A DNA stretch of 63,584 nt, the filler included, from Octopus bimaculoides (lineage: Eukaryota), in the NCBI RefSeq assembly GCF_001194135.2. It is 7 parts of 7 records of this genome, joined end to end, with 100 filler letters (N's around TTAATTAATTAA, not from the genome) between each part and the next. Parts side by side here need not be neighbours in the genome. Positions count along the whole stretch, not along the records: positions 55,384 to 63,584 come from NW_026321172.1; 6 more parts are not named here. One strand, given 5' to 3'. Each line of letters starts with the position of its first letter. Within the stretch, counting starts at the first letter, position 1. Position numbers and translations under genes: made by a program. Positions 1 through 63,584 of this stretch are shown here, one piece after another. The notes below the pieces were generated by a model, which worked only from the letters and a program-made list of their open reading frames with translations, was not told the DNA's origin and did no database searches.

Positions 1-248
1 TGAAACAGTTGCATCTCTTCATCTTTCACTTGTTTCAATAATTGAACTACAAGCCATGCTAAGGCACTGCTTTAGAGAATTTAGCCAAACAAATTGATCT
101 TTGAGTTTATTTTTTATTTAAAGGCTAGTACTTATTATATCAGTCTATTTTACTAAACCACTAAGTTAGTGGAACATAAATAAACCATTATCAGTTGTCA
201 AGTGATGGTGGAGACAAACAGAAGCACACAAACTGATATACACACACA

Positions 249-307
<59 letters not shown>

Positions 308-344
308 TAATAGCTTGACTCAGCTCCATCTCATTTTCGAGGGC

Positions 345-660
345 TAATATAATGAAACCCTCTCATCAGATATCTAGAAGAAAGTAAAGGGATTTGAGAA
401 AAATCAAGATGGCTTCTAGATGTTGGGCCTCTGTTGGTAAGCTCAAGTCATATGGTGTAAGTACTGCAGAAGCAACATCAGTTATTTACTTTATTCTTAA
501 GCCCACATTCTCAGACAGTATGTTGGCAAGGAGCTGTTGCCATTTTGGCGGCAAGCTGCAGTATAGTGTATTCAACAACAGTTCGTTGCATTTGATAGCT
601 CACATGATATCCATTTAGGCTCTTCTAGATATCTGAAGAGATGGGTTCGTCCTATGAGCC
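345..660. mobile_element. Degenerate inverted-repeat (MITE-like) relic
   Basis: aaccctctcatcagatatctagaaga (~356-381) is the near reverse complement of tcttctagatatctgaagagatgggtt (~622-648), with weaker similarity further out. Confidence 0.4.
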
Positions 661-763
661 CATGTAACTTTAAGTCAAATGAAGCCAAGTCAAACTCTTA
701 TTAAAATATATACATATAACTGCAACCAAATGTGTTCAGTGCCACTTTTGTTTGCCCACTCAT

Positions 764-807
<44 letters not shown>

Positions 808-954
808 GGAGAATGAATGGGAGAAGGAGAGTTTGCCAAATGTGCTACTAACTGAATGACCAGCTACCCAAATTGACAGTTCCTTGGTAGATAAGCAATT
901 GGAGATATGAAGACAGGGAAGCCTCTGGTCCATCAGGAGTTACCGCTGAGGTGC

Positions 955-1906
955 TTAAATTAGGGACAGAGTTAGTGTAGATGAGATGCAGTTTGGATTT
1001 GTGCCAGACAGGAGCATGATTGATGCTATATTTCTCGTTAGGCAATGGCACGGGAAATATTTAGTCTATAATGAACCTCTACACCTGGCTTTTCTTGACA
1101 TGGAGAAAGCCATTGACAGTCCCCTGATCCCTTATCTGGTGGTCAATGCAGAAGCTAGGGATAGATGAGTGGTTGACGAGAGCAGTACAAGCCATGTACT
1201 GTCAGTAAGGTAAAGGTTGGCAATGAGTATAGAGATGAATTCAGGGCAGAAGTAGGGGTTCACCAAGGATCAGTCCTCAGCCTCCTCTTGTTCATCATAG
1301 TCCTCCAGGAAATAACAGAAGAATTTAAGACGGGCTGCCTCTGAGAGCTCCTCTATGCTGATGACCTTGCTCTTATAGCTGAATCATTACCAGAACTAAA
1401 GAAGAAATTTCAGGTGTGGAAGCAAGGTCTAGAATCAAAGGGCCTGAGAGTTAAACTAACAAAAAACAAACTCATAATGAGTAGGAAAGCAGACAAATCA
1501 CAAATCTCTTAAGGTTGATGGCCCTGCTCAATCTGTAGAAAAGGCATATGTACTTGGTGTAAGGTATGGACAGCTAAGAGGTGCAGCAATATCAGAGGAA
1601 AGGTTAACAGGAAAAATAGTTTTTGTGTGTGGAAGGTGCACAGGTACAATTAACACTAAAAATGTACAGAAAATAGACCCCATCAAACGCCAGGTGGGTA
1701 AGCTAGTGGTAGTGGATAGTTTCCGTTATCTATGTGACCAAATCAGTAGTGGAGGTGGATGCTCTGAGAGTGTAGCTGTGAGAATAAGAATAGGCTGGAC
1801 AAAGTATAGTGAGCTCCTACCTCTGTTGGCAACAATGGACTTCTCCTTCAGAGTGAAAGGCAGACTGTATGATGCCTGTGTATAAACAGATATGCTACAT
1901 GGCAGC
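955..1906 (+). mobile_element. RTE-clade LINE reverse-transcriptase fragment (decayed) with an internal PHD-like Cys cluster
   Basis: Translates to MQFGFVPDRSMIDAIFLVRQ..AFLDMEKA, GVHQGSVLSLLLF, ELLYADDLALIAES..KFQVWKQGLESKGL, WPCSICRKG..CTWCK..KRCS..CGRC and DSFRYLCDQISSGGGC..VRIRIGWTKY..KGRLYDACV. Multiple stops and frameshifts. Confidence 0.92.
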
Positions 1907-4322
1907 AAATTAATTTCAGCTTAGTTCCTTAGTCATACACACTCTCAATGGAGACACAAATTCATTTCAGCTTAGTTCATTACTCATACAAATTCTGTAT
2001 GGATGGACAAATTAATTTCAGCTATAGATAGGATAATAAATTTCAGCTCAGTTTCATACTTCTATGATTTCTCTATGAATAGACAAATTAATTTCAGCAC
2101 AGTTCATAGCTGTATGATTTCTCCATGGAGAGACAAATTAATTTCAGCATAGTTCATTAGCTGTACAGTTTCTCTAAGGATAGACAAATTGATTTTAGCA
2201 TAGTTCATAGTTGTACAATTTCTCTATGGAAAGACAGACTAATTTCAGCTTAGTTCATTAGTCGTATGATTTCTCTGTGGATAGACAAATTATATTTTGG
2301 CTTATTTTGTTGTAGAAAAATTTCTCTATGGATAGACAAATTAATTTCAGCTTGGTTTGTATTCGCACAGTTTCTCAATAGATAGACAAAGTAATTTCAG
2401 CTTAGTTTGTTAGTCATACGATTTCTCTATGGATAAACAAATTAATTTCAGCTTAGTTCGTTAGTCATATGATTTCTCTATGGATAAACAAATTAATTTC
2501 AGATTAGTTTATTTATGGATAGACATATTAATTTCAGTATAGCTCATTAGTCATACAATTTTTCTGTGGATAAACAAACTCATTACAGCTTAGTTCATAG
2601 TCAAACAATTTCTCTATGGGTAGGAAACTTAACTCCAGGTTTGTTCGTTAATTGTAAATTTTCTCTGTGGATAGACAAATTAATTTCAGCTTAGTTCATT
2701 AGTCATATGATTTCCCTATGGATAGATAAATTAAACTTCTGCTTAGATCACAGTCCTATGATTTCTCTCTGGATAGAAAAATTAATTTCAGCTTAGTTCA
2801 TAGCCAAGCAATTTTTCTATGGATAGACAAATTAATTTCAGTTCAGTTTGTTAGTTATACGATTTCTCCATAGATAGACAAATTAAATTTCTGCTTAGTA
2901 TACAGTCATATGATTCCTGTATGGATAGACATAAATTTCAGCTTAGTTTGTTAGTCATACAAATTCTCTATGGATAGACAAGAGAACTTCAGCTTAGTTC
3001 ATTAGTCATATGAAATCTCTATGAAGAGACAAATTAATTTCAGTTAGTTGTGTGATTTCTCTATGGAAAAATGAATAAAATTAAATTTCAGATTCGTTCA
3101 TAGTCATGCAGTTTCTCTATGGATTAACCAATTAATTTCATAGTTTGTTAGTCATACGAATTCTCTATGGGTAGAGAAGTAATTTTCAGTTTAGTTAAAA
3201 GTCATAGAATTTGTGTATGGATGAACAAATAAATTTTAGCTTAGTTCAAAGCCGTATGATTTCTCTGTGGACAGACAAATTAATTTAAATTTATTTTGTT
3301 AGCCATACGATTTCTCTATAGATAAGTCAGATGGTTTCTGTATGGATAAATAAATTAATTTTACCTTAGTCATATGAATTCTCTTTGGAGGGAACATTTA
3401 ATTTCATTAAGTTCATTAGTCATACAAACTTTCTATGGATACGCAAATTCATTTCAGCTTAGTTCATTAGTCATAAGAATTCTCTGTGGGCAGCCATAGC
3501 CAAATTAATTTCAGCTTAGTTTGTTAGTCATACAAATTCTCTATGGACAGACATGTATTTTAGCTTAATTCATTTGTCCTACACTTTCTCAATGGATAGA
3601 AAACTTAATTTCAGCTACAGAGAGACAAATAAATTTCAGGTTAGTTCCTTTGTCATACAAACTTTCAATCATCATCATCATCATCATCGTTTAACGTCCG
3701 ATTTCCATGCTAGCATGGGTTGGACGATTTGACTGAGGACTGGTGAAATCGGATGGCAACACCAGGCTCCAATCTAATTTGGCAGAGTTTCTACAGCTGG
3801 ATGCCCTTCCTAACGCCAACCACTCAGAGAGTGTAGTGGGTGCTTTTACGTGTCACCCGCACGAAAACGGCCACGCTCGAAATGGTGTCTTTTATGTGCC
3901 ACCCGCACAAGCCAGTCCAGGGGCACTGGCAACGATCTCACTCGAAAATCCTACGGGAGCCAGTCAGGCGGTACTGGCAACGGCCACGCTCAAAATGGTG
4001 CATCTCATGTGCCACCCGCACAAGAGCCAGTCTAGGGGCACTGGCAACGATCTTACTTGGCTTGCCGGGTCTTCTCACGCACAACACATTTCCAAAGGTC
4101 TCGGTCAGTAGAGACATTAATTTCAGCATAGTTCACAGTCATACGATTTCTCTATGGAGAGACAAATTGATTTCAGCATAGTTCATTATTTGTACAATTT
4201 CTCTCCAAAAAACAAATTCATTTCAGCATAATTCATCGTCATACAATTTCTTTATGGACAGACTAATTAATTTCAGCTTAGGTCATTATTCATATGATTT
4301 CTTTATGGATAGAAAAATTACA
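1907..4322. repeat. ~51-bp tandem satellite, roughly 35-40 diverged copies, interrupted at 3668-4107
   Basis: Recurrent unit tggatagacaaattaatttcagcttagttcattagtcatatgatttctcta. Confidence 0.95.
3668..4107 (-). mobile_element. RTE-type retroposon 3' end (non-autonomous or truncated) inserted in the satellite
   Basis: Minus strand ends ...cgtccaacccatgctagcatggaaatcggacgttaaac(gat)n, an RTE-like tail. Near-identical to the copy at 4389-4668. Confidence 0.75.
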
Positions 4323-4388
4323 TTTGTTACATGTACCTCACATTTTGTGTTGTCTGTCCTTGTAATGTCCATTCTCTGTTGGGGCTTT

Positions 4389-4668
4389 ATCATCATCATC
4401 ATCATCATCATCATCGTTTAACGTCCGCTTTCCATGCTAGCATGGGTTGGACGATTTGACTGAGTACTGGTGCAACCGGATGGCTACACCAGGCTCCAAT
4501 CTAATTTGGCAGAGTTTCTACAGCTGGATGCCCTTCCTAACGCCAACCACTCAGAGAGTGTAGTGGGTGCTTTTACGTGTCACTCGCACGAAAACGGCCA
4601 CGCTCGAAATGGTGTCTTTTATGTGCCACCCACACAAGAGCCAGTCCAGAGGCACTGGCAACGATCTC
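4389..4668 (-). mobile_element. Second copy of the RTE-type retroposon 3' end (runs into a gap)
   Basis: High identity to 3668-3940, with the same (CAT)n tail. Confidence 0.75.
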
Positions 4669-4712
4669 NNNNNNNNNNNNNNNNNNNNNNNNNNNNNNNN
4701 NNNNNNNNNNNN

Positions 4713-4724
4713 TTAATTAATTAA
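4713..4724. other. Assembly spacer TTAATTAATTAA inside 100-bp gaps (also at 8474, 18779, 45154, 51604, 55328)
   Basis: Identical palindromic six-frame-stop 12-mer centred in N runs (44 N each side at 4669-4768). Not biological. Confidence 0.95.
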
Positions 4725-5578
4725 NNNNNNNNNNNNNNNNNNNNNNNNNNNNNNNNNNNNNNNNNNNNATGTATATATGTATATATGTATATATGTATAT
4801 ATGTATATATATATATTTAGATAACACTAAGTTAATATTGTTAAGTTTATCATCTTAGTTTAAACCAAAACTTCGATTAGATTAGGGTTGAATTTTTTCC
4901 AATAATACTGTTTAATATTTCTTTTTGATTTATGGGATAAATAAGTAGTTTTTTATTATATAATTTCTTTGATTATTAGTTTATATTCTAATTAAGGTTA
5001 AATCAATAGTACAACATTTATAATTTTATTTAAACTAAAGATTCAATTCAATAAATTTTGTATTCCTTTTCAATAATTTTGTTAAATGTTTTTCCCTTTA
5101 TTTAATGGTGATACAATCGCTTTTATATATTAATTTATATAAATTAATTTTTTGTTAGTTTATATTTTAATTTTATAATTTTAATTTAACCTAAAACTTC
5201 GTTTAAATTGTATTTTAGACGAAAGGTTCGTTAAGATTAGCATATAATATTTGTTAGTTTATATTATAATAAACGTATAGTTAATTATGACACGTTTATA
5301 ATTTTTGATATTTTTAATAATATTGTTTAACATTTTTCTATCTTAATATAATAAGTATTTTTATATACATTCATTTGTTATTTATTGTTGGTTGATATAT
5401 ACATTCTTTTATTATTATTATTATTATTGTATTTTGACCTGAAGCTTAGCTATGCTTTTGAATAGAATTGATTTTTGATCGATTTAATCGACTTGAATAT
5501 ATTTCATTTTCTATTTGAAAACTGGTTATGAAACACATGTAGTCATTTTATTATCATTATCTTATGATTTTTATTTTG

Positions 5579-5612
5579 TACTAGCAGAGATACCCGGCCT
5601 TGCTCGGGATTA
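5579..5612 (-). mobile_element. Helitron 3' terminus (hairpin + CTAG|T)
   Basis: Minus strand reads atcccgagcaaggccgggtatctctgCTAGta: a GC hairpin about 10 nt upstream of CTAG. Matches the copy at 55064. Confidence 0.7.
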
Positions 5613-5615
5613 AAA

Positions 5616-5924
5616 TGGCATAGATTTTTATTGGTTTACTTGTTTCAGTCATGTGACTGCGGCCATGGTGGAGCACCGCCGTTGGTCGAAGAAATCAACG
5701 ACAGGATTTATTCTTTGTAAGCCTAGCACTCATTCTGTCAGTGTCTTTTACGAAACCGCTAAGTTACGGGAATGTAAACACAGCAACATCAGCTGTCAAG
5801 GAATGGTGGGAGTACAAACACAAGAGACAAGCACACACATACACAAATATACAAATATATACGACAGTCTTCTTTCAGTTTCCGAGTACAAAATCCACTC
5901 ACAAGATTTTGGTCAGCCTGAGAC
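5616..5924 (-). mobile_element. SINE family B, 3' part
   Basis: Tail ggcggtgctccaccatggccgcagtcacatgactgaaacaagtaaa on the minus strand, shared with the copies at 11733, 14115, 23968 and 37800. Confidence 0.8.
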
Positions 5925-5937
5925 TATATATATATAT

Positions 5938-6259
5938 GCTTTCGGTGCGAATGGTTTTATTATACGGTGCCGTCTTTTACAATCCTGTAAATAATAATAA
6001 TGGTATTTTTATATAAGCTTAAAGCTTATGCCGTTCACCATGCAATGACTAACGAAAATAGTGTAATAACGGAGCATATAAGCCCTCGACAGAAAAAAGA
6101 ATGCTTTCCCATCTGCATGGGACGCAAACCCACATCCCTTTGTTAACATGACTGTGTGTGTTACCTTCACACATGGATAGAAAAGCCTTATACCATTATT
6201 ATTATTATTTACATGATTGTAAAATACGGCGTCGTATAACAAAACCATTTGCACTGAAA

Positions 6260-6261
<2 letters not shown>
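5938..6261. mobile_element. MITE with ~70-bp terminal inverted repeats embedded in (TA)n
   Basis: 5938-6006 (gctttcggtgcgaatggttttattatacggtgccgtcttttacaatcctgtaaataataataatggtat) is the reverse complement of 6190-6261 with few mismatches. Both ends abut TA runs. Confidence 0.85.
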
Positions 6262-6299
<38 letters not shown>

Positions 6300-6531
6300 C
6301 GAAAACATGAATTCTGGTTTAAATAAATTATAAATTTCAGTATGATCGGGTATTATAGTATATTATAGTATAATATTAGGGTTTAAGGCAGGGCATATCA
6401 ATGTATAATTTACCAATAACAATTCTATTTGTATTTGTGTTAATTTGCTAAAGTTTCTAGAGATAATATAATATAGATTTCCATTGATTTAGAAGTTATT
6501 ACCAGGAATCAATATTTGTAATATTTGATTG

Positions 6532-7128
6532 GGATCTTTTTTAAAATGGGGGCCACATTTTTCATTAACGAAACACTTTGAAACTTGGAACACTGGTAGA
6601 ATGTGTCATATAAAACATCTTTTTCTCTTAGTCTTCTTAAAAAAAAAAGAAATCCCTAAATTATTCCATGTTAAAGTTGTCGTATTTCTGTAATTTCAAC
6701 CAATCACTGACGTCCATTCAGCTGATATACATTAAGTGCTGACTACATAAACAAACGATTCTGAAACAATTAACCCTAACCCTAACCCTAACCCTAACCC
6801 TAGGGTTAGGGTTAGGGTTAGGGTTAGGGTTAGGGTTAAAGCAAATTTAAAATGAAAAAAGCAAATAAAACGAAGGTATGGAGATTAAATACGCTTTACA
6901 TCGCTTAATCAGCCAAAGGAGTAAATGTAAACAACTGAATACTTGTCAGTGATTGGTTGAAATTATCGAAATAAGACAATTTTTTACATGAAATAAATTC
7001 AAATACAAAAATATTTTTCTGTTCTATAACACAAAATAGATAAGTATACGAAGTTTGAAAGTCTTTCCGTACCAAAAACACTACGTAAAACATTAATGAA
7101 AAATGTGGCCCCGTTTTAAAATAGATCC
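6532..7128. mobile_element. Foldback/MITE-like element with long imperfect inverted arms and a central telomere-repeat palindrome
   Basis: Outer arms ggatcttttttaaaatgggggccacatttttcattaa / ttaatgaaaaatgtggccccgttttaaaatagatcc. Perfect 20-bp inner arms at 6692-6711 and 6945-6964. Confidence 0.8.
6771..6838. repeat. Interstitial telomeric repeat palindrome (TAACCC)5-TA-(GGGTTA)6
   Basis: Read directly from the sequence. Confidence 0.97.
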
Positions 7129-7432
7129 TTTGATTGTTTATAATTAACAATATTAGGAGGGTTTTCTCCTTTAGACGGACCTTTATTTAAGGAGGAATTT
7201 ATTTAATGAGAAATTTGAATATGAACCAGACTTAGAGACAATGTTTTTGGTGTTTACTCTTTACCTTTTACCCTGAAGATGTCTAAGGTAATTTACTTAT
7301 TTAACTTGAATTTGACAGTTAAATATAACCTTATACAGAAATGTTGACACAGGAATAAACTTCAATAATAATGGATATCAGCGTCAAAACTCTCATTTAA
7401 ATATTTAGATAAATATATATATATATATATAT

Positions 7433-8100
7433 ATGAGAACATTCAGAACCAGAGAGAAGGAAACCATGATGGTCCTCTGGAAGACATTCGTCCTCCGCCG
7501 CCTAGATTACTGCTCACAACTATGGTCACCCACCAGTGTGAAATTAACAGCGGACCTTGAAGCAATCCAGAGAAGATTCACAAAGAAGATTGTCTCTTTG
7601 CAACTGCTCAGCTACTGGGAAAGGCTGAAACAGCTAAGACTCTACTCCCTGGAGAGAAGGCGGGAGAGGTATGCATTAATGTACATCTGGAAGATCCTGA
7701 AAGGAATTGTGCCAAATTTTGGCATTGAAAGCTACACCAATGCCAGAACGGGACGACACTGCATAGTGCCAAAGATTCCAGCAATGCCATCGCACTTCAG
7801 GACCAGTTACTGCAACAGTTTTGGGTTTCAGGGGCCCATAGCTTTTTAATATTCTCCGAAAAAGCCTGAGGAACCTGCACAAAGTAGATGTAGGGGTTTT
7901 TAAATCAAAGCTGGACCTCTTCCTGTCGAAAGTCCCAGATGAATCTATCTCACGGCAAGAGGTGCAAATGAGGGTAGCTACATCAAATTCCATTCTTCAC
8001 CAAGTGCCACATATTGGAGGAGGCTCTCAGCAATAACAGTGTAGCAAAACGGCGGTGCATCAGCATGGCCGCAACTCTGAGCTGAATCTATAATAAAAAA
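7433..8100 (+). mobile_element. 5'-truncated CR1-clade LINE (ORF2 C-terminus plus 3' UTR)
   Basis: LWKTFVLRRLDYCSQLWSP..LEAIQRRFTKKI..LSYWERLKQLRLYSLERRRERYALMYIWKIL is the typical CR1 post-RT region. Ends in an A-rich tail and starts at a (TA)n run. Confidence 0.92.
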
Positions 8101-8607
8101 ATATATATAAGTTCTCAAAGTGGATATATGTGACGCAGTAACTATTTTCTGGAGACATATTCCCGCAATTAGCACGCCAAAACAAAGACTTTTGATTTTT
8201 ACCATTAAGTTGTAATTAGCAGAACCATATACACGTTTGCCTCTGGGGGTGAACAACTTGTATAGGATTCTGAGAATTATGAGAATTATAACTCCCTTAC
8301 AGTTCATGCTGAAGAGAAGCAGACATTCGGTAAGAGTGCTGATTTCGAAACTGGTCACTGAATAATAATGTCTTATTTATGTAATTTTCACTGTCTTGCC
8401 TGCATACGTTTTGGTATTTCGCTGAATTTNNNNNNNNNNNNNNNNNNNNNNNNNNNNNNNNNNNNNNNNNNNNTTAATTAATTAANNNNNNNNNNNNNNN
8501 NNNNNNNNNNNNNNNNNNNNNNNNNNNNNAGATGCCGCTAAGCATGTTGCTTAACGATTTTACCAGCTCGCCGCCTTCATAATAATAATAATAATAATAA
8601 CAATAAT

Positions 8608-8887
8608 GATTGCAGCGTGGAAAGTATTTATTTGTAAGCTATTCAAGAACACACAAAACCCGTCAGTTTCACTTGAACATTTAAATTTCATTTCTGTCAA
8701 AATGTTTTTGTCGATTTGAAACCGCGACCTCTTCACTGGCGAAACTTCGTGCTGGATCACGAAATTTTGTCAGTGAACAGGTCACGGTTTCAAATCGACA
8801 AAAATATTTTGACAAAAATGAAATTTAATTGTTGAACTGTTTTTGTGTGTTCTTGAATGGCTTATAAATATCTTCCATGCTGCAATC
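8608..8887. mobile_element. ~280-bp foldback MITE (almost fully palindromic)
   Basis: gattgcagcgtggaaag..ttcaagaacacacaaaa..tttttgtcgatttgaaaccgcgacctcttcactg mirrors cagtgaacaggtcacggtttcaaatcgacaaaaa..tttttgtgtgttcttgaa..ttccatgctgcaatc. Confidence 0.88.
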
Positions 8888-8964
8888 GTTTTTGTTTCAG
8901 TACACGATCTCAGATCAAGTCACTTGCTATGCAAGTATATCTCCGATAATGATAATTCTTTCTG

Positions 8965-9560
8965 CTAAAGGCACAAGGCCTAAAATTTTGGTGGATGGGG
9001 ACTAGTCGATTACATCGAACCCCGGTATTCAACTGGTATTTATTTTATCGACCTCAGAAGGATGAAAAGCAAAATCGACCTCGGCAGAATTTGAACACAG
9101 AACGTAAAGGCATTCATAAATGCCCCTAAGCGCTTTACATGGCATGCTAACAATTCTTCCAGCTCACGGTTTTTAAAATGTTTATTTATTTATTTATTTA
9201 TTTATTTATTTTAAGGCAGCGAGCTGGCAGAATTGTTTGCACGCTGGGCGAAATGTTTAGCGGGATATCTGCCGTTACGTTCTGAGTTCAAATTCCACCG
9301 AGGTCAACTTTGCCTTTCATCCTTTCGGGGTCGATAAATTAAGTACCAGTTACGCACTGGGGTCGATGTAATCGACTTAATCCATTCGTCTGTCCTTGTT
9401 TGTTCCCTCTATGTTTAGCTCCTTGTGGGCAATAAAGAAATATGAAACGTTAGCACGCTGGGCAAAATGCTTTGCGGCATTTCGTCTGTCTTTAGTCTTT
9501 ACGTTCTGAGTTCAAATTCCGCCAAAGTCGACATTGCCTTTCATCCTTCAAGACATCGAT
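8965..9560. mobile_element. Two oppositely oriented copies of tRNA-derived SINE family A (8965-9170 minus, 9214-9560 plus)
   Basis: Head ggcggcgagctggcagaa..gttctgagttcaaattccgccgaggtcgactttgcctttcatcctttcggggtcgataaattaagtaccag, with box A- and box B-like motifs. Confidence 0.85.
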
Positions 9561-9699
9561 TATTCTGGTGCCGCAGGATAACCGTCGTGTCTGTGACTAA
9601 AAGTAGTAAACGGTAAGAGATAATAGATACAGTAATTTGGACATTGTCAATGGTGAACCTTGGATATTCCTGTCTCGAGCCCTACGGTCAATATTAGCA

Positions 9700-9918
9700 G
9701 TTACCCGGTTACCATAGCGCACAAGTGAATGTGATCACAACATTCTCCCTAAACAGAGACGCCAGCCCATCGTTGGATTACTCATTTGCACTTGAGTGGA
9801 CTGGAGCAAGGTGAAATAAAGTGTTTTGCTCAAGAACACAACGTACCGTTTGGGCTCGATATCGAAACCACGATCTTCCGATTGAGAGTGCAGCATCTTA
9901 ACCACTAAGCCATGCGCA
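9700..9918 (-). mobile_element. tRNA-derived SINE family D (body ttgtgttcttgagcaaaacactttatttcac)
   Basis: Minus strand: gcttagtggttaag..gatcgtggtttcgat tRNA-like head followed by a CORE-like body. Related copies at ~15900-16118, ~29400-29465 and 48557-48680. Confidence 0.65.
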
Positions 9919-9944
9919 TTGACTTATTTTGATTTCAATTTTTG

Positions 9945-10143
9945 ACACAAGGCCAGCAATTTCAGGACGGCTTTTAATCGATTACATCAACTCCAGTGTC
10001 GACTAGCACTTATTTTATCGACCCCCGAAAGGATGGAAGGCAAAACGAATCTCGACGGAGTTTGAAATCAGAACGTAAAGACAGACGAAATACCGCTAGG
10101 CATTTTTACCCGGCGCGCTAACAATTCTACCAAATCGCCGCCT
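9945..10143 (-). mobile_element. SINE family A copy
   Basis: Homologous to 8965-9170. Confidence 0.8.
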
Positions 10144-10677
10144 TATACACGCTCGCTAATTTGAGCATAGGAAAATACAATACGCAGATTGCCTAAGAGA
10201 GGATCGAACTTGCTATCCTGTTGTTTTGAGCATAGGAAACTACAATAAGCAGATTGCTTAGGAGAAAATTGAACTTGCATCTTGTTGTTTTCTATACAAG
10301 TAATTTGAGCTCAAAACAGAAATAACTTTAAACAGAAGAAAAAAAAACGACATATATCTAGATTGATTGATTACGGACAAATGTGTGGAGATATGATGGT
10401 CATGTGATCTGACTGTTGTGGTATTTATTTATCTCGGAGTGTAATCACAATAACTTCTGCCGGAAGGTGTGTATGGGGAAAAGTAGACATTCCTTCAATA
10501 AAGACCACCACCAGCGTCACCAAAATCACCCCGTTTAATACTTTTACTACTACTACAATTAATATCACTAACAACACCGCCCCTATGGCAGTGAGTGATA
10601 GTACCAATAACATTAATCCAAATATGATTACTAAATGGACTACATATTTTTCTACACCATCTTATACTTCTATAAAG

Positions 10678-11325
10678 TTTCTTTTCTACTCTTGGCACAA
10701 GGCCCGAAATTTTGGGGAAGAGGGCCAGTCGACTAAGAAGTACGTAACTAATACTTAATTCATCGACCCCCAAAAGGATGAAAAGCAAAGTTGACCCCGG
10801 CGGAATTTGAACTCAGAACGTAAACGGCAGACGAAATACCGCTAAGTATTTCACCCGACGTGCTAACGTTTCTCATTTCTTTATTGCCCTCAAGGGGCTA
10901 AACATAAGAGGGATAAACAATGTCAGACAAAGGGATTAAGTCGATTACAACGATGCCAGTGCGTAACTGGTACTTAATTTATCGACCCTGAAAATATGAA
11001 AGAGTAAAGTCAACCTCGGCGGAATTTGAACTGAGAACGTAACGGCAGACGAAATACCGCTAAGCATTTCACCCAGCGTGCTAACGTTTCTTATTTCTTT
11101 ATTGCCCACAAGGGGCTAAACATAGAGGGGACAAACAAGGACAAACAAAGGGATTAAGTCGTTTACATCGATCCCAGTGCGTAACTGGTACTTAATTTAT
11201 CGACCCTGAAAATATGAAAGGCAAAGTCGGCCTCGGCGGAATTTGAACTCAGAACGTAACGGCAGACGAAATACCGCTAAGCATTTCGCCCGGCGTGCTA
11301 ACGTTTCTGCCAGCTCGCCGCCCTG
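10678..11325 (-). mobile_element. Trimeric SINE family A (three tandem internal units) with a 12-bp target-site duplication
   Basis: The unit ...gaatttgaactcagaacgtaacggcagacgaaataccgctaagcatttc... occurs three times. tacttctataaa is present on both flanks (~10664 and ~11328). Confidence 0.85.
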
Positions 11326-25178: not shown

Positions 25179-25574
25179 CAGATATTATAGTTTCACTGAA
25201 CATTCTGGAAAGGAAATCGTGACATCGTGTTGCTGTTGAATTCTTCTCCGCTGTTTCATTTTTCGTTATGAAAATTCCTCTCGTGACACGAATACAAAAG
25301 TATTTAGCTCAGAAATGTCGTCAGCGGAAAAAGAAAATAAAAACAAGACAAAAGGTAAAAGAAAAAAAAGAAAAAGAAAGAAAGTAAAAAGGGCCAACGT
25401 ATATTGAATATTACTATTAAAAATATCGATTGTATACAGCACCAATAGCTTGTATTGTAATTTCGATAGCGTAATGGAGGATGTGTGTAGGACGGAAACG
25501 AAGGATACGGAGGAACGATGGAGTTGCGTATCGGGAATATCAATGACTTCAGTTTGGAAGAATATGTGTGTATA

Positions 25575-25624
<50 letters not shown>

Positions 25625-26329
25625 TATATATTCACACACACATATATATATATGCATATATATCTATATATGTGTGTGTGTATGTATATATATGGTATAT
25701 ATATATATATNNNNNNNNNNNNNNNNNNNNNNNNNNNNNNNNNNNNNNNNNNNNNNNNNNNNNNNNNNNNNNNNNNNNNNNNNNNNNNNNNNNNNNNNNN
25801 NNNNNNNNNNNNNNNNNNNNNNNNNNNNNNNNNNNNNNNNNNNNNNNNNNNNNNNNNNNNNNNNNNNNNNNNNNNNNNNNNNNNNNNNNNNNNNNNNNNN
25901 NNNNNNNNNNNNNNNNNNNNNNNNNNNNNNNNNNNNNNNNNNNNNNNNNNNNNNNNNNNNNNNNNNNNNNNNNNNNNNNNNNNNNNNNNNNNNNNNNNNN
26001 NNNNNNNNNNNNNNNNNNNNNNNNNNNNNNNNNNNNNNNNNNNNNNNNNNNNNNNNNNNNNNNNNNNNNNNNNNNNNNNNNNNNNNNNNNNNNNNNNNNN
26101 NNNNNNNNNNNNNNNNNNNNNNNNNNNNNNNNNNNNNNNNNNNNNNNNNNNNNNNNNNNNNNNNNNNNNNNNNNNNNNNNNNTGCATACATACATTATAC
26201 GCATATGCATCTATGTATGTATGCGTCGTAACATACCGACAACATATTTTTATCGCATCAACAAAGCTCCACCCCCTCTCTCTCTCCCCTCTCCCCACTC
26301 TCCCCTTCTCTCTCCTCCCTCTCTCTCTC

Positions 26330-26387
<58 letters not shown>

Positions 26388-26685
26388 AAGTAGGTAACCT
26401 CGGTAACGTAGCTTGCAGGCACAGCGATAATAAATAGATATCAACAGATACCAAGAACATCAGCAACGACAGTAATAAAGATAATAAGCGTTGCTTAAGT
26501 AATAAAAAGAGAAATAATAATTCCAGCCATAATAACTGCAATAATATATGAAGTGTAAAAGACGAAAAAAGACGAAAAAGAAAAAAAGAAAAAAAAGAAA
26601 AAGAAAGAAATAAGATATTAAAGAAAAGAATGAGTGACGCGAAGGGCGAATGAACGAATGAAAGGAAGGTAAGAAGAAAGAGGAG

Positions 26686-28035
26686 AGAGAGAGATGGAGA
26701 CAGAGAGTGAGAGATGGGGACAGAGAGAGAGATGGAGACAGAGAGAGAGAGATGGAGACAGAGAGAGAGATGGAGACAGAGAGAGGGAGATGGAGACAGA
26801 GAGAGAGAGATGGAGACAGAGAGTGAGAGATGGAGACAGAGAGAGAGAGATGGAGACAGAGAGTGAGAGATGGAGACAGAGAGAGAGATGGAGACACAGA
26901 GAGAGANNNNNNNNNNNNNNNNNNNNNNNNNNNNNNNNNNNNNNNNNNNNNNNNNNNNNNNNNNNNNNNNNNTGGGGACAGAGAGAGAGATGGAGACAGA
27001 GAGAGAGAGATGGAGACAGAGAGAGAGATGGAGACAGAGAGAGGGAGATGGAGACAGAGAGAGAGAGATGGAGACAGAGAGTGAGAGATGGAGACAGAGA
27101 GAGAGAGATGGAGACAGAGAGTGAGAGATGGAGACAGAGAGAGAGATGGAGACACAGAGAGAGAGATGGAGACAGAGAGAGATGGAGACAGAGAGAGAGA
27201 TGGAGACAGAGAGAGAGAGATGGAGACACAGAGAGAGATGGAGACAGAGAGAGGGAGATGGAGACAGAGAGAGAGAGAGATGGAGACAGAGAGTGAGAGA
27301 TGGAGACAGAGAGAGAGAGATGGAGACAGAGAGAGAGATGGAGACAGAGAGAGAGGGAGATGGAGACAGAGAGAGAGAGATNNNNNNNNNNNNNNNNNNN
27401 NNNNNNNNNNNNNNNNNNNNNNNNNNNNNNNNNNNNNNNNNNNNNNNNNNNNNNNNNNNNNNNNNNNNNNNNNNNNNNNNNNNNNNNNNNNNNNNNNNNN
27501 NNNNNNNNNNNNNNNNNNNNNNNNNNNNNNNNNNNNNNNNNNNNNNNNNNNNNNNNNNNGAGACAGAGAGTGAGAGATGGAGACAGAGAGAGAGAGATGG
27601 AGACAGAGAGTGAGAGATGGAGACAGAGAGAGAGATGGAGACACAGAGAGAGGGAGATGGAGACAGAGAGAGAGAGATGGAGACAGAGAGAGAGAGAGAT
27701 GGAGACAGAGAGTGAGATGGAGACAGAGAGAGAGAGATGGAGACAGAGAGAGAGATGGAGACAGAGAGAGAGAGATGGAGACAGAGAGTGAGAGATGGAG
27801 ACAGAANNNNNNNNNNNNNNNNNNNNNNNNNNNNNNNNNNNNNNNNNNNNNNNNNNNNNNNNNNNNNNNNNTGAGATGGAGACAGAGAGAGAGAGATGGA
27901 GACAGAGAGAGAGATGGAGACAGAGAGAGAGAGATGGAGACAGAGAGTGAGAGATGGAGACAGAAAGAGAGATGGAGACAGAGAGAGAGAGATGGAGACA
28001 GAGAGAGATGGAGACAGAGAGAGAGATAGAGACAG
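26686..28035. repeat. Purine-rich minisatellite (GATGGAGACAGAGAGAGA)n, 16-22-bp variants
   Basis: Read directly; explains the METERE/RWRQRE/DGDRER pseudo-ORFs. Confidence 0.95.
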
Positions 28036-28661
28036 AGAGAAAGAGAAAGAAATATAAGACACTGCACGAATGAAAGAACGAGAGAGGAAGAAATGATAGG
28101 AGAGCAAGATAAAATATGAAACCAAGCAGAGCAACGAAAATATTCTTCGCGTGAATGAACTCCCTAATTCTTCGGGTTTCATTTGATGTCATAAGCTTCA
28201 CATATTCCTGCGAAAGCTGTTAGTATTGTTGCAATTGTTGTTGTTGTTGTTGTTGGTGGTGGTGTTGTTCTTTCCAAGGCGACGCTATTGTTCGTCAGCC
28301 AATTTGAACGGTAAAAGAAAGAACGAAAGAATAAAGAAAGAAAAAAATAAATAATAAATAATAAATGATAAATAAAAACAACAACAACAACGAACAAAAA
28401 AGAAAATCCATATCTGAACATTAATATCTGATATAAATGGATCTAACGTCGGTTTTGGGCGAAAAGTATTCCAGTTCTTCGATAAACTGAACAACCCCAG
28501 CCGTTTTGCTGTTATTGTGTAAGTGGTTGAACAGCACACACAAGTCTAACGAAGCGTGAGGTTGCAGGCGCGTTTTGACCGTTGGTTATACACAATTGCC
28601 GCTATTACTGTACAGATAGGAAGAGCTCCATAGATATACATTATATATATATATATGTATT

Positions 28662-28706
<45 letters not shown>

Positions 28707-29235
28707 GTATGNNNNNNNNNNNNNNNNNNNNNNNNNNNNNNNNNNNNNNNNNNNNNNNNNNNNNNNNNNNNNNNNNNNNNNNNNNNNNNNNNNNNNNNNN
28801 NNNNNNNNNNNNNNNNNNNNNNNNNNNNNNNNNNNNNNNNNNNNNNNNNNNNNNNNNNNNNNNNNNNNNNNNNNNNNNNNNNNNNNNNNNNNNNNNNNNN
28901 NNNNNNNNNNNNNNNNNNNNNNNNNNNNNNNNNNNNNNNNNNNNNNNNNNNNNNNNNNNNNNNNNNNNNNNNNNNNNNNNNNNNNNNNNNNNNNNNNNNN
29001 NNNNNNNNNNNNNNNNNNNNNNNNNNNNNNNNNNNNNNNNNNNNNNNNNNNNNNNNNNNNNNNNNNNNNNNNNNNNNNNNNNNNNNNNNNNNNNNNNNNN
29101 NNNNNNNNNNNNNNNNNNNNNNNNNNNNNNNNNNNNNNNNNNNNNNNNNNNNNNNNNNNNNNNNNNNNNNNNNNNNNNNNNNNNNNNNNNNNNNNNNNNN
29201 NNNNNNNNNNNNNNNNNNNNNNNNNNNNNNNNNNN

Positions 29236-29465
29236 GGTTCCAGTTGATTCGATCAACGGAACAGCTTGCTTGTGAGATTAACGTGCAAGTGGCTGAGCAC
29301 TCCACAGACACGCGTACTCCTTCACATACTTCTCAGGGTAATTCAGTGTGACACAGAATGTGACATGGCTGGCTCCTCGAAATACAGGTGCTACTCATTT
29401 GTGGCAGCTGAGTGAACTGGTGCAATGTGAAATAAAGTGTCTTGCTCAAGGACACAACGTATTTC
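29236..29465 (-). mobile_element. SINE with a family C-type tail on a family D-type body
   Basis: ggttccagttgattcgatcaacggaacagc..cagtgtgacacag..gagtgaactggtgcaatgtgaaataaagtgtcttgctcaaggacacaac. Confidence 0.75.
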
Positions 29466-30217
29466 ACTCAAACGGCATTTAGCTAATTTCACTATAGCCC
29501 GAGTACTATTAGGCTATTGTAAAAAGCGTAAGAAATTTCGCGTTGCTACCCCAAGATCGAATTCCAACCCAGAAAGATATTGATGGATATAAATAGCAGC
29601 GAATCTAAAGACATGAACGAAAACATTTAATGGCATGCTGTAAAAAATAAAACAGACGTAAATACGTTTCGTTATTCTCATTGCATTCAGCTAGATTTAA
29701 TACCTGCAGGAAATAAGCTTCGTTGACATTTTAGAGAAAGCTATCGATAAACAACGAACAATATGTTCTCCGTTTATAGACATTTCCTGGAAGATCTTGG
29801 AAAGAATATCATAGCAACGTCATCTGCTGTTTCCAAAACTCGGTCTTAAAAGCAATTGTTTGGGTATTCGAAGGATATTGTCTGTTTCAGGACAATGTTA
29901 ATTGGTTTAGGAAAACGATATAGTTATAACATTCATCATTATATAGATATGTTCATATGGACGTATATGTGTTTATGTATGTGTTTATGTATGTATGTAT
30001 GTATGTATGTATGTATGTATGTATGTATGTATGTATGTATGTGCATGTATGTTATTGTATGAACTGTGTGTTTATTTAGACGTGTGTATACATATACGTA
30101 TGTTTCTATATCTACACGCACGTATATATACATATCATTAGACTAAGCATTTACGTATATAATATAAAGTACGTACACACACACAGACACAGACACAGAC
30201 ACACGCACACAGACACA

Positions 30218-30253
<36 letters not shown>

Positions 30254-30286
30254 TATATGTATGTGTATCTGTCTCTTTCTCGATAT

Positions 30287-30603
30287 CAGGGTGCGGTGAA
30301 TAAACTATTGTCTAAATTACACAAAAATGAAAATAACACTGATATCTCATTTTAATGGATATAGTTACCAAAACTGTATAAAAATATCTCGAATTGCTAA
30401 AGAGTAAATTTATTCAATAAAATCGCCATTTGCTTCAACCACGGCCTCCAGACGACTTCGGAACCACATGCAACTCTTCTGCACAGTCTCCTTGTTTAAG
30501 GTGGTGAATGCTGCCATGATCTTTGCCTTCAGTTCATCTTTGGTGTTACAAGGAGTTTTGCTGGTCTCTCGCTCAACTGCGCCTCTTACATAACAATCAA
30601 GGG
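30287..30603 (-). mobile_element. Tc1/mariner (maT/DD37D-like) transposon 3' end with transposase C-terminus
   Basis: Minus strand 30603-30410 gives PLDCYVRGAVERETSKTPCNTKDELKAKIMAAFTTLNKETVQKSCMWFRSRLEAVVEANGDFIE*. A terminal cagggtg motif lies at 30287. Confidence 0.88.
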
Positions 30604-30666
30604 AGCCGCTAAGTTATGGGGACGTGAACACACTAACATCGGTTGTCAAGCAATAGTAGAGGACAA

Positions 30667-30701
<35 letters not shown>

Positions 30702-31401
30702 CATACATACATATATACATACATATATATATATNNNNNNNNNNNNNNNNNNNNNNNNNNNNNNNNNNNNNNNNNNNNNNNNNNNNNNNNNNNNNNNNNN
30801 NNNNNNNNNNNNNNNNNNNNNNNNNNNNNNNNNNNNNNNNNNNNNNNNNNNNNNNNNNNNNNNNNNNNNNNNNNNNNNNNNNNNNNNNNNNNNNNNNNNN
30901 NNNNNNNNNNNNNNNNNNNNNNNNNNNNNNNNNNNNNNNNNNNNNNNNNNNNNNNNNNNNNNNNNNNNNNNNNNNNNNNNNNNNNNNNNNNNNNNNNNNN
31001 NNNNNNNNNNNNNNNNNNNNNNNNNNNNNNNNNNNNNNNNNNNNNNNNNNNNNNNNNNNNNNNNNNNNNNNNNNNNNNNNNNNNNNNNNNNNNNNNNNNN
31101 NNNNNNNNNNNNNNNNNNNNNNNNNNNNNNNNNNNNNNNNNNNNNNNNNNNNNNNNNNNNNNNNNNNNNNNNNNNNNNNNNNNNNNNNNNNNNNNNNNNN
31201 NNNNNNNNNNNNNNNNNNNNNNNNNNNNNNNNNNNNNNNNNNNNNNNNNNNNNNNNNNNNNNNNNNNNNNNNNNNNNNNNNNNNNNNNNNNNNNNNNNNN
31301 NNNNNNNNNNNNNNNNNNNNNNNNNNNNNNNNNNNNNNNNNNNNNNNNNNNNNNNNNNNNNNNNNNNNNNNNNNNNNNNNNNNNNNNNNNNNNNNNNNNN
31401 N

Positions 31402-31544
31402 AAAATAAGCAACATATTTACCGAAAGCGAGGGAATGCAGCTTTTCAAAATTTATCTCTTAAAAACATTTAACTCAACGGTTTTTAAGAGATGAATTTTG
31501 AAAAGCTGCATTCCCTCGCTTTTGGTAAATATGTTGCTTATTTT
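31402..31544. repeat. 65-bp inverted repeat with a 13-nt loop
   Basis: Arms 31402-31466 and 31480-31544 differ at only two positions. Confidence 0.95.
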
Positions 31545-31819
31545 TGGTAGTTTTTTTACTTATTTAGTCCCTCGATAGCGTGAGGCATTGATACACAGTT
31601 AATGCCCTTTATATATAATCATATATATAGATATATATATATATTTATGTATATACATATATATATACGTATATATATAATTGTATGTATGTATATGTAT
31701 ATCATGTGCTAATCGTTGAACAAGTATGCATGTATCTCCAGATTTCCGGTAAGTCTTGCAATTTCTTGCTTACTTGTAATTCGGAAAGGTTTAATCTCAT
31801 CATAGAGAAGTAAATAAAA

Positions 31820-31839
31820 CAACAACAACAACAACAACA

Positions 31840-31883
<44 letters not shown>

Positions 31884-33090
31884 CAACAACAACAACATCA
31901 GGATTGAGTATTATGTACGAAATCGAAACCTGGTCAAATCGTATCGATATCAAGTGAGCTTTTAAGCCTCTCTGAGCCTCTCAGCAACTCGTGCCAGTCA
32001 CTGCTGTATTCCTTCCTCCGATTTTATTCTAAGTCTTCATTCGGTTTTTCTCCAAGAGCTGCTTCTGTCTTTACCAAAATAGATGTGATGGATGCAGTTT
32101 GACAGACACGCTCTTTGAAATATCTGCCAATCATTCCTTTCAGCGGACCATTAAAATGGGTCTGATTAGATCCTGCTTATTACCTAGAACGATGATAACA
32201 AGAACAACAACAACAACAACAGCGACGACGACGACGACAGCAGCAGTGACAACAACAATGATCACCACAACAGCAACTTCTGCAAAAACAACGTCAACAA
32301 CACCGAAAGCAATGAGGAATACAACGGCAAAATACAACCGCGAAACAACCATGAAATAGGCGCCAGAATAACAGCAACAACAACAACAATGATTCCAGTG
32401 ATAAATAACATTTACAGGAACAGCAAGAACAGGAACAATATTAGCAAAAACGACCAAAAGAAATGGGATTAAACACGAAGTAATTATAATAATAATAATA
32501 AAAGCAAGGATAAATTGCGACATCGTCGAAGAGATCGTCACAAATCAATGAAGAAGCGGCCAAGTGGTTCACCTCGACCTGCTAGAAATAGTAACGAAAG
32601 TGCTGTCAAGTCACAGCCCCGGTGGGGCCAGGGGAAACTGTGGTAGGGCGTGGTGCCAAAGTCACCAGACACGAGGGTCTCATTAAAGAGATTCGCGTTG
32701 TTCTTCTTAGTCAAAAAAGTACTTTTTTTTTGTACTTAGTACTTAATAAAAGAGATACCGCAACAAACACAGCAGCAACAACAGCAACATCAACAGCAGC
32801 AGCAGCAGCAGCAACAAACAGCAGCAACAAAGGCGACAGTTGAGCATGGAGAGTATTTAAGAGCGATCGCAGAGAATTGGTGTCCAGAACCACCCACACA
32901 CGTCGATTGGGAAAACAGCAATTGCAACCGAACCAACAACAACAACAACAACAACAACATTTTATATCTAGCGGGTACTACCACTACCATCACCGCTGAC
33001 ACCGTGCCTCCGTCGCTACAACAGGCAGCAACAGCAGGATAACGATTATAACAATTACTCCTACTGCTACTACTACTACAACTGCTGCTG

Positions 33091-33142
<52 letters not shown>

Positions 33143-33160
33143 AAGATATCAACAGCGACT

Positions 33161-33193
<33 letters not shown>

Positions 33194-33200
33194 GCGTCAA
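31820..33200. repeat. Mosaic (AAC)/(AAT)/(AGC)/(ACT) trinucleotide low-complexity region
   Basis: Read directly; the source of poly-T, poly-V and poly-S pseudo-ORFs. Confidence 0.85.
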
Positions 33201-34101
33201 GGAAACAGTNNNNNNNNNNNNNNNNNNNNNNNNNNNNNNNNNNNNNNNNNNNNNNNNNNNNNNNNNNNNNNNNNNNNNNNNNNNNNNNNNNNNNNNNNNN
33301 NNNNNNNNNNNNNNNNNNNNNNNNNNNNNNNNNNNNNNNNNNNNNNNNNNNNNNNNNNNNNNNNNNNNNNNNNNNNNNNNNNNNNNNNNNNNNNNNNNNN
33401 NNNNNNNNNNNNNNNNNNNNNNNNNNNNNNNNNNNNNNNNNNNNNNNNNNNNNNNNNNNNNNNNNNNNNNNNNNNNNNNNNNNNNNNNNNNNNNNNNNNN
33501 NNNNNNNNNNNNNNNNNNNNNNNNNNNNNNNNNNNNNNNNNNNNNNNNNNNNNNNNNNNNNNNNNNNNNNNNNNNNNNNNNNNNNNNNNNNNNNNNNNNN
33601 NNNNNNNNNNNNNNNNNNNNNNNNNNNNNNNNNNNNNNNNNNNNNNNNNNNNNNNNNNNNNNNNNNNNNNNNNNNNNNNNNNNNNNNNNNNNNNNNNNNN
33701 NNNNNNNNNNNNNNNNNNNNNNNNNNNNNNNNNNNNNNNNNNNNNNNNNNNNNNNNNNNNNNNNNNNNNNNNNNNNNNNNNNNNNNNNNNNNNNNNNNNN
33801 NNNNNNNNNNNNNNNNNNNNNNNNNNNNNNNNNNNNNNNNNNNNNNNNNNNNNNNNNNNNNNNNNNNNNNNNNNNNNNNNNNNNNNNNNNNNNNNNNNNN
33901 NNNNNNNNNNNNNNNNNNNNNNNNNNNNNNNNNNNNNNNNNNNNNNNNNNNNNNNNNNNNNNNNNNNNNNNNNNNNNNNNNNNNNNNNNNNNNNNNNNNN
34001 NNNNNNNNNNNNNNNNNNNNNNNNNNNNNNNNNNNNNNNNNNNNNNNNNNNNNNNNNNNNNTGTGTGTGTGTATATATGTTGATATACAATGTATGTGTG
34101 A

Positions 34102-34132
<31 letters not shown>

Positions 34133-34710
34133 CATATACATATACATATACTATATGGATGAGCGTGTGTAGGTGTATATCAAATGTTCCTTATTATCTA
34201 TCATTGCTGTTGTTGTTGTTGTTGTTGTTGTTGTTATGACAGCATACGTTGTCATGGCTACATTACCTCATGGTTCGCTACGCTCTTACACTTCTCTCTA
34301 CTTTCACTTTGTGAGAGAGGACTGTTTCTCCAACTGTCTTCCTCTAAAGACGACAAAAGAGACAGGTTTTCACAAGTATGCACATGCATACATGCATATA
34401 TATACGTCATACATACACGCATACATACATTCATACATACATACATACATACATACCCACGAACGTACATACATATATACATACATACGTACGTACATAA
34501 ATACATATATATATATATATACATGCATGCATACGTACATACTTACGCATACATTTGCAGTCACCTGCAAATGTGCGTATACATATCTATACTCTGTATA
34601 TGTCTACACGCGTGCACAGATATGTATGTATATATATATATATATAGATATGTATGTATGTATGTATGTATGTCTGTATGTATGTATGTATGTATCTATC
34701 TATCTATCTA

Positions 34711-34764
<54 letters not shown>

Positions 34765-36399
34765 NNNNNNNNNNNNNNNNNNNNNNNNNNNNNNNNNNNN
34801 NNNNNNNNNNNNNNNNNNNNNNNNNNNNNNNNNNNNNNNNNNNNNNNNNNNNNNNNNNNNNNNNNNNNNNNNNNNNNNNNNNNNNNNNNNNNNNNNNNNN
34901 NNNNNNNNNNNNNNNNNNNNNNNNNNNNNNNNNNNNNNNNNNNNNNNNNNNNNNNNNNNNNNNNNNNNNNNNNNNNNNNNNNNNNNNNNNNNNNNNNNNN
35001 NNNNNNNNNNNNNNNNNNNNNNNNNNNNNNNNNNNNNNNNNNNNNNNNNNNNNNNNNNNNNNNNNNNNNNNNNAACAAAACGTACAAATTTGCACATATG
35101 CATACATACATACATACATACATACATACATACATACATACATACCCTGTTATTGATGTTGAAATTCCAATGAAGGAGCCTTGGGTTTAGGTTAGAAACC
35201 AGCTCTTTCTCTATTGGCAAGAAATCTTGAAATAAAACTGGACAATGACATACATACATACATACATACATACATACATAAAACTTACATACATATGTAC
35301 TTAGGTACATAGGTACGTACATACAAGTATATATAGATACATACATACATGCATGCATACATATATACATATATGCATGCATACATATATACATATATGC
35401 ATACATTACATACGTAGCACATATATCCATATATACATAAGTACAAGCATACATAGGCACATATAAACACACACACATACAGGTACGTATGTACGTACAT
35501 GCATACATACATACATACAGACATACGTACGTACATACATACATATATATACATATCCACACTCCGACTGGTCGTATATGGTGTGTTCAGTTTCTTCTAC
35601 ATAAGCTAATCATGGATGTACACGCGGGTATTGTCATACATACAGTTAACGAAGCCACCATGTTGTTTACTCTCTTTACTTATTAGCTCAACCCACTACC
35701 CCTCTTCTCCTTTTGCCCTTGTCTACCGCCTTCCTCTGAATGCATCTCTCTTTATTTCGTTCCTCCACACCCGATTAGTTCTTTAGTTCTTTCGCCGTTA
35801 CCTCACTTCCCATTCTTTCCCACAACACCACCACCCCACCACCACCACCAACCTGGTGTAAATGAATTTGAAGTCTGCATCTCGTTCAGTCAATACGTAC
35901 GATTGTCTTCTGCGAGTATTTGGATACTAAGTGTAAACTACACCGCCGATTCTCTAAATATTGTGAAAGCTGTTCTTTACATATATTAATATTTGCAGCA
36001 AAGATATTCAGTTGTGTCTTGAAAAGTATACTATTAATGGTGAATGTATGTATTCATGTATATATGTATGTATATATGTATGTATGTATGTTTATATATG
36101 TATAGATGTATATGTGTATGTAGGTATATATGTATGTTTATATATGTATGTTTATATATGTCTATATGTATGTAGGTATATATGTATGTTTATATGCATG
36201 TATATATGCAGATATATATGCATGTATGTATGTATGTATGTATGTATGTATATATGTATATATGTACATATGTATGTATGTATGCATATATGTATGCATG
36301 CATGTATGTATGTATTTATGANNNNNNNNNNNNNNNNNNNNNNNNNNNNNNNNNNNNNNNNNNNNNNNNNNNNNNNNNNNNNNNNNNNNNNNNNNNATG

Positions 36400-36438
<39 letters not shown>

Positions 36439-36797
36439 CATATATGTAAATATACATATGCATGTGTATACACGTACATATATATGTATATATGCATATA
36501 TATATCAATGTATATATGTATATATTTATATATATACATATGCATGTTTATAAACGTATATATATATATATATNNNNNNNNNNTATATATGTATATATAT
36601 ATATGTGTGTGTATATATATATGCATGCAGATGTGTGTGCATTATAGATATATAGATGTATGTGTCTATGCATGTATGTACATATGTATATCCGTGTTAG
36701 TGTGTATCAGTAAATCTTTGTATTGAATATATTCAACCGAAAGAGAGGGAGAGAGAGAATAAGAGAGAGAAAGAGAATGAAAGAGAGAGAGAGTGAA

Positions 36798-36846
<49 letters not shown>

Positions 36847-36876
36847 GGGAAGCATACAGACAGACAGACAGGGAAG

Positions 36877-36912
<36 letters not shown>

Positions 36913-37799
36913 ATGAAACAGAGAGAGAAATTGAAAGAAAGTAATGTTTTTAATAGAGTTTTCATAGATTTTATAGTATTTTCCCTTCTGTATTGGTTTT
37001 TCGATTTATTTTTAGTGAATGTTTTCAATTTTACTTGTTTACTTCTGTGCAAAGGCGAAGATAGCAGACGTGTTTCTCACCCTTGTCGACCTTACCAATG
37101 TAATATTTTGAGAAAACTGATAAAATGAAGAAGAAAAAAAGATAGAAAAGCGATAAAATATATATGTAATATTTTGTTATATTATTATCTGATATGAATT
37201 ACTTAAATAAATGTTTATTTTTTTATGTATTTATTATTCAGTTCTGTTGAAACATATTGATAAATTTGTAATATATTGAAAAATATATAAATAATTAAAG
37301 CTTGTAAATGTTTAAGTGCAGTTTAACATATGTATTGTAATGAATCAGAATTAATTTTTAATCAATAGAAATTCCGTTCGTAATGAGAATAGAAATCGTC
37401 TGCTTTTAACTGAAGAGAAGTCGTCTCCTTTTAATGATAATACTTCTCAAGAAAAACAAGGGAGAGAAGTTTGTAGTGACAACAAAGTTGAAATACAATA
37501 TGAGACTGACAGTTCACATCTCGGCACTGGTGCTGGTCCTGATCCACAAACCAAATGATTTAGATCAGTAAGAGTACGAACCTGTGAGTGGCCTTCTACA
37601 TAAATGGCTGACCAATTAGAAATAGCAGCTAAATATCTCAACGGAGTAAAATACAAGACACTGTTATTTATCTATCACCTTTTCTTGTTTCCCTTAGTTT
37701 ATAAATTCCATTATTTCAAGAGCAACGACAAAAAATATTCAAAATATTTTGGAACTGTTTATAACTGGCTTTTGTCTTTAATAACTCATAAACCTTTTA

Positions 37800-38180
37800 T
37801 ATTTTACTTGTATCAGTCATTTGACTGCGGTCATGCTGGGGCACCGACTTGAAGGGTTTTAGTCGAACAAATCAAGCAACAAGAGTTATTATTTTTTTAA
37901 AGCATAACACTTATTCTATAGATGGGTTTTACTGAACCGCTAAGTAAACACACCAGCACCGGTTGTCGAGTGGTGGTGGCGGACAAACACAGACACAAAC
38001 TCACATACACATAGATATACACATACACAAACATATATATATATATACATATATATACACGGCGGGTTTTGGTTGGGCCGTGGCTTTAGTAGAAGACACT
38101 TGCCCAAGGTGCCACGCAGTGGAACTGAACCCGTAACTATGTAGTTGGGAAGCAAGTTTCTTAGCAGACAGTCATGCTTG
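37800..38180 (-). mobile_element. Near full-length SINE family B
   Basis: Reverse complement of the 11733-12120 architecture, from ttttacttgtatcagtcatttgactgcggtcatgctggggcacc to ttgggaagcaagtttcttagcagacagtcatg. Confidence 0.85.
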
Positions 38181-39770
38181 CGCCTAATATTAAAAAATAA
38201 AAAGATTGTTTCAAAAAAATCAATTCGTAGAACAAGATTTTTCAAGTCTTAAAAAATACAGCAACTTTGGATAATTTGGTCTTGTGAACGTCATGTCTAA
38301 ACCACAAAACACAGGTAGGTCACAGAGCTTGGACACCTTTGTTCATTGGCCTTCTGGCTGAAGACTGACCTGAGTTGCTAAACAACAACAATAACAACAG
38401 CAGCAGCAAGAACAGCGACTGCAAAAAACAGTAACGGCTCCGTCAAGTACAATATCTGAGATTCGTTATTTTATTCCTAGCAACCTCAGGAAATTTAATG
38501 AGATTTCTCATCCAGTCTCAGACAATTGGACCCAATTGTAACGATTTGTCGCGTTATTTGATCGAAATTTTTGTCCGATTGGAGAATCGTCTGCAACAGT
38601 GCCCGCCCCCCACCGTAACCCGCCTCCGCTCCACTGCAACCAGCATTGAAATCGTCATGCGCAGCTCTCCGTCCCTTTGTTGTTGTGGTTGGTGAAAAAG
38701 TGGTGGTGGTGGTGGTGGTGGTGGTGGTGGCGGCGGCGGTGACGGCGGTGACAAGCGGCGACAGTANNNNNNNNNNNNNNNNNNNNNNNNNNNNNNNNNN
38801 NNNNNNNNNNNNNNNNNNNNNNNNNNNNNNNNNNNNNNNNNNNNNNNNNNNNNNNNNNNNNNNNNNNNNNNNNNNNNNNNNNNNNNNNNNNNNNNNNNNN
38901 NNNNNNNNNNNNNNNNNNNNNNNNNNNNNNNNNNNNNNNNNNNNNNNNNNNNNNNNNNNNNNNNNNNNNNNNNNNNNNNNNNNNNNNNNNNNNNNNNNNN
39001 NNNNNNNNNNNNNNNNNNNNNNNNNNNNNNNNNNNNNNNNNNNNNNNNNNNNNNNNNNNNNNNNNNNNNNNNNNNNNNNNNNNNNNNNNNNNNNNNNNNN
39101 NNNNNNNNNNNNNNNNNNNNNNNNNNNNNNNNNNNNNNNNNNNNNNNNNNNNNNNNNNNNNNNNNNNNNNNNNNNNNNNNNNNNNNNNNNNNNNNNNNNN
39201 NNNNNNNNNNNNNNNNNNNNNNNNNNNNNNNNNNNNNNNNNNNNNNNNNNNNNNNNNNNNNNNNNNNNNNNNNNNNNNNNNNNNNNNNNNNNNNNNNNNN
39301 NNNNNNNNNNNNNNNNNNNNNNNNNNNNNNNNNNNATATATATATATATATATATATATATATACGTGAAATAACACAACTGGAACGAGAGTATCAAGAA
39401 GCGGTCAGTGGGGCTATGTGACAGGTTATAGCAGGCAGAAAACAGTTCGAAGGGTTAGGGACAAAATGTAAAGACACGATAAAGTAGCAATAAAATTTGT
39501 GCACAGTGAATAGAGCGCCGAAAAATTGGAATGAAATATGCTGATGTTTCGGATGAACCGTTTATCAAAGTAGAGTAAGAAAGACAGAAAAGGAACAAGA
39601 CCAAAAACGATATCTGTTTGAAGTATAAATGTATCTTTCCGCTACATGTTGAAGGGGTACACACACTCAGACATATACACATACATATAGATATATGTTT
39701 CGATGTGTGTGTGAACACACACATAACACGCACATACAAGCACACACACACACATATATATATTGTTGTT

Positions 39771-40031
39771 GTTGGTACTCCGTCGCTTACGACGTCGAGG
39801 GTTCCAGTTGATCCAATCAACGGAACAGCCTGCTCGTGAAATTAACGTGCAAGTAGCTGAGAATTCCACAGACACGTGTACCCTTAACGTAGTTCTCGGG
39901 GATATTCAGCGTGACACAGTGTGACAAGGCTGGCCCTTTGAATTGCAGGCACAACAGAAACAGGAAGTAAGAGTGAGAGAAAGTTGTGGTGGAAGAGTAC
40001 AGCAGGGTTCGCCACCATCCCCTGCCGCCAC
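39771..40031 (-). mobile_element. SINE family C, 3' part (head lost in a gap)
   Basis: High identity to 15560-15815 and 56460-56720. Confidence 0.88.
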
Positions 40032-40965
40032 ATATATATNNNNNNNNNNNNNNNNNNNNNNNNNNNNNNNNNNNNNNNNNNNNNNNNNNNNNNNNNNNNN
40101 NNNNNNNNNNNNNNNNNNNNNNNNNNNNNNNNNNNNNNNNNNNNNNNNNNNNNNNNNNNNNNNNNNNNNNNNNNNNNNNNNNNNNNNNNNNNNNNNNNNN
40201 NNNNNNNNNNNNNNNNNNNNNNNNNNNNNNNNNNNNNNNNNNNNNNNNNNNNNNNNNNNNNNNNNNNNNNNNNNNNNNNNNNNNNNNNNNNNNNNNNNNN
40301 NNNNNNNNNNNNNNNNNNNNNNNNNNNNNNNNNNNNNNNNNNNNNNNNNNNNNNNNNNNNNNNNNNNNNNNNNNNNNNNNNNNNNNNNNNNNNNNNNNNN
40401 NNNNNNNNNNNNNNNNNNNNNNNNNNNNNNNNNNNNNNNNNNNNNNNNNNNNNNNNNNNNNNNNNNNNNNNNNNNNNNNNNNNNNNNNNNNNNNNNNNNN
40501 NNNNNNNNNNNNNNNNNNNNNNNNNNNNNNNNNNNNNNNNNNNNNNNNNNNNNNNNNNNNNNNNNNNNNNNNNNNNNNNNNNNNNNNNNNNNNNNNNNNN
40601 NNNNNNNNNNNNNNNNNNNNNNNNNNNNNNNNNNNNNNNNNNNNNNNNNNNNNNNNNNNNNNNNNNNNNNNNNNNNNNNNNNNNNNNNNNNNNNNNNNNN
40701 NNNNNNNNNNNNNNNNNNNNNNNNNNNNNNNNNNNNNNNNNNNNNNNNNNNNNNNNNNNNNNNNNNNNNNNNNNNNNNNNNNNNNNNNNNNNNNNNNNNN
40801 NNNNNNNNNNNNNNNNNNNNNNNNNNNNNNNNNNNNNNNNNNNNNNNNNNNNNNNNNNNNNNNNNNNNNNNNNNNNNNNNNNNNNNNNNNNNNNNNNNNN
40901 NNNNNNNNNNNNNNNNNNNNNNNNNNNNNNNNNNNNNNNNNNNNNNNNNNNNNNNNNNNNNNNNN

Positions 40966-40999
<34 letters not shown>

Positions 41000-41074
41000 A
41001 TATATAAATACAGACATGCACATAATATATATATAACACATATATATTATATATACATATCTGCTATATATAAA

Positions 41075-41105
<31 letters not shown>

Positions 41106-41636
41106 CATTATACACACACTCACACACGCACATACGCACACACGCATATATATGAATATATATGTAATATACATTATATATATATATAATATATACATAT
41201 ACATGTATTTATGTATGTATACATACATATACATTCATACACACACTCATACACACACACACACACACACACACATACACACACACATGCATACATACAT
41301 AGTACTTACATGCTCGTACTTATATGTGTTTCTGAGTGTACATGCTTGCCTGTATACATCTGTATACATTTAATGTGTTGGATGTATTTCAAGCAAGTTG
41401 CTTTAAATCGTGGACATAGTTAGTGCTTTTGCAGTTAAATGCGGTTTATATCAGTGAGAGAAGCTGATATTGATTAAATGAGGTGATATCAAAAGAGTAT
41501 CAAAAATATTTGAAAATTGTATAAGTGAATAACAGAATTAGAGAATAACGGAATAATAGACAGTGTTTTGCTGGATGTTTAGTTTTTCGTGCTAAAAACA
41601 TATTGATAGATTAGGCGACAGAGATATGAAGGGATT

Positions 41637-41704
<68 letters not shown>

Positions 41705-41749
41705 CAGACAGGCAGGTAGGTAGATTAGATAAACAGACAGACAGACAGG

Positions 41750-41805
<56 letters not shown>

Positions 41806-42112
41806 ATTTTACAAACACATTTGTTAAGCGAATCAGTGAAAATATATAAGACTTTCCTAAAATTCTATATGTAACGCTTCACCGTTTTTATCTCGTTTCC
41901 AGTAACGAAACTATGATTCTTTGTCATAATCCAACTTTTATCTTTAAAAGAATAATTCAAAACTTACGAAACAAAAGGTACATCGGTGCCTACGTGTGAG
42001 TTCGTGCGTACGTATTTAACGCGTTTAGGGGAAGTTAGACGCGTAAGTATTTATATGATACTACTATGGAATGCACTTACAGAAGTAGAAAAGAATATTT
42101 ATATTTGCACGT

Positions 42113-42540
42113 AAGGCGGCGAGCTGGCAGAAACGTTAGCACGCCGGGCGAAATGCTTAGCAGTATATCGTCTGCCGCTATGTTCTGAGTTCAAATTCTG
42201 CCGAGGTCGACTTAGCCTTTTGATCCTTTCGGGGTCGATTAAATAAGTACCAGTTGCGTACTGGGGTCGATGTACTCGAATTAATCCCTTTGTCTATCCT
42301 TGTTTGTCCTCTCGATGTTTAGCCCCTTGTGGGCAATAAAGAAATAGGAAACGTTAGCACGCCGGGCGAAATGCTTAGCGGTGTTTTGTCTGTCTTAACG
42401 TTCTGAGTTCAAATACCGCCGAGCTCGACTTTGCCTTTCATGTTTTTGGGTTCGATAAAGTAAATACCAGTTGCGTATTGGGCTCGATGTAATCGACTGG
42501 CGCCCTTCCTCCAAAATTTCGGGCCTTGTGCCTAGAGTAG
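42113..42540 (+). mobile_element. Dimeric SINE family A flanked by a 29-bp direct repeat
   Basis: agtagaaaagaatatttatatttgcaYgt at 42084-42112 and 42536-42564, with two internal units. Confidence 0.88.
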
Positions 42541-42814
42541 AAAAGAATATTTATATTTGCATGTGTTTTATTTTACTTAAGATGTGAATGTGCAGGATAC
42601 TTACAAAGGAAAGCATGACTACAAAATTGCTTTTCGTATATACGCATATACGCACGTCCATACACTCGCGTAGACACGCACACACATACACGCGCACAGA
42701 CAAACGCGCGTGCGCGAGACCATATAAGCAGAGAATTATGCAACTACTTATACACACTCACAGATAATAAGCATACTATATATATATGTATGTATGTATG
42801 TATGTAAATATATG

Positions 42815-42892
<78 letters not shown>

Positions 42893-43231
42893 CATGTACA
42901 TATTATGCGTCTGTGTATACATATACATATATATGCATATTTATTCATATAAATATTCGCATNNNNNNNNNNNNNNNNNNNNNNNNNNNNNNNNNNNNNN
43001 NNNNNNNNNNNNNNNNNNNNNNNNNNNNNNNNNNNNNNNNNNNNNNNNNNNNNNNNNNNNNNNNNNNNNNNNNNNNNNNNNNNNNNNNNNNNNNNNNNNN
43101 NNNNNNNNNNNNNNNNNNNNNGGCAATATACTACACTTTATATATATATATATATACACATACATAATACATACATATGTACGTAGGTAAGTAGGTTTGT
43201 AGGTAGGTAGGTAGGTAGGTAGGTAGGTAGG

Positions 43232-43271
<40 letters not shown>

Positions 43272-43909
43272 AAGCAGGAAGTACACAAAAGAAAGCGAGA
43301 AACAGAGGGAGGTAGAGAGTGGAAGAGAGTGGGATAGCGGGAGAGAGAGAGGAAAAGTCAAAGAGAGGAGGTGGGGTGGTTGAGAAGGCGGTTATTTGAA
43401 TGAAACAAAGTGAATTTAAAAGATCCAATTTAAAAAGTCTTTGTCTAGTTGGTGCTTTCGTTTGGTAACAATTTCTTGAGTTTATAGCATGTAATAAAGA
43501 TTATCAGATCGGATAAAGTTAGACATAACTCTTCAGACAACTGCTGTGCAGCTTGGCACGAAAATCGCAAACATTTTTAGATACGTTTTCATCCATTGAA
43601 TCTCATTAAATGATAAACGATATTTTCCACAAATGCCTTTCTGCTGAGCAGATAAATACCGTAGAATAAATAGATTAGAATTGCCATAGCGGCGTCACTT
43701 TAAATTGAATTCTTCATCCAATCGTTGTATCTATCCATCAATCAAGCTATACGTTTATCCGGATAAGCTAACATACATGTATGTGTGTATAATCAAATTA
43801 GCGTTTCACTTAACATGCCTGTATATAAATGTACGTGGCTAGATTAGTAAGTAGGTACTACAGGGAACAAACAGCCGAGTAGACAGGCAGATAGATAGAT
43901 AGATAGATG

Positions 43910-43958
<49 letters not shown>

Positions 43959-44707
43959 CACTTCACTACCGCAAGGTACTTCTGTTTGTATGTGCTGGTT
44001 TTCATCCACACCACATAAAAGAATTACATTTATACATATATATATATATATATATATAGGAGAAAAACATCCCCAATGAGAATGCAAACTCCTACCAACT
44101 ATGAGTCCACCGCATCTTAAAGCAGAAACAGTTGTAAGCTAATGGAGTTCATAAGACAATTGTGTATTCCTTTGCCATCTCATTTTCTTATTACTGCTCT
44201 GTACTCAACTAACGCTTCGTTCTGAAGCACACATATGTATTGAGCTCGTGGAATAAAGCTCTCAGATTCCACTGTCAAATGTAATCCTTATTTATTGACG
44301 CTGATTTTAGTTATGTCTAATTTTACATCGTTGAGGCTTTGGTAATGTGATTGTTTATATTTGTGATTGTTTATATGTGATTGTTTATATTTAATGTGAT
44401 TGTTTATATTTAGAATAGCATTGTAGGATAGGTGTGAGAGGCTGGATTTTTGCCGATTCGAACATGAAACAGAGTGGACAGGGTCAGTATAAATAAATGC
44501 TTTACAGTAAAGGTACATAGTAAAAAAACAAATAGTAATAATAATAACTGAGATTAAGAAGGTGAGACAGATTACTGATAAAAAGTTTAGACATTTAAAA
44601 ATGGTGGAAGATTCAAAAAAATTCTGTATAGGTTATGACATTTTTTATAAAAGCAATTAAGTTAAATTGCTATGTTATCATAATAAGGATGCATTAAGAC
44701 ATCTTCT

Positions 44708-44747
<40 letters not shown>

Positions 44748-44758
44748 GCTGGCACGTG

Positions 44759-44807
<49 letters not shown>

Positions 44808-45077
44808 GTATACTTGCATATTTTAATATTTCGCTTTGGCATAGCGATGCCAATAATCTGGTGTCAGGACTCTATGCTTCAGAGAGATGCTTTAGTCGAA
44901 TACATAACGTAAAATATTCACACACACACACACACACATATATATGTATGTATATATATATATATACACACACATACACACACAAAGACACATACACATA
45001 TATATACATATTTATGTACACGCACATGTACAGACACGCACTCGCATATATATACATATGTATATACGCACATACAC

Positions 45078-45109
<32 letters not shown>

Positions 45110-45209
45110 NNNNNNNNNNNNNNNNNNNNNNNNNNNNNNNNNNNNNNNNNNNNTTAATTAATTAANNNNNNNNNNNNNNNNNNNNNNNNNNNNNNNNNNN
45201 NNNNNNNNN

Positions 45210-45245
<36 letters not shown>

Positions 45246-45612
45246 ATATACATATAAATATATATATATATGCATGTATTTTTGTATATTTATGTATGCG
45301 TGTAGTTATGTGTATATGTGCTTATATGTGTGTGTATGTGAATATATATATATGTATGCATAAATTAATGCATTAAGTATGTGTGTATATATGTGTGTGT
45401 GTAATGTATGCATTAATGTAAGCGCACGTGCACATAAACATGTAGAATGAATGTATCTATATATATATAATATATATTGTATGTATGTATGTACGTATGG
45501 TTGGATGGATGGATGTTCGCATGTGCGTATGTTTAACTATGTATGTATAATTATGTAACTATATGTTTGTGTATGTTTAAGTGTGTGTGAGGGTGTTTGT
45601 GCGTGTGTGTGT

Positions 45613-45685
<73 letters not shown>

Positions 45686-46369
45686 TATGTGTGTGTGTTT
45701 CTGTGCTAACTTGTGCATTATTGTATGCGAATGTTGCATGGCTGAATGGCTACGGGGGGTCATTTTGCAATCACGATGTCTTTGGTTCGATCTCCCACAG
45801 AGTGGAATCTGGTTGAGTTGTAAAGGTACGAAGATATTGGTAACCAGAATAACAATTATAAAGACTATTTATCGGCTTTGGCTCTCGTCTTTTCATGCTC
45901 GATAAAATGAGTACCAATTGATTTCTGGGTTCAGCGTAATCGACTAGCACTTCCCCACAAAATTTCAAGCCCTGTGCCCACAGTAGAAAGGATTATTATT
46001 GTTACTGCTGTTATTTCTGTTGTTTTTAATATAAACACAAATGACCAGATTTGGACACAGACGGTTAGCCGATTAAAACGTAGCTTGTAGGGCATTGGTG
46101 CTTTATATTATCGATCTCCGAAAGGATGAACGGCGGATTTATATAAATGTGTGAACAATAAAACAATTGCAATTTACAAGAAAATTGATTGCGTAAAAAT
46201 TTCCCAAAGGGAGAATTTCACAGGAGAAACCAAAGAATCACATCGTTCCTGGGTCGCCCCGACCACCAAAGGGACCAAGAAAGGTGTCCCTTTCCTATCT
46301 ATTGTTCACGGTCAAGTGGTGAACACTGAGATTAAGCCAACTCACTCTGGCCATCTACACCACATTCAC

Positions 46370-47225
46370 CCCCTATCTATGGAAGGATAGACTATAAATT
46401 GTGTGCTTAGTTACGGAACGAGAGTGGTATCAGTGATGTGTTTAAATTTGGAAGGAAATAGTGTGATCAATGAGGTATTTAGCAATGGAAGGAGAGAAGG
46501 GTATAAATAGGATGTTTAGTTATGGAAGGAGAGATGGGTATCAATAGGGTGTTTAATTATGGAAGGAGAGATGACATCTATATAGTGCTTAACTATGCAG
46601 GGAAAGGGTATTAATAGGATGTTTGCTTATGGAAGGGGAGAAGTATCAATGAGGTGTTTAATTATGGGAGGAGAGCGTAGTATCAACAGGGTGTTTAAAT
46701 ATGAAAGGAAATGCTGGTATTGATATAATGTTCGTTTATGGGAGAAGAGAAGTACCAAAAAGTTACTTAATTATGGAAAGAGAAACGATGCTTTGTTATG
46801 GAAGCAGTGATTGATGTCAATGTAAAGAGAAAGTTTCAATAGGGTGTTTATGGAAGAGAGGAAGATATCAATAAATTGCTTCTTATGGAAGATGAAAGTG
46901 GTGTCGTTAAGTTGTTGAACTATGGAAGGAGAGAGTGGTAGAAATTCGAAGTTCAGGTACGGAAGGAAAGAACGGTGTCAATAGAATGTTCAGTTTATGG
47001 AAGATGGAACAGATATGAATAGCGTAGTTAAGTACTGAAGGAAAGAGTAGCATTGGCGCATTTTATTATGGAAAGAGTGACTAGTGTAAATAGCGTTTAT
47101 TTATTTATGACGATGACATCAATGGGACTTTTAGTTATGGAAGGAGACAAAGATATCAATAGTGTATTATGGAAGGAGGGAGTGCTATCAATAGAGTGTT
47201 TAGTTATGGAAGGAAAGCAGCATCA
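46370..47225. repeat. Diverged ~36-38-bp minisatellite (>20 copies)
   Basis: Recurrent ttatggaaggagagatggtatcaatagggtgttta. Confidence 0.85.
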
Positions 47226-47479
47226 CTATTTCAGTTGTGGCTGACAAGGTTTTGAAAACTGACATCATTCAATGGAAAATGTGTGAGTGCACGCGCGCGC
47301 GTGTGCATGCGTGCGTGCGTGTATGTGTTTGTGTCTGCTCGCGCGTGTGAGCATGTGAGTGTGTGTGTGTTTGTGCGTGCATGTGAGTGTGTGTGTGCGT
47401 GCATGTGAGTGTGTGTGTTGTTTGTTTACTTTGGAAATATTTGGATCTTGAATGTCAAAATATCAGGGGATTTTTTTTT

Positions 47480-47983
47480 TTTTTTATCAGCAGCATGGTG
47501 TTGCTCTTGTTTTTCCTTTTGCTACAATTGTTGTTGTTGTTGTTGTTGTTTCACTGACAGTTGCTGTCACATTTGTTATTGTTGTTGTTGTTGTTGCCAT
47601 TATCCTCACTGTCGTTATTCTTCTCTTTTTCTTCCTTTTCTTGTTATTTAGAGTCAGTATTGTTGTTGTTGTTGTTGTTGTTGCTGTTGTTGCCACAGTG
47701 TCATCGTCTTTTTTTCATTGTTATCAATGTTGCTGCCGCTACCAGTATTGTTGTTCATACCAAAGTTGTTGTTGTTGTTGTTGCTGTTGATGATGATGAT
47801 GATGACGACGACGACGACGACCACGACCACGATGATGATGATTATGATAGTGGTGGTGGTGGTGGTGGTGGTGATGACAATGACGACGGTGATGATGATG
47901 ATGGTTGATGGTTGTGGTGGTGGTGGTGATGGTTATGATAATGGTGGCGGTGGTGATAGTGGTGATGGTAATGATGATGATGA

Positions 47984-48015
<32 letters not shown>

Positions 48016-48056
48016 ATGATGATAATGATGATGTTGATGACGACGATGATGATGAC

Positions 48057-48103
<47 letters not shown>

Positions 48104-48110
48104 CGACGAC

Positions 48111-48149
<39 letters not shown>

Positions 48150-48271
48150 GATGATGATGATGATGAAGATGATNNNNNNNNNNTGATGATGATGATGATG
48201 ATGATGATGAAGATGATGATGATGATGAAGATGATGATGATGATGAAGATGATGATGATGATGATGATGAA

Positions 48272-48304
<33 letters not shown>

Positions 48305-49243
48305 GATGATGGTGGTGGTGGTGATGATCATCATCATCATCTTGTTCATATCAAAGTTGTTGTTTTGTTATCGTTGATATTGTTGTTATTGTTGTTGTTA
48401 TTGTTATTCTTGTGATTGTTATTGTCAGCATTGTTCAAATCAACGTTGTCTGTTGTTGTTGCTGCTGCTGCTGTTGCTACTGCTGTTCTTACCATTGTTG
48501 TAATTCATGTCAACACTATTGTTGTTGTTGTTGTTGTTGTCACTGTTATTGTTTTGCGAAGGCACATGGTTAGAGTATAGGTCATAAGTTCGATTCCCGG
48601 CGTCGCGTTATGCCCTTGAACAAGACACGCTATTTCACATTACTCCATTCCGCCCAATTGGCAAAAAATGAGTAGTACCTGTATTTGAAAGGGGCCAACC
48701 TTGTCACATTCTGTGTCACACTGAATCTCCCTGAGAACTACGTTAAGCGTACGCGTGTCTGTGGAGTCCTCAGCCACTTACACGTGAATTTCACGAGCAG
48801 ACTGTTTCGTTGATCGGATTAACTTGAACCCTCGTCGTCGCAAGCGACGGAGTGACAGTTCATTACTGCCGTCGTTAATACGTTTGTTGTTGTTGTTGCT
48901 GCTGCTGCTATTTTTGATGTTCATACTGTTTTAGCTATTGTTATTGTAGCTGTTGTCATTTTTGTCCTTGTTATTGCTATTGTAGTTGTCACTGTTATTG
49001 TTGTGGCCGTTGTTGCTGCTGTTGTTGTTGTCACTGTTAACGTTAATTTATTCATTCATTCATTCATTCATTCATTCATTTATTTATATATTTCCGTTAA
49101 TAAATGAGGAAATAAATGAAACTGTATTTCAATAAGTGACGTGAATATTTTCTATCCATTTTCTAGTCAAAACTGAATAACAGCAGTTCATCATCATCAT
49201 CATCACCACCACCATCACCACCATTATCATCATCACCATCATC

Positions 49244-49288
<45 letters not shown>

Positions 49289-49420
49289 TTCTTCTTTTTC
49301 TTCTTCTTTTTCTTCTTCTTCTTCTTCTTCTTCTTCTTCTTCTTCTACTTCTTCTTTTTTTTCTTCTTCTTCTTCTTCTTCTTCTTCTTCTTCTTCTTCT
49401 TCTTCTTCTTCTTCACTTCA
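47480..49420. repeat. (GTT)/(GAT)/(GGT)/(CAT)/(CTT) trinucleotide mosaic with an embedded SINE at 48557-48860
   Basis: Read directly. The SINE has a D-type body and a C-type tail (..gagaactacgttaagcgtacgcgtgtctgtggag..gcgacggagtg). Confidence 0.85.
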
Positions 49421-49743
49421 AGACTTCACACATATATATACATCAACACTCACACGCACATACACACTCACACGCATGCACATACTCATTCACACACATA
49501 CACACACACACACACACACATGGATGCGCGTACTTAATATGCATGTGAATATATGTATATAAAATTATTCGTTTATATTTATATAAAGGGCATTATTATA
49601 GAAAAATAATAACGCCACACATAAAATTATATACATCGACATGTGCGTGTTTGTGTGTGGTTGTGTGTGTGTGTGCGTGTGTGTTATATACAGATATATA
49701 TATATATATAACACACACATATATATAACACAACATACACAGT

Positions 49744-49777
<34 letters not shown>

Positions 49778-51022
49778 NNNNNNNNNNNNNNNNNNNNNNN
49801 NNNNNNNNNNNNNNNNNNNNNNNNNNNNNNNNNNNNNNNNNNNNNNNNNNNNNNNNNNNNNNNNNNNNNNNNNNNNNNNNNNNNNNNNNNNNNNNNNNNN
49901 NNNNNNNNNNNNNNNNNNNNNNNNNNNNNNNNNNNNNNNNNNNNNNNNNNNNNNNNNNNNNNNNNNNNNNNNNNNNNNNNNNNNNNNNNNNNNNNNNNNN
50001 NNNNNNNNNNNNNNNNNNNNNNNNNNNNNNNNNNNNNNNNNNNNNNNNNNNNNNNNNNNNNNNNNNNNNNNNNNNNNNNNNNNNNNNNNNNNNNNNNNNN
50101 NNNNNNNNNNNNNNNNNNNNNNNNNNNNNNNNNNNNNNNNNNNNNNNNNNNNNNNNNNNNNNNNNNNNNNNNNNNNNNNNNNNNNNNNNNNNNNNNNNNN
50201 NNNNNNNNNNNNNNNNNNNNNNNNNNNNNNNNNNNNNNNNNNNNNNNNNNNNNNNNNNNNNNNNNNNNNNNNNNNNNNNNNNNNNNNNNNNNNNNNNNNN
50301 NNNNNNNNNNNNNNNNNNNNNNNNNNNNNNNNNNNNNNNNNNNNNNNNNNNNNNNNNNNNNNNNNNNNNNNNNNNNNNNNNNNNNNNNNNNNNNNNNNNN
50401 NNNNNNNNNNNNNNNNNNNNNNNNNNNNNNNNNNNNNNNNNNNNNNNNNNNNNNNNNNNNNNNNNNNNNNNNNNNNNNNNNNNNNNNNNNNNNNNNNNNN
50501 NNNNNNNNNNNNNNNNNNNNNNNNNNNNNNNNNNNNNNNNNNNNNNNNNNNNNNNNNNNNNNNNNNNNNNNNNNNNNNNNNNNNNNNNNNNNNNATATAT
50601 ATATATATATATATACATATATATCAACGTGACCTTCATACAAAAGCTCTAAGGTCGAATGGTATTTTTGACCTTCAGTTGTAACAATGTGAATTAATGT
50701 TTAGTTATGTACTGACAGAAAGTGAAAGAGAAAGAGAGGGGGTGAAACAGAGAGAGCGAATCAAAGATAGAAACAGAGAGAGAGAGAGGGGGTAGGGAGG
50801 AAGACAATAAGCGAAATATAAGATAGAGGGTGGCCTTGACTGACATACTCGCCTGTTTGTTTCTCTTGATTGATGGTGCTTAATACAGTTGGTTAATAGA
50901 TTTTAATTAGAATCTAATTATTGTTATTGTTACTTTTGTTGTTGTTGTTCTCCTTCCTTTAGGCCCATATTGGCTCTGACCGTTTGGCTTTATAATCATA
51001 GTCATTTCATGTTGCATCTAAG

Positions 51023-51105
51023 CATAGTGTATTCCCACTATCATAGTGTATTCCCACTATCATAGTGTATGCCCACTATCATAGTGTATGCCCACTATCA
51101 TAATA
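51023..51105. repeat. 19-bp tandem repeat x4 (catagtgtaYNcccactat)
   Basis: Read directly; each unit contains atagtg..cactat. Confidence 0.9.
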
Positions 51106-51187
51106 TACCCTTGCTGTCTTGTGAGGTAATTTATTGAGGTTTTTCGAATGGTTAAGAGAATAAACTCCCACAGTAAATCCAGAGGTG

Positions 51188-51559
51188 CTACACCCTAAGG
51201 CAGATATATAAGGTTATGCTTAAGCAATATCTGGCACCCTTTGCCGTAACAAACTCCTCTAGACCTGGTTCTCTCGGAATGCCACTCAACCTTCGCAGTA
51301 GGGGTTCGAGAGCTACCACATACAAAAGCAGTGAGAGCGGACATCTTTGACGAACCGATCGTCTGATACAGAACGGCTTCGAAAGGAAACCGTTCACCCA
51401 AACTATCGAGTCAATGTTGTGGTACAAAGCGATAAACCACCTGAGGAAGCCAAGGCCCAAGCCGAACCGCGCAAGCACAGTCGCCAGGTATTGATGGTCA
51501 ACCGTATCAAAAGCTTTAGACTGGTCCAAATGTACCAGTGCCCCACCTTTGCCAGATTT
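51188..51559 (-). mobile_element. L1/Tx1-clade LINE reverse-transcriptase fragment
   Basis: GALVHLDQSKAFDTVDHQYLATVL..FLRWFIALY..VWVNGFLSKPFCIRRSVRQRCPLSLLLYVVALEPLLRRL, a typical L1/Tx1 RT segment. Confidence 0.9.
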
Positions 51560-51749
51560 NNNNNNNNNNNNNNNNNNNNNNNNNNNNNNNNNNNNNNNNN
51601 NNNTTAATTAATTAANNNNNNNNNNNNNNNNNNNNNNNNNNNNNNNNNNNNNNNNNNNNAAAGAGTAGGGGTGAAGAGAAGTGGGAGTGAAGAGAAGTAG
51701 GAAGAGAAGTGGGAAGAGAAGTAGGAGTGAAGAGAAGTAGGAATGAAGA

Positions 51750-51898
51750 GAGTCCGGATGGCCTCTGTGCATGGACAATCCAAACACGGACAGGTGTTGC
51801 TGCAAGGAGTGGCCGGCAGAACGGAAGTGGCGTGACACCGGGGTGTCATTGCCAACGTTGATATCAGGCAACGGCTCTACTCGAAATCGAGTTGGCAA
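51750..51898 (-). mobile_element. Penelope-like element GIY-YIG endonuclease C-terminal fragment
   Basis: [22 protein letters not shown] resembles the RF.EH..DI....PV..HF...GH segment of PLE endonucleases. Confidence 0.7.
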
Positions 51899-53126
51899 CG
51901 ATCAAGTATGTATGTATGTATGTATGTATGTATGTATGTATGTATGTATAGATGGATGGATGGATGGATGGATGGATGGATGGATTGATGGATGGACGGA
52001 TGTATGTATGCTAAGTGTTGTTTAAATATAAAAAAAGGAAACTCAAGTAATTTCGAGTAAATCTACTGTCTACTATACAACTTGTAATTCTGTATTAGCT
52101 GGAATTCTACTTGCATAGACTAACAGTCCATTATTCTCTTCTTGGGAACTCACATTTTTCATTGTGTTGCCGGATGCAATTTTACGTATTGTGATGCTAA
52201 AAAGTTGTAGGAATCTGTTGAAAAACAAGAATACGAATGGATTGGTTCTGCGATGCAACTTTGTCGAAGAAATCTCCTGCAATGGAATACTAATTACCGG
52301 AAGCAACTATTCGATTCCCAAATAATGTAGGAAAGTATCTCCGAAAATTTTGTTCATTATATCTTTTGCGATCCATAATTATTTAATATTATATGTGTCA
52401 TTATTTTCATTTCTCTCCCATTTTATTTTTATTTTTTTATTTTCCTAAATTTTGATTGAATAAAAAGTAAGCATTCTTGTGCAAGAATTATCGAAGAGTC
52501 TTTAATGCGATGCGTTTAAATGATTTTATCTTATGTTTTGTAATGTATTTAAGCTGCTTTGTGAAACTAAACCAATAAAAGATTCATTTAAATCCATGAT
52601 ACTCGTGAAACTAGAAACTGCTTGAGAGACAATGGGAGATAGAGAAAGAAACTGTAAAGTTTGATATTTACCTTGTGTTTAATGGACAGAAAATATGTAT
52701 AAAAAGAAAGGAAGTATATGATTTTTTTTATCAATAGAATGTTCATAGCTATATAGTCAGAGACATGACAAGTATATATATATGCATATGCATGCCTGTG
52801 TGAATGTAAGTGTGTGCATATGCTAGTACATACATCCGTTGTGCGTGCATATATGTGTTTGTGTGTGAGTGTGTGTGCGTGGTTTCTGTTTGTGCGTGTG
52901 TGTGTGTGTGCGTGTGTGTGCGTGTGTGCGTGTGTGTGTGTGTGTGTATGTGAGTAAGTTATGGATATATATCTGGATATATAGTCATATATTGTAAAGT
53001 GGATTGAGACAGAGAGACAGATAGATAAATATATTGATTGATTGATTAATAGCTACGCAGGCAGACAAATAAACAGACAGACAGATAAACAGACAGACAG
53101 ACAGACAGATAGACAGACAGACAGAC

Positions 53127-53161
<35 letters not shown>

Positions 53162-53192
53162 CATACTTAAATCCATACAGACAGACATACAT

Positions 53193-53233
<41 letters not shown>

Positions 53234-53294
53234 TAGATAGATAGATAGATAGACATACATACTTACATCCATACAGACAGACAGACAGACAGAC

Positions 53295-53344
<50 letters not shown>

Positions 53345-53345
53345 T

Positions 53346-53396
<51 letters not shown>

Positions 53397-53962
53397 ATAC
53401 TAGGTAGAAAGAGATATGCCAAATTAGTGTCTAATAAAAGAATCCTACCAGGATAGATTGATGGATGAATGAATGAATGGATGAATACATGGTTGGAGGC
53501 ATATATTAAGTGATTGAGTGTAATCGGTAGAAAAGGAAAAATTAAAACGGAAGGGAAAGAAAGGCAAAATAAAGAAAGAAATGGAAGATAGAGATATTAA
53601 ATGTATAGGTGAATGAACAACTTGCATGAATCTGAAACTGGGTGAATAAATTATTGAATGCATAAGATGAAGGATGATTGAGTAATAAGCTAAAAGAATG
53701 AATAATATTGACTTAATGAGTAAAGGAACAAGTGAATGTTCTAAAGTATGAACTTATAAGATGGGTGAATATATGCAAGAAGAAAAGAGATACGAATGAG
53801 AGAAGAGGAAAACTGAGAAAATATACAAATAAAAAATATCTAGAATGTAGTTAAATGAAAATGTACACCTGTGTATATGTACGTACCTGTGAAATATACA
53901 CATGAGTATATGTGTGTGTGTGAGTGTGCGTGTGTATGTGTGCATGTGTATATATATATATA

Positions 53963-55063
53963 TAGGGTGCGTAATATATTTGAGGGCAGATTTATGTTTA
54001 TAAAAAAAAAACAGATATATAATAACAGATAATAACTTTAGTTGTTAAAAAATGCTATGAGGATAAAAAATAAACCTTCTTTTCTATAATGCTATTCAAT
54101 AAACCCACTTTCAGCTTCAACAACTGCTTCTATATCAGATCTCAATCATCTACATGCTCGAATCAAATGATCCTGGTTCATTTTGGACATTACTCTGACT
54201 ATGGCAGCTTTCAGAGGATCTTTGGTGTTATGAGAGTGTTCATTGACCTCAACAACGCTCCACATGTAATTGTCCAAATGTTAGGGGCTATGTTATCATG
54301 AAAATTTTCAGCCATCCATTCCTCTTTTACTAGAGCTATGTGTGATAGTGCAGAGTCTTACTGAAACACATATGACCTTCCATTGCATACACTGTCTATC
54401 CAGGGCTTAATAATTGTTTCCAGGTCCTCAGTGTAGGCGGCAGAGTTAACTCTAAGGCTTCCTGGAAAGAAGTAAGGTGGGATCAAGTCCTTCATTGCTC
54501 ACAACCCATAAAACCATGACAGTTGCGGGAAAGTTTGTATGCATAACACTTAGAACTTCAGAAGGGTCTGCACATAACCATCTCTCATTTCTTCTGTTAA
54601 CTTTTTGATCTTGGTCGAAGTTTTTCTCGTATAAGAAAAACCAAATCAAATCTTCTTCTGCTGGGTTTTTCGGTTTGGTTAAGAACCTTTTAGATCTGAT
54701 CTTGTGATTTTTTTTTTGATTTTTTTGCTTTTTATGACAAATCGACCTTTCCTCATCATATAAGACTTATATCTGATGCCTTCGTGGAAAACCTTTCTGA
54801 CTGTTCTTTCTAACACATGGAAATCTATTGCAATTGACCTCATGGGCTTTCTAGGATTGTAATCAATCGTCTGTTGAACTTGCTGAATAAATTCAGGTGG
54901 TCTGATGATTTCATATTGTTTAGAATGCTTTTTATGTTTTGATATTTGTGATATGTTTCCATCTTCAGTCTTTAGCTCCTTACAAACTTTGTAGACGAAA
55001 GATCTGGCAACTTTTAAAAATCGAGATATTTCTAAATCGCTATGTTCAACCTTTATATCTATA
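53963..55063 (-). mobile_element. Decayed Tc1/mariner (maT/DD37D-like) transposon: most of the transposase plus the 3' end
   Basis: EHSDLEISRFLKVARSFVYKV..PEFIQQVQQTID.NP.K.MRSIA..; IWFFLYEKNFDQDQKVNRRNERWL..FPATVMVLWVVSNEG; VF(Q)*DSA..; ..EAENGFIE*. A TA|tagggtg terminus lies at 53961-53969. Confidence 0.92.
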
Positions 55064-55180
55064 ACTAGCAGAAATACCCGGCGTTGCCCGGGTTAAAGAG
55101 AATAATGAAATCTAAAAACGCCGTCTAGACTACGCAACCCTCAACTGTTAGTAGCTACGATACCATATTTCTACATTAAT
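55064..55180 (-). mobile_element. Helitron 3' terminus truncating the transposase 5' end
   Basis: Minus strand aacccgggcaacgccgggtatttctgCTAGt: hairpin plus CTAG|T. The upstream extent is uncertain. Confidence 0.75.
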
Positions 55181-55383
55181 AACTCTCCAATCCATGCCAG
55201 CATGGAACATAGATATTAAGTGGAATGCTAGAAGAAAGTTTTCAACTCATATGTATATAAAGTAAATACACGTAATTCAGAAANNNNNNNNNNNNNNNNN
55301 NNNNNNNNNNNNNNNNNNNNNNNNNNNTTAATTAATTAANNNNNNNNNNNNNNNNNNNNNNNNNNNNNNNNNNNNNNNNNNNN

Positions 55384-55502
55384 CCAGCCAATCTCTGTGA
55401 AACACAGCCAATCTCTGTGAAACACAGCCAGTCTCTGTGAAACACAGCCAATCTCTGTGAAACACAGCCAGTCTCTGTTAAACACAACCAGTCTCTGTTA
55501 AA
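55384..55502. repeat. 20-bp tandem repeat (cagccaRtctctgtgaaaca) x~6
   Basis: Read directly. Confidence 0.92.
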
Positions 55503-55790
55503 GACTTTATACGTGGTCACTCGAATTACTAGAAATAACGGTCAAATCTCCACACAGTTTAATGAGAAACATATAGATGTGTCACGGTTGGAACGCCTTT
55601 GATCANNNNNNNNNNAACATATAGATGTGTCACGGTTGGAACGCCTTTGATCATTAATCGACTCAATCAAGGCTGATTGGCTGCTCAGCAATAAGTACAG
55701 AAATAACTACTACTACTACTTACTGTAAGACGCACGCACGCGCGCACACACACAAACACACACACACAAAGAAAATAAAACATCACTAAC

Positions 55791-55951
55791 CGTTTCTCCA
55801 AACAACTTGCGATGTTGTATTAGAATAACGAATTGCAGGGTAGTGCTTCGTGACATCATGCGGACATTGAAAGGGGCCCTCATTGAGTATCAACCAGCCA
55901 CTGTCCCTGTCACAACCATTGTCGTTCGCTATATAGAAGCGACGCGTAGCT
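55791..55951 (-). CDS. Internal coding exon C of the same gene (R-ATRRFYIANDNGCDRDSGWLILNEGPFQCPHDVTKHYPAIRYSNTTSQVVWRN-G)
   Basis: Acceptor ttttttcaactccgcag|A completes the AG|A Arg codon left by exon B; donor AACG|gttagt. 161 nt, phase 2 in, phase 1 out. Missed by the ORF track because it has no start codon. Contains the RRFYI..GC..DxGWL motif. Confidence 0.9.
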
Positions 55952-56457
55952 CTGCGGAGTTGAAAAAAAAATCTCGTTTAGGTTTCAGAATAAGAAAATA
56001 TAAACATTTATTAAATAGCATTATGTCCGATGTGCACAATCGAATAAATCAGTATTTGATTAAAATAGATATCTGTGTATCATACTTAATATATATACAC
56101 AATGTCGATAGCTAGTTACTATTTCACTACTATGGATTTGTGGTGTTACGAACACAATGAATAACAGAGAGACAGGAAAACTCGTCCCAGCAGCGGCTAG
56201 TGAGAGTAAGAGAGGTAATCTCAGAACAAATATTGCAGTAACTGGCCTATCGTTGCATTACGCTTGATAAATAGATGGTTATACTAGCTTGTGTTAAAAT
56301 CCATAGCATAATCCCCAAAAGGCGTCATAAAATTTCCTTGATTAACGCAAGGGTAACCTGACAACGCTATCTATCTTAAAACACAAGTGCGTGTATACTA
56401 CACACACGCGCACACACACATACATACTCATACGCACGCACACACATACATATCTCT

Positions 56458-56850
56458 CTTGTTGGCACTCCGTCGCTTACGACGTCGAGGGTTCCAGTTG
56501 ATCCAATCAACGGAACAGCCTGCTCGTGAAATTAACGTGCAAGTGGCTGAGCACTCCACAGACACGTGTACCCTTAACGTAGTTCTCGGGTATATTCAGC
56601 GTGACACAGTGTGACACAGTGTGACAAGGCTGACCCTTTGAATTACAGGCACAACAGAAACAGGAAGTAAGAGTGAGAGAAAGTTGTGGTGGAAGAGTAC
56701 AGCAGGGATCGCCACCATCCCCTGCCGGAGCCTCGTGGAGCTTTAGGTGTTTTCGCTCAATAAACACACACAGCACCCGGTCTGGAAATCGAAACTGCGA
56801 TCCTCCGACCGCGAGTCCGCTGCCCTAACCACTGGGCCATTGCGCCTCCA
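56458..56850 (-). mobile_element. Full-length SINE family C in the intron between exons B and C
   Basis: Reverse complement of 15434-15816. Confidence 0.9.
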
Positions 56851-57184
56851 TAACAACCGCATACCAAATCAAATTTAGTCTCTGCTGATATAGGAAAATT
56901 ATAATTAACAAATCGGCAAGGTTGACAAATCTGCCGATAGGTTGGATATATTATATTTCATGATTAGTGAGGGAAGCAGTTTTGGTTCAAATTTATATTC
57001 CGTATATCATAATCAATGAAGATATAATGGTGAAAGCCTAGAAATGCTTTGGGCGTTTCAAGAATATATCGTGAATAAATATAGAGTGTTACGAAACAGA
57101 TATATATATTAGTAGCATACGAAAAGTGCTTTTGGTACAATACGTCTATTCAAAGTGAAACAGAAAAATGCATTTATAACATAC

Positions 57185-57345
57185 CTTCCGTTAATAAGGA
57201 AATATTGTGGGGCAACTGAAGATAAGTCATCCCATGGAGAACTTTTCAAGTTTGCATGAGAGAACCAACTGCTAAGGTTTGTTTTTCGTCCATTAAAAAC
57301 CATAGTCACCACAGCTGTTTGGTTTTTATAAATCACCAGCTTCAC
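57185..57345 (-). CDS. Internal coding exon B of the same gene (VKLVIYKNQTAVVTMVFNGRKTNLSSWFSHANLKSSPWDDLSSVAPQYFLINGR)
   Basis: Acceptor cttacttttcag|GTG and donor GGAAG|gtatgt. 161 nt, phase 0 in, phase 2 out. The VKLxxY..vFNG....SWF...L.SSPWxDL pattern is one I recognise from an unnamed domain of molluscs and other marine invertebrates. Confidence 0.9.
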
Positions 57346-58288
57346 CTGAAAAGTAAGAGTAAATATATAACAGAGACACACACATACAACCCCCAAAACA
57401 AACACACACACACACACAAATAAATTTTATTGGTGGCTGTTAGCCTCATGTCCACTCCACACTTTCTCCCTCTACCACTCTTTCTCCTTACCCCTCGCTG
57501 GTCACATATCTCCAGCCACTATTTCCTTTCGTATCTTGGCTATCGCCAAGCACGCACACGAACATTCTTCGTCCCGCTTCCTTCCAGTTCGCTGCTTCGC
57601 AGCGTTCAGTATACACATATTTTGTCACGTCTGGCCGTAGAGCCTTTTTTTTTTGTTTTTTTTCACTGTTTCGTTTTCCTGTCGTGTTTTCTGTTCGCCA
57701 CTATATTCATCCATGGTACAAATTTAATTTGAGGTCCGTGGGAAGAGCCATTCTAACGAAGCGTCCTGCCCTGGCTCTTCGAAACGCTTAGTTTCAGAAT
57801 GGTGGCAGCTGATGAAGGAAATGTTCTCTATGTGGCCTGTGTGTTTTCTGTACTTTGTTTACCATTTTGTCCGCGTATTTTTGCAACGTCCTGTACCCAG
57901 ATATGCATCTATATATACATGTAGATGTAGGTATGTACATACATGTACGTATATATGCATATACTAATTTATTATTTGTATTATATATATATATATATAT
58001 GACGCAACGTCATATGGGTATAGAATGGTAATAGACACAAACAGATAACACTGGATGTTTGAATTTTATCACTCTTGGTATATGTCCTCAGATTGCACTC
58101 TCCTCAGACAGACACTAACCATTACAGTATGTTGTTTCCAAATTTGTGGCAGAGTGAATTGCATCATAGTGCTGTGTTTCTCACAGACGGTGCCCAACTG
58201 ACCCTCCAATAATGTATAGTCGACAAAATCAAAAACAATGTACGTGCGTGAAATAAAATATAATATGGCGACAATTTACCCATCGCAG

Positions 58289-58344
<56 letters not shown>

Positions 58345-58585
58345 NNNNNNNNNNNNNNNNNNNNNNNNNNNNNNNNNNNNNNNNNNNNNNNNNNNNNNNN
58401 NNNNNNNNNNNNNNNNNNNNNNNNNNNNNNNNNNNNNNNNNNNNNNNNNNNNNNNNNNNNNNNNNNNNNNNNNNNNNNNTTTTTTTCGTACATTCTCCCA
58501 AATATATATATATGCATACATACATCGCTGACCAAACACCATTCAATTTTTTTTCTCCGTGTTTTTCTCCTTGTTTTCTCCGTAT

Positions 58586-58622
58586 TCTTTCTGTTGAAGA
58601 GCGTAGCTCGAAACGTTAAAGA
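58586..58622 (+). ncRNA. Minimal type-I hammerhead-ribozyme-like motif (one core substitution) in a Penelope/retrozyme-like repeat
   Basis: tcttt-CTGtTGA-a-gagc-gta-gctc-GAAA-cg-TT-aaaga: stem I tcttt/aaaga, stem II gagc/gctc, palindromic ACGT stem III; core A6 is replaced by U. Confidence 0.6.
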
Positions 58623-59463
58623 CTTTCTGTATTCCCGAGCGTCAAACTAATACATCCTTTTGTTGTTTACACCACCTGTCCTCGTCTGTTGTTGTTTTTT
58701 TTTCGTACATTCTCCCAAATATATATATATGCATACATACAGTGTACATTTAAACACATAAGAGATGTCCATAATAGGACATCTTACCCGCTAGAAGGGA
58801 AACAGATGGTAAATGTTTTTATTTTTCATTCCTTTTCGAAATTATCCCTAATTGTGGTTTTGGAGTTTGACTGCTCCTTCTAGCGAAGTCCACTTGCCAA
58901 GTTCAATAAAACTTTAACCAGTCATGTCTCATAAACTGATTTCATAGATTTTGTTTCCCATTTACTCCCCAAAAGGAGAGCCTATTGTTTGTGATAAATA
59001 TCCATTTTACTCCGGTTTGCCGTGGAGAAAATTCATCACAACACTGCTTTATGTGCTTGCTATGTAATTCCTTCTTGCATGGCGGCCATCTCACGTGAAC
59101 ACTAGTCAATCTCTATTGATTTTCTATGAAGAAGATGCCTTCAAACGTCATTCCAGGATTGTCTTGCTTGGAATCTGATACTGACGATAGCAAAAGAGTT
59201 TGGAGTGCATACATCGGTCCACGGGAGCTTTTTGAAATGATTGTTGGTGTTTTAACACTTGTTGCCTAAGGCAAGAATTTTCTCCACGGTAAATCGCGGT
59301 GAAGATTGCCGTTTTTTCGGGTAAAAATGTGTCTGAAACATATCTAAACTGATCCAAAATATAATTTATCTTTATTACTATTATTATGATAAAGTGTGTG
59401 TAAAGGAATCTCATTACGTGTATGTGTGTATGTGTTGGAGAGAGAGAGAGGGAGAGAGGGAGG

Positions 59464-59507
<44 letters not shown>

Positions 59508-59539
59508 NNNNNNNNNNAGAGAGAGAGAGAGAGAGAAAG

Positions 59540-59577
<38 letters not shown>

Positions 59578-59582
59578 CATAC

Positions 59583-59761
59583 CTCATCGATTGGAAGCTG
59601 CTTCCAGAAATCAAGGATAGGATGCCGGAAAAAGTTAGGACAGAAGTTATCATTGCATTTGTCCACATTCCAGGTTGAAGGACTTCCTGTATTCATGAAT
59701 GATTCATAGACTTTCGAACCAGCTCCCATTGATATGGCATATGCTTTGATCCATTGACTAT
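59583..59761 (-). CDS. Internal coding exon A of an uncharacterised, probably secreted protein (xSQWIKAYAISMGAGSKVYESFMNTGSPSTWNVDKCNDNFCPNFFRHPILDFWKQLPIDE)
   Basis: Minus strand: acceptor ttatttcag|AT and donor GAG|gtatgt. Length 179 nt = 2+59x3, open frame, ends in phase 0 and joins exon B in frame. Unique, protein-like sequence embedded among repeats. Confidence 0.88.
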
Positions 59762-59825
59762 CTGAAATAACAACAACAACAACAATAATAATAATAATAA
59801 TAATAATAGTAATAATAATAATAAT

Positions 59826-59858
<33 letters not shown>

Positions 59859-59864
59859 TTATCT

Positions 59865-60056
59865 CTTCTACTATTGACACAAGGCCTGAAATTTTGGGGG
59901 AGGGGGTCAGTACGCTACTGGTACTTAATTTATTGAGCCTGAAGGATGAAAGGCAATGTCGATCTCAGCGAAATTTGAACTCAGAACGTAGCGACGGACG
60001 AAATACCACTAAGCATTTCGTCCAGCATGCTAACGATTCTGCCAGCTCGCTGCCAT
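59865..60056 (-). mobile_element. SINE family A copy between (AAT)n runs
   Basis: Homologous to 8965-9170. Confidence 0.82.
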
Positions 60057-60066
60057 TAACAATGAC

Positions 60067-60142
<76 letters not shown>

Positions 60143-60144
<2 letters not shown>

Positions 60145-60370
60145 CAGCAAGAAAAGCCCCTTCATTGCAAATACTGGGCTAAACTAAATGCAAAAGAAAT
60201 AGACAGAGAAAAATCCCAGCAATGGTTGAGAAGCTCAGGACTCAAAGCAGAGACTGAAGGATTTTAATTGCTGCTCAAGACCAAAGCCTCCCCACCAGAA
60301 ATTAACAAAAACATATAATGAAAAGAAACATAACAAGTAACTGCAGAATATGTGGAGATGGAAAAGAAAC
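60143..60370 (+). mobile_element. R4/Dong-like non-LTR retrotransposon C-terminal fragment
   Basis: KLNAKEIDREKSQQWLRSSGLKAETEG(fs)IAAQDQSLPTRN*QKHIM..SNCRICGDGKE: the pre-zinc-knuckle region of RLE-type elements. It starts directly after (AAT)n. Confidence 0.8.
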
Positions 60371-61949
60371 NNNNNNNNNNNNNNNNNNNNNNNNNNNNNN
60401 NNNNNNNNNNNNNNNNNNNNNNNNNNNNNNNNNNNNNNNNNNNNNNNNNNNNNNNNNNNNNNNNNNNNNNNNNNNNNNNNNNNNNNNNNNNNNNNNNNNN
60501 NNNNNNNNNNNNNNNNNNNNNNNNNNNNNNNNNNNNNNNNNNNNNNNNNNNNNNNNNNNNNNNNNNNNNNNNNNNNNNNNNNNNNNNNNNNNNNNNNNNN
60601 NNNNNNNNNNNNNNNNNNNNNNNNNNNNNNNNNNNNNNNNNNNNNNNNNNNNNNNNNNNNNNNNNNNNNNNNNNNNNNNNNNNNNNNNNNNNNNNNNNNN
60701 NNNNNNNNNNNNNNNNNNNNNNNNNNNNNNNNNNNNNNNNNNNNNNNNNNNNNNNNNNNNNNNNNNNNNNNNNNNNNNNNNNNNNNNNNNNNNNNNNNNN
60801 NNNNNNNNNNNNNNNNNNNNNNNNNNNNNNNNNNNNNNNNNNNNNNNNNNNNNNNNNNNNNNNNNNNNNNNNNNNNNNNNNNNNNNNNNNNNNNNNNNNN
60901 NNNNNNNNNNNNNNNNNNNNNNNNNNNNNNNNNNNNNNNNNNNNNNNNNNNNNNNNNNNNNNNNNNNNNNNNNNNNNNNNNNNNNNNNNNNNNNNNNNNN
61001 NNNNNNNNNNNNNNNNNNNNNNNNNNNNNNNNNNNNNNNNNNNNNNNNNNNNNNNNNNNNNNNNNNNNNNNNNNNNNNNNNNNNNNNNNNNNNNNNNAAT
61101 AATAATAATAATAATCTTTTCAACTAAAGGCAAAAGGCCTTTTGAACATGATGAAAAATTGTAACTGTTTGTGGAGACATGACTTGAGAATGATGAAGTA
61201 ACCCTAAACCATAATTACCTTAATGTTACCCTTGTGCAAGTTGTAGTACCGGCTGGTATCTGGCTTGGTTAGGGAACGCTTCCAGAGATGGTGTTTCATT
61301 GAAAATATCGGTGGTTGTATTACCACCATTTCAATATGAGCGAAAATATCAAATACAAAGNNNNNNNNNNCAGCACATACCCAAAGCACAAAGAACTACG
61401 CACGCTATAAGTGAAAGCACGCTATAAAATTAAAACTGCTGAATAATAATAATAATAATAATCTTTTCAACTAAAGGCAAAAGGCCTTTTGAACATGATG
61501 AAAAATTGTAACTGTTTGTGGAGACATGACTTGAGAATGATGAAGTAACCCTAAACCATAATTACCTTAATGTTACCCTTGTGCAAGTTGTAGTACCGGC
61601 TGGTATCTGGCTTGGTTAGGGAACGCTTCCAGAGATGGTGTTTCATTGAAAATATCGGTGGTTGTATTACCACCATTTCAATATGAGCGAAAATATCAAA
61701 TACAAAGGATTTGAAAAACGGTGTGAATGAGTGTGGAACTGATAACTGTGAAAATCTCTCGCCTGGTAAAGTAGACTTGGTCGTCATCTAGCGACTGCGG
61801 TTCGAAAGAAATGAGAGACGACGGAATGCAGCTGTGATGGAATGTTACATCCCAAGACCCGGTCGCCCTCTAGCGTCAGCGGTGGGAAAGTAAGGAGGAA
61901 AGAGGGAATGCAACTGTGATGGAATGTTACGTCCCAAGTGTAACTTGCA

Positions 61950-62110
61950 GATTTGGGTACATTGGACAGAATGAGAAAGCTATGGTTTGAAACGGAATTA
62001 TTTGATGTAACTCGACAGAGACTAAGTGATTAAGAAAGACAGATAAGATTGAAATGCTGGTTAACACAAGTAGAAATCGAAGAAATCAAATATAGAATCT
62101 ATCAGACGGA
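61950..62110 (+). mobile_element. Possible R4/Dong-like ORF N-terminal relic
   Basis: RMRKLWFETELFDVTRQRLSD*ERQIRLKCWLTQVEIEEIKYRI resembles the ..EQRLADQ.R.I....WL...EIEEI.. segment I associate with these elements. Confidence 0.45.
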
Positions 62111-63584
62111 AATTAGCAAGGTAAGACATAGATTTCNNNNNNNNNNNNNNNNNNNNNNNNNNNNNNNNNNNNNNNNNNNNNNNNNNNNNNNNNNNNNNNN
62201 NNNNNNNNNNNNNNNNNNNNNNNNNNNNNNNNNNNNNNNNNNNNNNNNNNNNNNNNNNNNNNNNNNNNNNNNNNNNNNNNNNNNNNNNNNNNNNNNNNNN
62301 NNNNNNNNNNNNNNNNNNNNNNNNNNNNNNNNNNNNNNNNNNNNNNNNNNNNNNNNNNNNNNNNNNNNNNNNNNNNNNNNNNNNNNNNNNNNNNNNNNNN
62401 NNNNNNNNNNNNNNNNNNNNNNNNNNNNNNNNNNNNNNNNNNNNNNNNNNNNNNNNNNNNNNNNNNNNNNNNNNNNNNNNNNNNNNNNNNNNNNNNNNNN
62501 NNNNNNNNNNNNNNNNNNNNNNNNNNNNNNNNNNNNNNNNNNNNNNNNNNNNNNNNNNNNNNNNNNNNNNNNNNNNNNNNNNNNNNNNNNNNNNNNNNNN
62601 NNNNNNNNNNNNNNNNNNNNNNNNNNNNNNNNNNNNNNNNNNNNNNNNNGATGGCTGAAGGTAAGCATAGGTATAACCAGGACCCAAAGATTTGTAGTAA
62701 CCATCATATTCCTGGTCGGAGGTAGCAACCAGAATTGTTGTAAGGGTTAACAGCAGAACTTCCATCGCGGCTGGACGGGTAAAACGAAACTGGAACATTC
62801 TTGGCTCTACGATTGCTAGAAGTAGACAAAAGGGGGAAAGAAATGGCATGAAAGAGAGAAAGCATGGAGTGGGGAAGGATATGAGGAGATTCAGCAATGA
62901 GACAAGAAGAATTTTAATATATAAAGAGAGAACGAGGAAGAGAAAGACAGGAAGAGAAGAAAAAAGTTAGAGACGCAGGTCCTGGGGAAGATTTTAAATT
63001 GCATTCAGTACGGGACCCAGGGTTTTGAAGAGTTTGGTATCACCTCTTAGTCAAGGCTGTTCCCAGGTTACTTTGGCCTGGAGTAGAAGTATTTGTTATG
63101 GCACCATCTATAGGTTAATTAGTAATTCAGTTGAACAGATGGGTCTCATTAGCCTGGTGGTGGTGGTGGTGGTGGTGGTATTGGGGTGGTATTGGGGGTG
63201 GTATTGGGTCTGATTCCAAACCTCCGACACCTTGCAATAATACTAAACCATAGGAAAGTGTTCGGCTGTAAACATTGAGGGAGAATCGGGCATCAAAGAC
63301 CCTGAAGCAGTTCAATGCTGTCTACAACCTCACTCTTGCCACTCCTACGACGACGCTGACAGGAAATTGTAGCACTTTTTGCTGTTTCTTTGGGTCCATC
63401 AATGACGCACTGCATTGGCAACAACCTGTCCTTCACACCACATTGCCCAGGCTTGGGTTAAATCGAACCGGATTAAACCGGACAACACAACAGAGAGGAA
63501 TTACATAAAAACTCAAACAGCATAGGAACAACCCGCGAATGGGGCTTTTGTGACAGATACTGGCAATTGCGCATAGAGCTATTT

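What the first reader, a model, noticed from the sequence alone, without database searches (positions are those of the whole stretch)
55791..59761. Hidden three-exon minus-strand gene encoding an unnamed, probably secreted domain
Seen in sequence: three unique islands splice with canonical AG/GT sites and matching phases (1>0, 0>2, 2>1), across introns of 2237 and 1233 bp, into 501 nt of open frame. The product is SQWIKAYAISMGAGSKVYESF..CNDNFCPNFFRHPILDFW..IDE-VKLVIYKNQTAVVTMVFNG..SWFS..LKSSPWDDL..R-ATRRFYI..GCDRDSGWL..QC..YPAIRYSNTTSQVVWRN. It has two close Cys pairs, conserved-looking Trp residues and three N-glycosylation sequons (NQT, NLS, NTT). The ORF track shows only pieces and misses exon C. 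From memory, the motif series matches an uncharacterised domain found in molluscs, cnidarians and amphioxus. Inference: a secreted lectin-, immune- or venom-type protein, possibly from an expanded cephalopod family. The GC..DxGW motif loosely recalls fibrinogen-related folds.
Basis: partly seen in the sequence, partly recalled or inferred. Interest (0 to 1): 0.85.

Follow-up and report, generated by a model that had tools for sequence, protein, structure and literature searches.

The report
Octopus secreted apple–fibrinogen-like gene fragment
The three exons are real and form the middle of an already-annotated but uncharacterised Octopus bimaculoides gene for a secreted protein whose main domain has no Pfam model, is widespread in marine invertebrates, and appears to be a very divergent relative of the fibrinogen-related (lectin-type) domain.

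Summary
Minus-strand exons 59761-59583, 57345-57185 and 55951-55791 have AG/GT borders, phases 1>0, 0>2 and 2>1, and give 501 nt of open frame (166 aa). Both flagged N gaps lie in the first intron.

The gene is not hidden. UniProt A0A0L8FJM7 and RefSeq XP_052834195.1 (Octopus bimaculoides) use the same junctions. It is also not a three-exon gene. An Octopus sinensis paralogue has five coding exons (295/179/164/164/53 nt) with the same phases. A signal-peptide first exon lies at 62798-62649 and is cut by an assembly gap. The last exon is absent from the assembled sequence.

The family carries a signal peptide, a PAN/apple domain and a roughly 190-aa domain with no Pfam match. About 1,127 50%-identity clusters carry that domain, in molluscs, echinoderms, hemichordates, amphioxus and some bacteria. 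At least 26 loci occur in O. sinensis.

Bacterial members join a canonical fibrinogen-related A-subdomain directly to this domain. A confident AlphaFold model (pLDDT 87) finds almost only fibrinogen-related domains by Foldseek, but weakly (E 0.01-0.3, TM about 0.4).

Best reading: a secreted, divergent fibrinogen-like binding protein. Its ligand is unknown.

The parts
62649..62798 (-). Visible part of coding exon 1. It holds the ATG, a signal-peptide-like N-terminus (MFQFRFTRPAAMEVLLLTLTTILVATS|DQEYDGYYKSLGPGYTYAYLQPS) and the start of the PAN/apple region. It runs into an assembly gap.
   Evidence: tblastn gave 79% identity to aa 1-47 of O. vulgaris P0030 and 73% to O. bimaculoides P0188. Hydropathy peaks at 2.71 over aa 14-24. 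Exon 1 of the paralogue is 295 nt and ends in phase 1, which matches exon A's acceptor phase.
62137..62648 (.). Assembly gap (512 N). It presumably hides the remaining ~145 nt of exon 1 (most of the PAN/apple domain) and its donor site.
   Evidence: The N run is visible. Paralogue exon 1 is 295 nt, but only 150 nt are readable here. This is inference.
59583..59761 (-). Exon A, which is coding exon 2 (179 nt, phase 1>0). It encodes SQWIKAYAISMGAGSKVYESF...CNDNFCPNFFRHPILDFWKQLPIDE, the N-terminal part of the fibrinogen-like domain.
   Evidence: The O. sinensis paralogue has the same 179-nt length and phases. The exon is present in UniProt A0A0L8FJM7 and RefSeq XP_052834195.1.
57346..59582 (-). 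Intron (nominally 2237 nt). It contains both flagged N gaps (59508-59517 and 58345-58479) and microsatellites.
   Evidence: The equivalent paralogue intron is 2121 nt and holds no exon.
57185..57345 (-). Exon B, which is coding exon 3 (161 nt, phase 0>2). It encodes VKLVIYKNQTAVVTMVFNGRKTNLSSWFSHANLKSSPWDDLSSVAPQYFLING(R).
55952..57184 (-). Intron (1233 nt) carrying an interspersed SINE-like repeat at about 56662-56815.
   Evidence: The repeat is 84% identical to a segment just 3' of the O. sinensis paralogue.
55791..55951 (-). Exon C, which is coding exon 4 (161 nt, phase 2>1). It encodes (R)ATRRFYIANDNGCDRDSGWLILNEGPFQCPHDVTKHYPAIRYSNTTSQVVWRN. This part corresponds to the P-subdomain of fibrinogen-related domains and is the most variable part among paralogues.
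   Evidence: Mean pairwise identity among 16 octopod paralogues is 43% here, against 70% for exon A and 62% for exon B. The Cys pair aligns with the FReD (fibrinogen-related domain) Cys pair in global hhalign.
55385..55502 (.). A 20-bp minisatellite (5.9 copies) at the edge of the piece. It is not coding in my reading, although the RefSeq model translates it.
   Evidence: The same repeat resumes after a 1751-N gap on contig L002. It is followed there by a truncated second copy of the 3' half of exon C.
61578..61787 (-). Alternative 5' exon used by RefSeq XP_052834195.1 (MTTKSTLPGERF...YNLHK). It has no similarity to any family member and is of doubtful status.
   Evidence: It lies partly in a segment duplicated exactly on either side of a 10-N gap (61707-61445 = 61360-61098).

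Best explanation
Gene structure. The three islands are coding exons 2-4 of a five-exon Octopus bimaculoides gene (contig LGKD02026290.1, RefSeq LOC128251369). Exon 1 starts at window 62798 and encodes a signal peptide and a PAN/apple domain. Most of it is lost in an assembly gap. The 53-nt last exon, which in paralogues encodes the final beta-strand (..ADSMAIFIRL..), is not assembled. It probably lies in the N gap just beyond the piece.

Protein. The mature protein would be a secreted two-domain protein: PAN/apple followed by a roughly 190-aa domain with no Pfam model. I interpret that domain as a very divergent member of the fibrinogen-related-domain (FReD) superfamily. It has lost the canonical A-subdomain and the Ca2+-binding DxD motif. 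It keeps the first core strand (W-x-hydrophobic run), the two central antiparallel strands, the Cys..GW(L/W)..Cys loop and the C-terminal strand.

Family. The gene belongs to a tandemly expanded octopod family.

Likely mechanism (inferred, not shown). The protein is an extracellular binding module. The part equivalent to the FReD P-subdomain (exon C) would form the ligand site. Paralogues have diversified there. The ligand is most likely a glycan or another surface molecule, as for ficolins, FREPs and intelectins. The PAN/apple domain would add a second carbohydrate- or protein-binding surface.
For: Gene model:
- The open frame and AG/GT sites are in place.
- The peptide is 100% identical to two public models that use the same junctions.
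- The O. sinensis paralogue has identical exon phases and the same 179-nt exon.
- The window's exon 1 is homologous to paralogue N-termini and has a hydrophobic h-region.

Family size:
- 37 and 51 octopod proteins were found in two searches.
- Three family-sized genes lie within about 100 kb in O. sinensis.
- 1,127 50%-identity clusters match at E<=1e-3 and 650 at E<=1e-10.
- Sources include gastropods, bivalves, a chiton, echinoderms, hemichordates, amphioxus and Myxococcota.

Extracellular context of homologues: ZP, VWD, EGF, F5/8C, SUEL lectin, TSP1, kringle and fn3 domains, and TIG in bacteria.

PAN/apple domain:
- Foldseek on the full-length paralogue model hits HGF N-domain, plasminogen PAN and TgMIC4 apple domains, with TM up to 0.70 on the target.
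- Pfam PAN_3 matches below threshold.
- Pfam PAN_1 is recorded for the Acanthaster homologue.
- UniRef names two O. bimaculoides paralogues 'Apple domain-containing protein'.

FReD link:
- Bacterial members carry 'SC..G..sGvY.IDP...VyCDMTtdGGGWTlV' running directly into this domain.
- Their first 50-65 aa match PDB fibrinogen-related domains and intelectins at E 9e-6 to 5e-3, and Pfam Fibrinogen_C above its cut-off.
- hhalign of the mixed bacterial and metazoan profile against a validated FReD profile gives probability 97.4%, E 1e-11.
- A global hhalign pairs all landmark motifs in the same order.
- The AlphaFold2 model of P0002 has pLDDT 87.1 and pTM 0.84. About 45 of its top 50 Foldseek PDB hits are FReDs, the best being FGL1 at E 0.011, probability 0.89.
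- UniRef names an Elysia member 'Fibrinogen C-terminal domain-containing protein'.

Diversification: paralogues are 43% identical on average in exon C, against 70% in exon A and 62% in exon B.
Against: - No Foldseek hit reaches E<=1e-3. TM-scores are only 0.35-0.42, with rmsd 8-10 A.
- The significant hhalign and HMMER signal covers only the A-subdomain plus about the first 25 residues of the metazoan domain.
- The metazoan-only profile against FReD is not significant (E 0.74).
- Pfam Fibrinogen_C does not match any octopus or other metazoan member.
- The FReD Ca2+ site is absent, so FReD-type acetyl-sugar binding cannot be assumed.
- No expression, splicing or binding data were available.
- The locus lacks an assembled terminal exon. 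It is followed by a minisatellite and a truncated exon-C copy, so this particular copy could be defective.
Confidence: 0.6

Rival explanations
1. This copy is a truncated or decaying paralogue (pseudogene) in a rearranging tandem array. On this reading the three exons are intact only by recency, and the locus makes no functional protein.
For: No terminal exon (..ADSMAIFIRL..) is found anywhere on the 19.3-kb contig. Exon C is followed by a 20-bp minisatellite and, after a gap, a 5'-truncated second copy of exon C. The RefSeq model is flagged 'partial' and is chimeric.
Against: All three exons are open, with canonical splice sites. Every residue that is invariant across 52 family members is kept in the window's product. 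The missing parts coincide exactly with N gaps: 512 N inside exon 1, and 1751 N starting 407 nt after exon C. The paralogue's last intron is 818 nt, so the last exon would fall in that gap.
Confidence: 0.2
2. The roughly 190-aa domain is a new fold unrelated to fibrinogen-related domains. On this reading bacteria merely fused a FReD/COLFI-type N-terminal module to it, and the Foldseek hits reflect generic beta-rich similarity.
For: Significant sequence similarity to FReDs stops after about 60 residues. The metazoan-only profile is not significant against FReD. Foldseek E-values are 0.011 or higher and TM is below 0.5. The same bacterial N-terminus also matches Pfam COLFI at 42.7 bits.
Against: The region of significant similarity runs past the A-subdomain into the first strand and helix of the metazoan domain (GGGWTlV..G....W aligned with W.lvFR..G..vY..W). 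About 45 of the 50 best PDB hits are FReDs rather than a mixture of folds. The global profile alignment pairs the Cys pair, the FS(T/I) strand and the C-terminal strand in the same order. A PROSITE-derived UniRef name calls one member a fibrinogen C-terminal domain protein.
Confidence: 0.25
3. The protein is a structural or adhesive extracellular matrix, egg-coat or mucus component, or a venom or salivary protein, rather than a recognition lectin.
For: Homologous domains occur in ZP, VWD, EGF and TSP1 mosaic proteins typical of matrices and egg coats. The canonical FReD Ca2+/acetyl site is not conserved.
Against: The octopod proteins are small (about 290 aa), two-domain, secreted and multiplied in tandem. 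Their greatest divergence is in the P-like region. That pattern is more typical of recognition families. No tissue data were available either way.
Confidence: 0.3

Closest known systems
Fibrinogen-related domain proteins (Pfam PF00147: ficolins, FGL1, angiopoietins, tenascin, FIBCD1, mollusc FREPs, tachylectin-5)
   Same: Both are secreted or extracellular. The order of elements is the same: a W-rich first core strand plus helix, two long antiparallel strands, an 'FS(T/I)' strand, a Cys-x(4-5)-GW(W/L)-...-Cys loop, and a C-terminal 'M.I.(R/K)(L)(K)P' strand in paralogues. FReDs are the best and almost the only Foldseek hits. Bacterial members of the family carry a canonical FReD A-subdomain fused in register. 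Both are multiplied in molluscs.
   Different: The octopus and other metazoan members have no A-subdomain. There is no Pfam or HMMER match. There is no DxD Ca2+ site, and 'RRFYI' is inserted before the first Cys. TM is only about 0.4. A PAN/apple domain sits upstream, instead of a collagen-like, coiled-coil or IgSF region.
Intelectins / X-type lectins (hIntL-1, XEEL)
   Same: They set a precedent for a lectin in which only the N-terminal ~50 aa is recognisably fibrinogen-like and the remainder has diverged beyond sequence detection. The bacterial family members match XEEL and intelectin-1 over that segment (E 8e-5 to 1.7e-3; XEEL is the top hit).
   Different: Intelectins are absent from the top 50 Foldseek hits. 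No similarity is seen beyond the N-terminal segment. The intelectin Ca2+ and exocyclic-diol site motifs were not examined.
PAN/apple-domain proteins (plasminogen and HGF N-domains, apicomplexan MIC4 and SML-2 lectins)
   Same: The N-terminal domain of full-length paralogues superposes on these. Some paralogues are named 'Apple domain-containing protein' by UniRef. The Acanthaster homologue carries Pfam PAN_1.
   Different: Pfam PAN matches in octopus are only sub-threshold. In the window itself most of this domain is in an assembly gap.

Membership tests
Octopod PAN/apple + ~190-aa domain family (defined here by profiles A1 and A5) | Significant full-length similarity and retention of the invariant residues | tested here: met
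   E 2e-106 to 1e-21 against 37 octopod proteins. The window's product (P0001) is a row of A5 and keeps the 6 columns invariant across all 52 rows: W, S, C, W, C and P.
Octopod PAN/apple + ~190-aa domain family (defined here by profiles A1 and A5) | Conserved exon structure: 5 coding exons with phases 0>1, 1>0, 0>2, 2>1, 1>0 | tested here: met
   Exons 2-4 have the same phases, and exon 2 has the same 179-nt length, as O. sinensis LOC118768521. Exon 1 is partly visible. Exon 5 is not assembled.
Fibrinogen-related domain (Pfam PF00147 / PROSITE PS51406) | Match to the family profile above its threshold | tested here: not met
   There is no Pfam hit for the window peptide, 4 full-length paralogues or 32 diverse members. 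The profile search against PDB sequences finds no FReD. Only the bacterial members match, and only over their first 50-60 aa.
Fibrinogen-related domain (Pfam PF00147 / PROSITE PS51406) | A-subdomain: Cys...G.Y.I.P...V.CDM..GGGWT with its disulfide | tested here: not met
   It is absent in octopus and other metazoan members. The domain starts at the W strand, directly after a PAN or EGF module. It is present in 4 bacterial or metagenomic members.
Fibrinogen-related domain (Pfam PF00147 / PROSITE PS51406) | Homology of the core to FReD by profile-profile comparison | tested here: inconclusive
   The mixed bacterial and metazoan profile against FReD gives probability 97.4%, E 1e-11, but only over 60 columns. 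The metazoan-only profile gives E 0.74. The global alignment is collinear for all landmarks.
Fibrinogen-related domain (Pfam PF00147 / PROSITE PS51406) | FReD three-dimensional fold | tested here: inconclusive
   The model has pLDDT 87.1. About 45 of the 50 top PDB hits are FReDs, but the best E is 0.011, TM is 0.35-0.42 and rmsd is 8-10 A.
Fibrinogen-related domain (Pfam PF00147 / PROSITE PS51406) | P-subdomain disulfide bracketing the GWW motif | tested here: inconclusive
   C126 and C142 of the window peptide (GCDRDSGWLILNEGPFQC) are invariant in the family. They pair with the FReD cysteines in the global alignment. Disulfide formation is inferred.
Fibrinogen-related domain (Pfam PF00147 / PROSITE PS51406) | Ca2+-binding D-x-D motif before the first P-subdomain Cys | tested here: not met
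   The family has 'FSI.G....RRFYI...GC' where FReDs have 'FST.D.D.D....nC'.
PAN/apple domain (N-terminal domain) | PAN fold or profile match | tested here: inconclusive
   Paralogues give Foldseek hits to HGF-N, plasminogen and MIC4 apple domains, with TM up to 0.70 on the target but E>=6e-3. Pfam PAN_3 is sub-threshold at 13-16 bits against a cut-off of 21. Pfam PAN_1 is recorded for the starfish homologue. In the window only about 25 mature residues precede the gap, so the domain cannot be tested on this copy.
Intelectin / X-type lectin | Similarity beyond the fibrinogen-like N-terminal segment | tested here: not met
   phmmer and hmmsearch hits to XEEL and intelectin cover only the N-terminal ~50-100 aa of the bacterial units. 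No intelectin is among the top 50 Foldseek hits.
Fibrillar collagen C-propeptide (Pfam COLFI) | Profile match over the domain | tested here: not met
   Only the first 42 aa of one bacterial unit match above the cut-off (42.7 bits); a second unit matches only below it (15.7 bits against a cut-off of 26.2). Amphioxus units and the 32 diverse members, octopus included, give nothing.

The most novel reading that the evidence does not exclude
The ~190-aa domain may define a previously unrecognised, ancient branch of the fibrinogen-related-domain superfamily. It would be complete with an A-subdomain in Myxococcota-type bacteria and lack one in molluscs and invertebrate deuterostomes. Octopods would have multiplied it into dozens of secreted PAN-plus-FReD-like proteins whose P-like region has diversified. 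That would be a candidate lectin-type recognition repertoire parallel to gastropod FREPs.
Probability: 0.35. Interest if true: 0.6.

Novelty: new variant of a known kind. Interest (0 to 1): 0.42.

Why it matters
The gene itself is already in the databases, so nothing new is added there beyond a corrected model. The corrections are the true signal-peptide first exon, the missing last exon and a chimeric RefSeq 3' end.

What could matter is the domain. It has no Pfam model and no characterised member. Yet it occurs in more than a thousand 50%-identity clusters across molluscs, echinoderms, hemichordates, amphioxus and some bacteria, and it is strongly multiplied in octopods.

If the link to fibrinogen-related domains holds, the family would extend the FReD superfamily, a major source of invertebrate recognition lectins, to a cryptic branch. 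It would also give octopus immunity or surface-recognition research a defined gene family to test.

Tried and rejected
- Pfam scans of the window peptide, four paralogues and 32 diverse members found no family for the domain.
- Pfam DUF7922 scored 32 bits on a four-repeat amphioxus protein. It gave nothing on single amphioxus units of the domain, one from that protein and one from another. I rejected it as a cumulative weak match.
- HMMER against PDB sequences with the peptide and with the family profile gave only chance hits: an antibody light chain and TTK kinase.
- The first AlphaFold model (full-length P0006, 35 octopod sequences) was too poor in the C-terminal domain (pLDDT 69). Foldseek on it found only the PAN domain.
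- Two profile queries with the search for homologous proteins returned mainly close relatives of the first sequence, so little taxonomic breadth came from them.
- No terminal exon was found on the contig.
- ARAGORN found no tRNA. Rfam gave only sub-threshold mir-297 hits on a TA/CA-rich stretch on both strands, which I treat as chance.
- Three literature searches by locus identifiers found no paper.
- Junction-spanning reads could not be sought. None of the searchable collections holds octopus transcriptomes.


Full report
OBSERVATION

I read the piece 55384-63584 on the minus strand and rebuilt the proposed transcript.

| Exon | Coordinates | Length | Phase |
|---|---|---|---|
| A | 59761-59583 | 179 nt | 1>0 |
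| B | 57345-57185 | 161 nt | 0>2 |
| C | 55951-55791 | 161 nt | 2>1 |

Each exon is preceded by a pyrimidine-rich tract plus AG and followed by GT(A/T)(T/A)G. The introns are 2237 and 1233 nt. It includes the NQT, NLS and NTT sequons and the two Cys pairs.

The scan program asked that the N gaps be tested first. Both gaps (59508-59517 and 58345-58479) lie inside intron 1, within CA/CT and TA microsatellites. They affect only the nominal intron length. The protein alignment is uninterrupted across the A/B junction in all homologues. The O. sinensis paralogue has a 2121-nt intron with no extra exon at that place.

THE GENE IS NOT HIDDEN AND NOT COMPLETE

A search of the 5.8-billion-protein collection found UniProt A0A0L8FJM7 (Octopus bimaculoides, 157 aa). 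It is 100% identical over 94% of the peptide (E 2e-106). Its 90% cluster also holds RefSeq XP_052834195.1, LOC128251369, flagged 'partial', 295 aa.

The RefSeq gene lies on the 19,274-nt contig LGKD02026290.1, of which 8,276 nt are N. The window piece is positions 7193-15393 of that contig and is bounded by N runs on both sides.

Full-length paralogues (284-296 aa) show what is missing. They begin with a signal peptide and a ~70-aa two-Cys domain. They end with ..G(Y/F)..ADSMAIFIRL(K/R)...

I mapped O. sinensis LOC118768521 (P0006) onto its chromosome. It has five coding exons of 295/179/164/164/53 nt, phases 0>1, 1>0, 0>2, 2>1 and 1>0, and introns of 2121/1064/660/818 nt. The window's three exons are therefore exons 2-4, with identical phases and an identical 179-nt exon 2.

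tblastn also located exon 1 in the window at 62798-62649: MFQFRFTRPAAMEVLLLTLTTILVATSDQEYDGYYKSLGPGYTYAYLQPS. It is 79% identical to O. vulgaris P0030 and 73% identical to O. bimaculoides P0188. It has an n-region with two Arg and a hydrophobic core (Kyte-Doolittle 2.71 over aa 14-24). It runs straight into the 512-N gap at 62648-62137, which must hide the remaining ~145 nt, that is, most of the first domain.

The terminal exon is nowhere on the contig. By analogy with the 818-nt last intron, it should lie about 400 nt beyond the piece's edge, inside the 1751-N gap.

The RefSeq model differs in two ways. It starts at an unrelated ORF (61787-61578) that lies partly in an exactly duplicated assembly segment. 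At its 3' end it reads through a 20-bp minisatellite (55502-55385, resuming after the gap) into a 5'-truncated second copy of exon C. I regard both ends of that model as artefactual. This is inference.

THE FAMILY

In octopods I counted at least 26 named loci in O. sinensis and at least 14 in O. bimaculoides. There are also about ten O. vulgaris models and two from Argonauta hians. Many sit on the same chromosome-scale contigs. One O. sinensis model spans 101 kb and encloses two other family-sized genes. This is consistent with tandem arrays.

A profile of 16 octopod sequences was searched against 1.84 billion 50%-identity representatives. It found 1,127 clusters at E<=1e-3, 650 at E<=1e-10 and 55 at E<=1e-30.

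The sources I could look up were as follows:
- gastropods: Pomacea (many paralogues), Babylonia, Nucella, Batillaria, Littorina, Elysia
- bivalves: Mytilus, Potamilus, Solemya
- a chiton: Liolophura
- echinoderms: Acanthaster, Patiria, Asterias, Anneissia, Antedon
- hemichordates: Ptychodera, Saccoglossus
- amphioxus
- a Myxococcota genome

In amphioxus and echinoderms the domain sits in large mosaic extracellular proteins. It occurs one to four times per protein, together with ZP, VWD, EGF, F5/8C, SUEL-lectin, TSP1, kringle and fn3 domains. In the bacterium it follows eight TIG domains.

All members are named 'uncharacterized' or 'hypothetical', with three kinds of exception: domain-derived UniRef names ('Apple domain-containing protein' for two octopus paralogues and 'Fibrinogen C-terminal domain-containing protein' for an Elysia member), '-like' names given to large mosaic proteins after their other domains (for example von Willebrand factor D and EGF domain-containing protein-like), and one apparently spurious 'ADP-ribosyl cyclase' name. 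No paper was found under any of 18 locus identifiers.

WHAT THE DOMAINS ARE

No Pfam model matches the ~190-aa domain. This holds for the window peptide, for paralogues and for 32 diverse members. HMMER against PDB sequences gives only chance hits.

The N-terminal domain of paralogues is a PAN/apple domain. The evidence is:
- sub-threshold Pfam PAN_3 matches
- Pfam PAN_1 recorded for the Acanthaster homologue

For the main domain, three lines of evidence point to the fibrinogen-related domain (FReD).

(i) Bacterial bridge sequences. Four bacterial or metagenomic members (P0065, P0072, P0074, P0085) have repeat units in which a canonical FReD A-subdomain (SC..G..sGvY.IDP...VyCDMTtdGGGWTlV) runs without a break into this domain. 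The GGGWTlV strand aligns with the metazoan 'W.lvFR' strand. Those units match PDB fibrinogen beta/gamma, MFAP4, FIBCD1, angiopoietins, tenascins, ficolins and intelectins at E 9e-6 to 5e-3. They also match Pfam Fibrinogen_C above its cut-off. In both cases the match covers only the first 50-65 residues.

(ii) Profile-profile comparison. I validated the resulting profile against the PDB, where it hit all FReD chains at E 1e-102 to 1e-67 over their full length. hhalign of the bacterial-plus-metazoan alignment against that profile gives probability 97.4%, E 1e-11 over 60 columns.

A global alignment pairs the following in order:
- VKLxLY with yeLRvdL
- FSI.G with FST.D
- GC..D.GWL with nCA..GgWW
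- the second Cys with the second Cys
- the C-terminal AD.MAIfI(R/K) with t.MKIRP

The metazoan-only profile is not significant against FReD (E 0.74).

(iii) Structure. An AlphaFold2 model of the closest complete-domain paralogue was built from 52 sequences spanning molluscs and starfish. That paralogue is P0002, 69% identical to the window peptide. The model reached pLDDT 87.1 and pTM 0.84. About 45 of its 50 best Foldseek PDB hits are FReDs: FGL1, fibrinogen beta/gamma, ANGPTL2/3/6 and ficolins. The scores are weak, however: best E 0.011, probability 0.89, TM 0.35-0.42.

There are also clear differences from FReDs. The FReD Ca2+ DxD motif is absent, and the metazoan forms have no A-subdomain.

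I conclude, at roughly 0.6-0.65 confidence, that this is a highly divergent FReD-superfamily domain. It is not a member of Pfam Fibrinogen_C.

HOW IT PROBABLY WORKS

Shown:
- a multi-exon gene with a signal-peptide exon
- a product with three N-glycosylation sequons and two conserved Cys pairs
- a family whose homologous domains occur only in extracellular contexts

Inferred: a secreted two-module binding protein. Among 16 octopod paralogues, mean pairwise identity falls from 70% (exon A) and 62% (exon B) to 43% in exon C. Exon C is the region equivalent to the ligand-binding P-subdomain of FReDs. Across phyla, the same region nevertheless holds the most conserved scaffold residues (RRF.I, GC..D.GWL, C.W, P.I.YS).

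A fixed scaffold with variable surroundings, in a tandemly multiplied secreted family, fits a recognition (lectin-like) role. That role is unproven. Because the Ca2+/acetyl site is not conserved, the ligand cannot be predicted from FReD precedent.

RIVALS

- This copy may be a pseudogene, given the missing terminal exon and the minisatellite plus truncated exon-C copy downstream. However, all missing parts coincide with N gaps, and all invariant residues are intact.
- The domain may be a new fold merely fused to a FReD/COLFI-type N-terminal module in bacteria. Against this, the significant similarity extends into the first strand and helix of the metazoan domain, and the Foldseek hits are almost exclusively FReDs.
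- The function may be structural or adhesive, or the protein may be a venom component, rather than a recognition protein.

VERDICT

It is already annotated as uncharacterised, and it is incomplete in this gap-ridden assembly. Its interest lies in the domain family. The family has no Pfam model, is large, and is probably a cryptic branch of the fibrinogen-related superfamily that has expanded in octopods.

Noticed in passing
window 62649-62798 (minus strand), abutting the N gap 62137-62648: An unlisted first coding exon of the same gene. It holds the ATG, a signal-peptide-like N-terminus and the start of the PAN/apple region, and it is cut off by an assembly gap. The RefSeq model does not use it.
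   Followed up: yes
window 61578-61787 (minus strand); also 61445-61707 versus 61098-61360: RefSeq XP_052834195.1 starts at an ORF (MTTKSTLPGERF...) with no similarity to the family. Part of it lies in a 263-nt segment repeated with 100% identity on either side of a 10-N gap, which looks like assembly redundancy. An 82-bp tandem repeat lies at 61779-61938.
   Followed up: partly
window 55385-55502; locus L002 15272-15393 and 17145-17446: A 20-bp minisatellite (CAGCCAATCTCTGTGAAACA, 5.9 copies) ends the piece. It resumes after a 1751-N gap. There it runs directly into a second copy of the 3' half of exon C that lacks its 5' part (GWLSINQGPIYCHYDIMDQHPSIRYSDTKSKVVWGN). The RefSeq model translates the minisatellite and this fragment as coding sequence.
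   Followed up: partly
window about 56662-56815 (intron 2) and about 59930-60060 (upstream of exon A): These look like interspersed SINE-like repeats. The first is 84% identical to a segment just 3' of the O. sinensis paralogue (L001 15729-15882). Its translation also appears at the N-terminus of a MetaClust family model (P0007). ARAGORN and Rfam do not call either element a tRNA.
   Followed up: partly
window about 58696-58740 and 58480-58524, flanking the N gap 58345-58479: The same ~45-nt string (tgtatgtatgcatatatatatatttgggagaatgtacgaaaaaaa) occurs twice, the second time directly against the gap. This is probably an assembly artefact inside intron 1.
   Followed up: no
window 59766-59858 and 60067-60143: Long (ATT)n microsatellites of 31 and 26 copies lie immediately upstream of exon A's acceptor. 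The first grades into (GTT)n and serves as the polypyrimidine tract.
   Followed up: no
window 57899-57972, both strands: Rfam mir-297 matches at 38 bits, against a gathering score of 90, on a TA/CA-rich low-complexity stretch. They occur on both strands and are almost certainly chance.
   Followed up: yes
proteins P0065 (Myxococcota MCK6544734.1), P0072, P0074, P0085: Bacterial or metagenomic giant proteins carry 2-3 tandem units of a FReD/COLFI-type A-subdomain fused to this domain, after TIG repeats. One unit's first 42 aa score higher on Pfam COLFI (42.7 bits) than on Fibrinogen_C (36.4 bits). Whether these arose by horizontal transfer from or to animals was not examined.
   Followed up: partly
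O. sinensis CM016888.1, gene model of P0191: One 295-aa family model spans 101 kb and encloses two other family-sized genes (296 and 221 aa). This suggests exon mixing between tandem paralogues in the annotation.
   Followed up: no
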